From Candidatus Cloacimonadales bacterium (GTDB lineage: Bacteria > Cloacimonadota > Cloacimonadia > Cloacimonadales > JAFGVF01), in the NCBI GenBank assembly GCA_963677495.2, contig CAXXOU010000002.1, positions 288,001-352,000 of the forward strand: a stretch of 64,000 bases of DNA, read 5' to 3'. Below the pieces are notes generated by a model that saw nothing but the letters and a program-made list of their open reading frames with translations, did no database searches and was not told the origin of the DNA. The position numbers and the translations under genes were made by a program. This document shows, piece after piece, positions 1-64,000 of this stretch. How positions within the stretch are numbered: the stretch's first letter is position 1; every line of letters starts with the position of its first letter.

Positions 1-3000
1 GAAGACGGTGCAATTGATGAACTTCAACCACTTATTGATTGGAAAATCCAGGTTGGCTATGAAGTAGTAGTTGCTCCAACTAGTGTAACAGGTACAGGAA
101 CTAATTCAGTTAAATCTTGGATTCAATCAGCTTACGATAACTGGGTTAACCCGGTAGATTTTGTATGTTTAGTAGGAGATACTGATGTTATCTCAGCTTC
201 TACCGGAAACGGTGACCATGAATATGCTCTCCTTGATGGTGGTGATCAGATAGAAGATATTGCTATCGGTCGTTTATCATATGGTAATATTGCAGAATTA
301 CAAGTTCTTGTTAATAAGCAACTTCTCTATGAAAGAGACACATTCTTAGGAGGAGATTGGCTTGATAATATGCTTCTTGTGGGTGACACTTCTCCATCAG
401 GAGTGTCCACAATCTCAACAAATAAGTATATCAAGGAAGTTTCTACAGCTTATAACCCTAACTATCAATACACTGAACTCTATGGTGGATCTCCTAGTCC
501 TGCTAACTTTGACCAAGCTCTAAACAGTGGAGTTGGTTTCTTTAACTACCGTGGTTATTTGGGAACTAGTGGCTGGACAGGTTCAAATGCTAGTGGCTTG
601 TTAAACGGCCCTAAGCTTCCTGTTGTAGTAATTATTACTTGCGGAACAGGTTCATTTGCCGGAGGGACAAGTCTTACAGAAGATATAATTAGAGCAGGTA
701 CAGTACAAACTCCTAGAGGTGGGGTTGCAGCTATAGGAGCCGCAACTATCAGTACACATACTGCTTTTAACAACTGTGTTGCAGGTGGTATCTTTGAGGG
801 TTTGTTTGTCGAAGATTTTAGAACATTAGGACAGGGGCTTGTACGTGGTAAAGCTAACCTTGTCTTTAACTATGGGAGCTCAAACCCTGGAAACGCCCAG
901 TTCTTCTCAGATATTATTAACCTAATGGGTGACCCATCTCTACAAGTTTGGAAAGGTCAACCACAACAGATTCAGGTTATTACACCTACTTCAATACCTC
1001 CACATACAGAACAGTTTGCTGTAAATGTGCTTGGTGCAGATAATGCACCTTTGGAAGATGCATGGGTTACTGCAACCATGGGTGATTTCCAATATACAAC
1101 TTATACAAATATTAACGGTGATGCATTTATTGAACTTGAAGATAATACAAGCGGAACAATCTTAGTAACAGTAACTAGACCGGATGCTGTTCCGGAACAA
1201 AACAGTGTATCATATGGTGGAACTGCTGATGGTATTACAGTAAATGATGTTAGTATTGATGCCGGGGCTACAGCTCTAAATGCAGGGAGCACTCAGCAAG
1301 TTATGTTTGAGTTAACCAATATCGGTTCTTCTGATTTGAACAATGTTGTTTTTGATGTAAGTGGAGAGAATATTACTAACACTTCTGGTCAATACTTAAA
1401 TATTGCACCATTCCAAAGTGGCTTTATGAGCACACCTACGTTCGATATTGAAGTAGCAAATATTAGCTTCCCTACCGAAGAGATAGAACTATTTCTAGAG
1501 GTAAACTCTGATGAAGGCAGTTGGACATATAGCATAGTCTTAGCTGTAGATTCACCAATTAATGCTGTTACAAACTTCACAGTTGATTCTAACAGCCTTA
1601 ACTATATGTTCTTAGGTGCAACAGAAGATGTGACAGTGACTTTATCCAATACTGGTGAAGTAGACCTTGAAAACTTCGATATCAACGCAGTCTGTGAAGA
1701 CGGCAGAATTATTGTTAACACTGCTTCTCAGAATATCCCGATGCTTGCAGCAAATGGCACAGTGGGTGTTCCATTAAACCTTACAGTTGAGATGAATATA
1801 GTTTCTGGTTCATTATTACCTATGTACTTTGATATTACAACAGCTGATGGTTATGTTGAACAGGTTCCATTCACAGTTCAAGTTGGACAGGCTACAGCAG
1901 AAGATCCATTAGGTCCTGATGCTCATGGTTATTACATTTATGATGAAGAAGACTATCTCTACAATCTTGCACCATACTATGACTGGCAAGAAATCAATAC
2001 ATTAGGCACAGCACTTCCTTTGAATGATGATGGTCCTAATGCCGATTGTGTTACAACAGTTGACTTACCATTTAACTTCACATTCTATGGTGAAGATTAT
2101 AGCAGAATCTCTGTATGTTCAAATGGTTGGATTGCCATGGGTGAATCAGAACAGGTTACATTCCGTAATTGGAGAATCCCCGGTCCGAATGGTCCTCATG
2201 CAATGATTGCAGGATTCTGGGATGATCTACGTGGTGGCGACATCTATACATACTTTGATTCAAACGACCAAACATTTATTATAGAATGGGATGGTTGCAC
2301 TAATGAATATGGTGGAGCTGAAGAAACCTTCCAGATCATTCTTTATAACCCAACAACCTACCCATCCGAGACAGGTGATGGTTCAATTAAGATTCAATAT
2401 AAAGAGTTCAATAATGTGAATAGTCAAGCAGGTTCTTCACATGGTAACTACTGTTCAATTGGAATCATGGATCATACTGGATTGGTTGGTTTAGAATACA
2501 CATATAATGATGAGTGGCCAACTCAGGCAATGCCATTATATGACCAAACAGCTTTATATATTACTACTCAGAATCCACTGTTACAAGATCCACCAATTGT
2601 GGGTGTTAGTATTACAAATTTAGATTATCAAGCAAGTGTAAGTCAGATTATAACTGACCAATTCAACATAACTAATACAGGTGAAGCTGATCTTAGATAT
2701 AGAATCTCTAAAACTTATTTATCTAGAAACCCAGAGGATTACTACAGTTGGGGAACAAGTGAAGATATAGGTGGACCTACTTATAACTGGGTAGATATCT
2801 CTTTCACAGGATTTAATATTAATTTGACTACTGATGACCAGTATTCAGCGATATTACCTTTAGGCTTTAGCTTCCCTTATTGGGATAACAGCTATAACAC
2901 TGTGAAAGTCTGTGGAAATGGCTTCTTGAGCTTCACTTCAAGCAATGCGGCTTATGAAAATACAGAGCTCCCAGATACTGCACCACCAAACAATATAATA

Positions 3001-4356
3001 GCTCCATTTTGGGATGATCTTAGCCCCCAAAACGGTGGAACAATCTATTACTATCCAGACAGCTCAAATAATAGATTTATTGTTACATATTCAGAGATCC
3101 CTGTTTATGGAAGTGGTGCTCCATTAACCTTCCAGGTTATTCTTTATGAAAATGGTAGAATTGATTTCCAATATCAGAACATGGCAATTGGATCTGAAAC
3201 TGCTACTGTAGGTATAGAGAACTTTGATGGTTCTGAAGGTATTCAGATTGCTTATAACGAACCATTCATTCAAAATGATATGATAGTATCTTTTAACCCT
3301 AACTTCAACTGGATTAGCTGTGATCCTGTAATAGGAACAGTTGCACAGAACATGAGTGAAACAGTTAATATTACTGTTGATACTGCTGATATGCTGTTTG
3401 GTGACTATGCTTGTAATATTGAAATTGTAAGTAATGATCCAACTCAACCGCTTATCGTAATTCCTGTAACATTGGAAGTTCAAAGCGATCTTCCTCCGTT
3501 ACCACCTGAGTTGCAGGTCCCAATTAGTGATATTAGCTTTGATGAAGATACTTTCTATGGTGGTTTGGACTTGAATGATCACTTCTATGACCCTAACCTT
3601 GACCCACTTGAATTTACATATTCAGGTAACGAGCACATTAATGTAATCATTGCTGATGGTGAAGTCGGATTTATGCCGGAAGGAAACTGGTATGGTTCTG
3701 AAGAGATCATCTTCTTTGCTGATGATGGTCAGACAAGAACAGTCGTTACTGATACTATAATGGTTACTGTTAATTCAGTGAATGACGCACCAATACCAAT
3801 GACTGTTTTACCTGAAGTTGATGATATGATTGTCGGGTACAATGATGATATTCACTTCGTGTTTGAGTGTCACGATCCTGATAGTGATGTTGAATATACA
3901 TGGGAAGTTAATAATGTTGTTATAGCCCAAGGCATTGATGAATCAACATTTGATTTCAATACCGGAATGGGTCAGGTATACAGAATCGAAGTTACAGCAG
4001 CTGATGAAATAAGCTATGTAACAAGAGATTGGATTGTAGAAACCGATGCAACAGGTACACATGAGATGGTTGCTGTTGCGAAGAGTGAGCTCTTCCAGAA
4101 CATTCCAAATCCATTTAATCCTACAACCAAGATTAAATTTGCTCTTAAAGACAACGGTGTTGTAAGAGTGGTTATCTACGATACAAGAGGTAGAAAGGTA
4201 AAGACTATATGTAATGGTATGCATACACATGGTATTCATACATATGTATGGGATGGAACAGACGATAATAATCGCAAGTTAGCATCCGGTATTTACTTCT
4301 ACAGAGTCGAATCTAAACAATATACAAAAACTAAAAAAGCTGTAATGCTGAAATAG
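1..4356 (+). CDS. C25 (gingipain-like) family protein with Ig-like domains and C-terminal FlgD/T9SS-like sorting domain; 5'-truncated by window edge
   Basis: Frame is open from base 1 (EDGAIDELQPLIDWK...FVCLVGD). C25-type motifs GRL, NYRGY, TCGTG, NLMGDP. C-terminus QNIPNPFNP...WDGTD...SGIYFY. Confidence 0.85.
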   Translation, partial: EDGAIDELQPLIDWKIQVGYEVVVAPTSVTGTGTNSVKSWIQSAYDNWVNPVDFVCLVGDTDVISASTGNGDHEYALLDGGDQIEDIAIGRLSYGNIAELQVLVNKQLLYERDTFLGGDWLDNMLLVGDTSPSGVSTISTNKYIKEVSTAYNPNYQYTELYGGSPSPANFDQALNSGVGFFNYRGYLGTSGWTGSNASGLLNGPKLPVVVIITCGTGSFAGGTSLTEDIIRAGTVQTPRGGVAAIGAATISTHTAFNNCVAGGIFEGLFVEDFRTLGQGLVRGKANLVFNYGSSNPGNAQFFSDIINLMGDPSLQVWKGQPQQIQVITPTSIPPHTEQFAVNVLGADNAPLEDAWVTATMGDFQYTTYTNINGDAFIELEDNTSGTILVTVTRPDAVPEQNSVSYGGTADGITVNDVSIDAGATALNAGSTQQVMFELTNIGSSDLNNVVFDVSGENITNTSGQYLNIAPFQSGFMSTPTFDIEVANISFPTEEIELFLEVNSDEGSWTYSIVLAVDSPINAVTNFTVDSNSLNYMFLGATEDVTVTLSNTGEVDLENFDINAVCEDGRIIVNTASQNIPMLAANGTVGVPLNLTVEMNIVSGSLLPMYFDITTADGYVEQVPFTVQVGQATAEDPLGPDAHGYYIYDEEDYLYNLAPYYDWQEINTLGTALPLNDDGPNADCVTTVDLPFNFTFYGEDYSRISVCSNGWIAMGESEQVTFRNWRIPGPNGPHAMIAGFWDDLRGGDIYTYFDSNDQTFIIEWDGCTNEYGGAEETFQIILYNPTTYPSETGDGSIKIQYKEFNNVNSQAGSSHGNYCSIGIMDHTGLVGLEYTYNDEWPTQAMPLYDQTALYITTQNPLLQDPPIVGVSITNLDYQASVSQIITDQFNITNTGEADLRYRISKTYLSRNPEDYYSWGTSEDIGGPTYNWVDISFTGFNINLTTDDQYSAILPLGFSFPYWDNSYNTVKVCGNGFLSFTSSNAAYENTELPDTAPPNNIIAPFWDDLSPQNGGTIYYYPDSSNNRFIVTYSEIPVYGSGAPLTFQVILYENGRIDFQYQNMAIGSETATVGIENFDGSEGIQIAYNEPFIQNDMIVSFNPNFNWISCDPVIGTVAQNMSETVNITVDTADMLFGDYACNIEIVSNDPTQPLIVIPVTLEVQSDLPPLPPELQVPISDISFDEDTFYGGLDLNDHFYDPNLDPLEFTYSGNEHINVIIADGEVGFMPEGNWYGSEEIIFFADDGQTRTVVTDTIMVTVNSVNDAPIPMTVLPEVDDMIVGYNDDIHFVFECHDPDSDVEYTWEVNNVVIAQGIDESTFDFNTGMGQVYRIEVTAADEISYVTRDWIVETDATGTHEMVAVAKSELFQNIPNPFNPTTKIKFALKDNGVVRVVIYDTRGRKVKTICNGMHTHGIHTYVWDGTDDNNRKLASGIYFYRVESKQYTKTKKAVMLK

Positions 4357-4379
4357 TTTTCTTTAAACAATTAACAGAC

Positions 4380-4416
4380 AAACAAACCCGACCCCTGAAG
4401 AAGGTCGGGTTTGTTT
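4380..4416. terminator. Intrinsic terminator hairpin, probably bidirectional
   Basis: AAACAAACCCGACC / GGTCGGGTTTGTTT perfect 14-bp inverted repeat just after the stop codon. Confidence 0.8.
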
Positions 4417-4438
4417 AATTTATACTCGATTCAAACAC

Positions 4439-5080
4439 GTAGGACATTCTGCCACACCTTTGGAATGGTCTTTAGACCTTGCAAATGGTGCCCCCGTAGG
4501 ACATGCTGCCAGCTTGTCCGCTTAGCGAAGCTAAGCAAACAAACTTGCATTGTAGCGATAGCATGCATGGGGCGGGAATGGTGAAATCGAAGCCAGTTAT
4601 CCTGATGTCAATTCTTCCTCGCCCCACACTTCGTTGCGGTGCAGGTGCAGGTCAGAATGCGTAGCTGTCACCACAGTGACCGAATGTGAGTGGATGAATG
4701 GCGGAACGTACAAATGACATAAGATAATATTGCCATTTATCACTTGGCGTCGTGTTCGTACCTCACATTGACGCGAGCTAAGTTCATCTCTATGAGTCCC
4801 TTTTATTTCAGATTTAGCAAAGAAGTCCGTTTTCGCTCGTAAACTTCACTCTGACAAACTCCTTTGCTAAACCTGAAACTCGCAGTGACTCCAATGATGA
4901 ATGTAACTACCTTTTCAATGACTAGAGATCTTGAAAATGGTACTCTTGTACTTTGATGGTGATTACTCCGGGTTGCACCATTCTCAAGGTCTGCGACCAT
5001 TAAGAAGGTACAAATTACATGCTCCCTAGTTTCACTTTGAAGAACTCCTTTAAGGGTTACGTGACAGGATGCACCTACAT
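4439..5080. repeat. Intergenic mosaic of palindromic REP-like repeats
   Basis: ACCTTTGGAATGGTC..AGACCTTGCAAATGGTGC family at 4456-4491 and 4908-4943, inverted at 4975-5010. GTAGGACA.. units at 4439 and 4496. Long G.T-rich hairpin 4544-4644 sharing CACACTTCGTTGCG with the RAYT array. Confidence 0.7.
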
Positions 5081-5229
5081 AGTTGGTGCACTCCATAATT
5101 CTGAACATTAATCAATTAATGATATTAGCTTGACAAGATAGCCCTAAAAATAATTTTGGAATAAGGAAAGTAAACGATTGCTGGCTGAGGTTTAAAGTCA
5201 GCATGTTTTTATATATAATAAATGCTATA

Positions 5230-5254
5230 TAAACCACTGTTCGACAGTGGTTTA
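5230..5254 (+). promoter_or_regulatory. Leader hairpin upstream of rimP-nusA-infB operon
   Basis: TAAACCACTGT-TCG-ACAGTGGTTTA inverted repeat ~22 nt before the rimP start; TTGACA at 5130. Confidence 0.5.
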
Positions 5255-5276
5255 AACTTTATAAAGAGAAAGCTGT

Positions 5277-5750
5277 ATGAGAAGAGAATATTTAAATAAG
5301 ATTGAAGAATTTGCAATGCATGCCTGCAGTGAACATGGCGTGTCACTTTATGATGTCGAGGAAAAAGAGACATCAAAAGGTTTAGTGATTCTCATATATA
5401 TTAATAAAATGGGTGGAGTTTCAGTAGATGATTGTACTGCAGTAAGTAGAGATGTGGACAATATGATTGAAGCTGAAAATCTTTTGGAAGAAGCATATAT
5501 GCTGGAAGTTTCTTCACCCGGGATTGAAAGAGAATTGAAATTTAAGAAGCACTATGCAAGTGCGATAAATGAAAAAATTAAAGTTGAGTTTGACGTTGAT
5601 GATAAACGTGAAATCATTATCGGAATATTAGAAGAGGTATCTCCTGCAGTTATAAAAGTGAAGGGAGATAACGGACAACAAATAATAGCTTTTGAGTCGA
5701 TTCATAAGGCTCGTACTTATTTTGATTTTAAAAAAGGGAGTGGGAAATGA
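5277..5750 (+). CDS. rimP: Ribosome maturation factor RimP
   Basis: GVSVDDC and YMLEVSSPGIEREL motifs; first gene of the nusA-infB operon. Confidence 0.95.
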   Translation: MRREYLNKIEEFAMHACSEHGVSLYDVEEKETSKGLVILIYINKMGGVSVDDCTAVSRDVDNMIEAENLLEEAYMLEVSSPGIERELKFKKHYASAINEKIKVEFDVDDKREIIIGILEEVSPAVIKVKGDNGQQIIAFESIHKARTYFDFKKGSGK

Positions 5751-6982
5751 GTTCCAATATCGCTTCAATACTTTCTAATTTAGCTAATATAAAGCAGTTA
5801 GATGCAAGAGCACTTCAAACAATAATCGCTGAGAGCATTGAGAGTGCTTTGTCTAAGAAGATGGTCCAGGAAAATGAACTAGAAGTAATTGCAGATTTTG
5901 AAAATAATGATTTCTTTGTGCGTCTTAAAAAAATTGTAGTTCTTACTGATAGAAATCTCGGAGAACTTTCTTTAGCAAATGCTAGAGAGATGTATGGTGA
6001 CCATGTAGAATTAGGTGACTGTTATGAGACAGTTATCCCTATCGGTGATTTGGAACCAAAGATAATCAAGATTGCCAGAAAAGCAATCCTTGAGCGTATT
6101 AAAGACTTGGAAGAAGATAGAATACGTTATGACTTTGAGAAGCAAAAGAATACAATTGTTTCAGGTGTTGTAAGACGTATTGACTATAACGGTATCGTTG
6201 TAAATATTGGATATACTGATGCACTTCTTGCTAATGATCAACAGATTGAGGATGAGTATTTCAAAGTTGGTGATGTTATCAGAGCTTACGTTGTGAGTAT
6301 TGCTCAAAAAAGAAGTGGAATTCAGGTTGTACTTTCAAGAACTAATCCTGAGTTTGTACATAAGCTTTTTGAGCTTGAAGTACCTGAGATCTATAAAGGT
6401 GATGTTGAGATCATTAAAATAGTAAGAGAACCTGGAATCAGATCTAAGATTGTTGTTGTATCTCATAAATCGAAGATTGACCCTTATGGAGCCTGCTTAG
6501 GTGAAAAAGGTAATAGAATAGACCAGGTTAGAAAAGAGCTTCATGGTGAACAGATAGATATTATTGTTCACGATGAAAATCCTGAAGAGATGATTGCAAA
6601 TGCTGTTGGTAATGATCTTGTCGAAAGAATTATCGTAGCTGAGCGTGGCAAGTTTGCAAGCGTTATCGTTACAGAACGAAACAAGAATCTTGCTATAGGT
6701 AAAAGTGGTAAGAATGTCAAGCTAGCAGCTAAACTTACAGGTTTTAAACTTGATATCTTCACTTTCGAAGAGTATGAAGGAAAACTTTCAGCTGAAAGAC
6801 GTATTACTAGCTACGTTACTGAACTTGATGGTGTTACTGATAAGATTGGAACTATCCTTCGTGAGCATGGTTACACTGCTGTACAGGATATTTATAATGC
6901 ATCAGTTGATGAACTTTGCAGACTGGAAGGAATTGGAGAGAAAACAGCTGAGAAGTTGATTGAAGCTGCTCAGTCATTCTAA
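5747..6982 (+). CDS. nusA: Transcription termination factor NusA
   Basis: S1/KH motifs LSRT, REPGIRSKI, AIGKSGKNVKLAAKLTG; C-terminal HhH (LEGIGEKTA). Confidence 0.97.
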   Translation: MSSNIASILSNLANIKQLDARALQTIIAESIESALSKKMVQENELEVIADFENNDFFVRLKKIVVLTDRNLGELSLANAREMYGDHVELGDCYETVIPIGDLEPKIIKIARKAILERIKDLEEDRIRYDFEKQKNTIVSGVVRRIDYNGIVVNIGYTDALLANDQQIEDEYFKVGDVIRAYVVSIAQKRSGIQVVLSRTNPEFVHKLFELEVPEIYKGDVEIIKIVREPGIRSKIVVVSHKSKIDPYGACLGEKGNRIDQVRKELHGEQIDIIVHDENPEEMIANAVGNDLVERIIVAERGKFASVIVTERNKNLAIGKSGKNVKLAAKLTGFKLDIFTFEEYEGKLSAERRITSYVTELDGVTDKIGTILREHGYTAVQDIYNASVDELCRLEGIGEKTAEKLIEAAQSF

Positions 6983-7230
6983 TGCCAAATAAGTCTTCCC
7001 ATGCAGGTCATATTGCCGAACGCAGCTGTGTTATCTGCAGAAAGAAAAGTGATAAGAGTGAATTACTGAGGTTTGCCTCAGTAGATGGAATTCAGGTCTT
7101 TGATCTGAAGAATAGAATACAAGGACGTGGGTTTTATATCTGCAATGATAGTGATTGCCTGCAACGTCTTGATAGATGGATAAAAAAGAAGAGACCATGG
7201 TTAATAAAGAAGCGACTCAGAACAAGATAA
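6982..7230 (+). CDS. ylxR: YlxR/DUF448 RNA-binding protein
   Basis: RSCVICR...ELLRF...GRGFYIC; canonical position after nusA. Confidence 0.9.
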   Translation: MPNKSSHAGHIAERSCVICRKKSDKSELLRFASVDGIQVFDLKNRIQGRGFYICNDSDCLQRLDRWIKKKRPWLIKKRLRTR

Positions 7231-7523
7231 AGAGCTTGTTGCAATTTGCCAGGAAAGCCGGAGTAGTCCAGATAGGCTTTGATGCATCAGTGAGATGCTG
7301 TTTGAAAGGCAAGTGTGAGTTGATAATGTATGCCGAAGATTTAGCTGAGAATAGCTGTAAAAGACTATTAAGAGTCATTGATGAAACCGGTGTGCCAGCT
7401 TTTGAAGTTTTAACCAAGAAAGATATGAGTGAATTGTTTGACCGCCAGGAGATTGGTATAATTAGTGTCAATGATGTGAACTTTGCTAATGGATTGAAGA
7501 AGCATCTGAAGTCCATTGTATAA
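7197..7523 (+). CDS. L7Ae/YlxQ-family RNA-binding protein
   Basis: LLQFARKAG..G motif; lies between ylxR and infB; start taken at the second ATG (7176 possible). Confidence 0.85.
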   Translation: MVNKEATQNKIKSLLQFARKAGVVQIGFDASVRCCLKGKCELIMYAEDLAENSCKRLLRVIDETGVPAFEVLTKKDMSELFDRQEIGIISVNDVNFANGLKKHLKSIV

Positions 7524-7544
7524 AATTTAATATTGGAGGATGTT

Positions 7545-10500
7545 GTGCCATCCAGAGTACATGAACTTGCAAAAGAACTAAAGATTTCAACAACTGCTCT
7601 TAAGAAGCATTTGGCTGATGTTGGGGTGAAAGTTAAAAGCCACATGAGTGTTGTTGAAGATGATGTTGCCGTTAAAATTAGAAAGATGTTTGATGATCAG
7701 GTTAAAGCAGTAAAAATGATGGAAACTGATCGAAGAAGATTGCACACTCCTCGTCCGAAAAGTACTGAATCTCCTAAAGTTGAAGCTAAGGTTGAAAAGG
7801 AAGCTCCAAGACAGGAGAAACCTGCTGTTTCTAAACAGGAAGAGCCTAAGAAACAGGAAGCAAAACCCCAGCCAAAGAAACAGGAACCCCCAAAACAGGA
7901 CAAACCGGCTTATCTTCAAAACTTCGGTGCTCAGAGTAGAAACACTGAACAAAGAGGTGGAAGAGACGACCAGCGTCGTGAAAGACAGCCACGTGATAAT
8001 CGTGGTGGTTATCAAGGTCGGGATGGACAGAATCGTGATAATAGAGGTTACCAACCAAGAGATAACCGTGGTGGTTATCAAGGCCGTGACGGACAGAATC
8101 GCGATAATAGAGGTTACCAACCAAGAGATAATCGTGGTGGGTACCAAGGTCGTGACGGTCAGAATCGTGATAATAGAGGTTACCAACCAAGAGATAATCG
8201 TGGTGGTTATCAGGGTCGGGATGGACAGAACCGCGATAATAGAGGTTACCAACCAAGAGATAACCGAGGAGGTTATCAGGGTCGTGATGGACAGAATCGC
8301 GATAATAGAGGTTACCAACAGAGAGATAATCGTGGTGGTTATCAGGGTCGTGATGGACAGAATCGTGATAATAGAGGTTACCAACCAAGAGATAACCGAG
8401 GTGGCTATCAGGGCCGTGATGGACAAAATCGTGATAATAGAGGTTACCAACCAAGAGATAACCGAGGTGGCTATCAGGGCCGTGATGGACAAAATCGTGA
8501 TAATAGAGGTTACCAACCAAGAGATAATCGTGGTGGTTACCAGGGACGTAGTGATAGACCTCAAGGACAACGTCCACCACGTGACAACAGACCAGGAGCT
8601 CCTCGTACCAATAAAACGGATCAAGATGTTAAGAAACTTGTAACAACTCCGATTATCAATAAGAGATTTGATAAGAAAAAGAAAGCTGATGATTATGGAG
8701 ATCAGAGCCGTCACATCAAAGCTAAGCAGAAGTCAATGAAGAAGAAAGGCGCAAAGTATAGCGTTGTTGATGTTGATGAAGCAGCAAGAACTATTAAATC
8801 TACACTTTCTAAAAAGAAAAAGAAAAAATATGAGAAGAGAACTCAGTCTACTGATCATTTAAAAGATAGAGATATTACAGTTAGCGAATTCACATCTGTG
8901 AATGAACTTGCGAAGCTCATGGATATTAATCCATCTGATATTATAGCAAAATTCTTCCTTATGGGTAAGATGGTTACAATTAACCAGAGACTTGATAAGG
9001 AATCATTAGAGCTTATCTGTGACGAGTTTGAAGTTACATTCACATTCGCAGATGAGTTTGGTACAGAAATCCTTTCAACAGATGAAGAGGAATTCGAGAA
9101 TGCAGAAGATGTATCAAGACCACCGATTGTTACAATTATGGGTCACGTTGATCATGGTAAAACATCGATTCTTGACTACATAAGAAGTACTAAAGTTGTA
9201 GCCGGAGAATCAGGTGGAATCACTCAGCATATTGGTGCATACCAGATTGAACATGAAGGTTCTAAGATTACATTCTTGGATACACCTGGTCATGCTGCTT
9301 TCACAGCTATGAGAGCTCGTGGTGCTCAGTTAACAGATATCGCTGTTATTGTTGTTGCGGCTAATGATGGTGTGATGCCTCAAACTAAAGAAGCTATTGA
9401 CCATGCTAAAGCTGCCGGTGTTGATATGATTATTGCAATCAATAAGGTTGACCTTCCTGAAGCCAATGTAGATAGAACTATATCCGGATTACTTGAGAAT
9501 GGTGTATATCTTGAAAACTATGGTGGTGAAGTACCATGGTGTGAGTGTTCAGCTAAAACCGGTGAAGGTATTGATGATCTTCTAGAGCTTATGACTCTTA
9601 GTGCAGAGATGCAGGAATTAACTGCTAAAGAAGAAGTACCTGCTGTTGGTGCTGTTATTGAAGCAAGAATGGATAGCCGAATGGGTACTGTGGTTACTAT
9701 AATTAACCAGAACGGTATCCTCAGAAAAGGTGACTCTATCGTTTGTGGTGCTACACATGGTAGACTAAAGAAGATGGAGAACGAACGTGGTGTTGAAATC
9801 ATGGAGTTATTCCCATCTGATGTTGCTAGAGTTTACGGTATAAATGATGTACCTAAAGCCGGTGACGTATATAACTATGCTGAGAATGATAAACTTGCAC
9901 GTTCAATCAGTAGTGAACGTCTTCAAAGACGTCTTGAGCGTGAGAAATATAACTCTACAGCTAATCTTGATAACCTGTTCCAAAAGATTAAACAGAATGA
10001 GATTCAAGGTCTTAATCTTATCGTAAAAGCAGATACTGACGGATCAGTAGAAGCTATTTGTGACTCATTTATGAAACTATCTAATGAAGAGGTTAAAGTA
10101 AACATCGTACGTAAAGGTGTTGGTGGTATCACAGAAGCTGACGTAACACTTGCTTCTGCTTCAAGTGCAATTATCATAGGGTTCCACGTTAGATCAAATC
10201 CTCAAGCTCGTAAGCTGGCTGAAGATGAGAAGATTGAGATTAAAATCTATCACATCATCTATGATGCTATAAATGACATAAAACTTGCGATGGAAGGTAT
10301 GCTTAAACCTGAATTTGCAGAGAAAGTTACCGGTACAGCTAGAGTAAAACAGCTCTTCAAAGTTAAGAAGATTGGTACAATTGCCGGTTGTTATGTTGAG
10401 AGTGGAAGAATCGTTAAAGAAGCCCATGCTATCAGACTTTATAGAGATGATAAGCTTATTCATCAGGGTGGACTTGCATCACTTAAGCATTTTGCTAATG

Positions 10501-10628
10501 ATGTTAAAGAGGTCAAGGCCGGTACTGATTGTGGTATAGCATTCGAAAACTTTAACGATATCAAAGAAGGCGATATCCTAGAAACATTCGTTCTTGTATC
10601 AGTTGAAAGGAAGTTAGAAGATGTCTAA
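7545..10628 (+). CDS. infB: Translation initiation factor IF-2
   Basis: RVHELAKEL N-terminus, GHVDHGKTS, DTPGH, NKVD; GTG start at 7545 after GGAGG. Confidence 0.98.
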   Translation: MPSRVHELAKELKISTTALKKHLADVGVKVKSHMSVVEDDVAVKIRKMFDDQVKAVKMMETDRRRLHTPRPKSTESPKVEAKVEKEAPRQEKPAVSKQEEPKKQEAKPQPKKQEPPKQDKPAYLQNFGAQSRNTEQRGGRDDQRRERQPRDNRGGYQGRDGQNRDNRGYQPRDNRGGYQGRDGQNRDNRGYQPRDNRGGYQGRDGQNRDNRGYQPRDNRGGYQGRDGQNRDNRGYQPRDNRGGYQGRDGQNRDNRGYQQRDNRGGYQGRDGQNRDNRGYQPRDNRGGYQGRDGQNRDNRGYQPRDNRGGYQGRDGQNRDNRGYQPRDNRGGYQGRSDRPQGQRPPRDNRPGAPRTNKTDQDVKKLVTTPIINKRFDKKKKADDYGDQSRHIKAKQKSMKKKGAKYSVVDVDEAARTIKSTLSKKKKKKYEKRTQSTDHLKDRDITVSEFTSVNELAKLMDINPSDIIAKFFLMGKMVTINQRLDKESLELICDEFEVTFTFADEFGTEILSTDEEEFENAEDVSRPPIVTIMGHVDHGKTSILDYIRSTKVVAGESGGITQHIGAYQIEHEGSKITFLDTPGHAAFTAMRARGAQLTDIAVIVVAANDGVMPQTKEAIDHAKAAGVDMIIAINKVDLPEANVDRTISGLLENGVYLENYGGEVPWCECSAKTGEGIDDLLELMTLSAEMQELTAKEEVPAVGAVIEARMDSRMGTVVTIINQNGILRKGDSIVCGATHGRLKKMENERGVEIMELFPSDVARVYGINDVPKAGDVYNYAENDKLARSISSERLQRRLEREKYNSTANLDNLFQKIKQNEIQGLNLIVKADTDGSVEAICDSFMKLSNEEVKVNIVRKGVGGITEADVTLASASSAIIIGFHVRSNPQARKLAEDEKIEIKIYHIIYDAINDIKLAMEGMLKPEFAEKVTGTARVKQLFKVKKIGTIAGCYVESGRIVKEAHAIRLYRDDKLIHQGGLASLKHFANDVKEVKAGTDCGIAFENFNDIKEGDILETFVLVSVERKLEDV
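7992..8549 (+). repeat. Coding tandem repeat in infB: 8 x 66 bp plus a partial unit
   Basis: RDNRGGYQGRDGQNRDNRGYQP repeated 8 times with mostly synonymous variation. Confidence 0.95.
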
Positions 10629-11091
10629 TTTCAAGATCCCAAGACTTGAAAAAGAACTATATAAGCTGATAATAAATACTTTACGTTTCAAAGTAAGAGA
10701 TCCCATATTCTCCACTGTTCAGATTACAGAAGTGAAACTTACTCCGGATCTGAGATATTTGAGAGTGTATTATTACTTTGAGAATGGAAAGAAGATAAAG
10801 AAGATGGAAGAAAAGCTGAGAAAGGTTTCCGGCTTTATAAAAAAACAGATTGCAGGAGCAGGAATTATGAGAATAATACCGGACATACGCTACCATTATG
10901 ATGAAACAGAGGAGAAAGCAAACCGTATTAACAAGTTGCTTTCATCTGTTAGAGATGATAGTTATGATGACAGTTCCAGTAGCTTCAATATGGACGAGTT
11001 TCTTCTTGAAGATGAGTACGAACCAGAGTCTTTTGGTGAGTACGATAAAGATATCGAAGAACTCTTCGAAGATATTGATGAAAAGAAATAA
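10621..11091 (+). CDS. rbfA: Ribosome-binding factor A with acidic C-terminal tail
   Basis: VRDP...ITEVKLTPDL...IPDIRYHYD; follows infB. Confidence 0.92.
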   Translation: MSNFKIPRLEKELYKLIINTLRFKVRDPIFSTVQITEVKLTPDLRYLRVYYYFENGKKIKKMEEKLRKVSGFIKKQIAGAGIMRIIPDIRYHYDETEEKANRINKLLSSVRDDSYDDSSSSFNMDEFLLEDEYEPESFGEYDKDIEELFEDIDEKK

Positions 11092-11111
11092 TCTTAAATC
11101 AAAAGAGGGTC

Positions 11112-11139
11112 AGGGAGTATTTTAAATACTCCCTTTTTC
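11112..11139 (+). terminator. Intrinsic terminator or attenuator after rbfA
   Basis: AGGGAGTATT / AATACTCCCT followed by a T-tract. Confidence 0.7.
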
Positions 11140-11144
11140 TAAAT

Positions 11145-12140
11145 ATGAATGAGTTTAAAAAGAATTTACTTAACGCAATAGAGCGTCACGAAAATATATG
11201 CCTGTTAACGCATCATGAACCTGATGGTGATGGGCTTCCGGCTACACTTGCACTTAGAAGAATCTTTTCTACTATGGGAAAAGATGTAAAACTTATACTT
11301 GAAGAACAAGCTCCTGACCAGTTTGACTATCTTAATGCAAAAGAGCACTCATTAGTTGTTGATGAATCTATGCATTTTGACTTGGTAATCGTTGTTGATT
11401 GTCATGAGCAGAAAAGATTAGGAACCACAGGTTTTATCGCACAAAACGCTAACGAATGCTTCGTTATCGATCATCATGTTGTTAAAGACGGTGTGATCGA
11501 TGGAGCAGAAGCTTTTGTTGATACAGAGATTGCCTGTGTTGGAATCATCATTTTCCACATGTTTATGGACGAAATGAGAGTATTATCAAAAACTGATGCT
11601 CTTTATTGTGCTGAGTGTTTTTATACAACTATCCTAAATGATACAAACAGCTTCATGAATGCTAATACAGATGCTTTTACACTTCGCTCAGCTGCTGAAC
11701 TTGAAGATTTTGGAGTTACATACTTTGATATCACTGAGAAGTTCTTCTATAACGACCCCTGGAGAAAGCTTAAATTAGTTGGTAACACTATGTCCACTCT
11801 TGAACCTCATTTCCACGAGAATGTTCTGTTTTTACACACAGAAGAACAGATGGTTCTTGATTGTGAGATTGGTTATGAGTACCTAACTAAAGTGATTTCA
11901 TGGGTTCGGAGTGCTAAGGATATTCTCATGATTGTATACTTTAAAGAAACAGCGAGAACGGATATCAAGCTTAGCTTCAGATCAAAAACAATCAATGTTG
12001 CTAAGATTGCTGCCGATTTCGATGGCGGGGGGCATGTTCAAGCTGCCGGAGGTGTGATTCATGACACACTTGATAATGCAAAACAATTGGTGATTAATCG
12101 TTTAAAGGAATGTGATGAACTTCGGGATCTTGCTGATTGA
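11145..12140 (+). CDS. nrnA: DHH/DHHA1 phosphoesterase (NrnA-like)
   Basis: PDGDG, VVD, IDHH and GGGHVQAAG motifs. Confidence 0.88.
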   Translation: MNEFKKNLLNAIERHENICLLTHHEPDGDGLPATLALRRIFSTMGKDVKLILEEQAPDQFDYLNAKEHSLVVDESMHFDLVIVVDCHEQKRLGTTGFIAQNANECFVIDHHVVKDGVIDGAEAFVDTEIACVGIIIFHMFMDEMRVLSKTDALYCAECFYTTILNDTNSFMNANTDAFTLRSAAELEDFGVTYFDITEKFFYNDPWRKLKLVGNTMSTLEPHFHENVLFLHTEEQMVLDCEIGYEYLTKVISWVRSAKDILMIVYFKETARTDIKLSFRSKTINVAKIAADFDGGGHVQAAGGVIHDTLDNAKQLVINRLKECDELRDLAD

Positions 12141-13011
12141 TAAACCTAAAGATAGGACATCCTTCTCTGTAGTTGCTCAGATTAGAAGAATTACCGGAAT
12201 CAAGAAAGTAGGTCATACCGGTACTTTAGATCCATTTGCTACAGGTTTGCTTCCTATCTGTATCGGAAAAGCTACCAAACTTGTAGATAAACTTCTTCTG
12301 GACTCGAAGACATATAAAGTCAAAATGAGGTTTGGTGAGCAGACAGATACAGGAGATAATACTGGTGAAGTTAAAGTTATCGGTGATATTCCAAAATCAA
12401 TAGATGCGGAAGAACTAAGAAAATTTGTTTTGAGCATTGTTTCTCAAATCCCACCGAAGTATTCAGCTCTAAAAGTTAATGGAAGACGAGCATATAAACT
12501 TGCTAGAGAGAATCAAGATTTTGAGCTAAAACCACGCAAAATATCAATTGAATCTTGCGATATTGTTGAGTATGTAGCTCCCTATCTAACATATAGAGTA
12601 AGAGTCAGCAAAGGTACATATATTCGTGTCCTTTCAGAATCTATTGCAAACTATCTTAACACGGTAGGTGTGACTGAAGAACTTTGTCGGGAAGAGATTA
12701 GTGATTTTCATCTATCATCTGCGATTGAACTTGAATCTCTTACAGCAGAAAACTGGCATGAGCATGTTTTACCTGTTACCACCCTCTTTCCTGATAAGAG
12801 TATAATTCAGCTGAATGATAATGAAGTACTTGACTATGTTAATGGTCGTCGTTTCTCTATTGAAAGAGAAAATGGTGAAGAGGAACTGGTTTTTGATACT
12901 AATGGTAAGTTTCTTGGATTTTGCAATGTTGTAGAGAAAATGCTTCATCCTAAAATGGTGTTTGCAGATCAGACAGAATACATTACTATGGATAAAGAAT
13001 GCAAAGAATAA
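12115..13011 (+). CDS. truB: tRNA pseudouridine(55) synthase
   Basis: KVGHTGTLDPFATGLL, PPKYSALK, SKGTYIR. Confidence 0.96.
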   Translation: MNFGILLIDKPKDRTSFSVVAQIRRITGIKKVGHTGTLDPFATGLLPICIGKATKLVDKLLLDSKTYKVKMRFGEQTDTGDNTGEVKVIGDIPKSIDAEELRKFVLSIVSQIPPKYSALKVNGRRAYKLARENQDFELKPRKISIESCDIVEYVAPYLTYRVRVSKGTYIRVLSESIANYLNTVGVTEELCREEISDFHLSSAIELESLTAENWHEHVLPVTTLFPDKSIIQLNDNEVLDYVNGRRFSIERENGEEELVFDTNGKFLGFCNVVEKMLHPKMVFADQTEYITMDKECKE

Positions 13012-13949
13012 ATGAAATTGAAAAGAATAAAACAGTTATAACTATTGGCAACTTTGATGGTGTCCATAGAGGGCACTTAAGGTTAGTAGATAAAGTTGTA
13101 GAAAGAGCATCTATACTCAATGCCATGAGTGTTGTTCTAACCTTCGATATGCATCCGTATCATCTGCTCTATCCGGAGATGAAGCCCTATCTTCTAACTT
13201 CTAATGAAAAGAGAGAAGAGTTAGTTAAACTACATGGTATAGATTATGTTTGTGCAATGGAGTTTAGTGAAGATCTAGCCCAAATGTCTGCTGAGGAATT
13301 TCTTATAAATATACTTCTCAAAAAACTCAATGCCGTTGAGGTAGTGATAGGTTATGATGCTAGATTCGGACATAATAGAGAGGGTGACTATCAATTCCTT
13401 AAGAATAGGGAAGAGCAATATGGGTATAAAACTATCTATGTAGATTCACTTAAACTTGGTGATGAAGTTGTCAGTAGTACTACAATTCGGGATTCAATTC
13501 GGATCGGTAATCTGGAGAAAGCTACAGACCTTTTAGGATATTTCTATCATTACAAAGGTGTTGTGGTCCATGGTAAGAAGATTGGGCATAAGATAAGTTT
13601 CCCAACCTTGAATATTGAACCTCTCACTTTACATCAACTCATCCCCGCAACAGGTATTTATTTAACTGGTTGTGTCATTGATGGTGAGCATTTTTGGGGT
13701 GTTACTAATGTTGGATATAGTCCTACTATTAAGACAGAACAGATGCTTGAAGTTGAGATGTTTGTTTTTGATTTTGACAAAAATGTGTACGATAAGACAC
13801 TTGAAATTGAGTTCTATTCACGAATAAGAGAGGAAGAAAAATTTGCTTCTATTGATGATCTTGTGAAGCAGATAGGACTTGATGTGGAGAAGGCTAAATC
13901 TATGATTCCTCTCTATGAGAACCATATATATAGGAGACAAAATGGATAA
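12999..13949 (+). CDS. ribF: Bifunctional riboflavin kinase/FAD synthetase
   Basis: GNFDGVHRGH, VSSTTIR, FPTLN, NVGYSPT. Confidence 0.96.
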   Translation: MQRINEIEKNKTVITIGNFDGVHRGHLRLVDKVVERASILNAMSVVLTFDMHPYHLLYPEMKPYLLTSNEKREELVKLHGIDYVCAMEFSEDLAQMSAEEFLINILLKKLNAVEVVIGYDARFGHNREGDYQFLKNREEQYGYKTIYVDSLKLGDEVVSSTTIRDSIRIGNLEKATDLLGYFYHYKGVVVHGKKIGHKISFPTLNIEPLTLHQLIPATGIYLTGCVIDGEHFWGVTNVGYSPTIKTEQMLEVEMFVFDFDKNVYDKTLEIEFYSRIREEEKFASIDDLVKQIGLDVEKAKSMIPLYENHIYRRQNG

Positions 13950-14883
13950 GTTATTTATAGAAGAATTAAAGTATCATGAAGGTGAAGAGATAATCAGCTA
14001 CTTCCTTTGCACAGAGAAAGAACTAAGAGATGGACAATCAAGCCAATTTTTAAGACTGTCACTAGCAGATAAGTCAGGCAAAATAGTTGCTTATGTTTGG
14101 GGTAATGCAAAGACCGTTTCTCAGGAGTTCGCGGAAGGTGATATTATTAAAGTGCAAGGTAAAGTGCATAGATATAAAAATCAGCTTCAAATTAAAGTTG
14201 ATAAACTCAGACTTGCTGATGAGACAGAAGTCAATTTAGCTGATATGCTTCCTACAACAAAGAAAGACCTTCGTTTACTTGCAGAGAAGTTCTTCCGTTT
14301 TGTTGATTCTATCGAGAATGAGTATCTATCTAAAATGCTTCAGATTATCTTTGACGATAAGGAGATATTTACCAAGTTCTCTCGTTGTCCTGCAGCTAAA
14401 TCATGGCATCATAACTATATAGGTGGTCTTTTAGAGCATACAGTTTCTGTAGCTGACCTTTGTGATCATGCATCAGAGATGTATCCAGTTGACCGAGACC
14501 TACTTCTCACAGGTGCTATGCTTCATGATCTTGGAAAGATATATGAATATGAACAACTTCCAAAAGTTGAGTTTACTGATATTGGAAGACTTATCGGGCA
14601 TTTAGCACTTGGTGATGAAATCGTTTACAAGACTGCTGCAAAGATAAATAACTTCCCGGATAACCTTCTGATGAAGCTACGTCACCTCATTCTTGCTCAC
14701 CATGGCTTGTATGAGAATGCTTCTGTGCGTTTACCGCAAACCCTTGAAGCTGTGTTATTGCACCAATGCGATAATCTTGATGCCCAAACTGTGGGAGTCA
14801 AACAGACTATCGAAGCTTCCGCTGAAGATGCTGAATGGTCTGAGTTCGATAGACTTAATTCCAGATATTATTACAAAGGTTAG
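13942..14883 (+). CDS. yhaM: YhaM-like 3'-5' exoribonuclease (OB-fold + HD)
   Basis: N-terminal OB fold, HHNYIGGLLEH, LHDLGK, HLILAHHG; start after AGGAG. Confidence 0.88.
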   Translation: MDKLFIEELKYHEGEEIISYFLCTEKELRDGQSSQFLRLSLADKSGKIVAYVWGNAKTVSQEFAEGDIIKVQGKVHRYKNQLQIKVDKLRLADETEVNLADMLPTTKKDLRLLAEKFFRFVDSIENEYLSKMLQIIFDDKEIFTKFSRCPAAKSWHHNYIGGLLEHTVSVADLCDHASEMYPVDRDLLLTGAMLHDLGKIYEYEQLPKVEFTDIGRLIGHLALGDEIVYKTAAKINNFPDNLLMKLRHLILAHHGLYENASVRLPQTLEAVLLHQCDNLDAQTVGVKQTIEASAEDAEWSEFDRLNSRYYYKG

Positions 14884-14884
14884 A

Positions 14885-15670
14885 ATGTTTCAAACCTCTG
14901 TTCTTGCCAGCGGTTCCAAGGGGAACTGCGTTGTTGTGCGTAGTGAGAAAGCCAAAATCCTTATTGATGCCGGGTTGAGTGGTATAAAAATCTGGACTGC
15001 GATGGATGAGATTGGTCTCACTAAAGATAAAATCAAAGCACTCTTTATAACTCATGACCATTCTGACCATATCAAAGGTGCTGGTATCGTTGCCAGAAAA
15101 CTCAACATCCCTCTTTATATGACTGAAGAGACTTTTGCCAGAGCGAAGAAGAAACTTGGTAAGATTGATAACCATATCCATCACTTCGAAGTAGGGGAGA
15201 GCATCCATATTGATGACCTTATCATTGAGTCATTCCCATCTTCTCATGATGCTGTAGATAGCTGTAACTTCGTTGTGAGACAAAATGCTAATGACTTAGC
15301 AAAGCTGGCAGTTTGTACTGATTTAGGTTATTCCACACGTGTGACTCTGAACAGAATTGCCGGAGCTACGACTCTTATCCTTGAATCTAATCATGATGAA
15401 ATTATGCTCCTCAATGGTCCCTATCCCTGGGAACTGAAACAGAGAGTTCGAAGCAACAAAGGTCATCTTTCCAATAAGCAGGCTGTTGGTGTGATTAACA
15501 GCATTTTGCATAAAGACCTAAAGAACATTATCCTTGCTCATCTCTCTGAAGAGAACAACACCCCTATACTTGCAGAGAAAACCTCACGTGACTATCTGGA
15601 TTCAGTCAGATACGAAGGTAACCTTTTCGTAGCCGGACAATACAACCCCCTTCCACTTATAGATATTTAG
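14885..15670 (+). CDS. MBL-fold metallo-hydrolase (YycJ/WalJ-like)
   Basis: LASGSKGN, THDHSDH, ESNHD, GHLSN, HLSEEN; true start ATG 14885. Confidence 0.9.
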   Translation: MFQTSVLASGSKGNCVVVRSEKAKILIDAGLSGIKIWTAMDEIGLTKDKIKALFITHDHSDHIKGAGIVARKLNIPLYMTEETFARAKKKLGKIDNHIHHFEVGESIHIDDLIIESFPSSHDAVDSCNFVVRQNANDLAKLAVCTDLGYSTRVTLNRIAGATTLILESNHDEIMLLNGPYPWELKQRVRSNKGHLSNKQAVGVINSILHKDLKNIILAHLSEENNTPILAEKTSRDYLDSVRYEGNLFVAGQYNPLPLIDI

Positions 15671-15680
15671 AGTTATATAC

Positions 15681-15860
15681 CGGGAACGCGGACATCCTGT
15701 CTGCTGTAAAACGACTCTCCGGGTCGTTTATTCCCCTCTCACAGAGGGGTGGCGTGAAACGACGGGGTGTTGAAACTTCGGTCGAGACAACTAATCTACT
15801 ACGACCGTATTTTCTTTTGTACTGCAACTCCCCTGAGTTGCTGTGACGACGAAGTCGGCA
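15681..15860. repeat. Cluster of REP-like palindromes left of the RM island
   Basis: GCGGACATCCTGTCTGC hairpin; 15730-15771 is an inverted relative of 32821-32863; 15817-15860 is an inverted relative of the 56-bp repeat at 32103/32294. Confidence 0.65.
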
Positions 15861-16350
15861 ATATTTTATGGCAATCCAGTTAATTTTAGTTTCACTCCTC
15901 TGTAACACTACCAAACCCTTTCCCCATCTAACCCTATCACTTTCGAGTCCAAGTCCTATTATCTGATAACAACATTTGAATAGGGTTTCAATAGGTGTCT
16001 CTCACCTGAGTATTAACAATTGCAGCAGAGCAATCAATGCAGTATGAACCTGCTAACACATCCAATCCTATGCAGTCTCTATGCCCTATCATAATAAGAG
16101 ATAAAAAACTATCAGTTTCTGCCCCAAAACATGTCACTCTCTTGTCAATTTCCCCCGGAGTTGCCCAAGAGACTCCCAAAAACCGATGTCCTGAGTCTAA
16201 GTAATTATGATAGAGCAATGAATGGGGAAAAGTATTGTTTAAACTCATTATTGAATGCTACACGAAAACATCTCGAAATAGAAATGATTGATTGACATGG
16301 AAAGGAAAGATTGTAGGAATGGTAAAATACGATTCCATAAAGGGGTATAA

Positions 16351-18147
16351 ATGACTGAATTACATAAACAGACATCGATAAATATACAAGAAAAAGCGAA
16401 TATGATTTGGAATATCGCTGATATTATCCAGGGAACTTTCAAACCACATCAATATGGATTAGTGATACTTCCCTTCACAGTTATAAAGAGATTAAATGAC
16501 ACACTTGCAACAACCAAAGAGAAGGTTTTAGAGACTTATGAAAAGGTGAAGCATTTAGAAGTTAGAGATGGATTTTTGGAGAAAGCTTCCGGGTACTCTT
16601 TCTATAACACGAGTAAGTTCACCTTTGAGAATCTGGTAAATGATTCTGAGAACATTGAAGATAACTTCAAAGCTTTTCTGGGTGGCTTCTCTGAGAATGT
16701 GCAGGATATAATTAAGAACTTCGATTTCATTGGAACACTTAAGAAGTTAGTGGGTTCTACTAAGCATGAGGACAAACTGTTCTATGTGATTCAGGAGTTT
16801 AATAAGCCCCAATCATATCTTGGGATTGATAAGATAACTACTGTGGATATGGGTTATGTGTTTGAGGAGCTTGTGCGTAAGTTCTCAGAGAGCTATGATG
16901 AAGATGCTGGGCAACACTTTACGAGTAGAGATATTATCTACACAATGACTGATCTACTCACAGCAGAGGAGGAAAACACTCTTATTGAAGAGGGTGTTGT
17001 TAAAACGGTTTATGATATGGCTATGGGAACGAGTCAGATGCTTACATGTATGGAGGAAAGGCTCACGCAACTGGATTCAGATGCAGAAGTTACATCTTTC
17101 GGACAGGAGATAAACCATGAGACCTATTCTATTGCTAAATCAGATGCGATAATCAAAGGGAGTTCGGCTCAGAATATGCGTCTGGGTGATACACTTGCCA
17201 ATGACCGGTTTGAAGGCTTTGAGTTTGATTACATTATCTCTAATCCACCCTTTGGAAGAGATTGGAAGTCAGCTAAGAAGTTGGTAGAAGCTGAACATAA
17301 GAAGGGCGAAGATGGCAGGTTTGCTCCCGGCTTACCAAAGATATCTGACGGACAGATGCTTTTCACAATGAATGGAATTAAGAAGCTGAAAGATACCGGA
17401 AAGATGGCAATTATCCATAATGGGTCTCCCCTCTTTACAGGAGATGCAGGCTCAGGACCTTCTGAGATTAGAAGGTATATAATTGAAAATGACTGGTTAG
17501 AAGCGATTGTGCAGTTACCCAATGATGTGTTCTACAATACCGGGATTAGTACCTATATCTGGATTATCTCTAAAGAGAAACCGACTCACAGAGTTGGGAA
17601 GATACAACTTATTGATGCTTCCAAGATGTTTGAGAAACGCAGGAAGTCGATTGGGAATAAAAGAGTTGATATTACAGTTGATTGCAGAGGTGCTATTGTT
17701 AAGGCTTTCGGTGACTTCATGGATAAGCTCTATGAATATGAGAACGGTAAACAAGTTGAGTCCCGTATCTTTGAGAATGAGGAGTTTGGCTATTACAAGA
17801 TTACAGTTGAGTCTCCCGAACTTGATGAGCAGGGCAATAAGGTCTTAAAGAAGGGAAAACCTGTTCCTGATAAGAAGAAGAAAGACACTGAGAATGTGCC
17901 GATGCAGAAAGATCGAGATGAGAGAACAGTTATTGATGAGTATTTCCAAAAAGAGGTTATCCCCTATAATCCTGATGCCTGGGTTGATTACAAGAAAACC
18001 AAGGTTGGCTATGAAATCCCCTTTACGCGTCACTTCTATAAGTATGTTGCTCCTGAACCTTCCGAGAAGATAGCTGAACGCATAAACGCTTTAGAGTCTG
18101 AACTTATGACATCCCTTAAATCTCTCTTCTCCGATGAGGAGGAATAA
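16351..18147 (+). CDS. hsdM: Type I restriction-modification methyltransferase subunit
   Basis: IWNIAD, GQHFTSRD, variant motif I DMAMGT, NPPF, FYNTGI. Confidence 0.95.
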   Translation: MTELHKQTSINIQEKANMIWNIADIIQGTFKPHQYGLVILPFTVIKRLNDTLATTKEKVLETYEKVKHLEVRDGFLEKASGYSFYNTSKFTFENLVNDSENIEDNFKAFLGGFSENVQDIIKNFDFIGTLKKLVGSTKHEDKLFYVIQEFNKPQSYLGIDKITTVDMGYVFEELVRKFSESYDEDAGQHFTSRDIIYTMTDLLTAEEENTLIEEGVVKTVYDMAMGTSQMLTCMEERLTQLDSDAEVTSFGQEINHETYSIAKSDAIIKGSSAQNMRLGDTLANDRFEGFEFDYIISNPPFGRDWKSAKKLVEAEHKKGEDGRFAPGLPKISDGQMLFTMNGIKKLKDTGKMAIIHNGSPLFTGDAGSGPSEIRRYIIENDWLEAIVQLPNDVFYNTGISTYIWIISKEKPTHRVGKIQLIDASKMFEKRRKSIGNKRVDITVDCRGAIVKAFGDFMDKLYEYENGKQVESRIFENEEFGYYKITVESPELDEQGNKVLKKGKPVPDKKKKDTENVPMQKDRDERTVIDEYFQKEVIPYNPDAWVDYKKTKVGYEIPFTRHFYKYVAPEPSEKIAERINALESELMTSLKSLFSDEEE

Positions 18148-19391
18148 TGCCTCGTAAGATGAAAGATAGTGGGATTGAATGGATTGGAGAGATTCCGGAA
18201 GATTGGCGGTTAGTAAAATTTAAGAGGTTTGCTAAAAGTGGCATGGGGGCAACAATATTAAAAGAAAACCTACTACCAGATGATTCATCAGATGATAGAA
18301 TCCCAATTTACAGTGCAACCAATACTGATAAAGTATTTGGTTATATCTCAGATTCTGTAGTAAAACTAAAGAAGAATGACTTTGTTATTCCAGCAAGAGG
18401 AAACTCAATTGGATATATAACCTTAGTAAGGGATCAAATAGCTACATGTACACAAACAACAATATACAGTAAAATTAGTAATATTAACCATAAGTTTTTA
18501 TTCTACTGTGGGTATGGTCTTAAAGATTATTGGTTTGAGTTTGACCAAACAGCTATACCACAAATTACTGTGAAGCAGGTGGATAATAATTTTGTTCCTG
18601 TACCAGATAAAATTGAGCAAACCCGAATAGCCAACTACTTAGACCGAAAGGTGGCATTGATAGATTCGATAATTGAGAAGACAAAGCAGACAATTGAGGA
18701 GTATAAGGCATATAAACAGTCACTGATAACTGAGGTTGTTACCAAAGGACTCAATAAAGATGCCAAGATGAAGGACTCCGGAATTGAATGGATTGGGGAG
18801 ATTCCGGAGGATTGGGAAGTTGTTAACCCCAGAAGATTTTTTACTGTTAGAAGAGATAGAGCTAGTATAAATGATCAACAACTTACATCATCTCAGAAAT
18901 ATGGAATTGTTACTCAAAAAGAATTTATGGAAATTGAATCAAAAAGAGTTGTTGTTGTTCAAAAGAATTATGCAATACTTAAAAAAGTATTAAGAAATGA
19001 CTTTATAATAAGTATGAGAAGCTTTCAAGGGGGTCTTGAACTAAGTGGTAAAGAAGGTTCTATAAGTTCAGCCTATGTCGTAATAACTCCTAATGAAAAA
19101 ATCTTTAGTAAGTTTTATAAGTGGTTTTTCAAATCAGTCAAGTACATTGATGCATTACAAAGCACATCCAATCTTGTTAGAGATGGTCAAGCAATGCGAT
19201 TTTCTAACTTTACTCAGATACCAATTGTTTTGTTACCATTAGCTGTTCAAGCTTTCTTAAGTGAATACTTAGAAAATATAACATATAGAATAAATATAAT
19301 AATTCTAAAAAAACAACAACTAATCACAGAATTGGAAAACTACAAGAAGTCATTAATCTATGAAGTGGTAACTGGTAAGAAAGAGGTGTAG
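18147..19391 (+). CDS. hsdS: Type I restriction-modification specificity subunit
   Basis: Two MKDSGIEWIGEIPEDW conserved repeats flanking two TRDs; KSLIYEVVTGK C-terminus. Confidence 0.95.
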   Translation: MPRKMKDSGIEWIGEIPEDWRLVKFKRFAKSGMGATILKENLLPDDSSDDRIPIYSATNTDKVFGYISDSVVKLKKNDFVIPARGNSIGYITLVRDQIATCTQTTIYSKISNINHKFLFYCGYGLKDYWFEFDQTAIPQITVKQVDNNFVPVPDKIEQTRIANYLDRKVALIDSIIEKTKQTIEEYKAYKQSLITEVVTKGLNKDAKMKDSGIEWIGEIPEDWEVVNPRRFFTVRRDRASINDQQLTSSQKYGIVTQKEFMEIESKRVVVVQKNYAILKKVLRNDFIISMRSFQGGLELSGKEGSISSAYVVITPNEKIFSKFYKWFFKSVKYIDALQSTSNLVRDGQAMRFSNFTQIPIVLLPLAVQAFLSEYLENITYRINIIILKKQQLITELENYKKSLIYEVVTGKKEV

Positions 19392-19394
19392 GAT

Positions 19395-22300
19395 ATGAGT
19401 ATTGAGCGGACTGAAAAGCGGTTTGAAGCGGATATAGAGGATTATCTATTAAATGAGGGCGGTTATAGAACAGCCAACAAAGATAATTATGATGCCGGAA
19501 AAGCAATTAATCTGACTGAGTTGATTGGCTTTATTAAAGATACCCAGCCGAAAATGTGGGAACGCTATGAGAAAACCTATGGTGATGAGGTTGAGAAGAA
19601 ACTCTTCAAACGCTTTAACGAAGAGGTAAATCATCATGGTCTCTTGCATGTTCTTAGAAACGGGATAAATGACAGAGGAGTTAAGTTCAAGCTTGCTTAC
19701 TTTAAACCGGAATCAGGTCTTAACCATAAGCTCATAGATAGATATAACCTAAACAGATTAAGCTTAACCAGACAGTTCTACTATTCAACCGAGAATAGGA
19801 ACAGCATTGATATGGTGCTCTCCCTAAACGGGATTCCTATTGTTGCTCTGGAACTAAAGAACCAGTTAACCGGGCAATCGGTAGAGAATGGTAAATCGCA
19901 ATACTGCTACGATAGAAACCCACGTGAGTTTTGTTTTAACTTCAATAAACGTATTCTTGTCTATTTTGCTGTTGACCTTTACAATGTAGAGATGACTACC
20001 CGATTACAGGGTAAAGATACCTATTCCCTCCCTTTCAATCAAGGCTCAAACGGTGCCGGGAATGTGGGTGGAGTCGGTAATCCCGAGAACCCAAACGGAT
20101 ATGCAACCTCCTATCTCTGGGAAAAGGTTCTGCATAAAGATGCCTTGATGAATATACTCCATAGGTTTATCCATCTCAGTAAAGAGAAGAAATCTACAAA
20201 ACTAATCTTCCCCCGCTATCACCAGCTTGATGTTGTTACAAAGCTTATTGCAGATGTAAAAGAAAACGGCTCAGGGCACAACTACCTTGTCCAACATAGT
20301 GCGGGGTCGGGTAAATCCAACTCCATTGCCTGGACTTGCTATAGACTCGCAAGCTTGCATGATGAGCATGACAATAATATCTTCACATCTGTTATTGTTG
20401 TAACTGATAGACGGGTATTGGATAGTCAGTTGCAGGAGACAATCTCAGCGTTTGACCATAAGTTTGGGCTTGTAGAAACGATTGGCGAGGGTAAAAGCTC
20501 CAAAGATCTGAGGGATGCCATAAACTCGGGGAAGAAGATAATTGTTACAACCCTACAGAAGTTCCCTGTAATCTATAAAGAGGTTGATGACAATACCGGC
20601 AAACGCTTTGCTATTATTGTTGATGAAGCTCATAGCTCTCAGACAGGTTCATCTGCCCAGAAACTAAAGACTGCTCTTGCTGATACTGAGGATGCTAGAA
20701 ATGAGTATGCCGAATTAATAGATGAAGATGAGATAGAAGATTTTGAAGATAAGATTGTGAAAGAGATGCTGAGTCATGGCAAACATAAGAACCTCTCCTT
20801 CTTTGCTTTTACGGCGACACCTAAACAGAAGACGCTGGAGATGTTTGGTGAGAAGATGAAAGACGGAACTTTCAGACCTTTCCATGTATATTCGATGAGG
20901 CAGGCGATAGAAGAGGGCTTTATCCTTGATGTACTGAAGAACTATATGACTTATGAGACTTGCTATAAAATAGCAAAGAACTCACCCGATAACCCTGAAC
21001 TGGAAGAGTCGCAAACCAGAAGAGCTATAAGAAGATTTGAATCCTTGCATGATTATAACCTGCAACAAAAGACTATGGTGATGGTTGAAAGCTTTAGAGA
21101 GAATACTGCGAACAAGATTATGGGTAAAGCGAAAGCAATGGTTGTTACTCCTTCACGCATGCACGCTGTTAGATACTATCAGCAGTTTGTGAACTATATT
21201 AAGCTCAAAGGCTATGAAATTGGAGTGCTTGTTGCATTTTCCGGTACAGTTGATGATAAAGGTGAAGAATATACGGAAGTTGGGCTTAATACAAAGGCAA
21301 ATGGTGAAAGGATTAGTGAGAAACAACTCCCCAATGCCTTTCATAGTGATAAATACCAAATATTGATTGTAGCGGATAAATATCAGACCGGTTTCGATGA
21401 ACCCCTGTTGCATACTATGTTTGTTGATAAACCTTTAAAAGGTGTGAAAGCAGTCCAAACGCTGTCTCGCTTGAATAGGATAGCTAAAGGTAAGAATGAT
21501 ACCTTTATTATGGACTTTGCAAACGAAGCTGAGGATATTAAGGCTTCCTTCCAACCCTACTTTGAAGAAACACTGCTTGATGAAGAGATTAATGTGAACC
21601 TTATCTATGATACCCGTACTAATCTGCATGCTATGATGCTGTATAACGAATCTGATATTGAAACATTTAACAAGATATATTATAAATCAGGGAAACAATC
21701 ACCAACTGATTTGGGAAAGATAACAAGTAGGTTTAAACCAATTATTGAATCCTACAACAGATTAGACGATGATAATAGGTTCAAGTTCAAGAAAGGTGTG
21801 CGAAACTTTGTTAAATGGTATGCCTATATCATCCAAATCGTGCGGATGTTTGATAAAGAACTGCATAGAGAGTATAACTTCCTTACTTATTTGAATAAGC
21901 TTTTGCCGAATGATGTGCGTGAAGGTGTGCATATAGATGATAAGATTAAGTTGGAATACTATAAACTTGATAAGACCTACGAGGGTGATATTGTGCTTGA
22001 GCAAGCATCGTACGACAAGACATTGGTGAATCCGAAGACAGTTGATGCCGGTCAGAAACAAGACCCTAAAAGTGAGTTGTTAGATGTAATAATTGATCAG
22101 GTTAATCAACGCTTTAGTGGAAAGTTTAGTGAAGCTGACAGAGTGATAGTTGAGACATTATTGGGTAAAGTTGTGTTTGGCAATGAGAAGCTGAGAAAGA
22201 AATGGAAGAAACAAGCTAAAAACAATAACGCTGAGATCTTCCAGGATAGTATCTTTCCCAAGATATTCAAAGATATTGCAAATGATTGCTATGTTGAACA

Positions 22301-22400
22301 GACAAATGCTTTCACAAAACTCTTTGAGAACAAAGAGTTTTATGATATTGTAATGGCTGAGATTGGGAGAGAGGTATATAGACAGTTGAGGAATGATTAA
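19395..22400 (+). CDS. hsdR: Type I restriction endonuclease subunit R
   Basis: D..LNGIP..ELK nuclease motif, HSAGSGKS, DEAH, FTATP, TGFD, QTLSRLNR. Confidence 0.95.
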   Translation: MSIERTEKRFEADIEDYLLNEGGYRTANKDNYDAGKAINLTELIGFIKDTQPKMWERYEKTYGDEVEKKLFKRFNEEVNHHGLLHVLRNGINDRGVKFKLAYFKPESGLNHKLIDRYNLNRLSLTRQFYYSTENRNSIDMVLSLNGIPIVALELKNQLTGQSVENGKSQYCYDRNPREFCFNFNKRILVYFAVDLYNVEMTTRLQGKDTYSLPFNQGSNGAGNVGGVGNPENPNGYATSYLWEKVLHKDALMNILHRFIHLSKEKKSTKLIFPRYHQLDVVTKLIADVKENGSGHNYLVQHSAGSGKSNSIAWTCYRLASLHDEHDNNIFTSVIVVTDRRVLDSQLQETISAFDHKFGLVETIGEGKSSKDLRDAINSGKKIIVTTLQKFPVIYKEVDDNTGKRFAIIVDEAHSSQTGSSAQKLKTALADTEDARNEYAELIDEDEIEDFEDKIVKEMLSHGKHKNLSFFAFTATPKQKTLEMFGEKMKDGTFRPFHVYSMRQAIEEGFILDVLKNYMTYETCYKIAKNSPDNPELEESQTRRAIRRFESLHDYNLQQKTMVMVESFRENTANKIMGKAKAMVVTPSRMHAVRYYQQFVNYIKLKGYEIGVLVAFSGTVDDKGEEYTEVGLNTKANGERISEKQLPNAFHSDKYQILIVADKYQTGFDEPLLHTMFVDKPLKGVKAVQTLSRLNRIAKGKNDTFIMDFANEAEDIKASFQPYFEETLLDEEINVNLIYDTRTNLHAMMLYNESDIETFNKIYYKSGKQSPTDLGKITSRFKPIIESYNRLDDDNRFKFKKGVRNFVKWYAYIIQIVRMFDKELHREYNFLTYLNKLLPNDVREGVHIDDKIKLEYYKLDKTYEGDIVLEQASYDKTLVNPKTVDAGQKQDPKSELLDVIIDQVNQRFSGKFSEADRVIVETLLGKVVFGNEKLRKKWKKQAKNNNAEIFQDSIFPKIFKDIANDCYVEQTNAFTKLFENKEFYDIVMAEIGREVYRQLRND

Positions 22401-22437
22401 GTATTTACAAACTTAACTTTACGCTTATTGGAGGATT

Positions 22438-23301
22438 ATGAACACTTTTGATTTCAACAATACAACAACAGATTACAGTGGTTATCTTGATTTCATCAAT
22501 CTATATCACCTTCATTCTAAAAAAACAGATACACTCAATTCATTAGATATATATAATTGGTTTGATGCAAATTTATGCTCACCATTGGGAGCCATTCTTG
22601 ATTTATTGCAGAGTCAAGATGTTGATATGGAGTTTAACCAGATTGAAAGTGGTGCAATGCGGATAATGCAAAAGAATGACTTTCTTTCGTATTATGGTTA
22701 TACAAGAAGGTATGATGAATTTGGCACTACTATTCGATATAGAAAATTCAAGCCAAATGATAACAAACTGTTTGCTAATTATGTAAAAGAAAATCTTTTA
22801 GAACATCCTGAAATGCCAAATATATCTATAGAATTAAAAATGAAGTTTATGGAGATTCTGACTGAACTATTCGAAAATGCACGAATGCATAGTGAAACTA
22901 AATCTGTTTATGCTTGTGGTCAGTTCTTTCCTAAAAAGCATGAAATCAAGTTCTCTTTGACTGATTCAGGGGTTGGATTTAGAAACAGAATCAACAGTAC
23001 TTTCCAAACAAGTCTAAAAGCTATCGATGCAATCGAATGGGCTTTAGTGGAAAGTCATTCAACTAAACAGAACACATCCGGTGGATTAGGATTGAGCATT
23101 TTAAAAGAATTTATTTGCCTAAATAGTGGACTGATTCAAATTGTCAGTGATAATGGATTTTATTCGATGAGTAAAGATGGTGTTTCAAGTAAAGAATACG
23201 GTAACCCCTTTCCGGGAACAATGATAAATCTGACTTTCCGGACTGATGACACAAACTCTTATTCTCTTGCTAACAAAGAAGAATTAGGTGACCTATTTTA
23301 G
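22438..23301 (+). CDS. GHKL/HATPase_c ATP-binding protein (anti-sigma-kinase-like)
   Basis: N-box ELFENARMHS, G1 DSGVG, G2 STK...GGLGL, G3 FPGT. Confidence 0.8.
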   Translation: MNTFDFNNTTTDYSGYLDFINLYHLHSKKTDTLNSLDIYNWFDANLCSPLGAILDLLQSQDVDMEFNQIESGAMRIMQKNDFLSYYGYTRRYDEFGTTIRYRKFKPNDNKLFANYVKENLLEHPEMPNISIELKMKFMEILTELFENARMHSETKSVYACGQFFPKKHEIKFSLTDSGVGFRNRINSTFQTSLKAIDAIEWALVESHSTKQNTSGGLGLSILKEFICLNSGLIQIVSDNGFYSMSKDGVSSKEYGNPFPGTMINLTFRTDDTNSYSLANKEELGDLF

Positions 23302-23311
23302 GAGAAGATTG

Positions 23312-23659
23312 ATGAAAGACTTAAGAATCGAAATAATCAATATTGTTGGTAGTGAATACTGCATTGAAGCAGAAGATGGACAGTTAGTATATGAACAGAT
23401 TAGAAAAGCTATTGATAATGGTAATAAAATAATCCTATCTTTCAACAATGTTGAGATTTTAACTACCTCATTCCTCAATACAGCTGTAGGACAACTTTAT
23501 AAAGAGTATAAAGATGAACAAGTTAAAGAGATTATGTCCGTAGAGAACATGTCCCCATCTGATCAGGCAAAACTAAAAAGAGTAAATGATACCGCTAAGC
23601 TATACTATAAAGATCCTGATAGACTAAAGAGAAGCCTTGATGCTGTAATGGAAGATTGA
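23312..23659 (+). CDS. STAS-like domain protein (DUF4325-like)
   Basis: ~115 aa; DG..VY...LSFNNVEILTTSFLN.AVGQL pattern; start after GGAG. Confidence 0.78.
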   Translation: MKDLRIEIINIVGSEYCIEAEDGQLVYEQIRKAIDNGNKIILSFNNVEILTTSFLNTAVGQLYKEYKDEQVKEIMSVENMSPSDQAKLKRVNDTAKLYYKDPDRLKRSLDAVMED

Positions 23660-23660
23660 T

Positions 23661-24206
23661 ATGAAAAGGTACTCCTTAAAAGATGTAGATAGTGTAAAAG
23701 ATAGGAGAATCTTTTTTGATACTAATATCCTTATCTTTCTTTTTGGTACACATACTCAAGATAGATATAGACAAAACCTATATGCTAAACTCTACAAGAT
23801 GTTATTGAGTCCTAAGAGCTTATTCTACGTCGACTTTATAGTTGTTTCAGAATTTATTAACAGACTAAGCCGTGTAGAATATGAGAATTATTTAAATTTC
23901 CATAATTTGCAGAGAAGTGAATTCTCATATAAAAAATATAGAAATACAGATGAAGGTACTACAACCATCAAAGGAATCTATTCAACTGCAATAGATGATA
24001 TTTTAAATAAATTCCTAATTACTGGAAAGCAATTTATAAGAAAAGATCTTGAAAGTTTCCTACAAATTAATGACTTAGATTTTTCCGATAAAGCAATTGA
24101 ACTGGTTTGTAAAGAGAATAACTTTGTGTTATTCACTGATGATAGAGACTTTGCTGATTCAGATATAGATATCCTAAGTGCCAATGGAAGCATCGTTGAA
24201 CAATAG
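23661..24206 (+). CDS. PIN-domain ribonuclease
   Basis: IFFDTNIL, VVSEF, DFSD, LFTDDRDF acidic tetrad. Confidence 0.85.
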   Translation: MKRYSLKDVDSVKDRRIFFDTNILIFLFGTHTQDRYRQNLYAKLYKMLLSPKSLFYVDFIVVSEFINRLSRVEYENYLNFHNLQRSEFSYKKYRNTDEGTTTIKGIYSTAIDDILNKFLITGKQFIRKDLESFLQINDLDFSDKAIELVCKENNFVLFTDDRDFADSDIDILSANGSIVEQ

Positions 24207-24223
24207 AATATTAATAACTCTCT

Positions 24224-24246
24224 AGGTCGTTTCAAGCGACCTTTCC
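24224..24246 (+). terminator. Possible terminator ending the RM-triad operon
   Basis: AGGTCG / CGACCT hairpin followed by TTCC. Confidence 0.45.
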
Positions 24247-24536
24247 TTATCTCTCACAAAATCTAAACAATTTTTACCCCTCACTAGCTCTTCTCAAAAC
24301 AGGTATTCAGTCCCTCTAATGGAAAACACAAGTGAGGAAAGGTTCAGAAAATACCTTAAATTCCCAAAAAGCGTGAGCTACAACTAATAGAGGTATAAAT
24401 AATAATTACCAATTATGAATTAGGAATTTACTTGCAGTTTGCAAGACTCGTGGTATCAATGGTTTTTAGGAAGGAAATTTATTTACAATTTCTTTAATAA
24501 TTGAAAGTTGGCATCATATTTGAGCTGGAGGAAAAG

Positions 24537-24893
24537 ATGCTTAGAACAATGCTTTACGCGAAGATACATAGAGCGACTATTACAGAGACCGACCTTGATT
24601 ATGTCGGTAGTATAACTATTGATAAAGATTTGTTAGATGAAACCGGAATCTTACCTAATGAGAAGGTTGAAATCTATGATATAGACAATGGTAACCGTTT
24701 TGCAACCTACGTGATTGAAGGTGAAGCCGGTAGTGGTATTATCGGTGTAAATGGTGCAGCTGCACGTCTTGTCCGTCGTGGTGATAAGGTTATAATTGTG
24801 AACTTTGTTGAACTTCACACTGATGAACTTGAAGGACATAAGCCAAACGTTGTTATTGTTGACGATGAGAACAAAGTAATCGACCGCAAATAG
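24537..24893 (+). CDS. panD: Aspartate 1-decarboxylase
   Basis: KIHRAT, Y.GSITID autocleavage site, NGAAAR; start after GGAGG. Confidence 0.97.
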   Translation: MLRTMLYAKIHRATITETDLDYVGSITIDKDLLDETGILPNEKVEIYDIDNGNRFATYVIEGEAGSGIIGVNGAAARLVRRGDKVIIVNFVELHTDELEGHKPNVVIVDDENKVIDRK

Positions 24894-24900
24894 AGAGATT

Positions 24901-25737
24901 ATGGAAGTTATCAAGACAGTTGAAGAGATGCAAAATCTCACTCGTAAAGCTATGTGGAATCGTAAGGTTGGTTTTGTACCAACAATGGGCGCATTGCATA
25001 AAGGGCATATTAGTTTAGCTGAGCAAGCCAAGAAGGAATGTTCATTAGTTGTAATGAGTATTTATGTGAATCCAAGTCAGTTTGGCCCAAATGAAGATCT
25101 TGATAACTACCCTAGAACCTTGGATGCAGACCTTCAGAAAGCTAACGATGCCGGTGTTGATATTGTTTTTCTGCCAACTGACAAGGAGATTTATCCAGAG
25201 GGATATAGCAGTTGGGTGAATGTTGATGGACTTACAAATGTTCTTTGCGGGGCATCTCGACCCGGTCACTTTAGAGGAGTAACTACAATTGTTGCGAAAC
25301 TGATGAACATTGTTAAACCCAACTTCATGTATATGGGAGAGAAGGATTATCAACAGATAGCAGTGTTGAACAAGATGATTATAGACCTAAATTTTTCTAC
25401 TATCATTCGATCTTGCCCAATTATCAGAGAATCGGATGGACTTGCAATGAGTTCTAGAAATAAATATCTCTCTAAGCTTGAAAGAGAAAATGCTTTATGC
25501 TTAAGCAATGCAATTAAACAAGCAAAATTGCTATATAAATCAGGTGAAACTGACGTTGCTAAACTTAGATTTGAAATGGAATCGATAGTAAAAAATGCAG
25601 ATGGGAAGATAGATTATATTGAATTTGTTGACAAAGAAACTTTACAGTCTAAAGTTGAGGTTGATGACAATACAAGAGTTATAATGGCAGTTTACATTGG
25701 CTCTACAAGATTAATTGATAATTCAGACTTGAGGTAA
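24901..25737 (+). CDS. panC: Pantoate--beta-alanine ligase
   Basis: FVPTMGALHKGH, RPGHF, GEKDYQQ, GLAMSSRN, RLIDN. Confidence 0.97.
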   Translation: MEVIKTVEEMQNLTRKAMWNRKVGFVPTMGALHKGHISLAEQAKKECSLVVMSIYVNPSQFGPNEDLDNYPRTLDADLQKANDAGVDIVFLPTDKEIYPEGYSSWVNVDGLTNVLCGASRPGHFRGVTTIVAKLMNIVKPNFMYMGEKDYQQIAVLNKMIIDLNFSTIIRSCPIIRESDGLAMSSRNKYLSKLERENALCLSNAIKQAKLLYKSGETDVAKLRFEMESIVKNADGKIDYIEFVDKETLQSKVEVDDNTRVIMAVYIGSTRLIDNSDLR

Positions 25738-25738
25738 T

Positions 25739-26503
25739 ATGGCTGATAAAAGTGTATGGTTTGAGACAGTTAAGCACTATATCAATGTGCTAGTTGGTAT
25801 GATTGTAATTTTTGGTGTTGTAACAGGTTTGTATTTCGGGTGGTATCAATCCCGCTCAGGTAAGATGATTTGGGTTTCAAATAGCTACCATTTAGCAACA
25901 TCTCTCCATTGTTCCTCTGCAAAAGAGCAATACATGAAGATTATTAACAGCATCGAGAAAGAACTGAATAGCTCAAAGCTTACAGAGAATAAGATTGATG
26001 CCAGTGAAGCCTCTTTGGCATACCAACTTGCTGTTAAAGATATTTCAATGATAGTGCTGTTGCAAACAATACATCATGATGATAAGTATACTGATAAAAC
26101 AGACCTCGTTAGAGATCAATTCAATTCAATAGTTATCAAGAATAATCTACCTCGTGAACAAGCTAAAGAGATAAGCAAGAATGCTTATGAATATATCAAA
26201 GTTTTAGATTCTCTCCAAGCTGAACACCAAAATGATAATGTTATCTTGGAAGCAAAGATTAAAACATGGCGTAAACGAAGAACATATCATTTCCTAGGTT
26301 TCTTAGTGCTTATTCTGATTATCGGATTTGGACTTGTAAGGCGAATTACAAGCTTAATTAAAATGATTCTATTTAGATTACTAGAAGAGAGTGATGAAAG
26401 GGAATCTGAACGAAAAGTATTAAAGAAAAGGGAAGAGGAGATAGAAGAGCTTCGTTCTATTATCTATAGAGTTAAGCAGGAACATCCAGAAATAGAGCTA
26501 TAA
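25739..26503 (+). CDS. Hypothetical membrane protein (two TM segments around a soluble domain)
   Basis: 254-aa ORF tightly coupled to panC; two hydrophobic stretches; coiled-coil-like C-terminus. Confidence 0.7.
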   Translation: MADKSVWFETVKHYINVLVGMIVIFGVVTGLYFGWYQSRSGKMIWVSNSYHLATSLHCSSAKEQYMKIINSIEKELNSSKLTENKIDASEASLAYQLAVKDISMIVLLQTIHHDDKYTDKTDLVRDQFNSIVIKNNLPREQAKEISKNAYEYIKVLDSLQAEHQNDNVILEAKIKTWRKRRTYHFLGFLVLILIIGFGLVRRITSLIKMILFRLLEESDERESERKVLKKREEEIEELRSIIYRVKQEHPEIEL

Positions 26504-26507
26504 TCCT

Positions 26508-27473
26508 TTGCAAAATCCCATAAAGATTCTTTTCTTTAGTGATACACATCTGGGGTTCGATTATCCTGTGAATCCAAAGATTCAACGTCGACGCAGAGGG
26601 GATGATTTTTTCAATAACTTCGAGCAAGTACTAGATATTGCCCACAAAGAGAACTTTGATTTAGTTATCCATGGTGGAGATCTTTTCTTTAGAAGTAAAA
26701 TTCCTCCGATGATTGTCGATAAAGTCTATCTTGAACTTCTCAAGTTCTCAAAACATGGTATACCAATAGTAATTGTACCCGGCAACCATGAACGTTCTAT
26801 TTTACCTGAATCAATCTTATTGGCAACCCCTGAGATTAACATCTTTCAAGAACCGAACAGGTTTACATTTCGAATAAAAGACAGGACAATATCAGTTTCC
26901 GGCTTCCCATTTGTACGTGGGGATATTAGAGCTACATTTACGGATATTGTGACAGAGTTAACCAATGTCAAGCGGAGTGACATAGAATTACTTGTTGTGC
27001 ACCACCCATTCGATGGGGCACAAGTCGGACCGCAGGAATTCACATTCTTTAAACGTGAAGATACAATAGCATTATCCCCTTTATTGACATACTATGATAT
27101 GATTTTAGCAGGACACATTCATAGGCGGCAAGTTCTTAAACTAAAAGATACTCCTATAGTATTTAGTGGATCAATTGAGCGTACTTCCATTGCTGAAATT
27201 GGGGAGCAAAAGGGATTTGTGGAGATAGTTATTGATGATACTGTTGCTTTCAAGTTTAGGGACCTTTATGCGAGACCAATGTATGTTTTAGATATCCCCA
27301 ATGTAGATAATTTAGAGTCAGAAGTAGTTAAAGCTATTTCAACTCTGGAAAAGGACAGTATTGTTTACATTAAATTCACAGATAAATCATATCTTAGTGA
27401 TTCACATCTTAGAGAGTTAGCACCTGATACAATGAATATTCAATCAACAGGATACAGAAAAAGGCGATCATAA
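26508..27473 (+). CDS. SbcD/Mre11-like metallophosphoesterase nuclease
   Basis: SDTHLG, GGDLF, PGNHE, GHIH, FSGS. Confidence 0.85.
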   Translation: MQNPIKILFFSDTHLGFDYPVNPKIQRRRRGDDFFNNFEQVLDIAHKENFDLVIHGGDLFFRSKIPPMIVDKVYLELLKFSKHGIPIVIVPGNHERSILPESILLATPEINIFQEPNRFTFRIKDRTISVSGFPFVRGDIRATFTDIVTELTNVKRSDIELLVVHHPFDGAQVGPQEFTFFKREDTIALSPLLTYYDMILAGHIHRRQVLKLKDTPIVFSGSIERTSIAEIGEQKGFVEIVIDDTVAFKFRDLYARPMYVLDIPNVDNLESEVVKAISTLEKDSIVYIKFTDKSYLSDSHLRELAPDTMNIQSTGYRKRRS

Positions 27474-27485
27474 AGATCGCCTTTT
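27459..27485. terminator. Bidirectional terminator between convergent genes
   Basis: AAAAGGCGATC / GATCGCCTTTT. Confidence 0.75.
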
Positions 27486-27503
27486 CCAATTTATAAGTGA
27501 AGA

Positions 27504-29597
27504 CTATTCTTCAGTCTTTTTCTCTTCAGAAGCTTCAATAACTTCCTCTTCAACTACAGGTACCTCTTCAACAGCAGGAGCTGTCTCTTCAGCAACCGGA
27601 GCTTTCTGTTTTGTTTCTTCAACTACTTCAGGTTCTGGAGTTACTTCTTCAGTTGCAGGAGCTGTTTCTTCAACAGCAGGCTCAGTAACAACTTCTTCTG
27701 CTACAGGAGCTTCTACAACTTCCTCTTTCTTAGCTTCTTTTCTTTCTGCTTTAGAAGCTTCTTTTTTCTTAGCAGCTTTCTTCTTTCTGTCCTCTTTACG
27801 CTTTCTGTCTTCTTCGAGGTGCTTCATAATCTCTTCATGCTGTTCATTATGGAACTGAACATAAGTTTCTTGAAGTTCAAGGTCTCTTGAGAAGAAGTAA
27901 GCTTTAACTGAGAGGATAAGACGACGGTTTTCCATATCAAGTTCGATAACTTTAAGTGGAAGTTCTTCGTTCATCTTAAAGAACTCTTCCGGATGCTCTA
28001 AGTTTGGAATTGCAAGATGAGAGATAGGTACGAAACCTTCTACTGATGTTCCTTCTACAGGAATATCAACTAAAAGACCCTTAGGGATAAGCTTAGATAC
28101 TTTACCGATAATCTCAGTGTTGAGAGGTAATAATGTATCAAGACTGTTCCATGGATCTGTGCTCATCTGTTTGATTCCAAGAGCGATACGATGGAGAGTT
28201 CTGTCTACAGCAAGAACTATTGCTTTAACCATCTGTCCTTTCTTGAACATTTCTCTTGGATGATAGATACGTTTTGTCCATGAGATATCGGAGATGTGAA
28301 CGAGACCATCAATACCATCTTCGAGTTCAAGGAATACACCAAACTCAGTGATATTCTTAACTTTACGCTCGATAGTAGTTCCGATAGGATATCTTTCATC
28401 AATTGAAACCCAAGGGTTAGGGAACATCTGTTTCATTCCAAGAGAGATCTTATGGTTCTCTTTATCAATTGCTAATACAATAGCATTAACTGTTTCACCA
28501 ATCTTCACATATTTGTGAGGGTTTACAATAGATTTAGTCCATGACATTTCTGAAACATGGATTAAACCTTCAACACCTGGCTCAAGCTCAACGAATGCAC
28601 CGTAATTTACGATGTTTACAATTTTACCTTTAACCTGCTTACCTTCTGGGTAGTTTGCATCAACATTTGCCCATGGTTCAGGAACGAGTTGTTTGAGTCC
28701 AAGTGCTACGCGACCGCTTTCTTTATCGAAATCGATCACTTTTACTTTGAGCTTGTCGCCAATATTCAACATCTCTGATGGGTGGTTAATTCTTCCCCAA
28801 GACATATCCTGGATATGAAGAAGACCATCAATTCCACCGAGGTCGATAAATGCGCCGTAATTAGTGATGTTTTTAACTTCACCTTCAAGCTCTGCATCAA
28901 TTTTAATACTGTCGATAATTTCATGTTTTCTGCTTTCAAGGTCTTCTTCAAGAACTTTCTTGCGAGAAACGATGATGTTACGACGTTCTTCATCTAACTT
29001 AATGATGTAGAAAGTGTGTTCTTTACCAATAAACTGGTCCAGGTTAGGAATAGGTTTGAGAGCGATCTGTGAACCTGGTAAGAAAGCTTCCAGTCCTAAG
29101 ATCTCTACAATCATTCCACCTTTAACTCTGCGTCTAAGAATGCCTTGCACACGGTCTTGTGCTTCATAGATCTCTTTAACCTTAACAAGGTTAACTTTGA
29201 AATCTGCTTTTTTCTTTGAAAGCTTAATTCTGCCTTCATCGAAACGTGTAACCATCACTTGGATTTCATCCATGAATGAAGGAACACCTGAATAACTGAA
29301 TTCAGAAACAGGGATAGCACCTTCAGATTTTCCGCCGATGTCTACAAGAACTTCTTTATCGTTTACAGAAACAACTGTTCCCTTCACGATTTCACCTGCT
29401 TTGTAATCCGGGAATGATTGATCGATAAGGTCGATCATTTCCTGATGCTGAGATTCCTCTTCAGTTAATGGTTTTGCATCTTTTTCCGGTGCTATTTCAG
29501 CATGCTCTTCAGCCTGGTGGCGTAAAGCCTCTTCAGCTGCAGCGAGTTCTTCTTCCGGAACTTCAGTTTTGATAATTTCGTCTTTTGTGTAATCCAT
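27504..29597 (-). CDS. rpsA: 30S ribosomal protein S1
   Basis: Six S1 repeats (YGAFIDLGGIDGLLH, EGLIHVSEMSW); start MDYTK after AGGAGG; long acidic Glu/Ala/Pro C-terminal tail. Confidence 0.96.
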   Translation of the reverse strand: MDYTKDEIIKTEVPEEELAAAEEALRHQAEEHAEIAPEKDAKPLTEEESQHQEMIDLIDQSFPDYKAGEIVKGTVVSVNDKEVLVDIGGKSEGAIPVSEFSYSGVPSFMDEIQVMVTRFDEGRIKLSKKKADFKVNLVKVKEIYEAQDRVQGILRRRVKGGMIVEILGLEAFLPGSQIALKPIPNLDQFIGKEHTFYIIKLDEERRNIIVSRKKVLEEDLESRKHEIIDSIKIDAELEGEVKNITNYGAFIDLGGIDGLLHIQDMSWGRINHPSEMLNIGDKLKVKVIDFDKESGRVALGLKQLVPEPWANVDANYPEGKQVKGKIVNIVNYGAFVELEPGVEGLIHVSEMSWTKSIVNPHKYVKIGETVNAIVLAIDKENHKISLGMKQMFPNPWVSIDERYPIGTTIERKVKNITEFGVFLELEDGIDGLVHISDISWTKRIYHPREMFKKGQMVKAIVLAVDRTLHRIALGIKQMSTDPWNSLDTLLPLNTEIIGKVSKLIPKGLLVDIPVEGTSVEGFVPISHLAIPNLEHPEEFFKMNEELPLKVIELDMENRRLILSVKAYFFSRDLELQETYVQFHNEQHEEIMKHLEEDRKRKEDRKKKAAKKKEASKAERKEAKKEEVVEAPVAEEVVTEPAVEETAPATEEVTPEPEVVEETKQKAPVAEETAPAVEEVPVVEEEVIEASEEKKTEE

Positions 29598-29610
29598 TCT
29601 TCCTCCTGAA

Positions 29611-30486
29611 TTAGTGGACTGGAATATCTGTGACATTGTCTGCCTTGGACAGATCCCCAAACCAATCTATTAATTTATTATATATTTCTACGATTATGAC
29701 ATCCGGTGTGGAAGCACCGGCAGAGATACCGATTTTCTCTTTTTGCACGAACCATCCCTGCTCTAACTCCTCTGCTGTCTCAATATGATGAGTCTCTACA
29801 TGAGGAGATGAAAGCTTGGAGAGCATTCTTGTATTTGAGCTATATTTTCCTCCAATAATCAACATGACATCAACAGATTTTGCAAGTTCAACTGTATGAA
29901 ACTGCCTTACTTCTGTTGCTGTGCATATCGTATTATGAACAAGTAACTCCTGACACTCTTCCACTAAATGGCAGGTAACTTGTTTAAACCCACTTAAGTC
30001 TTTCGTGGTCTGGGAAATCAGGGCAGACTTATGATGGGGGGCTTGAATCTCTTTCTCTGAAGAAACAACAATAGCTCCTCGTTTTCTTGCAAATGAACAT
30101 AGGGACTTAACTTCCGGGTGGTCACCATCTCCATAGATGTAAACTTGATACCCGTTTGAATCTGCACTATTTACATGCTCCTGTGCCTTTTTGACGAAGG
30201 GACATGTTGCATCAATAATCTCTACTTCTTTTGCTTGCAGCTCTTCATAGGTTTCACGGGGTATTCCGTGAGAGCGAACAATAACAGGTTTATCAGTGCA
30301 TTCATCTATTGAAGTTACCGGAACAACTCCTAGCTTTGAAAGTTTCTCAACAACCTGAGGGTTATGAATAATATCTCCAAGGGTATTAACTTCTTTATAC
30401 TTCTTTGCACTTCTCTCTGCAATTTGTACTGCTCTTTTTACACCGAAACAAAATCCGGCATGCCTTGCTAAAAAGATCTGCTTCAC
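29611..30486 (-). CDS. ispH: 4-hydroxy-3-methylbut-2-enyl diphosphate reductase
   Basis: GFCFGVKRA, IHNP, DATCPFV, TICTAT, SSNT, AGASTP. Confidence 0.97.
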   Translation of the reverse strand: MKQIFLARHAGFCFGVKRAVQIAERSAKKYKEVNTLGDIIHNPQVVEKLSKLGVVPVTSIDECTDKPVIVRSHGIPRETYEELQAKEVEIIDATCPFVKKAQEHVNSADSNGYQVYIYGDGDHPEVKSLCSFARKRGAIVVSSEKEIQAPHHKSALISQTTKDLSGFKQVTCHLVEECQELLVHNTICTATEVRQFHTVELAKSVDVMLIIGGKYSSNTRMLSKLSSPHVETHHIETAEELEQGWFVQKEKIGISAGASTPDVIIVEIYNKLIDWFGDLSKADNVTDIPVH

Positions 30487-30498
30487 TATTTAAACACT

Positions 30499-31197
30499 CT
30501 ATGCGTACGCTTTATTTTTGATAATTTCCTTAATTCTACTAACCTGCTCATCAATCGATAAGCCGGTTGTGTCAATCTCGATAGCATCATCTGCTTTCTT
30601 CAAAGGAGCAAGGGCACGTGTTGAATCATTCTTATCACGCCATATTAAATCATCTCTGACTTCTTCAAAGCTGATCTCCATCCCTTTTTGCTGCAATTCA
30701 GCAAATCTCCGTTGTGCTCTTACTTCTACGTCTGCAATCATGAATAGCTTTAAGTCTGCATTGGGGAACACAACTGTTCCAATATCGCGACCATCCATTA
30801 CTACTCCACCTGCTTTTCCCATCTCACGTTGTAAATCGACAAGCTTTGTGCGCACAATGCCTATCTGCGAGATATCAGAAGCAAGCCTGGAAACCTCTTT
30901 TGTTCTGATTGCTTCACTAACATCCTCATTATTCAAGAAGATGCGGTTTCCTGTTTCACTGTATCTAATTTCGATAATTATATCCTGCATCATTTCAGTG
31001 ATAGCAGGGATGTCAGATAGAGGTATACCTAACTGCTTGGAACATAGCCCACAAGCTCTATACATAGCACCTGTGTCTATGTATATGTATTCAAGCTCTT
31101 TAGCCAACAGCTTAGCTGTTGTACTTTTGCCTGATGCAGCAGGGCCATCTAATGCGATGATTAATTTCTTATCTCTATCTTTATATATATTCTCCAT
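30499..31197 (-). CDS. cmk: Cytidylate kinase
   Basis: DGPAASGKST, DTGAMYRA, DGRDIGTVVFP. Confidence 0.97.
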   Translation of the reverse strand: MENIYKDRDKKLIIALDGPAASGKSTTAKLLAKELEYIYIDTGAMYRACGLCSKQLGIPLSDIPAITEMMQDIIIEIRYSETGNRIFLNNEDVSEAIRTKEVSRLASDISQIGIVRTKLVDLQREMGKAGGVVMDGRDIGTVVFPNADLKLFMIADVEVRAQRRFAELQQKGMEISFEEVRDDLIWRDKNDSTRALAPLKKADDAIEIDTTGLSIDEQVSRIKEIIKNKAYA

Positions 31198-31505
31198 AAT
31201 AGTACATATCCAAGAGCCTGTCCAAAACAGTCAACACTTTTTTCTCCTGTATTTATATTTCCTGTAAAACTGTTCAAAATGTCTACTTTTAATAAGTGTA
31301 AATCAATGTTTAAGTTATGTTACTTCACTGCTACTTTATGGTAAATATTTATTGTATAACATAACTCTAACGTAGCTATATAGTTGATACTATTATCGAA
31401 TCAATTGCTGTTTTCGATCATATTCGTATAATTATAGTTATTTTTCTTAACAGATTTCGAGAAAATAGATTATCATCTCTATAAGAATATTTATGGAGGT
31501 AAAAG

Positions 31506-31877
31506 ATGCGATTAGGTGCATTTTCAGTAAGCTTATCTGTAAAAGATATTAATGTTTCGAGAGAGTTTTATTTAAACCTTGGATTTGAAGAGATGGGTGG
31601 AAACATAGAGCAGAACTGGTTGATTCTTAAGAACGGGGAAACTGTGATAGGTCTCTTCCAAGGGATGTTCGAAAAGAACATTATGACCTTTAATCCCGGA
31701 TGGAATCAAAAGGCTGAGAACACAGAAGATTTTGATGATGTTAGGGTCATACAAGAAGACCTTAAATCCAAAGGGATTGAAATAATAAATGAAGCAAGTT
31801 TAGAAAGTGAAGGACCTGAGAACTTCATCGTTGTTGACCCTGATGGTAACCAGATTCTCTTCGATCAGCATAGATAA
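31506..31877 (+). CDS. VOC/glyoxalase family protein
   Basis: SLSVKDI..S..FY..LGF and DPDGN motifs; GGAGG RBS. Confidence 0.88.
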   Translation: MRLGAFSVSLSVKDINVSREFYLNLGFEEMGGNIEQNWLILKNGETVIGLFQGMFEKNIMTFNPGWNQKAENTEDFDDVRVIQEDLKSKGIEIINEASLESEGPENFIVVDPDGNQILFDQHR

Positions 31878-31880
31878 TCT

Positions 31881-33283
31881 CGGACTTGCACTGCAACGCT
31901 AGTGCCTGAGAAGCCGTAATCGATAAGAGAAGGCTCTTGGGACGAGAACGAAAATCTTACCTCGCGTCCATAGGAGCTTGCGTACTTCGACTCAAAGCGA
32001 TGTCTTGTTTCAACACCTGTACCTTTGGAATGGTTGAAAACCTTGCAAATGGTGCACTTCGAAGGGAAAGCACCTCGCAATTGTAACGAAACCCGCTTCG
32101 AATGACGACTCTGTCGTCACAGCAACTCAGGAGAGTCGCAGTACAATGTAGTGCGAGTGTCCACACTTGCACATAGCTTGCAAGGCTATATTGTGGAAGC
32201 TTATCGTGTACTGAAACTAGTATTGACTGAAGAGATGCCAGCTGTAGAGAACATACTTGGACTGTAATATTCTAAATTACGGTCAGTGGAAGCTGACGAC
32301 TCTGTCGTCACAGCAACTCAGGAGAGTCGCAGTACAATGTAGTGCGAGTACCCTCATTTGCACAAAACTCCTTCAGCTTGTTTTAGCCTTGAAGAGGTGT
32401 CTGTTTAATAGCCACATGCTTTGGCATGTGGTAAACGTAATCTAAGAAGATGTAGCCCTAAAGGGGCGTAAGATTAACATGTTTAGAGATCCGACGCCCC
32501 TTCAGGGCTAATCTTGACCGAGAACTATAACCCCAAGTGACAAGCCGCATGGGGCTATTGAACAATCACTCTTTCAGAGCTTAATTATTCCATTATTATT
32601 CCTTATTTTCTCTATTACAATTCCTGCGAAACACTTGAACAAACCTTGAGCATTACTTGAGCAATACTTGGGGATATGCCCAAGTATTGGACAAGTGATT
32701 CGAAAGCTATTCGGAAGAAATGAAGAACTATTGTAAGAGAGCAAAAAATGAAAATGCCATCTGCAATCTGTACCTTTGGAATGGTTGTAAACCTTGCAAA
32801 TGGTGCACTTCGTAGGAAGAAACACCACACCGTTAAAACGGCACCCCTCTACAAGAGGGGAATGTCCAAGAGCACCATTTCGAAGGTCTAAGGACCATTT
32901 GAAAGGTAGTATATTGCCATATTTCGCTATGAGTCCAACTCCCATTCTGTCGCTTTGACTCCAGCTAACAATTTTCCACTAACAATTTTCCCAAATTTGC
33001 CCTTCCTCATCCCTTCCGGTTCCGTGAATAAAAAAGGTGTTTCAAAGGTTAGCCACAGGTGACCCTCTCGTGACCCTCTCGTGGAATGGCTCGATTTATC
33101 CACATGATGTGGATAACTTGAATATTTATGGAAAACTTGTCGTAGTCACGCGACTGGAAGGGATGCGTAATGCTTATTTTCAGCAAAATTTGGTTGCAAA
33201 ATTTGTTTACACTCTGTAAGTAAGATTTATTTCAAAGTGTGTAAAGGTACCATTTTCAAGGTCTGAGGACCATTGAAAATGTA
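31881..33283. repeat. 1.4-kb non-coding mosaic of several REP-like repeat families
   Basis: Identical 56-bp direct repeats at 32103-32158 and 32294-32349. 36-bp family at 32020 and 32771, inverted at 32872 and 33247. Inverted TAGCCCT(A/G)AAGGGGCGT pair 32453-32510. RAYT-REP variant at 31882. Confidence 0.8.
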
Positions 33284-33300
33284 TATTGCTATGATAATAA

Positions 33301-33330
33301 AAAAGCCCCAAAATTGCTTTGGGGCTTTCT
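33301..33330 (-). terminator. Intrinsic terminator
   Basis: AAAGCCCCAAA / TTTGGGGCTTT with an A-tract on the left (T-tract on the minus strand). Confidence 0.75.
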
Positions 33331-33348
33331 TAAAAGTGTTTGGGTAAA

Positions 33349-34419
33349 TTATCTATGATAAAGCTGTCTGGTTTCCCATGCTATGTTTTGCAGTATAGGA
33401 CGTTCAGTTTCATCTACAATTGTACCATGATCCCAATCTGAGCCTAATGCTGATTCACCCCAAAAAGCTGAATAGAACATGCATGCAGCTAAATATGTAC
33501 CTTCCGGAGTTGGGTGATTGCCATCTGCTTGGTACAATTCTATCTCTGGATACTGATTGCGGCATCTTTGGAATGCTCTGCCTACAGCAATTACTGGTGC
33601 ACCAATCTCGTAACCAATGTGATTGTACGCTGCAGCTTGCATCTCTATCATTGTTTCGAATGTGCCTTGATATGGGGCACTCATAAAGAGAACAGTTTGA
33701 GCACCTGATGCAGTGATGATATTATTGAAAAGTGTTACATATTCATAGAATATCTCAGGGCTGTTTACAGGCCAGGAAGTGTTTTCTTGAAGAACCACAT
33801 AGTCATAGTTTCCATTAGTTATTGCATCTTGAGTAGTCTGATTACCCCAATGTCCTTGAAGAGTCATTCCTCCACCTGTTATGTCTTCGCAAATAATATC
33901 AGTTTCAGGGTTAAGGTCTTCTGCTATTGCTTCTAAATGAACATATACACCACTATTGTAATAGGTGATACTGTTACCAATAAAGAGGATACGCGTTGGT
34001 GATTCAACATCCTCACCAAAATCTACTATTATTTCTAATTCACCTGTATTCGGGTTCATAGTTACATCAATGTTTGCAGTTGCTGTTTCTCCTGCAACAA
34101 TAGTAGCAGTTCCGGTACCGGAACCAATAACGTCGTCATCTTCATAAATGTTGACTGTTATGGAATATTCACCCGATTGTAGGTCTGTAAATCTTCCGGT
34201 TGCGGTGGAGCCATCAATTTCAAGTTCTAATGATTCGAAGAAATCTCCAGATGTGATTGAAACTATCACCCGTGATATTCGATAATTCATTTCAACAGCA
34301 GACGCGAGATCTAAAGAGATTGGAAGTTCACCTGTTTTCGTTTCCGGTTTAGTGGATTCAGTACCACATCCAACTAAAAGGAGGGTTACTAAAAGTAATA
34401 TAGAGAAAAGCTTATTCAT
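33349..34419 (-). CDS. Lipoprotein with Ig-like domain and SGNH/GDSL (DUF4886-like) hydrolase domain
   Basis: Lipobox LLVGC; ILFIGNSITY, DYVVLQE, DGNHP. Confidence 0.8.
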   Translation of the reverse strand: MNKLFSILLLVTLLLVGCGTESTKPETKTGELPISLDLASAVEMNYRISRVIVSITSGDFFESLELEIDGSTATGRFTDLQSGEYSITVNIYEDDDVIGSGTGTATIVAGETATANIDVTMNPNTGELEIIVDFGEDVESPTRILFIGNSITYYNSGVYVHLEAIAEDLNPETDIICEDITGGGMTLQGHWGNQTTQDAITNGNYDYVVLQENTSWPVNSPEIFYEYVTLFNNIITASGAQTVLFMSAPYQGTFETMIEMQAAAYNHIGYEIGAPVIAVGRAFQRCRNQYPEIELYQADGNHPTPEGTYLAACMFYSAFWGESALGSDWDHGTIVDETERPILQNIAWETRQLYHR

Positions 34420-36049
34420 TATTATCTCCTGAATCACTTAAATAAAGTTTTGCTTTGTTTATAACTTCAGTTTCAACACCTAGTAGTTCAGCAATCATCA
34501 GTGCTGTCCTTGGTGGTTGTCTCTCATTATCAAGTTTGATTAAGTTAAATTTTTGAATCTTATTTAGTTTAGCAATTCTTGATTCAGTGTCAAGAATCTC
34601 TTCTGATTTAATCTCATTAAACAGTTCTTCCGTTAAGCCGGGTATAACAAAATGGTCAGCATCATGAATCATTGCCGGGGCAGTGAAGTGGGTAGATGTG
34701 AAGACAAAGTGTTCTGAATCTTTGAATGACTCCAGCACTGCTCTGCATAAGGCTTCACCCTCTTGCGGGTTAGTTCCACGAGCAAACTCGTCAATAAGGA
34801 ATAGTCCTTTACCTGGCTGATCTTTATGCTTCTGAAGTTCAACAATATTGAAAGCAAAACTACTCAAATTATCTCCTTGCAGATGAGGATCATATCCGCT
34901 GAAGTAGATGAAATCAAAGAGCGGTATCTCAGCATAACTACAAGGAACAGGGATTGCGTATGCTGCTAAGTAAGCTAGTTGACCAATAGTCTTAAGTGCT
35001 GAAGTTTTCCCTGCCATATTAGCACCAATCAGGATTGATAAAGGATTCTCAAGCTCAATATCAATTGCTTGATAACTCAAGCCTGCCTTTGTAAGTTCCC
35101 TCTTCATGGGTATATTTACTACATTACTGATAATAAATCTATCCATATCATCAATATGAGGAACAGAACAATTATACTTGTAAGCAAATAGAGCTTTAGC
35201 AAACCTGATGTCAAAGAGAGCAATCCTGTTTTGAGTTTTAATGATGTTATCTAGGAAGTGCTCTCTAATGTGCTCAGTAATAAACATTCTTGCTGTATGT
35301 TCAGCTTTCCTAATTGCAGTTATTGTTTCTGCTGTTTGCCTTGCATTCTCAAGATCTTCTTCGTCATCTTTTAATTTGTATATAATATTAGCAAAGTTCT
35401 GTTTTGTTCTCACGAACAACCCACACTCATCTAAACTCTTAATCATCTTCATATTTGTTCTCGATACTATGATATCACTTTCGCATTTAGTAAGATTCAA
35501 GAGCTCTTTAGCTTTATTGATTTTATTTTGTTGCTTAAGTTTGCTTATTCGTGCTAGTTCAGCAAGTTTTAGTCTTAGATTTGTGAGTTCTTTAGAAAAC
35601 TCATCATATAATTGAAAAGATGAAGTTTCCGATTGTCTAGGGTCAAGATAGTGATACAACTCTTTCATCTCATGCAGGTCGGGAGGACAGAGATGGCATT
35701 CTGACATAAGCTCAGTTATTTTTCTTATCGCTAGTGCAAAGACTTTAATCTCTTGTAGTTCAAATAGCTCCAAAACATTATCTCTAGCACCATGTAAAGT
35801 ACCAGATAAATCTTTTATATGTGAGAGCCAAAGCTTAATCCCTTCAATTCTACCTAAATCATCTTTAAAATGGGAGATGATTCCTGAAACAATCTCATAC
35901 TCTTTTCGAGCTTCTTCAATCTCATTAGGAGTAAAAGGTTTTAACTCAGCTTTAAGTTTCTTACCAGGCTCCGACTGAGGGTTAATATTAGAGATAATAC
36001 TCTGTAGTTCTAAGATTCTGTATGATTGCTTATCTGTTATTTTATGCAT
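34412..36049 (-). CDS. MutS domain V-type ATPase lacking the mismatch-binding domain
   Basis: GANMAGKT, LSSF, IDEFARGTNPQEG, STHF; only 545 aa. Confidence 0.8.
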   Translation of the reverse strand: MHKITDKQSYRILELQSIISNINPQSEPGKKLKAELKPFTPNEIEEARKEYEIVSGIISHFKDDLGRIEGIKLWLSHIKDLSGTLHGARDNVLELFELQEIKVFALAIRKITELMSECHLCPPDLHEMKELYHYLDPRQSETSSFQLYDEFSKELTNLRLKLAELARISKLKQQNKINKAKELLNLTKCESDIIVSRTNMKMIKSLDECGLFVRTKQNFANIIYKLKDDEEDLENARQTAETITAIRKAEHTARMFITEHIREHFLDNIIKTQNRIALFDIRFAKALFAYKYNCSVPHIDDMDRFIISNVVNIPMKRELTKAGLSYQAIDIELENPLSILIGANMAGKTSALKTIGQLAYLAAYAIPVPCSYAEIPLFDFIYFSGYDPHLQGDNLSSFAFNIVELQKHKDQPGKGLFLIDEFARGTNPQEGEALCRAVLESFKDSEHFVFTSTHFTAPAMIHDADHFVIPGLTEELFNEIKSEEILDTESRIAKLNKIQKFNLIKLDNERQPPRTALMIAELLGVETEVINKAKLYLSDSGDNNE

Positions 36050-36206
36050 TGTCTCTCCGATTCATAGCGATATCATCATGCAAAGTATGAGATAGTTAGC
36101 GTCAAGTTTTTTGTCATCTATGTCATTGTAATATCATTTTCCTTGACACTATAGTCGAATCAGCAAACTGATTTTTACTTGATAATTCTCATTTAAAGGA
36201 GCTATT

Positions 36207-37193
36207 ATGTTGAAGATAGGCGTTGTAGGCGTTGGCCACTTAGGAAGACATCATGCCAGAATTCTCAGCACCCTCAGTAATTGCGAGATGGTTGGGATTT
36301 ACGATAATGATAACGAGAGAGCGGAAGCTATTGCTAAAGAGTTTGGATTGAAGAGTTTTGAAAGCTATGAGAGTCTTTTGCAGAATATTGATGCAATTGA
36401 TATTGCAGTAACCACAACTTATCATTACGAACTTGCCAAGCAAGCTTTGGAAGCTAAGAAGCATGTTTTCATTGAGAAACCTATCACAACAACAGTAGCT
36501 CAAGGTGAAGAACTTATAAAGATTGCTAAAGCTAATGGTGTAAAACTACAGGTTGGACATATCGAGAGATTCAACCCTGTAATCGTTAAATCAGCTGATT
36601 TAATTGGTTCACCTTTGTTTATAGAATCACATAGGCTTCATAAATTCAACCCACGAGGTACTGATGTACCTGTAGTGCTTGACCTTATGATTCATGATAT
36701 TGATTTGATACTTAGCTTTGTGAAGAGTGATATTGTTGATATCCAGGCAAGCGGTGTTGGAATTGTTACTGATAGTATTGATATCGCTAATGCAAGACTT
36801 CAGTTTGCTAACGGTGCTGTTGCAAATATTACAACCAGCCGTATCTCAATGAAGATGGAAAGAAAGATTAGATTCTTCCAGAAAGAAGCTTATATCTCTG
36901 TGAATTTCCAAGATAAGGAGATTCTCGCTATTCGTAAATCCAAAGATCTTAAGAAGATTCTTCCATCTATTCTATTAGGTGAGAAGAACTTCAATCCGGA
37001 AGATCTGGTGGAACAGGAAGTTATTACAGCTGAAGATATTATTAAAGATGCCCTTACTATGGAGCTTGAATCATTTGTTAATGCTATTGAAAAGGACACA
37101 GATCCAATTTGCAGTGGTGAAGATGGACTCAAAGCTCTTAAAGTGGCACAAAAGATTATAGATAAGATAAATAACCATATGGTTATGAACTAG
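36207..37193 (+). CDS. Gfo/Idh/MocA family oxidoreductase
   Basis: GVGHLG, EKP, VGHIERFNP, DLMIHDID. Confidence 0.9.
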   Translation: MLKIGVVGVGHLGRHHARILSTLSNCEMVGIYDNDNERAEAIAKEFGLKSFESYESLLQNIDAIDIAVTTTYHYELAKQALEAKKHVFIEKPITTTVAQGEELIKIAKANGVKLQVGHIERFNPVIVKSADLIGSPLFIESHRLHKFNPRGTDVPVVLDLMIHDIDLILSFVKSDIVDIQASGVGIVTDSIDIANARLQFANGAVANITTSRISMKMERKIRFFQKEAYISVNFQDKEILAIRKSKDLKKILPSILLGEKNFNPEDLVEQEVITAEDIIKDALTMELESFVNAIEKDTDPICSGEDGLKALKVAQKIIDKINNHMVMN

Positions 37194-37215
37194 AATATAT
37201 TAAGTGGAGTTATAA

Positions 37216-38511
37216 ATGAAAGATGTACAAGTAAAAGATATAAAGAACCATTTAGGTGAAGAGGTTCGACTTAACGGTTGGGTTAAAAACATCCGTTCAA
37301 GCGGTAAGTTACTCTTTATCATTTTCAGAGACGGCACAGGTTGGTTACAAGCTGTAGTTTTTAAACCTGGGATTGGAGAAGAGAAGTTTGCTTATGCGAA
37401 AACTCTTACTCTCGAGTCTTCTGTTTCCATCATTGGTGTTCCTAAAAAGCATCCGAAGAAAGAGGATGTATATGAAGTTGATGTGAATGATGTGCAGATT
37501 GTCCAACTCACTGATGACTATCCTATCAGTAACAAAGAGCATGGACCAGACTTCCTTCTTTCAAACAGACATCTCTGGATACGTTCATCTAAGCAATGGG
37601 CTAACTTGCGTGTAAGACATACAGTTTATTTCGCTATCTGTGAGTATCTTAACAATAATGATTTCATTAGATTCGATTCACCTATTCTTACTCCGAATGC
37701 TTGTGAAGGAACTACTACACTCTTTGATGTTGATTACTTTGATCAAGGTAAAGCGTATCTTTCACAGTCTGGTCAGCTATATCTTGAACCGGCTATTATG
37801 AGTCTTGGTAAAGTTTATGACTTCGGTCCTGTTTTCCGTGCTGAAAAATCAAAGACTCGTAAGCATCTCACAGAGTTCTGGATGATGGATGCTGAAGCTG
37901 CTTATGTTGAACATGCTGAAAACATGAAGATTCAGGAAGGGATGATTAGACACGTAATCAATAGCGTTGTTGAGAAGTGTGCGAAAGAACTTGAGATTCT
38001 TGAAAGAGATGTTGAGCAACTTAAGAAAGCTGATGCTCCTTTCAAGATTATCACTCACAAAGAAGCTGTTGATATTTGTCGTGCAAAAGGCTCAGAGATG
38101 GGTTATGATGAGGACTTCGGTGCTGCAGAAGAGAGCATGATTACTGAAGGTTCTGATGTCCCTGTATTCATTGAGAAATGGCCTAAAGAGATTAAGGCTT
38201 TCTATATGAAACGTGACCCTGAGAACCCTGAGCTTGTGCTTGGTAGTGACCTTATTGCACCTGAGGAGTTTGGTGAGATTATCGGTGGCTCACAGCGTGA
38301 AGATGATTATGACCTGCTTCGTGAAAGAATGGTTGCTGAAGATATGGATATTGAAGCATATCAGTGGTATCTTGATATGAGAAAGTACGGTTCAGTCCCA
38401 CATAGTGGTTTCGGGGTTGGTCTTGAAAGACTTACTCAGTGGATGACCGGTACTCGTCATATCCGTGAAGTTATCCCATTCCCACGTATGATTTATAGAA
38501 TCTATCCATAA
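37216..38511 (+). CDS. asnS: Asparagine--tRNA ligase
   Basis: OB fold, YLSQSGQLY, FRAEKSKTRKHLTEFW, GEIIGGSQRED, PHSGFGVGLER. Confidence 0.95.
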   Translation: MKDVQVKDIKNHLGEEVRLNGWVKNIRSSGKLLFIIFRDGTGWLQAVVFKPGIGEEKFAYAKTLTLESSVSIIGVPKKHPKKEDVYEVDVNDVQIVQLTDDYPISNKEHGPDFLLSNRHLWIRSSKQWANLRVRHTVYFAICEYLNNNDFIRFDSPILTPNACEGTTTLFDVDYFDQGKAYLSQSGQLYLEPAIMSLGKVYDFGPVFRAEKSKTRKHLTEFWMMDAEAAYVEHAENMKIQEGMIRHVINSVVEKCAKELEILERDVEQLKKADAPFKIITHKEAVDICRAKGSEMGYDEDFGAAEESMITEGSDVPVFIEKWPKEIKAFYMKRDPENPELVLGSDLIAPEEFGEIIGGSQREDDYDLLRERMVAEDMDIEAYQWYLDMRKYGSVPHSGFGVGLERLTQWMTGTRHIREVIPFPRMIYRIYP

Positions 38512-38532
38512 GAGATAGTTGATATATTGTTT

Positions 38533-38560
38533 AAGGGCACACTTGTTGTGCCCTTTTCTT
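38533..38560 (+). terminator. Intrinsic terminator after asnS
   Basis: AAGGGCACA / TGTGCCCTT plus T-rich tail. Confidence 0.75.
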
Positions 38561-38827
38561 TATGGAATGCACCATCTGCGTTGGTGCGTCTTGTCATGTC
38601 CTACAATGTTGGAGACATAGCGAGAGCTTCTCTGACGAAATCCCTTGATTGTTTAAAACTTGCTCTAACTATAGCTATACACAGTTTCAGAAGCTGTCAC
38701 TAGTGCGAGTTTACGAGCTTGGGGAAATGCGTTAATGCTTCATTGACACTTACTCACTTCGAAGTCGCAATTCCCCAAGCTCCCAAGCTCCTTCCAGTCG
38801 CACAGGTGACTGCTTCAGAATTTGTAC

Positions 38828-39167
38828 ACAGTGCGATTTGCAATAACTTACATCATTTCAAGGAGTTTGTCAGCCTGATAAGGCAACGGACTTCCTTAAA
38901 TGTACTTCGAAGTCACTTTTCCCTGATTTCGTTCTCTCGTCACGCTGTCGCTGCAACGCAAGTCCGAAATTGACATACACAGTGACTTTTGCAATGACTT
39001 AGCTACAATTTATGCCCTTTTTTATCCCTTTTACTGCTCTATCCGGCAACGCACTGTGTCTGCACTGTGCACGCACTGTGAAGGCACTGCCAACCCACTG
39101 TTTCACTGGGTTCACAGTGCGTGCACAGTGGGAAAACAGTGGGATGAGTGTGTTTTGATAGAAGGTT
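38828..39167 (-). repeat. 340-bp dispersed composite repeat, copy 1
   Basis: Reverse complement aligns along its length with 59747-60086; contains a RAYT-type REP and an 11-bp-periodic CACTG/CAGTG array. Confidence 0.85.
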
Positions 39168-39721
39168 TACATCAACTCTCACTCACCAGACCTGCACCGT
39201 GTGTATCAAACTTGGCTTAAAGCTTCGTCTTGCCAGGTGTGCTCAAGATTTTGTTATGTGTATTATCCTGTACTGCTAACTAATCTGAATTAGATTAAAC
39301 CCTATCACATATTAAAAAAATCATAAAAAATAGGACACTTTGTTTACAGCTTATAGTAGATAATACTAACAGAATCTACATTGCATCTCACCTAAATATT
39401 CAAAAGAAGATATATTCTAATTGATTATAAGCGGGGGTTACTTGCCTTGTGAAAAGATAATATATGCTTGGAATATATTTTGCATGCTAAATAAGGTGTA
39501 GGAAATCATGATAGGAGGTAACTATGAGATTTCATAATAATTATACTTAAATTAGGTTTCGATGACACTTTTGTAGGACTTTTAAATAGTTAACTGTAAA
39601 AAAAACTAATGATTACGTGTTTTAACTTCAAAGCTTAGTTATTACTTATTTTTATAGGTAATTGGCATTCTAAAACAGATAGCCTTTTGCTATCACAAAT
39701 TCATATTATCGGAGGATAATT

Positions 39722-42496
39722 ATGAAAAAGATTTTATTTATTGTAGCACTGATTTCAATAACGCTGATGTGCTTTTCAATCGAATACATTACTACCACAG
39801 TAACTTGGGCATCGAATCAAACTATAACGGATAATATTGAAGTAACTTCAACAGGGTCATTAACAATTGATGCTGGAGTGACAGTGACATTCTCTGGGGA
39901 CTATTACTTAAAAGTTCAGGGTGACTTTTTTGTTAATGGTGCCAGTGGAAGTGTTGTTACTTTTACTGCTACTACTGAATGGCAGGGTCTAATTCTAGAT
40001 TCTATCTCGGGCTGTGATATAGAATATGCAAAATTTGAAAATGTTGAAGGAGCTGGTGCAATCCAAATAGATAGCTGTAATAACCTACTTGTAGATAATT
40101 GTACAGTATTTAATTGTAATGGTAATATAGCATATTCAACATCGAGTGCTACGAGCGGTGGCATTCTAGTTGTTGATTCAGAAGAAATTACAATCAGCAA
40201 TTGCTATATTCATGATAACGAAATTAATGATTCAACCAGATCTATGTTTGCCGGCTCAGCTATTACAATTTATGAGTCAGAAGATATTGAGATAATAGAC
40301 TGTCAAATTGATGATAATGAAGATGTATATGATACTAATGCATATAGTAACCATCATGGTGCAATAAAGGTGAAACATGCCTGTGATTTAAATACTTACA
40401 CTACTGCCGATGCTATAACAATTAAAGGAACTACATTAGATGGTAATATCAGTTACAAAGGTGGAGCAATTGGGATAGATGTCCAACATGATGATATTGA
40501 AGTTTATATTACTGATTGTAAAATGATAGACAATACAGCAGAATTACATGGTGGGGGATTATATGTAAAAGCAGAAGATGTTATAGTAGATAGTTGTGTA
40601 ATCGCTTCTAATGAGATCTTAGATGATGAAGGTGCTGGAGGTGGATTTTATTTCACAGATTCCGGTTGTGGTAATACATCCAACAATGTCTTTAAGAATA
40701 GTTTAGTTTATGATAACTATTCAGATAAGTTTGGGGGAGGTGGTGCAATTTATCTGACACAAGTAGATGTTTTGAACTGTACTTTTGCTGATAACTCATG
40801 CTTAGCTAACAATGGAATCGGTTCTAATCCTTACTATAATGCTCATAATCTGTATTCCTCAGATACCCATACATCACTAGTATCCACACTAAGAAATAAC
40901 ATATTCTATTTATCTGATGACCAAGTAAATTATAATATTGTTGTAACACAAGTAAGAAATGGTGATATAACACTAAAAAACAACTGCTATACACCTGATA
41001 ATCTTGATAGCAATTATACATTAGAGCATGATGATTGCTTGTTTGATGAAGACCCATCATTTGTTGATGCTGGAAATTCTACCACATACCCAGATACTTA
41101 TGGATTTGAAATTACAGAGTTCAGTCCTTGTGTTAACACTGGTCTATCCTCAAGTGCAAGTGATCTTGATGATGATGATTCCCCTCATGACATTGGCTTC
41201 TGGGCTTATGATAACACAGAAGAACGAGAGTTCAATTCCGGTATTCATTGGATCTCTTTCCCAAGAATCAAAGCAACTTCCTATACTGATCCAGTTTGGA
41301 CTAATAGGAATGATACTGATGAAACTGAAGCAATAAATATTCAGCTATCTCAATTTGAGCCTTACAATGAAGAAGTCCATGTTGACATAATAAATGAAGA
41401 AGATTATGCTTATTGGGTTAATAATGCTTGGACAGGAGGTACTGAGACAATAAAGAGTCATTTGGGTTACAAAGTAGAACTCGATGTAGCTGACGAACTT
41501 GACTACTCAGGTCCTCGGCTTCCTGATGAAACAGAAGTAGAATTTGAGTATAGTGGCTCCGGTACAGACTACTTTTGGCTTGGGTTCTGGAAGGAAGGAG
41601 GTCCATATAATTTCCGTAGTTTCATAACCGAGGAAATGGATGAGAATGTTACTTACATTAAACATCAGAATTGGTATCTGACTCGAATGACAACTCAGCA
41701 AGGTGTCATCTGGTGGAAAGGTGATGTTGATGCGAAAACACAATATGGTGATATGGTTATGCTGTCCTATGAAGGAGACTTTGATTTTCCAGGCTATCCT
41801 GATATAGTTGGAAACAAAAGTGAGTCCAATGATACTAACTATTATTCAGATTACTTTACATATGAAGAGCAGATTGACTATCTGCCAATTATGTTGGAAG
41901 TACCTGATACCCTTGAAGTAGCAGAAGTTGGTGTTTATGTTGATGGAGTTTGTAGGGGTTTTGGAAAGGTTGCAGAAGATGACACAGCATACATAAGAGC
42001 ATATGTCTTGGATGAAAATAATCCTGCTGAAGCTGAGTTACAATTTGTTTATTACTTTGAAAATAGTAAGAACATGTTCTTAGTTGAAGACTACAACGTG
42101 ATTGATCCAAAGACAGGTATTACTTTAGCCACTCAGATTGATTTAGCCAATCCATCAGATTATTATATGATATCCACAAACGGAAAAGTAACCTCATTTG
42201 AAGATACATTACCTGTAAACAAGATTAGGTTGAATGTTTATCCTAACCCGATGAATTCTGAGAGTTTGAATATCGCTTATCAAGCTAGAAAAGATGCTAG
42301 GCTCAGTGTCAGTGTTTATAACATAAAAGGTCAAAAAGTAGCAAATGTCTTTAATGGTATCAGTAACACAAAGAAAGGTGAATTAATCTGGAACGGTAAA
42401 GATATAAACGGAAAAAGCGTTGCAAATGGTATCTATTTCATGCGTGCAAATAGCGAAGGAATGTCAATAACTGAGAAATTCATGATAATGAAATAA
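39722..42496 (+). CDS. Secreted right-handed beta-helix protein with C-terminal FlgD/T9SS-like domain
   Basis: Signal peptide; GGAI/GGG and N-x repeats; SPCVNTG..DIG; YPNP...YNIKGQ...WNGKD...GIYF. Confidence 0.82.
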   Translation: MKKILFIVALISITLMCFSIEYITTTVTWASNQTITDNIEVTSTGSLTIDAGVTVTFSGDYYLKVQGDFFVNGASGSVVTFTATTEWQGLILDSISGCDIEYAKFENVEGAGAIQIDSCNNLLVDNCTVFNCNGNIAYSTSSATSGGILVVDSEEITISNCYIHDNEINDSTRSMFAGSAITIYESEDIEIIDCQIDDNEDVYDTNAYSNHHGAIKVKHACDLNTYTTADAITIKGTTLDGNISYKGGAIGIDVQHDDIEVYITDCKMIDNTAELHGGGLYVKAEDVIVDSCVIASNEILDDEGAGGGFYFTDSGCGNTSNNVFKNSLVYDNYSDKFGGGGAIYLTQVDVLNCTFADNSCLANNGIGSNPYYNAHNLYSSDTHTSLVSTLRNNIFYLSDDQVNYNIVVTQVRNGDITLKNNCYTPDNLDSNYTLEHDDCLFDEDPSFVDAGNSTTYPDTYGFEITEFSPCVNTGLSSSASDLDDDDSPHDIGFWAYDNTEEREFNSGIHWISFPRIKATSYTDPVWTNRNDTDETEAINIQLSQFEPYNEEVHVDIINEEDYAYWVNNAWTGGTETIKSHLGYKVELDVADELDYSGPRLPDETEVEFEYSGSGTDYFWLGFWKEGGPYNFRSFITEEMDENVTYIKHQNWYLTRMTTQQGVIWWKGDVDAKTQYGDMVMLSYEGDFDFPGYPDIVGNKSESNDTNYYSDYFTYEEQIDYLPIMLEVPDTLEVAEVGVYVDGVCRGFGKVAEDDTAYIRAYVLDENNPAEAELQFVYYFENSKNMFLVEDYNVIDPKTGITLATQIDLANPSDYYMISTNGKVTSFEDTLPVNKIRLNVYPNPMNSESLNIAYQARKDARLSVSVYNIKGQKVANVFNGISNTKKGELIWNGKDINGKSVANGIYFMRANSEGMSITEKFMIMK

Positions 42497-42677
42497 GTAT
42501 TATAAAATGAGAGGGGGAAACCCCTCTTGTTCTTATTTTGAAAGATTGTATTGACATAACAAAAGATGACATGATATCTTTGCAAGTTCTTTTAAGTAAC
42601 TCGACTGTCTCGGTCGAGTCTAGGTTTGGAGAAACGACTCTGGGAATCGCTATAAATTTAGATGAGTTGGAGATAAA

Positions 42678-45293
42678 ATGAAGAATAAATTATTGTTTCT
42701 GATTTTAATGTTACCCATACAGCTATTTTCATGGACATGGCAAGTAAATCAAGATGGCTCTGCAGATTTTGACTCTATCCAAGCTGCTGTTGACTTAGCT
42801 TATAATGGGGATACTATTATTCTTCATGATGGTATATATTATGAAGAGGTAGACATTGTAAATAAGTCATTAACAATTGCAAGTCTATATCATTTAGATG
42901 GAGATGCATCCCATATTGAGAATACGATTTTTGATGGTGAAAATCAACATAGATTACTTAGAATCATGAATAATACTTTTGAAGGAGCATCTAATATAAT
43001 TGGTCTGACTTTTAGAAATGGGAATGCAATTATTGTAGATAATTCTTGGTGGTTAAGTGTAGTTACTGTTATTAGAACAGAAATACATATTTCAAATTGT
43101 AGTTTTTATAATAATATCAGTGTTCAAGGTGGTGGATTTTCTACAGGTGAATGTCAAGTTACCTTATCCGGTAACTCAATTAGAAACAACATTGCTACTG
43201 AGGGTGGTGGTGGATGTCTCCTATATAGTGGAGAAGATACAGAGAATCTCCCAACAGTTTTTAGTGAAACAAGCTTAAATAGTATATATAACAATCAAAG
43301 CATTTGGGGATCAGATATTCTTATTTTGAAAGATGAAAACATTAGTCCAATCATAACGGATACGCTAAGTGTCGATACTAATGATCGTTTCTACAATGTT
43401 GCAACTCACTTTAATCATACAGCAAATCATGATATAATAATTCAAGCAAATGTTACAACCTTGCCACGTATTGAGACAGACATATATGTAGCACCTTGGG
43501 GAGATGATGATAACGATGGATTATCAGTAACTTCACCTTTAAAATCAATCTGGTGGGCATGCTCAATTATAGCTCCAACAGAATCCAATCGATTGACGGT
43601 ACATTTACTTCCCGGAGAGTATTCACCATCACAAAACGATAATTTCTTTCCTTTTTATGTGAGAGACTATACCACTCTTCTTGGAGAGTCTGCTGATAAC
43701 ACGATTCTAAATTGTGAAGGAATTAGAAGTCACATTGTAAATAGGTCAGGGCAGAGTCATATAAAGCTTGAAAATCTATCATTAATCAATCATCAAATAG
43801 TTGAAGAAGATAGTCCTGAAGATAATTGGGCATATCGGAATTCAATTTACTTTGAACCTGATTTTCCGTTAGCTCCTGATTATGATCCGTCTGTTATTCA
43901 GCTTGAAAACATTAAATTTTATCATACAATTAATCACAATCTTGTGAGACCTAATAAAACTTTGTATGTATTAATTTCAAATGGGGTTTTGAATAACTGC
44001 CAATTTGGGAGTAGAAATACTGAAATAATCACAACACAAAAATCTTTAAGAAATGGAAACATTAGTTTTTGGAATTCAGGCTCATTCGAGATAACAAACA
44101 CAGCATTCTACAATCAAAGAGAACAGATTTCTATTGATAGCGCTGTACCTAGCAATGTAACAATATCTAATTGTTTGTTTGATTCTGAAGATACACTTCT
44201 GTTTAATAATGAGTATTTAAGATCTTATATTTCACTTGGCGGTCCTTTGAATACACATATTGTAAACAACACTTTTTATGGTAATCATCCTGCGGGACAA
44301 TTGGATGGAATGATATATATTGCACACTCAAATTCCCAATCAAACCCAAGTATAACAAATATCAAAAATAATATAATGGTAGACAATTTCGCTCCTCAAC
44401 AGAATCACTCTGTGAAGGTTGAAACCTTCTATGGTCCCTTTGCAGCAGAGATAAATGTTGAGTACAATTTGATTCCTGGTGGTGAAAGTACAGTGTCATA
44501 TACAGATTGGCCGAATCTTACATTCAACTACGAAGACACGAACATAGATACAATACCTCATTTAACAGGATATGGAGAAAACAGGTTTATGCTTGATGAT
44601 AATTCTCCTTGTATAGATGCAGGTACACTGAATCTACCTGATGGTTTTGAACTACCTGAAACTGATTTAGCAGGCAATCCGCGTGTTCATGGAGATAGCA
44701 TAGATATGGGTTGTTATGAATGGCAAGGAAATGTAGCTGATTTCACAATGCAGGCAATGGGGAATGTGTTCCCGATTGATGTTGTGTTTACTCCACACTA
44801 CAACTATTCAATTGATACAATTGCCTGGGATTTAGACCTTGATGGCGTGATTGATAGCTATGAAATGAATCCAGTCTGGTCTTATCCTGATTTCAATGGA
44901 CATGATGTCGGGATGTATATCAACGATGGCGAAGCTATTGAGATTAAGTATGACTGTATACAGCCTACAACACCAATAATAGAGGAAACTTTCGAAACAT
45001 CGGAAGCTAATGAGCTTTTAGCTTGTTATCCTAATCCCGTGAGAATCAGTACAGGTAATGTTATACTGAAGTACAATGTGAAAGATGTTGGAAGTGCAGA
45101 GTTGAAAGTGTACAATATCAAAGGACAAATGGTAAAATCCATTAAGGTTAAGAGTCAACGCAAAGGACGCAACACTATCTTCTGGTATCTTACCGATAAT
45201 CGAGGTGTGCATGTCCCATCGGGTGTATATCTGTATAACCTTGGACAGAATGGTAAATCCATTGGTAAAGGGCAGATAACGGTGGTCAAGTAA
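42678..45293 (+). CDS. Secreted beta-helix/DUF1565-like protein with PKD-like and FlgD/T9SS-like C-terminal domain
   Basis: IQAAVD, YVAPWGDD.NDG..SPLKSI, SPCIDAG..DLAGNPR..IDMGCYE, WDLDLDG, YPNP...SGVYLY. Confidence 0.82.
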   Translation: MKNKLLFLILMLPIQLFSWTWQVNQDGSADFDSIQAAVDLAYNGDTIILHDGIYYEEVDIVNKSLTIASLYHLDGDASHIENTIFDGENQHRLLRIMNNTFEGASNIIGLTFRNGNAIIVDNSWWLSVVTVIRTEIHISNCSFYNNISVQGGGFSTGECQVTLSGNSIRNNIATEGGGGCLLYSGEDTENLPTVFSETSLNSIYNNQSIWGSDILILKDENISPIITDTLSVDTNDRFYNVATHFNHTANHDIIIQANVTTLPRIETDIYVAPWGDDDNDGLSVTSPLKSIWWACSIIAPTESNRLTVHLLPGEYSPSQNDNFFPFYVRDYTTLLGESADNTILNCEGIRSHIVNRSGQSHIKLENLSLINHQIVEEDSPEDNWAYRNSIYFEPDFPLAPDYDPSVIQLENIKFYHTINHNLVRPNKTLYVLISNGVLNNCQFGSRNTEIITTQKSLRNGNISFWNSGSFEITNTAFYNQREQISIDSAVPSNVTISNCLFDSEDTLLFNNEYLRSYISLGGPLNTHIVNNTFYGNHPAGQLDGMIYIAHSNSQSNPSITNIKNNIMVDNFAPQQNHSVKVETFYGPFAAEINVEYNLIPGGESTVSYTDWPNLTFNYEDTNIDTIPHLTGYGENRFMLDDNSPCIDAGTLNLPDGFELPETDLAGNPRVHGDSIDMGCYEWQGNVADFTMQAMGNVFPIDVVFTPHYNYSIDTIAWDLDLDGVIDSYEMNPVWSYPDFNGHDVGMYINDGEAIEIKYDCIQPTTPIIEETFETSEANELLACYPNPVRISTGNVILKYNVKDVGSAELKVYNIKGQMVKSIKVKSQRKGRNTIFWYLTDNRGVHVPSGVYLYNLGQNGKSIGKGQITVVK

Positions 45294-45461
45294 TATTAAC
45301 ACTTGATATATGTCGGTACAAAGAATCGGAACAGTGAATAGAGTGGAACAAATACTGCATATAACTATAACAGATACTGAGATATGCGAGATTCAAATGG
45401 TTAAGATAAGGTTAAAATCTGAATCATATCTCATAAAAGAGCTTATTATAGCAAAAAACAG

Positions 45462-45489
45462 TTGACATGGTGCTTAAAGAGAATAAAAT
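45462..45489 (+). promoter_or_regulatory. Sigma70-type promoter
   Basis: TTGACA-16 nt-TAAAAT upstream of 45555. Confidence 0.55.
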
Positions 45490-45554
45490 GTAATTGAATG
45501 GCTATGGTTAAATAGTTAGTAAAAAAAGAGTGATAAATATTTGGAGGAAATAAC

Positions 45555-46250
45555 ATGCGTTATATTATGTCGATTTTACTTGTAGTTCTGATAGGTGCGT
45601 TATCTGCAACATCAATTTATGATGTACAGTACACAACTAATGCCGGTGATGGTACTTATCCTTCACCAATGGTTGGTCAACAGGTTACTGTTGAAGGTGT
45701 TGTAACAGCAACATTGATGCAAGGTGAGAAATTCTTCATCAGCGAACCACAGGGTGGTCCATGGCGTGGTCTTTTCATTTATGAATGGGAAACAATGCCA
45801 CAGCTTGGTGATATGGTATCTTGCACAGGTACAGTTGCTGAGTACAATGGTGTTACAGAGTTAACTTATGTAACTACACAGGTTCTTAGTAGTGGTAATC
45901 CATTACCTAACCCAACACAGGTTACAACAGGTTCAATAGCCAACCCTGCAACTAGAGAGCAATATGAAGGTGTTTTCATTGCTGTATCTAGAGCTACTGT
46001 ATCTTCAAGTACTGCAGATAATGGCTTCAACCAATTCGGTATCAATGATGGAACAGGCGAATGTCTCGTTGATGACGATATGTATGATGGTTATAATGTA
46101 AATGTTAATGATACTATGGATATGCTTGGTATCGCACATTATAGCTATGATAATATGAAAGTTTTCCCAAGAACAGCTGCTGACCTTCTTCCTTACGGAA
46201 CAAGTAATGCTAAGAAATCTTGGGGTAGAATTAAATCTATTTACAGATAA
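45555..46250 (+). CDS. Secreted OB-fold (extracellular nuclease-associated-like) protein with C-terminal SWGRIK motif
   Basis: Signal peptide; IYDVQ..SP..GQ.VTVEGVVTA, GD.V..TGTVAEY.G.TEL; ends KKSWGRIKSIYR. Confidence 0.72.
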   Translation: MRYIMSILLVVLIGALSATSIYDVQYTTNAGDGTYPSPMVGQQVTVEGVVTATLMQGEKFFISEPQGGPWRGLFIYEWETMPQLGDMVSCTGTVAEYNGVTELTYVTTQVLSSGNPLPNPTQVTTGSIANPATREQYEGVFIAVSRATVSSSTADNGFNQFGINDGTGECLVDDDMYDGYNVNVNDTMDMLGIAHYSYDNMKVFPRTAADLLPYGTSNAKKSWGRIKSIYR

Positions 46251-46269
46251 GCTATAATTGGAGCATTCA

Positions 46270-46725
46270 ATGAGTAAGTTTTTTAAAAAAGCTTTTAACT
46301 TTGCCGTACTGGCTGGTTTAGGTTATTTAGGATTAAAGATTTATAAAGTGATTCATGGTGTCATGAAGCTTTCAAAGAATCTTCCTGAATTTCTTACAAA
46401 TGTTTATGGTGAGAAACCATCAATAAATATAAACCAGCAGTTCAGATCTATGCAGATTAAAGTCGGTTTCTCTACTGAAATATTAGAGAATAATAGTGAT
46501 ATCGAAGCTATAATATTAGAATATATTGAAGATTTCTATCCTGAATTATGTAAGAACATTAAGATTGATATCTTTGATAAAACAGCTAAAACCGATGAAT
46601 GTAATTGCGGTGAAGACTCAGAATGCGAATGTGGAGATGACTGTGATTGTGGTGACGATTGTGACTGCAAAGAGGAAAAAACAGAAGAAGCTCCGGTAGA
46701 AGAAAAAGAAGAAAGCGTCGAGTAA
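46270..46725 (+). CDS. Hypothetical membrane-anchored protein with Cys/acidic-rich tail
   Basis: N-terminal hydrophobic helix; CNCGEDSECECGDDCDCGDDCDC. Confidence 0.7.
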   Translation: MSKFFKKAFNFAVLAGLGYLGLKIYKVIHGVMKLSKNLPEFLTNVYGEKPSININQQFRSMQIKVGFSTEILENNSDIEAIILEYIEDFYPELCKNIKIDIFDKTAKTDECNCGEDSECECGDDCDCGDDCDCKEEKTEEAPVEEKEESVE

Positions 46726-46749
46726 TTTAACGCAGATTCATATATTTAG

Positions 46750-46775
46750 GGTCGCACAACTTGTGCGACCTTTTT
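46750..46775 (+). terminator. Intrinsic terminator
   Basis: GGTCGCACAA / TTGTGCGACC plus TTTTT. Confidence 0.8.
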
Positions 46776-46857
46776 CATTATCAAAGTAAAAGTAATTTAG
46801 GTTTGACAGTTTACAGGAATCATACAATAATAGAAAAAAGAATAAAAGAGGTACATT

Positions 46858-47646
46858 ATGAGCCAGAACTTAGTTACAATAGCCAAATATGATACTCCCT
46901 TTGAAGCTGAATTAGCAAAGACTTACCTTAATGACTGTGGAATCGAAGCAGTTGTTTTTAATGAGTTAATCAATACAATCATCCCCTCATTTGCAGGACT
47001 CAAATATGAGACAGAATTAAAGGTTAATGATGAAGATGCGGATGTTGCAAAAGAACATCTTACTAACATCAATTCTGCCTATGTAACAGAATCTGTACTT
47101 AAAGAATGTGGTTCTCTTTTAGAAGGACATTTCAAACTTACATCCGGTCGCCATAGCAATAAATATGTTGAGAAGATTAAGATTATCCAGGCACCGGATA
47201 AGGTTGAGATTATCTGTAATCGTATGGCTCTTGCTATGAAAGATATCGAATGCGATATTGTTATAGGCCCGGCATTCGGTGCTATAGTGCTTGGCTATGA
47301 AGTAGCCAAACAGCTTGGTAAGAAGTTTGCCTTCTGTCAGCGTAAAGAAGGTGTGATGACCTTTAGAAGCGGTTTCGAAATCAAACCGGGCATGAAAGCA
47401 ATTATCATAGAGGATATCGTTACAACAGGTGGCAGTGTATTTGAAGTTATAGAAGCACTAAAAGAACGAGATGTTGAAGTTGCCGGTGTTGGGCTCATCG
47501 TTGACCGTTCCGGTGGAAAAGTGGACTTTGGTGTCCCTACATTCCCTCTCCTGACTCTTTCAATAGAATCATGGGAACCTGAAGATTGCCCACTCTGTAA
47601 AGCTGGTGTTCCAATTACTAAGCCCGGGAGCAGTGATAAGAAGTAA
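46858..47646 (+). CDS. pyrE: Orotate phosphoribosyltransferase with N-terminal DUF2007-like domain
   Basis: GHFKLTSGRHS, IIEDIVTTGGSV, VDRS; extra ~70-aa N-terminus EAELAK..L...GIEA. Confidence 0.9.
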   Translation: MSQNLVTIAKYDTPFEAELAKTYLNDCGIEAVVFNELINTIIPSFAGLKYETELKVNDEDADVAKEHLTNINSAYVTESVLKECGSLLEGHFKLTSGRHSNKYVEKIKIIQAPDKVEIICNRMALAMKDIECDIVIGPAFGAIVLGYEVAKQLGKKFAFCQRKEGVMTFRSGFEIKPGMKAIIIEDIVTTGGSVFEVIEALKERDVEVAGVGLIVDRSGGKVDFGVPTFPLLTLSIESWEPEDCPLCKAGVPITKPGSSDKK

Positions 47647-49355
47647 TGAAAAGAATTGGTATAACTACCGGTGATCCTGCCGGTATTGGACCGGAGATAG
47701 CTGTAAAAGCTCTCCGGTTTCATTCCTTAAAGCAGGATTTAATATATATTGTTTATGGCTCTTATCCATACTCTAAACATGGATATAAACCTGTTGTGAT
47801 TGATAATGTTGATTTGGCTACTCAGCCTGGTGCTGTTTATCATATTTCAATTGAGAATGACTCCGTTGTTGCTGGAGAACCATCCTCTTCAAGTGGAAAA
47901 GTAGCTTTCGAGATATTGGAAAGATGCAGTGTTGACCTGAACGCAGAAAAGCTTGATGGTATTGTGACAGGGCCTGTTTCCAAAGAGTATATAAAACCCT
48001 TTGATAATGAGTTTATAGGTCATACAGAATATCTGGCTAAACGTTCCAATGTTGATGATGTTGCAATGACTTTCTGGGGTCCGGTGTTTGATTTGGCACT
48101 CTTATCAACTCATAAAGGTCTTTGTGAGTTATCTGAATATCTCACAGAGGAGAGAGTAGAGAGTATGCTTCGCTTAATCCATAAAGAGTATACAAAAATC
48201 AAGCCCAAAGCAAAGATTGCCTTACTCGCAATTAATCCCCATGGGGGAGAGAATGGGATGTTTGGTAGTGAAGATATCATGATGGAAAAAGTGGTATTGC
48301 GTCTTGCTGAGGATGATATCTATATTGATGGCCCTTTCCCTGCTGATACGTTCTTTGCTTACAATCTTAAAGGTTATGATTTAGTCATTTCACCATATCA
48401 TGATCAAGGTCTTATTCCATTCAAAATGCTTTCAAAAGGAAGCGGAGTAAACGTAACTTTAGGATTACCTTTCTATCGTACTTCAGTGGATCACGGTACA
48501 GCATTTGATATTGCCGGCACTGGAAGGTCTGATTCTGCAAGTATGAAATCCGCTTTAGAGTGGCTTGAAAAGCGACTCTCAGATGAAAAGATTACAAGTA
48601 CATCATACAATATCTTTGCTGAATACTATGATGACTATATGGGGCATGTTGACTACAAAGGCTGGATGAACCTTGTTTTAGATGAATATAAGCTGGTCTA
48701 TAATCAGGAACCTTCAAAGGTTTTAGAGATTGCATGTGGTACTGCCAATGTTGCTTGTCAGCTGGTTAAGAAAGGTTTTGATGTAGATGCTAGTGATAAC
48801 TCAGAAGCTATGCTATCTATTGCAGCAAAAAAGAAGTACTCTCCAAATCTTTATCTTGCCGATATGGCAGATGTTATTGATGGGAAGTATGACTTGATTC
48901 TTTGTTTGTTCGACAGTGTTAACTACCTTCTAAAAATTTCGCAAGTTGAGCAGATGTTCTTAAATGTGAAGAACGCACTAACCGATAATGGAATGTTCAT
49001 ATTCGATGTCTCGACTCTACGAAATAGTATTGAGAACTTTGATGATTTCGTGAATATCGAATCTAATGATGAACTCTTAATGCTCCATGAAGCGGAGTTT
49101 GACTCAAAACGCTTAAAACAGTACTCTAATCTTACGCTCTTTAGAAAAGATATGTATGGATATAAAAGATATAAAGAATCTCATTTACAGACTGTTTATC
49201 CGCTTTCTGAGTTGATTAGTTCAATCGTTAAATGTGGTCTTGATATAAGAGAGATAAAATCACCTACACATCATAAGAGTCTTCTCTCTATGCAACCGGA
49301 AGCTATTGAAGATGAGTTTGAACGTGTCTTCTTCTGTGTGACTTCTAATGAATAG
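47646..49355 (+). CDS. pdxA: PdxA-family dehydrogenase fused to a class I SAM-dependent methyltransferase
   Basis: GDPAGIGPE, GHTEYL, NPHGGE, YHDQGL, RTSVDHGTAFDIAG; then YYD..Y..W, LEIACGTA, FDSVNY. Confidence 0.88.
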   Translation: MKRIGITTGDPAGIGPEIAVKALRFHSLKQDLIYIVYGSYPYSKHGYKPVVIDNVDLATQPGAVYHISIENDSVVAGEPSSSSGKVAFEILERCSVDLNAEKLDGIVTGPVSKEYIKPFDNEFIGHTEYLAKRSNVDDVAMTFWGPVFDLALLSTHKGLCELSEYLTEERVESMLRLIHKEYTKIKPKAKIALLAINPHGGENGMFGSEDIMMEKVVLRLAEDDIYIDGPFPADTFFAYNLKGYDLVISPYHDQGLIPFKMLSKGSGVNVTLGLPFYRTSVDHGTAFDIAGTGRSDSASMKSALEWLEKRLSDEKITSTSYNIFAEYYDDYMGHVDYKGWMNLVLDEYKLVYNQEPSKVLEIACGTANVACQLVKKGFDVDASDNSEAMLSIAAKKKYSPNLYLADMADVIDGKYDLILCLFDSVNYLLKISQVEQMFLNVKNALTDNGMFIFDVSTLRNSIENFDDFVNIESNDELLMLHEAEFDSKRLKQYSNLTLFRKDMYGYKRYKESHLQTVYPLSELISSIVKCGLDIREIKSPTHHKSLLSMQPEAIEDEFERVFFCVTSNE

Positions 49356-49965
49356 ACTTTACGCAAATGAAATAGAAAGCTTTGGTTTAGATAAGCTTGT
49401 AGCAGGGGCTGACGAAGCCGGTAGAGGACCTTTAGCCGGTCCTCTTGTAGCTGCTGCAGTGATTCTTGACAGAAATGTGATTATTGAGGGTGTTAATGAC
49501 TCAAAGAAGCTTTCTGAGAAGAAAAGAGAGTCTATCTTTGAGGAGATTCTTGAGAAAGCGCACGCTTATGTAATTGAGATAGTTTCACCCCAAGAGATTG
49601 ATGATTTGAACATACTAAATGCATCTCTTGAAGGTATGAGAAGAGCTATCGAAAGATTAGATACAACTCCTGAACATTGCTTAATTGATGGGAATAAACT
49701 ACCCCGAACGTTAAAGTTATCAAAAGAAGCTGTAGTCAAAGGGGATGGAAAATATGCCTCAATTGCAGCTGCCTCAATTCTTGCAAAAGTTACACGTGAT
49801 CGTATTATGGTAGAGCTTGATAAAGAGTTTCCGCAATATGGTTTTGCCCAACATAAAGGATATCCAACTAAACAGCATCTGGAAGCAATCAAGAAACATG
49901 GTGTCACTGAGCATCATCGAATGTCATACGGTCCATGTGCTCAGTTGACTGTTGATTTCTTTTAG
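49348..49965 (+). CDS. rnhB: Ribonuclease HII
   Basis: DEAGRGPLAGP, DSKKL, IDGN, IAAASILAK, HKGYPT. Confidence 0.97.
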   Translation: MNRLYANEIESFGLDKLVAGADEAGRGPLAGPLVAAAVILDRNVIIEGVNDSKKLSEKKRESIFEEILEKAHAYVIEIVSPQEIDDLNILNASLEGMRRAIERLDTTPEHCLIDGNKLPRTLKLSKEAVVKGDGKYASIAAASILAKVTRDRIMVELDKEFPQYGFAQHKGYPTKQHLEAIKKHGVTEHHRMSYGPCAQLTVDFF

Positions 49966-50063
49966 GCTAGTAAACAAGCTTTTCACTATTCAGATTTCTA
50001 AGTCATAACAGATAATTCTACATGATTTCACGCAGCATTCTCTGTTACTTCTTGCCTATTTTA

Positions 50064-50142
50064 CCACGGATGAACCACGGGTAAACCACACCCAAACGAC
50101 GGGAGCCGTGGTTAACCCGTGGTTTACCCGTGGTCAACCCGT
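50064..50142. repeat. 11-bp-periodic inverted repeat array (IS110 target), continuing after the IS at 51539
   Basis: CCAC at 50064/50075/50086; GTGG at 50108/50119/50130; fourth unit CCCGT|GGTTAA split by the IS. Confidence 0.8.
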
Positions 50143-50156
50143 TGTATATTGACATT

Positions 50157-50330
50157 ATATGATTAAATAACAGGATTTGAAAAAGAATAAGGGAAGATGA
50201 ACAAGCTATATGACCCGTTGAGTCCACAAACTCGTTAGCCATGTTTAGCCCATCTTCCACTTAGTCTGAACAGTACATTGGGCATTAAAGCCCGTATTTT
50301 ACAATGATAGACTACTTGTTCTTTTATTTT
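50157..50330 (+). ncRNA. Predicted IS110 bridge RNA
   Basis: Outer stem 50181-50191/50315-50325; target loop stem GGAAGATG/CATCTTCC; donor loop stem TAGTCT/AGACTA; loop segments match the donor and target junctions; ends approximate. Confidence 0.78.
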
Positions 50331-50346
50331 TGTAAAGGAGAATATT

Positions 50347-51330
50347 ATGAAAAAGAAAGTGATTGGAGTAGATGTATCAATGGAGAAGCTAGATATAGTG
50401 ATTTACGATGGGAATAAGCACAAGCATTCGATAATTGATAATACTCCAAATGCCTTTGAAAGATTCTTAAAGCGATTTGCTTCCGGCTCTGTTCATATAT
50501 TCATGGAAGCAACTGGTGTCTATCACATTCAGATTGCTGTTAAAGCTTATGAACTAGGTCATAATATCTATGTAGTTAATCCTCTTGTTATTAAGAGTTT
50601 TTCTGATGCTATGATGAGTAGAGCTAAGACGGATAAAGTAGATGCTAAGATGATTGCTGAGTATGGTTACAAATGTGATTATAGACCTTTTTCTCCATCA
50701 TCAAAGGCAAGATTAGAGTTGTTAGAACTATTAAGAGATTATAACTATTTAATAGAAACACAAACCAAGATATCCAATCGTATTCATGCATATAAGCATG
50801 GTTTACAGGTGTCTAAAGATGCTCAAAAAGTTCATAAATCACTACTTAAAGAGATCAAGAAAAACATTCTCATGCTAAAGAAAGCTATCGAACAAATAGT
50901 AGTTAAAAGCTATCACAGGATATATAATAAACTTATTGCAATCAAAGGTGTAGGAATTATGACTATTGCAACAGTTATTGCTTTTTATGAAGATTTCACA
51001 GATTTTGAGACATCAAAACAAGCTATTTCTTTTGCTGGTATGAATCCACATATTCGGCAATCCGGAAAAAGTCTTAGGGGACGTGGAAGCATAAGTCGAA
51101 AAGGTAGCCCAGAGATTAGGAGGATGCTATATTTAGCTGCGGGAGTAGCCAGGATACATAATCAGTATTTTCAAGAGTTTTACGTCAGATTAAGAAGTAG
51201 AGGTAAAAGTTATAAGCAAGCAATAGTAGCTGTAGCCAATAAGCTTCTACGCCAGATCTTTGCCGTTGTTAAGTATGACAGAGAATGGATACCTAATTAT
51301 GCTTCATTAAGAGAACAACTTGGTGCATAA
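50347..51330 (+). CDS. IS110 family transposase/recombinase
   Basis: IGVDVS, MEATG, KTDKVDA (DEDD RuvC-like); IKGVG, QSGKS catalytic Ser, A.VAVANKL. Confidence 0.95.
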   Translation: MKKKVIGVDVSMEKLDIVIYDGNKHKHSIIDNTPNAFERFLKRFASGSVHIFMEATGVYHIQIAVKAYELGHNIYVVNPLVIKSFSDAMMSRAKTDKVDAKMIAEYGYKCDYRPFSPSSKARLELLELLRDYNYLIETQTKISNRIHAYKHGLQVSKDAQKVHKSLLKEIKKNILMLKKAIEQIVVKSYHRIYNKLIAIKGVGIMTIATVIAFYEDFTDFETSKQAISFAGMNPHIRQSGKSLRGRGSISRKGSPEIRRMLYLAAGVARIHNQYFQEFYVRLRSRGKSYKQAIVAVANKLLRQIFAVVKYDREWIPNYASLREQLGA

Positions 51331-51692
51331 TAATCTGAATGTAATAGTATTGTGGACAAGTATCGTTCGGAGATAACTTATCCACAATCCACGCCTAATG
51401 GAGCTTCTCACTCAAGCTCCAATAGTCGTGGTGTGGAATGTGGGTAAGTTAAGATACTTGCCCATGATGCTATGGAATGTAGTCTGATTTAATATTGTTA
51501 AATTGTCGAATATTTTATTGACGTGAGATACAGTACATGGTTAAGTATGCTGATTCTAACAGTGTATAAGTACTTTAAGAAACTTAGGAAATAATCATTA
51601 AAATGGGATTATATTGTTAAACCAATAATACATACAAATAGGGGAGAGCATAGATATTACTATGTCTTACCGATAAAAAGAAATTATATCAA

Positions 51693-52043
51693 TTAATCAA
51701 GAATCAGGTTAGAGATATCTTTAACCAAAACCCGTTTATCAACTAGCTCAAATTTCCGACTTATCGCTGAAATAGCTTTTTCGATACTATCATGACTAAT
51801 TGATTTTATATATTTATACTCAGTATCAGAATCAACAGAATAGAGCTGTATTTGTGGTGAATGTAGTTTGATCAATAGATGTCGCTTATATGTTTCCTTG
51901 CACTTTAACAGATCTCCATTAGTGAAGATGATAGACTCGGGTGTCAGGTAATTATACACTCTCTCAAAGTCCGTTGTGTTAACAACGGACCATTTCAAAT
52001 CCTTAGGTTGGTAATCCAAGCCAATAAATATTAAATGTGCCAT
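51693..52043 (-). CDS. Hypothetical protein
   Basis: 116-aa ORF starting 1 nt after the upstream gene's stop; no recognised motif. Confidence 0.55.
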   Translation of the reverse strand: MAHLIFIGLDYQPKDLKWSVVNTTDFERVYNYLTPESIIFTNGDLLKCKETYKRHLLIKLHSPQIQLYSVDSDTEYKYIKSISHDSIEKAISAISRKFELVDKRVLVKDISNLILD

Positions 52044-52044
52044 A

Positions 52045-54189
52045 TTAATCCCTAAATATGCTTCCAGAAATGAACTCTTTTAGTAAAGAGTTAGCAGGAA
52101 CTAGTTCCTCAGGTATATCTTTTACAAAGCTCAATAGTTCGAGAAGACGCTGAGCTTCTGTGAAAACAGGGGATTGAGCAGGAACATCTCTTAGTAGTTT
52201 TACTGCATATTTTTTAAGAACAGCTAATTCGTAAGTAAGACTACTATTAAACATAAAGTCAGCGTTCTCCTGGAATGGGAATATATTCTTATCTTCTCCA
52301 TCACGGACATCTTGCCATCTTTCCAGTGTTTCTTCTGCAGAATAACCTCTATATAGCTTATCTCTTACCATTCTTCGAAGCTTACGGCAATCAGTTGTAG
52401 GTATTCTATTATGGTCATCAATGTTTAGCTGATTCAGAGCACTGATATAAATCTTAACTTTATTCTCTTTGGGAATCGATGCAGTGAGTCTATCATTAAT
52501 TCCGTGAATACCTTCCATTACGATGACATTGTTATCACCTAGTTTGACTTTCTGAAAACTTCTTTCAGAAGTACCGGAAGAGAAATTGTATTTGGGTAAC
52601 TCTATCTCATCACCATTTATCAACCTTTGAAGATGATCATTAAGCAAAGGTAGATTCAGTGAACCAATTGATTCAAAATCGAAAGAACCATCCTCTTTGC
52701 GTGGGGTTTCTGTTCTTGGTAAGAAGTAATCATCCATACTTATAACAAATGGTGAAACACCACAGACTCTGAGTTGCACTGATAAGCGTTTGGCAAAAGT
52801 TGTTTTACCTGAAGAAGATGGTCCGGCAATGAGAATGATTTTCACTCTATCATCTTTTGTGATTTGGTCTGCAATTAACGCGATCTTCTTCTCATGTAAA
52901 GCTTCTTCAACAAGAATAAAATGAGAAATGTCATAACCGTCAACAAGCATATTTAGGTGTCTAATATTATGTACATTAAGGATGTTAAGCCATTTATCAT
53001 GTTCCTGATGTGTCTTAAAAAGCTTCTCAGGAATAGCAAACTCTTGATCTGTACAATTATTGAATATCAAAAGGAAACCGTTTCTCTGTTGAATAAGATC
53101 GAACTTGGTTAGAACTCTTGTATTATCTGCTAGAGTTCTCAAATAGTAATCATAATAGCTGCCACATCTATAGAGTTTCAACTCTCTAGGGGAGAAGTAG
53201 TCAAGGTTCTTTAGAAAATCTTTTCTATTCTGTTCCTCAAATATCCGTTCAGCTTCTTTAAGAAAAACAGGTACTTTGATAATATCCATGGATCTACTAA
53301 CAATATGTAGCATCTCTTTTTTAAGATTTTCAACATCTTCATCTGTGAATCCATTCTCTTTCTCAAACACTTCACAATAAACAGCGTTGCCAACTGAGTG
53401 TTCAACAAAGAAAGAAGATTCAGGGAACAAGTTGTGGAATGCTTTCGCCATAACAAATATTGCAGTATCTTGATAGATCCATCTACCTTCCGGATGACAG
53501 ATATTTATGCATTCAATTACTGTATCTTTATATATAACCTTTCGTTCATCTACATAAGCAGAGTTATTGAGTTTAAAACTAAGATAGTCACCACTATCAA
53601 GTTCAAGAGTCTGAAAAATCTCATATATACGTTTAGGTTCTTCAAGTTGTATGCTTAACTCTTTACCTGGTTCAGGTATCACTCTAACTGTTAATAATTT
53701 ATCCATAGAAACTTCCTTTAAAATCTTTCCAATTACTAAATCAATGTGCTTATCTCGCAAAACTAAGTCAGCACAATCTCTATATAGATCTTCTCTGTTA
53801 TGATAAAGCTTTAGCAATCCTTCTCGTCCCAATTTCTTTACTAAAGGTCTATCAGATCTAACTATCCTTTTTAGCAGTTCTAATGGCTCTGCGTCAAGCC
53901 AAATTACAAAATTCTCTTTCTTTAACAGAAAAGCCCGATTAACTTCACTCTCAATAATCCCACCACCAGTGGATATTATAGTGTTTTGAGGTGAACTTAA
54001 CAGGACTTTCGTTTCTAATTGTCTAAACTCAGCTACATTGTTATTTGTAAAATATGATTGGATTGTTCTATCTGATGTGTTTTGAACTAACTCATCAGTT
54101 TCATAGTAGGGGAGGTGTAATCTAGAAGCAAGTAGTCTTGCAATAGTGGACTTGCCGGCTCCCATAAACCCGATTAAAATGATACGCAT
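52045..54189 (-). CDS. Shikimate kinase fused to a ThrRS-N-like/uridine kinase-family nucleoside kinase
   Basis: N-terminus GFMGAGKST, STGGG, RPL (AroK); C-terminus AGPSSSGKTT, DDYF, EGIHG, RRMVRD. Confidence 0.85.
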   Translation of the reverse strand: MRIILIGFMGAGKSTIARLLASRLHLPYYETDELVQNTSDRTIQSYFTNNNVAEFRQLETKVLLSSPQNTIISTGGGIIESEVNRAFLLKKENFVIWLDAEPLELLKRIVRSDRPLVKKLGREGLLKLYHNREDLYRDCADLVLRDKHIDLVIGKILKEVSMDKLLTVRVIPEPGKELSIQLEEPKRIYEIFQTLELDSGDYLSFKLNNSAYVDERKVIYKDTVIECINICHPEGRWIYQDTAIFVMAKAFHNLFPESSFFVEHSVGNAVYCEVFEKENGFTDEDVENLKKEMLHIVSRSMDIIKVPVFLKEAERIFEEQNRKDFLKNLDYFSPRELKLYRCGSYYDYYLRTLADNTRVLTKFDLIQQRNGFLLIFNNCTDQEFAIPEKLFKTHQEHDKWLNILNVHNIRHLNMLVDGYDISHFILVEEALHEKKIALIADQITKDDRVKIILIAGPSSSGKTTFAKRLSVQLRVCGVSPFVISMDDYFLPRTETPRKEDGSFDFESIGSLNLPLLNDHLQRLINGDEIELPKYNFSSGTSERSFQKVKLGDNNVIVMEGIHGINDRLTASIPKENKVKIYISALNQLNIDDHNRIPTTDCRKLRRMVRDKLYRGYSAEETLERWQDVRDGEDKNIFPFQENADFMFNSSLTYELAVLKKYAVKLLRDVPAQSPVFTEAQRLLELLSFVKDIPEELVPANSLLKEFISGSIFRD

Positions 54190-54201
54190 AAACATGAAAA
54201 C

Positions 54202-54222
54202 GGGGCAGTATCATACTGCCCC
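54202..54222 (-). terminator. Hairpin after ftcd (possible terminator or attenuator)
   Basis: GGGGCAGTA / TACTGCCCC followed by GTTTTC on the minus strand. Confidence 0.55.
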
Positions 54223-54238
54223 ATAGTTTTATATACTC

Positions 54239-55903
54239 TTAAACAGCAGCTTCAACTTCAGCTTCAACTTTAAGGGCTAATTCATTTACGTCTTTAGCAA
54301 TCTGAGTTGCTTTTGCCATTACATTATCCATCCATGCTTTGTCTTCTACAGCACCCATGTTAATCTTAACATTAAGGAATGCTGATTTAGCTGCAGCATT
54401 TGCAGTTATAGCGGCAACACCGGCATCAGATAACGCATTTGCATTACCAATTTTTGCGATTCTTTCTGAAAGTTTAACAGCTTCTAATGAGATCTCAAGA
54501 GTTTCGAGTGGAATCATTATAGCTTCCTTAGTAGCTTCTTGAATTGCAGCATTTCGAGCAGCTTTGTCAGCATCTGTCTTTTTAGGAAGCTTCATTGCAT
54601 TCATCATATCATAGAAAACTTTAGTATCTTTATCGATAGCTTGAAGAGATGCTTCCTTTACTTTCTGTCCTTCTTCAGCAAGTTCACCGGCTAAAGCCCA
54701 ATGCTCTTCATAACCTTTCTTATTCATTGTAAGGTTAGCAACCATTGAGGTTAAAGCACCTGAAAGAGATGAACAAAGAGCAGCTACACTTCCTCCACCG
54801 GGAGCTGGTGAATCAGAAGATAACTCATCACAGAAACCTTCAACAGTCATGTCTACGAGTCTGCCCTCTTCTTTGATAGCATATTCGATTACTTTGGCAT
54901 CAACATCAAAATCACCGAGATCATCAAGGCCCATTGATTGGATAGCTGTTTCAATTATCATACGCTCAGGGATTCCTGCACTTTCACCCATTCTTCTGAG
55001 GTAGAATTTACCGGATTCTAAGATAGCTTCTTTAGGGATAAGACCTACAAGCTCACTACCTGTAACCTGAATATTCTTCTCAGCAGCAAGTTCTCGAACT
55101 TTCTCAAGAACCATATGAGGAGGAGTAATTTTGTAGTTTGTCAGGTTGATTGAAATCTGAGCTCTGTTATACTCATCAATGTACCAACCAACAGCTTTAC
55201 AGCATTTAAAGAGACCTGGAACTTTTACAAAGTTACCATTCTCATCTTTTATTGCTTTACCTTTAGCATCACGTGCTCTTCTTCCTGCTTCACGAATAGT
55301 GAGGGCTAAATCATGAGCTTTCTTTTTATCGCGAGTATTGAGGTTAATATTATATGCAATAAGGAACTCACGAGCTGAAGTAGCTGTGGCACCGGATTTT
55401 GCATTAAACTCATGAGGACCAAAATCAGGTTTCCATTCTGGTTTGCCTACTCTTGCTGCAAGACCTTCATATTCACCCTTTCTTACTTCAGCTAAGTTCT
55501 TCCATTCAGGTTTAGAAGCTGAGTACTCATAGAGATAGATCGGAATACCTAACTCATTACCAACACGCTCACCGAGTTGTTTTGAAAGAGTAACACACTC
55601 ATCCATTGTCATATTTGCAACAGGGATAAATGGACATACATCAGTAGCACCCATACGTGGATGTGCACCTGAATGTTTAGTCATATCAATGATTTCAGAA
55701 GCTGTTTTAATTGCCTGAAAAGCTGCTTCTAAAACGGCTTTAGGCTCACCAACAATTGTGTAAACTGTACGGTTAGTGTCAGCACCGGGATCTACATCTA
55801 GTAATACTGCACCTTCAACTTCTTTGATAGAGTTTGATATCTTATCAAGAATCGACTTATCTCTTCCTTCACTGAAATTAGGAACGCATTCGACGATTTT
55901 CAT
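54239..55903 (-). CDS. ftcD: Glutamate formimidoyltransferase/formimidoyltetrahydrofolate cyclodeaminase
   Basis: VECVPNFSEGR, HPRMGATDVCPF, SPAPGGGSVAA. Confidence 0.95.
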   Translation of the reverse strand: MKIVECVPNFSEGRDKSILDKISNSIKEVEGAVLLDVDPGADTNRTVYTIVGEPKAVLEAAFQAIKTASEIIDMTKHSGAHPRMGATDVCPFIPVANMTMDECVTLSKQLGERVGNELGIPIYLYEYSASKPEWKNLAEVRKGEYEGLAARVGKPEWKPDFGPHEFNAKSGATATSAREFLIAYNINLNTRDKKKAHDLALTIREAGRRARDAKGKAIKDENGNFVKVPGLFKCCKAVGWYIDEYNRAQISINLTNYKITPPHMVLEKVRELAAEKNIQVTGSELVGLIPKEAILESGKFYLRRMGESAGIPERMIIETAIQSMGLDDLGDFDVDAKVIEYAIKEEGRLVDMTVEGFCDELSSDSPAPGGGSVAALCSSLSGALTSMVANLTMNKKGYEEHWALAGELAEEGQKVKEASLQAIDKDTKVFYDMMNAMKLPKKTDADKAARNAAIQEATKEAIMIPLETLEISLEAVKLSERIAKIGNANALSDAGVAAITANAAAKSAFLNVKINMGAVEDKAWMDNVMAKATQIAKDVNELALKVEAEVEAAV

Positions 55904-55923
55904 TTCTCCTCCAGTAGTATCTT

Positions 55924-57156
55924 CTATTTTTTGGTAATTTTTACTTTTATTACTTTCTTCCTGGTGACTTGCAGTACTTGAATACTGAACACACCGAGAT
56001 CTATGTATTGTCCCTGAACAGGGATTCTTTTTATGTTATCGATGATTAGACCTGCTATTGTCTCATAATCACCTTCAGGGATGGCAATATCATGCTCATC
56101 AATTAAAGTGTCAACCTCTACATCACCTTTTACTAACCAGATGTTTTCACTGAGTTTTTCTACATCTTTTTCCTCTTCACTATCATACTCATCTTCGATG
56201 TCTCCGACAATTTCTTCTATAATATCTTCGATTGTCACGATACCTTCAGTTCCACCATAAGGGTCAACAATGATTGCCATAGATTTCTTTTTGTTCTGCA
56301 TCTCTCTGAGAAGCTCATCCGCATCCATAGTTTCAGGTGCAAAGTATGCTTTATGGATGATGTCTTTTGCTACAAGATTCCTCTTCTTGGATTTGATTAT
56401 ATCATATACAATAAGAATACCAATGATATTATCAATGCTTTCACGATATACTGGATAGCGTGTGTATCCTTCTTCTCTTGCCAGCTCGATAATTTCATTA
56501 ACAGGCATATCTTCAGGTACTGCAACAATGTCAGTTCTAGGGGTAATTATGTTTTTAGCTTCCAATTCTGCAAACTCAAGAGCATCCTCGAGCATCTCAC
56601 GTTGAGGGTCTTCGAAAGAATCATCATGAGCTGTTGAATTAAGAAACAATGCTAAGTCATCTCTAGTCAGATAAGCAAGAGAGGAACTTGGTCTTAGGTG
56701 GAATACTTTTATCAAAGTATTATTAATCAAAGTTACGCATTTTACAAATGGGAGGAATAAGGTGTAGAAGAGTTTCATAATTGGAAAAAGTAGTGGTACT
56801 AGTTTATCCGGATAGTCTCTAAAGAGAGCTTTAGGTACGATTTCACCGAAAACGAGAACAACAAAACCCAGACCTATTGAAACAAATCCATGCCCGACTT
56901 CACTGATATTACTAAGCATGAAAGTAGTAACAGATGCCAGAACAACTTGTGTGATGTTGTTACCCAGCAGAGTCGTACCAAGGAATCTGTCCGGTTTCTC
57001 AATGAATGAGAGTAGTTCCTTACTCTTCTTACTTTTCTTGGCATCCTGTTCCAGTTTTAGTCTGTCAACAGAGATGACTCCCGTTTCATAACCTGCAAAG
57101 AAAAATGATAATGCTAACGCAATAAGAATAATAATCAAGGCTGTTAATAGCCCCAT
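55924..57156 (-). CDS. Hemolysin/CNNM family (DUF21-CBS-CorC) membrane protein
   Basis: SFFFAGYET, FGEIVPK, TPRTDI, GIVTIEDIIEEIVGDIEDEYD. Confidence 0.9.
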   Translation of the reverse strand: MGLLTALIIILIALALSFFFAGYETGVISVDRLKLEQDAKKSKKSKELLSFIEKPDRFLGTTLLGNNITQVVLASVTTFMLSNISEVGHGFVSIGLGFVVLVFGEIVPKALFRDYPDKLVPLLFPIMKLFYTLFLPFVKCVTLINNTLIKVFHLRPSSSLAYLTRDDLALFLNSTAHDDSFEDPQREMLEDALEFAELEAKNIITPRTDIVAVPEDMPVNEIIELAREEGYTRYPVYRESIDNIIGILIVYDIIKSKKRNLVAKDIIHKAYFAPETMDADELLREMQNKKKSMAIIVDPYGGTEGIVTIEDIIEEIVGDIEDEYDSEEEKDVEKLSENIWLVKGDVEVDTLIDEHDIAIPEGDYETIAGLIIDNIKRIPVQGQYIDLGVFSIQVLQVTRKKVIKVKITKK

Positions 57157-57176
57157 TTAAAGCCTCATTTTACAAT

Positions 57177-58244
57177 TTAGTTTTCAATCTTTTCGTTTCT
57201 GTATGCTAGTTTTAAAGCTTCAACGAATTCATCTAACTCGCCGGTTAAAATATCGTTTAGCTGATAAGATGTCAAATTAATTCTATGGTCTGTAACTCTG
57301 GATTGGGGGAAGTTATAAGTTCTGATTTTAGCACTTCTATCACCGGTTCCAACTTGGGAACGTCGCTGTGATGAGATTTCTGCTTCCTGTTTTGCAAGCT
57401 CCAAATCGAATAATCGTGCTCTTAGAACCTTCATTGCTTTATCTTTGTTCTTCAACTGTGACTTCTCATCCTGGCAAGTAACCACTAATCCTGTCGGTAC
57501 ATGTGTTATTCGTACTGCTGAATCAGTTGTATTCACTGACTGACCACCGTGTCCACTTGCACGGTAAACGTCAATACGAAGATCGCTCTCTTTAACGTCG
57601 ATATCAATAGCTTCAACTTCCGGTAAAACTGCAACTGATACAGCAGAAGTATGAACACGACCACTAGCTTCTGTTTGAGGAACACGTTGAACACGATGTA
57701 CACCACTTTCAAATCGCATTGAACCGTAAACGTTATCTCCTGATACTTGGAAGACGATCTCTTTGTACCCACCAATTCCGATAGCATTTGAGCTCATAAC
57801 CTGGAGTTTCCAACCCTTCTTTTCTGCAAAGTACTGATACATTCTGAATAGGTCAGAGGAGAAGAGAGCAGCTTCATCACCACCGGTTCCTGCTCTAATT
57901 TCGATAATAACATTCTTCTCATCATTTTCATCTTTTGGAACCAAAAGATCTTTTAACTGCGTGGCTTTTACTTCGAGTGCTTCAACACTCTCATCAAGCT
58001 CCATTTGTGCTAATTCTACTAATTCCTCATCAGTTTCACTAGCGAGTATCTCTTTGCTATCCTCAATACTTTGAGTAAGTTTTGCCCACTCATCATAGCA
58101 ATCAAGAATCTCTTGCAGTTCTTTAAACCTTCTGGATATTTTGCGATATCCACGCTGATCAGACATATATTTGGGGTCATATACTTTGACCTTTAGTTCT
58201 TCATATTCGTTTCTGAGACCTTCTAATTTCTCTACAGGTATCAT
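57177..58244 (-). CDS. prfA: Peptide chain release factor 1
   Basis: IRAGTGGDEA, VQRVPQT (PxT), GGQ, RTYNFPQ. Confidence 0.97.
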   Translation of the reverse strand: MIPVEKLEGLRNEYEELKVKVYDPKYMSDQRGYRKISRRFKELQEILDCYDEWAKLTQSIEDSKEILASETDEELVELAQMELDESVEALEVKATQLKDLLVPKDENDEKNVIIEIRAGTGGDEAALFSSDLFRMYQYFAEKKGWKLQVMSSNAIGIGGYKEIVFQVSGDNVYGSMRFESGVHRVQRVPQTEASGRVHTSAVSVAVLPEVEAIDIDVKESDLRIDVYRASGHGGQSVNTTDSAVRITHVPTGLVVTCQDEKSQLKNKDKAMKVLRARLFDLELAKQEAEISSQRRSQVGTGDRSAKIRTYNFPQSRVTDHRINLTSYQLNDILTGELDEFVEALKLAYRNEKIEN

Positions 58245-59206
58245 TTCTCGTCTCCAATTTCTGTTACATCAAATTCACTATAATCCATATCAAGTGATGC
58301 TTTCATTGCAACGAGTGCACATTCAATCATCTGATCCTCCGGTGGCTGTGTTGTAATTCTCTGTAAAGCCATTCCGGGACCTGTCATCAACTTAACTAAA
58401 GGATGGTTTATATTCTTGCCTGACAATTTCAATATTTCATATGAAACACCTGATATTAATGGGAAGAATAGCAGGTGATAAGCTAATCTTACTAATACTT
58501 GTGGTGGAGCATGGAAGATCCAGGCAACAGCCATTGTGTCAATGATAGAGAAGATTAGGATACTGATTAAAAGCACAAAGAACATGAAACTTGTACCACA
58601 TCGAGGGTGCAAAGTTGTTAGCTTCTGAATCTCTGATACTTTCAACTTTGTCTCTTTTTCATAAGCATTTACACATTTATGCTCTGCACCATGATATTGG
58701 AATACTCTATTAATATCTTTGAGCTTGCTGATTATCAATAAATAGATAACAAAGAATGTGATTCTTACAACACCGGCTGCAAGATTAAAGTACACGTTCT
58801 GTTTAGAGAGATTCACCCAGTCAGCGATCTTATAGGGGAGTACACCAAAGAGAAGAAAGGCTAAGCCTAAAGATATGGCATAACTAAAGAACTCACCAAC
58901 TTTCTCTCCGGTTGCTGATTTCTTCTTTTTATTCTCTTCCTGGTTGTCCAGTTCCCAACGGTTAGCTGAAAAAGTCAAAGTTCCAATTCCAATCTTCATC
59001 ATCTCTATTAATGAGATAAAGCCACGAATCATTGGTAATCCTAAGAACTTATTCTTTTGTGTAATGCTTTTGAATGGTTGCACCTTAAGCTCAATAGCTC
59101 CACTTGCTCTTCTTATAGCGGTCGCAATCTTTTCAGGACCACGCATCATAACGCCTTCTATTACGGCCTGTCCACCAACTGCAATACTCTTTTTATCTTT
59201 GCTCAT
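58241..59206 (-). CDS. DUF1385 membrane protein
   Basis: GGQAVIEGVMM, YHGAEHK, HPRCGTSF; usual rpmE-DUF1385-prfA context. Confidence 0.92.
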   Translation of the reverse strand: MSKDKKSIAVGGQAVIEGVMMRGPEKIATAIRRASGAIELKVQPFKSITQKNKFLGLPMIRGFISLIEMMKIGIGTLTFSANRWELDNQEENKKKKSATGEKVGEFFSYAISLGLAFLLFGVLPYKIADWVNLSKQNVYFNLAAGVVRITFFVIYLLIISKLKDINRVFQYHGAEHKCVNAYEKETKLKVSEIQKLTTLHPRCGTSFMFFVLLISILIFSIIDTMAVAWIFHAPPQVLVRLAYHLLFFPLISGVSYEILKLSGKNINHPLVKLMTGPGMALQRITTQPPEDQMIECALVAMKASLDMDYSEFDVTEIGDEK

Positions 59207-59263
59207 AAAGTCTCCGTATATAGTCAAAAATCGAGTAATGAATCTTTATTACTCGATAGAATT

Positions 59264-59297
59264 AAAAAAAGCATCACATTGCTACCAGTGTGATGCT
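59264..59297 (-). terminator. Intrinsic terminator after rpmE
   Basis: AGCATCACA / TGTGATGCT with T-tract on the minus strand. Confidence 0.75.
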
Positions 59298-59313
59298 CTT
59301 TCTGTTATAAAAG

Positions 59314-59523
59314 CTATTTTTTAGTCTGTCTGTTATATTTCTTATTGAACTTTTCAACACGACCCGCAGTATCAAGAAGCTTTTCTTTTCCTGTATAGAA
59401 AGGGTGACACTGGTCACAAATATCAACTGTGAGATTCTTTCTGGTTGAAGCTGTCTCAAACTCATTTCCACAAGCACACTTCACAGTGATTTTCTCATAT
59501 TTAGGATGAATACCTTGTTTCAT
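59314..59523 (-). CDS. rpmE: 50S ribosomal protein L31 (Zn-binding C+ type)
   Basis: [29 protein letters not shown]. Confidence 0.97.
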
Positions 59524-59746
59524 TTTATGTCTCCTGTTATTATAATCTTCACTTTGTTGGACATATTTTTTCTCAATGGCTTGAATGTCAATTCTTTTCT
59601 TAAATTTACTGCTACTCAATCAGTTTATTGTCTTTTTTGCCTTTTATCATCTATCTAAACTATGCGACTACATTATATATTTAATCGGATCTTTATAGAA
59701 GACACAATCAATTCTTACAGTCTTAGCTGAGATAGCTCCCAAACTT

Positions 59747-60086
59747 AACCATCAATCAAAACACAGTCAACGCACTGTTTCCCCACTGTGCACGCACTGT
59801 GCACCCGGTGAAACAGTGGGTTGGCAGTGCCTTCACAGTGCGTGCACAGTGCAGACACAGTGCGATGGTGGATAGAACAGTAAAAGAGAGTAAAAAGGGC
59901 AATAAATATAGCTAAGTTATTGAAAAACTCACTGTGTATGTCAATTTCGTACTTGCGTTGCAGCGATAGCGTGACGCGAGAGCGAAATCAGGGAATTGCG
60001 ACTTCGGAGTGCATTTTAGAAAGTCCGTTGCCTTATTCGGCCGACAAACTCCCTAAAACACGCTAAGTTATTGCAAATGCCACTGT
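59747..60086 (+). repeat. 340-bp dispersed composite repeat, copy 2 (inverted relative to copy 1)
   Basis: Aligns with the reverse complement of 38828-39167; contains CTTGCGTTGCAGCGATAGCGTGACGCGAG identical to the RAYT array REP. Confidence 0.85.
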
Positions 60087-60320
60087 TTGTCACCCTGAGC
60101 GGGAAGAACGCAATGAAATGAAGTAAACGGAGTCGAAACGAGGACTATCGGAAGGAACTTGAAAGCTGACAGACTCATCAACTTTCGGGGCAAGCGGATA
60201 TTTTTGGGGACTTCATATATTGTAGTGACTTGTTTAAAAAGTATCTCACATTATCCCTTGACTTATAGAAAACAGCATACATTTCTACCTTGACCGCATT
60301 TTAAAAACAAGGTGGAGATT

Positions 60321-61094
60321 ATGAAAAAGATAATTAAGCTGATCTTTGCACTAACTCTATTCTGCTTGCTACTCCATGGAGTTAGTAGGTTGAACTACCA
60401 GGTAAGTCCTATTGAGTGTAACATGTGCGGTCGCTGTATGAATAGTTGTCCAAATAATGCTATAGTTCCTGATCCTGAGCTGATGTGTATGCGCATTGAT
60501 CAAAGCTTATGCGATGGATGTGGGAGTTGCGTGTCAGATTGCCCTCGGGGAGCTTTTTATGCGATAGATGGACGATCATTTATCTTTGGTAGAATTACTA
60601 ACACAGAAACAAATTTTGCCATTAGTGGAGTGACAGTATCAAATGGAACAGATACTGTTGTTACTGATAGATACGGTGAGTACAGTTTTACTGTTACACA
60701 AGGAAGTTATACAATTACAGCAACTTCTCCAAACTTTGATTCAGTAGTCATTAATGATATTACACTCGGAGCTGATGATGCAAATAGGTTAAACATAAAT
60801 ATGTCACCTACAACTTCCAATGCAGAGCATGATGTTGCCGAATTAAACAGTATAAGATGCTTTCCAAATCCTTGTGGGGAAGATGTAATGTTGAAGATTG
60901 AGTTTGGTGGTTATTCAGATTCATTACTAATGGTAAGTAATATTAAGGGACAGATTGTTTTGAAAACTCGTATCAATGGGAGCTTCGAGTGGGATTGGAA
61001 AGATACGAATGGACATAAATTGCCATCAGGAATATACTTTGTGAATATTTATGATGGTAGGATTGCATGTACTAGAAAAATATTGTTAAAATAG
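60321..61094 (+). CDS. Exported 2x[4Fe-4S] ferredoxin + carboxypeptidase-regulatory-like domain + FlgD/T9SS-like C-terminal domain
   Basis: Signal peptide; CNMCGRCMNSCP and CDGCGSCVSDCP; TDRYGEYSF..G.YTITA; FPNP...NIKGQ...WDWKD...SGIYF. Confidence 0.82.
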   Translation: MKKIIKLIFALTLFCLLLHGVSRLNYQVSPIECNMCGRCMNSCPNNAIVPDPELMCMRIDQSLCDGCGSCVSDCPRGAFYAIDGRSFIFGRITNTETNFAISGVTVSNGTDTVVTDRYGEYSFTVTQGSYTITATSPNFDSVVINDITLGADDANRLNINMSPTTSNAEHDVAELNSIRCFPNPCGEDVMLKIEFGGYSDSLLMVSNIKGQIVLKTRINGSFEWDWKDTNGHKLPSGIYFVNIYDGRIACTRKILLK

Positions 61095-61102
61095 AGGGTT
61101 AT

Positions 61103-61906
61103 ATGAAGTATAAAATATTGGTGCTAGCTATTATTATTACAACAGCATTAGGAGCGTTCGAAACACTCTTAAAGCTACCGGAAAGTGTAGTGTATATTGA
61201 AGAGATGAATGCTTTTCTGAGCTCAAATAAGAGCGGAGGAGCAATAATCAAATCTGATATGGAAGGTAAAGAAACTGTTTTCAATCAGGATCTTATATCA
61301 GTCCGAGGAATTACTAGATTAGATTCTTTACTATATTGTGCTGCAGATGGGGGAGTTTTTGGTATAAGCCTAAACTCAGGTAAACTGGAAGTCCAAATCC
61401 CTATACCTGATACAGGCTTTTTAAATGACATTGCCTGGGATGGAAAAGATTATCTTTATGTCTCTGATATGAAGAAAGATAATATAATTAGAATAGATCT
61501 TCGTAGTAGATACAATATGATTTTTGCAGGTACAATCGAGAGTCCCAATGGCTTGTATTATGATCGGGAGAAAGAAGAGTTGATTGTTGTTTGCAATATC
61601 AAGAAATCCCCAATAGTTTCTGTTAATGCTGGAACCGGTGTGGTAAAAACTTTAACCAAAACTAAGTTGTCCTACTTAGATGGTATTACACGTGATAAGA
61701 ACGGATATTTCTATGTTTCAAGCTGGGGAGATGGGACTGTTTACACTTTCGATAGTGAGTTTAAAGAGAAACCACAGAAGTTTATTACCCATCAGGATGG
61801 CCCAGCTGATATATATTACTTTGAGAAAGAGAATGCCATAGCTATACCCAACTTTAGAAAGAACATCATAAAGTTTGCAACTGTAAGAGATAGCTACCAG
61901 TTTTAA
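61103..61906 (+). CDS. Secreted beta-propeller, SMP-30/gluconolactonase/LRE-like
   Basis: Signal peptide; PES, FLNDI, LYVSD, PNGL, LDGI, YVSSW, GPADI. Confidence 0.8.
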   Translation: MKYKILVLAIIITTALGAFETLLKLPESVVYIEEMNAFLSSNKSGGAIIKSDMEGKETVFNQDLISVRGITRLDSLLYCAADGGVFGISLNSGKLEVQIPIPDTGFLNDIAWDGKDYLYVSDMKKDNIIRIDLRSRYNMIFAGTIESPNGLYYDREKEELIVVCNIKKSPIVSVNAGTGVVKTLTKTKLSYLDGITRDKNGYFYVSSWGDGTVYTFDSEFKEKPQKFITHQDGPADIYYFEKENAIAIPNFRKNIIKFATVRDSYQF

Positions 61907-61911
61907 CCACA

Positions 61912-62396
61912 GGACTTGCGTCGCAGTGATAGCGTGACGCGAGAACTGTACAATGGCGATATGTTTTGATTAGCAAGTCACACTTCGTTGCGACTCACTC
62001 CTCAAAAAGGACTTGCGTTGCAGTGATAGCGTGACGCGAGAACTGAACTTTGGCGATATGTTTTGATTAGCAAGTCACAGTTCGTTGCGACTCACTTCTC
62101 AAAAAGGACTTGCGTTGCAGCGATAGCGTGACGCGAGAACTGAACTTTAGCGATATGTTTTGATTAGCGAGTCACAGTTCGTTGCGACTCACTCCTCAAA
62201 AAGGACTTGCGTTGCAGCGATAGCGTGACGCGAGAACTGTACAATGGCGATATGTTTTGATTAGCAAGTCACACTTCGTTGCGACTCACTCCTCAAAAAG
62301 GACTTGCGTTGCAGCGATAGCGTGACGCGAGAACTGAACTTTGGCGATATGTTTTTGATTAGCGAGTCACACTTCGTTGCGACTCACTTCTCAAAA
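61912..62396. repeat. Tandem array of five 97-bp units (inverted REP doublets, BIME-like)
   Basis: Units start at 61912, 62009, 62106, 62203, 62300 (GGACTTGCG...CTCAAAA); near-identical. Confidence 0.95.
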
Positions 62397-62414
62397 GAAA
62401 GGAGGAATGCTGTT

Positions 62415-62978
62415 ATGAGATGTCATAAAGAAGAGTTCATCGAAGGGGCTACTTTTCATTTGTACAATAGAGCACCAGATGATACTGAGTTATTTAAGCA
62501 TGATGATGATTATGAATACTTTTTGCAAAAATTGAGTAAGAATATTATAAAATATGGTTGTGATGTGAATGCATATTGTTTGATGCCAAATCATTTTCAC
62601 TTTTGTATGACGCAAAGATCAGAGAAACCATTGTATAGAGTTTTGAATGACAGCTTTACATCATATGCACTGTATTTTAATCATAAATATGCTCGGAAAG
62701 GGCATATCTTCCAAGGAAAGCTGCAACACAAAAGAGTTATTGAGGATAGATACGTATATGAGTTATGTAGATATATTCACCTGAATCCCGTTAGAGCTGG
62801 GTTAGTAAAAGCACCAGAGGAATGGAAGTATTCAAACTATTATAATTTAGTTAAAGGAAAAGCATCTATGTTATTATCACAAAACTTCATTGACTTAGTT
62901 AATGAAGGATTTGATAGTTATGCTGAGTTTGTTAATGATTATGTAAAAGATGAAGAAGAACAACGAAGGTTTTTTTGA
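62415..62978 (+). CDS. REP-associated HUH/Y1 tyrosine transposase (RAYT, IS200-like)
   Basis: FHLYNR, AYCLMPNHFH (HUH), GHIFQ, RYIHLNPVRAGL (catalytic Tyr), W.YS; AAGGAGG RBS before ATG 62415. Confidence 0.92.
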   Translation: MRCHKEEFIEGATFHLYNRAPDDTELFKHDDDYEYFLQKLSKNIIKYGCDVNAYCLMPNHFHFCMTQRSEKPLYRVLNDSFTSYALYFNHKYARKGHIFQGKLQHKRVIEDRYVYELCRYIHLNPVRAGLVKAPEEWKYSNYYNLVKGKASMLLSQNFIDLVNEGFDSYAEFVNDYVKDEEEQRRFF

Positions 62979-63115
62979 TTAGCGAGTCACACTTCGTTGC
63001 GACTCACTTTTCAAAAAGGACTTGCGTTGCAGCGATAGCGTGACGCGAGAACTGAACTTTAGCGATATGTTTTTGTTTAGCGAGTCACACTTCGTTGCGA
63101 CTCACTTCTCAAAAA
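62969..63115. repeat. 1.5 further units of the 97-bp REP doublet downstream of the RAYT
   Basis: Half unit 62969-63017 (contains the RAYT stop codon) plus full unit 63018-63115. Confidence 0.93.
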
Positions 63116-63129
63116 TGAAGGAGGAAACA

Positions 63130-63546
63130 ATGAACAAGACAGAGATATTAAGTCTATTCGAACCAATGCAGAGATGCTGGTTAGCAACTTATGATGGAGA
63201 GTATCCCCGAGTAAGACCGATGATACTTACTTTTTGTGATAACAGATTCTGGTTAGCGTCAGGGATAGAAGACGCCAAGACTGAGCAAATAAAGAATCAT
63301 CCTAATGTTGCAGTTAGTGTGTCACTTAGGCAAGATGGGGAAGAGTGTTATTTAAGAATAAAAGGTAAAGCTCATTACTCAAATGCACCGGAAGAACGTG
63401 AGATGGTTTGGAATGTAGCCAAGTATATTGCCGGTTACTTTGACAAACCTGACCACCCGGGTTTTGGACTAATAGAAGTGATGCCTGATACTGTGCATTT
63501 TATGGCACCCGGTAGTAATATTGATGAACCTATAGATTGGAAGTAA
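63130..63546 (+). CDS. Pyridoxamine 5'-phosphate oxidase family (split-barrel FMN-binding) protein
   Basis: LATYDG.YPRVRPM, K..QIK..PNV, LRIKGKA; GGAGG RBS. Confidence 0.88.
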   Translation: MNKTEILSLFEPMQRCWLATYDGEYPRVRPMILTFCDNRFWLASGIEDAKTEQIKNHPNVAVSVSLRQDGEECYLRIKGKAHYSNAPEEREMVWNVAKYIAGYFDKPDHPGFGLIEVMPDTVHFMAPGSNIDEPIDWK

Positions 63547-63553
63547 AATAATG

Positions 63554-63578
63554 AAGGCTGTTGTAAATCAACAGCCTT
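63554..63578. terminator. Terminator hairpin between convergent genes
   Basis: AAGGCTGTTG / CAACAGCCTT. Confidence 0.7.
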
Positions 63579-63584
63579 AAATCT

Positions 63585-64000
63585 TTATCTGATAAAGTTA
63601 GTCATTATTTTCTTCTCAGGCTCCGGACGCTTTACTGTGTCCTTTGTCTGCTCTATCATCTGCATAATCCAAGCCATGTTCTTACCTAAAACTCTCATTA
63701 TTTGCTTACCCTCTTCATCTTTCTCAGCGTCACCGGGCATTGTACCATGGATAACGTTCCAGTAATTTGAATTAGGCATAACCATTTCAGAGTAGTTGAT
63801 GTAAGTATTCATTTGATGGAAGGAAGGTAATCCACCGGAACGTCTTACTGCTGTAACTGAAGCCCCGACTTTATTTCTAAATAGACTGCCATTTGCTCCT
63901 GCAACATAGAAAACACGGTCTAAAAATGACTTCATTGTTCCATTCATTCCGGCCCAATATACAGGAGAAGCGAAAAGCAGGCCATCTGCATCTTTCATCT
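63585..64000 (-). CDS. Flavodoxin/iron-sulfur flavoprotein family (NADPH-dependent FMN reductase-like); 5'-truncated
   Basis: ADGLLFASPVYW, KSFLDR, RRSGG, DEEG...LGKNMAW. Confidence 0.88.
   Translation of the reverse strand, partial: MKDADGLLFASPVYWAGMNGTMKSFLDRVFYVAGANGSLFRNKVGASVTAVRRSGGLPSFHQMNTYINYSEMVMPNSNYWNVIHGTMPGDAEKDEEGKQIMRVLGKNMAWIMQMIEQTKDTVKRPEPEKKIMTNFIR

Follow-up and report, generated by a model that had tools for sequence, protein, structure and literature searches.

The closest described systems to the locus reported here are the insertion sequence IS621 of Escherichia coli (Durrant et al. 2024, PMC11208160; Hiraizumi et al. 2024, PMC11208158) and ISCro4/IS622 (PDB 9t56; 10.1101/2025.05.14.653916), and bridge recombinases of this kind are under development as programmable genome-rearrangement tools. 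According to the available text of PMC11187229, a long non-coding region lies upstream of the recombinase gene in the IS110 group and downstream of it in the IS1111 group. For IS621, a promoter across the joined ends has been described (PMC11208160), and the parts of the structural report consulted here give D11, E60, D102, D105 and S241 as essential residues of the recombinase and the second core base as nearly invariant, the first being less so (PMC11208158). The top strand is reported to be cut 3′ of T9, leaving the 3′-OH on this base (PMC13626964, PMC11208158, in the passages available), and excision and insertion are described as dominated by the top strand in the available texts of two recent studies (10.1101/2025.10.25.684509; 10.64898/2026.08.31.748434). 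The site-selection rules published for ISCro4, as found in the available text of 10.1101/2025.05.14.653916, call for the same core dinucleotide in donor and target, and for no matching base at position 7.

We considered how an element in the window, the whole 64,000-nucleotide stretch of DNA analysed, compares with these systems. With a probability of roughly 0.8, we judge that positions 50143-51538 hold an intact insertion sequence of the IS110 group, operating in the manner of IS621, and that a disagreement between its target core (GT) and its donor core (AT) is tolerated through split coding in the bridge RNA and a swap of top strands. Apart from this mismatched core, the element, designated A1, is an ordinary member of the IS110 family. 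Its features are as follows.

50057-50142 (+): host repeat, the insertion target, with 11-bp-phased CCGTGGT words, the last of which is broken by A1
50134-50142 (+): left target half and target core, TCAACCC-GT (positions 1-9), with the same sequence at the empty paralogous sites
50143-51538 (+): A1, the first A-type copy of the IS110-family insertion sequence, 1396 bp, with a full-length second copy in different flanks
50143-50147 (+): right donor half TGTAT (positions 10-14 of the joined ends), pairing with the right donor guide at positions 8-13
50145-50150 (+): -10 hexamer TATATT of a predicted promoter that would form only when the ends are joined
50185-50323 (+): bridge RNA core, matched by covariance model R1 (G000:C2:338185-338323, 139.7 bits)
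50191-50258 (+): target-binding loop, with basal stem GGGAAGATG/CATCTTCC, internal loop and distal hairpin (50219-50234)
50210-50218 (+): left target guide (LTG) ATGACCCGT, encoding core GT; positions 4-9 equal the left flank of both A copies
50235-50244 (+): right target guide (RTG) with putative handshake bases, TTAGCCAT-GT, encoding core AT
50262-50314 (+): donor-binding loop, with basal stem TAGTCTG/TAGACTA and distal hairpin (50280-50293)
50270-50278 (+): left donor guide (LDG) ACAGTACAT, 9/9 identical to the right end at 51530-51538
50299-50307 (+): right donor guide (RDG) with putative handshake bases, TTACAAT-GA, pairing with donor positions 7-13
50334-50340 (+): ribosome-binding site AAAGGAG, upstream of the recombinase gene
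50347-51330 (+): recombinase gene, 327 aa, with PF01548 and PF02371 and matches to the ISCro4 and IS621 structures
51343-51476 (+): long conserved right-end hairpin (folding energy -64.8 kcal/mol), 87% identical in the B-type elements
51518-51523 (+): -35 hexamer TTGACG of the predicted junction promoter
51530-51538 (+): left donor half and donor core, ACAGTAC-AT, identical in both A and both B copies
51539-51545 (+): right target half GGTTAAG, continuing the empty-site GGT[C/A].AGTATGC and pairing with the RTG with one G-T wobble

Ends, recombinase gene and host repeat of A1

A1 consists of a 204-nt non-coding left end, which begins TGTATATT at 50143, the recombinase gene and a 208-nt right end. 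When the 1396-bp interval was searched in its own genome (3.4 Mb in 4 contigs, 37% G+C), four elements were found: A1 itself, a full-length copy on another contig that is 98% identical to it (A2; G000:C4:269223-270618), and two B copies that are 71% identical to A1, with a protein identity of 57%. With the junction marked by a slash, A1 reads ...GTGGTCAACCCGT/TGTATATT...ACAGTACAT/GGTTAAGTATGC, and A2, whose flanks differ, reads ...CACGGGTTTACCCGT/.../GGTAAATCCGTGG. The host repeat next to A1 has three other, uninterrupted copies in the genome that are 92-94% identical to it, in which ...TCAACCCGT is followed by GGTCGAGTATGCC, GGTAAAGTATGCC or TGTCAACTGCC; these empty paralogous sites thus read ...TCAACCCGT-GGT... 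or ...TCAACCCGT-TGT..., with one GT each. From the three uninterrupted copies it follows that the target has a single GT and no AT, and that the insertion adds exactly 1396 bp. Because A2 lies at a different site and three empty copies of the repeat are available, the ends of A1 are fixed; a single base (T) is common to both junctions, which leaves just 1 nt of uncertainty in the boundary, and a comparison of occupied with empty paralogous sites reveals no target duplication beyond the common core with its one shared T. The second copy and the empty sites agree with the ends that had originally been proposed, and every string of the original prediction was found at its expected place: TTGACG at 51518-51523, ACAGTAC-AT at 51530-51538 and TGTATATT from 50143, and, among the guide strings, ATGACCCGT at 50210-50218, TAGCCAT at 50236-50242, ACAGTACATTG at 50270-50280 and TACAATG at 50300-50306.

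The summed contig depth over the repeat (50057-50142) is approximately 20-35 times that of the flanks. Among 92 array words tallied, GT occupies the place of the core in 69 and AT in three. Ten unoccupied sites match the pattern ACCCGTGG[CT][TA]A; two extra ACAGTACATGG sites were set aside, because they lie in an unrelated repeated context and the 11-mer is expected approximately 1-2 times by chance. A search for A-type excision scars (TAC[AG]TGGT in array context) gave 44 matches, two of which are the right junctions of A1 and A2; the remaining 42 are all outside the arrays. Donor bases are present at positions 5-6 in three of 70 REP copies, located elsewhere in the genome; a bottom-strand cut placed as in IS621, between positions 5 and 6, leaves these GTACAT scars unexplained, whereas one to the left of position 5 would account for them. 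In a close relative (G002), the intergenic region between the same flanking genes is shorter.

The recombinase gene is the sole long open frame in the element interval. Its product matches PF01548 (the N-terminal, DEDD RuvC-like domain) at residues 6-148 (1.8e-25) and PF02371 (the C-terminal Tnp domain) at residues 195-279 (3.8e-22). The only solved relatives are ISCro4 (1.1e-30) and IS621 (3.3e-30), the latter a distant phmmer match that spans residues 5-309. D9, E54, D96, D99 and S239 align with positions 13, 62, 104, 107 and 243 of chain 8wt6_A, which correspond to D11, E60, D102, D105 and S241 of IS621 if the chain has two extra N-terminal residues. With 204 nt of non-coding sequence ahead of the ATG, A1 agrees in this respect with the IS110 group. 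A protein search of 151 genomes of the order gave a match at 1e-40 in eight, mostly at contig ends, and a single-protein scan of the genome contigs gave only three distant relatives (30-32% identity), none of which was matched by the RNA covariance model described below. Downstream of the gene, the right-end hairpin is possibly a passenger module; solitary copies of it occur in a congeneric genome.

Bridge RNA, guides and predicted junction promoter

Judging from the position of the -10 hexamer, the bridge RNA would start near 50157. For the 190 nt that run from there up to the ATG, the folding energy is -43.5 kcal/mol (z = -2.9), and none of 200 shuffles folds as well. We aligned the left ends of eight elements belonging to five lineages, namely A1, A2 and B together with lineages C, D and E from other genomes of the order. 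The RNAalifold consensus consists of two stem-loops, in both of which a basal stem leads through an internal loop to a distal hairpin, and 16 of its 38 pairs are compensatory (two-sided changes). A covariance model built from seven of the eight left ends recovered exactly the four elements in the genome of A1, and across 85 related-recombinase loci in metagenomes and genomes it gave 38 matches at E up to 1; in 33 of the 85 loci the match reached E<0.01, and each of these lies directly upstream of the recombinase gene on the same strand. Within the 38 matches, two-sided changes were seen in 33 of 34 pairs, and 91.2% of cells were paired, against 64.8% in shuffled alignments (0/500 reached the observed value) and 39-49% in slid ones, figures to be read in the light of an alignment that was fitted to the model and hence favours the structure. 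In Rfam 15, no family matched above threshold and no bridge-RNA family was hit, the sub-threshold matches being chance microRNA and snoRNA ones, and the exact 37-nt target-loop pattern had no match in the metagenome contigs. The covariance search that had been suggested as a check thus returned the four elements of the genome and 33 related loci at E<0.01, while Rfam 15 returned no family match.

Guide strands were taken as the internal-loop strands in fixed alignment columns and were compared with the flanks and ends of each element. Before exchange, target positions 7-15 of A1 are paired by the RTG plus two more bases (TTAGCCATGT), in the form of wobbles at 8 and 12. Positions 1-3 of the LTG mismatch the flanks in most lineages. 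Guides agree with their own flanks at 8-10 of 10 non-core positions, compared with mostly 3-6 of 10 for the flanks of other lineages, although the closely related B and D reach 8-9. The lineage B guides read AGGGACC-AT-TCGAAAG, and an uninterrupted exact site of this sequence adjoins one B copy (L003); those of D read AAGGACC-AT-TTGAAAG, those of E ATCAACC-AT-TGCG and those of C ..CGTC-AT-CCTGA, and in lineage C a change of one guide base is accompanied by a change of one flank base. Such apparent natural retargeting among sister lineages is evidence for programmable loops in the sense of PMC11208160, and it is to this extent that the description of A1 as reprogrammable seems to hold. The anatomy of A1 and the covariation of its guides and RNA structure, like its ends and empty sites, were observed directly, and the IS621 bridge-RNA architecture originally assigned to it is borne out by PF01548 and PF02371, the aligned catalytic residues of IS621, the two-loop RNA upstream of the gene, the compensation in its stems and the covariation between guides and flanks.

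The joined ends would bring the right-end -35 and the left-end -10 together as a promoter. As originally proposed, a putative promoter, TTGACG-17 nt-TATATT, is present across the joined A ends and matches 10 of 12 positions of the sigma-70 consensus, which may not suit the host phylum. An equivalent -35/-10 pair (9-11 of 12) is found at the junction in 8/8 elements, and the stretch GTAT.TTGACA is invariant in all eight aligned left ends. In integrated A1, the repeat word gives a weaker -35 (TTTACC, 16 nt, TATATT; 9/12), to which we attach no weight, and promoter-like matches in the A1 region are not above those in shuffles (10 vs 7.3 +/- 3.0). We infer that A1 forms a circle and is transcribed from this junction, which would yield a bridge RNA of approximately 170 nt and then the recombinase message. 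One loop of this RNA would read the joined ends, ACAGTAC-AT-TGTAT, and the other the last word of the host repeat, ..ACCC-GT-GGTTA...

The discordant core

How might an element tolerate two different cores? In lineage A, the donor core is AT and the target core is GT, and T9 alone is common within the core, which is thus not an identical dinucleotide. Both A copies have GT at the left junction and AT at the right junction; if a heteroduplex were resolved at random, the same polarity in two copies would be expected approximately 1 in 4 times. The original contrast between a donor core AT and a target core GT is supported by two insertions and three empty paralogous sites. At position 8, lineage A has G in the target and in the LTG, compared with A/U in the donor, the RTG, the LDG and the RDG. 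Donor and target share C7 and T9 in all five lineages, and lineages B, C, D and E have CAT at positions 7-9 in the target, the donor and all four guides, the only exception being the LDG of C (AC).

This discordance is not confined to lineage A. Automatic placement of junctions in the metagenome loci gave eight loci with both sides above the thresholds, of which four were AT/AT (L054, L060, L047 and L051), two were discordant (L049 and L052), and two (L068 and L073) were considered misplaced on account of the different guide register of their group. First, in L049 (35% protein identity), the left junction is TATACCA-GT/CCTAA with an LTG match of 9/9, the right junction is ACAGTTC-AT/TGTTG with an LDG match of 9/9, and the RTG codes AT. 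Second, L052 is discordant as TT/AT, with junctions GACGTC-TT/CCTAT and ACAGTTC-AT/TGCGA. The first core base is truly discordant, and it is so in at least two unrelated elements besides lineage A. In L059, a GT-coding left guide faces an AT site, which amounts to a G-T wobble on the other strand. The 23 right junctions that passed the thresholds have AT in 21 cases and TT in two, in accord with the lower constancy of the first than of the second core base noted in PMC11208158. For L066, L068, L073 and L106, automatic placement was unreliable, since the register of the left guide differs, and L066 was read by eye as ATATAC-AT/CCTAAG. In the literature searches and article passages covered here, we found no printed description of natural discordant cores.

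We infer that the mismatch is accommodated by the published top-strand exchange combined with split coding at position 8. Two properties would contribute. First, the RNA is split at position 8, so that the LTG would specify G and the RTG and both donor guides A/U. Second, the top strands would be cut after T9 and swapped, such that the target GT is kept on the left and the AT of the element on the right; if so, the left junction inherits target positions 1-9 and the right junction donor positions 1-9, which is the polarity seen in both copies. The order of strand exchange assumed here follows a geometry borrowed from IS621 and CazIS110-1, relatives that are only approximately 30% identical or of unmeasured identity. 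The pairing arithmetic is consistent with a contribution of wobble pairing: U8 of the RTG forms a wobble with the target G before exchange and a Watson-Crick pair with the donor A after it, and a pair at position 6 is gained, so that the A1 target loop passes on exchange from one pair and a wobble to four Watson-Crick pairs at donor positions 6-9. In the donor loop, no pair is gained and one Watson-Crick pair becomes a wobble; the donor-loop handshake gain is absent in lineage A, unlike in lineages B, D and C. The wobble originally invoked for the mismatch is thus compatible with A1 itself, but it is not the whole story, because no wobble is possible in L052 (TT/AT).

Might position 8 instead be no part of the crossover site in elements of this subfamily? 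Donor and target would then share C7-N8-T9 or T9 alone as their site, with a cleavage stagger unlike that of IS621, and nothing would be "tolerated". Throughout the five lineages, C7 and T9 are common to donor and target and it is position 8 that varies, the TT/AT of L052 excludes a wobble, and the donor bases at positions 5-6 in three of 70 REP copies hint at a bottom-strand crossover further left than in IS621. Nevertheless, most elements with both junctions placed have A8 in the donor, the target and the four guides, and position 8 is still covered by all four guides; we regard this explanation as unlikely, while granting it a real minority chance.

A second and rather improbable explanation is that A1 is a stranded relic with the right anatomy that has lost the ability to move, the GT/AT discordance being a record of past events. 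There are only two A copies, and as these are 2% apart, neither insertion is very recent; ten matching sites stand unoccupied; and the contigs, from four runs of one sample and study and breaking at repeats, contain no circle junction or empty allele, an absence that weighs neither way. Against a relic, A1 and A2 both have an uninterrupted reading frame, and the catalytic residues, the ends and the predicted junction promoter have been retained. Moreover, of the 26 positions at which A1 and A2 differ, 19 lie in the gene and seven in the right end, the 204-nt left end being free of changes, and the differences in the gene are 14 synonymous versus five non-synonymous. The unchanged left end and the excess of synonymous changes fit purifying selection on both A copies. 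The original term "intact" accordingly stands on the level of sequence, by virtue of the open frame, the 14 versus five substitutions and the unchanged left end.

Finally, that the G at the left junction arose by mutation after insertion at AT-core sites is scarcely credible: AT-core words exist in the arrays (3/92) and ACCCATGGT is found seven times, but the G is present in both independent insertions and in three empty paralogs, the LTG itself encodes it, and the same pattern recurs in the unrelated L049.

Returning to tolerance by split coding and top-strand exchange, we tentatively extend this reading, in the awareness that the extension may well fail, to a general statement: position 8 of the core need not match between partners and would be a wobble-coded, direction-setting position at which the LTG follows the target and the RTG the donor. 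Top-strand exchange would then replace a G-U wobble, or else a mismatch, by an A-U pair, in the manner of a third handshake base, and a single RNA with G in its LTG and U in its RTG could accommodate A as well as G at position 8 of the target, L059 with its GT-coding guide at an AT site being a case in point. If this extension were general, the "matching cores" rule for bridge-recombinase sites would be stricter than the enzymes require. Natural mismatches of the first core base, with guides split between the two versions, are seen in two insertions of A and in two unrelated metagenome elements; a prediction on workable core combinations follows that is cheap and testable and that agrees with recent top-strand-only models of IS110 elements. 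The element family is, in addition, shown to exploit an 11-bp-phased host repeat array.

Comparison with known systems

A1 shares with IS621 the same two domains and five catalytic residues, a non-coding RNA upstream of the gene whose target and donor loops each read both strands around a two-base core, a predicted promoter across the joined ends, and insertion into a dispersed host repeat. The left donor half, ACAGTAC, also resembles the IS621 positions given in the text (dA6 and dT7; position 5 is T). The original prediction had named a very similar IS621 donor with core CT: that string is absent from the main text of PMC11208160, being presumably confined to the figures, and the positions named in the available text of PMC11208158 (dA6, dT7, C8, T9 and dT9*/dA10*) agree with it. 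A1 differs from IS621 in that it combines a donor core AT with a target core GT, compared with CT in both partners; in that C7 is present in both donor and target and the LTG matches positions 4-9 only; and in its 208-nt right end with a 130-nt hairpin, the protein match itself being distant.

ISCro4/IS622 is the best solved relative (1.1e-30) and, as described in the available text, has the same RNA scheme, its handshake guides having putative counterparts in A1, but A1 breaks both of its design rules, that of matching cores and that of a mismatch at position 7 (10.1101/2025.05.14.653916). From the accessible account of ISPpu10 of Pseudomonas putida (10.64898/2026.03.19.712850), A1 resembles this element in several respects: ISPpu10 has a REP-type target and a junction promoter, shows natural G-U/G-T wobbles at the guide interfaces and tolerates distal LTG mismatches. 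Unlike A1, ISPpu10 has a CT core in both partners, and a requirement for a stem-loop in the target was shown for it. In ISPpu9, a small structured module (Ssr9) likewise follows the recombinase gene and also occurs in solitary copies elsewhere, as far as the available text of PMC12288879 describes it; in contrast to that system, the candidate module of A1 is a hairpin, and its solitary copies are found only in a congeneric genome.

Also relevant to the discordant core are CazIS110-1 (10.1101/2025.10.25.684509) and the "half-match" study of IS621 (10.64898/2026.08.31.748434), in the available texts of which copy-out and insertion of the top strand are proposed. Those models are based on biochemistry and ours on sequence comparison, and the top-strand exchange that they propose would give the junction pattern of A1, with GT on the left and AT on the right.

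Bridge RNA and its expression

In the donor loop of the A-type element's bridge RNA, the distal hairpin and the TATTTT that follows (window 50279-50304) were scored as terminator-like. If this hairpin terminates some transcripts, the right donor guide would be missing from the resulting RNA; for CazIS110-1, a truncated target-loop RNA has been reported (10.1101/2025.10.25.684509). In lineage C and in some metagenome relatives (L029, L030, L031, L054 and L052), the left donor guide ends in ..AC and the element end in ..AT, a pair that forms a conserved C-A mismatch at position 9, which is elsewhere invariant. A tandem duplication of the first 16 bases of the left end (TGTATATTGACATCAT) was observed in a related element, L032:

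Locus 1373 downwards, minus strand: start of the L032 left end, with the 16-base tandem duplication

In the integrated A-type copy 1, a word of the target repeat supplies TTTACC 16 nt before the element's own -10 (9/12; window 50123-50150). Judging from the sequence, this arrangement could allow low expression without circularisation; it is not present at the second A-type copy. The gene upstream of copy 1 (window 47646-49355) is a 569-aa frame of fusion length, and by translation alone its N-terminal half looks PdxA-like and its C-terminal half methyltransferase-like.

A right-end hairpin, possibly a passenger module

The right end of the A-type element carries a large hairpin, solitary copies of which (85-87%) are found in a congeneric genome:

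Window 51343-51476: right-end hairpin, ~130 nt, folding energy -64.8 kcal/mol
L039 499-620, minus strand: solitary copy, congeneric genome
L040 442-522, plus strand: solitary copy, congeneric genome

One solitary copy lies directly after an IS3-type integrase gene and the other after a secreted-protein gene. The hairpin is kept in the B-type sister element (87%); lineages C and D, whose right ends are short, have none. It contains words resembling the DnaA-box consensus (TTATCCACA). By analogy with Ssr9 of ISPpu9 (PMC12288879), the hairpin may be a passenger module.

Variant REP-like targets of the B-type element

The target of the B-type element is a REP-like hairpin, of which a regular expression found 70 copies in the genome that contains the window. 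G-AC-CAT occupies positions 4-9 in 57 of these; the most frequent variant, G-TA-CAT (n=3), disrupts the hairpin stem, and its copies, all outside the window, each have a different loop:

C4:608562, minus strand: G-TA-CAT copy
C4:67257, minus strand: G-TA-CAT copy
C4:1141403, plus strand: G-TA-CAT copy

Positions 5-6 of this variant are the B-type element's own donor bases, and one of the three copies carries the entire nine-base donor end although the element itself is absent. These copies look like scars of excision or abortive insertion. In IS621, however, the bottom strand is cut between positions 5 and 6, which would leave position 5 untransferred, whereas the G-TA-CAT copies carry the donor base there.
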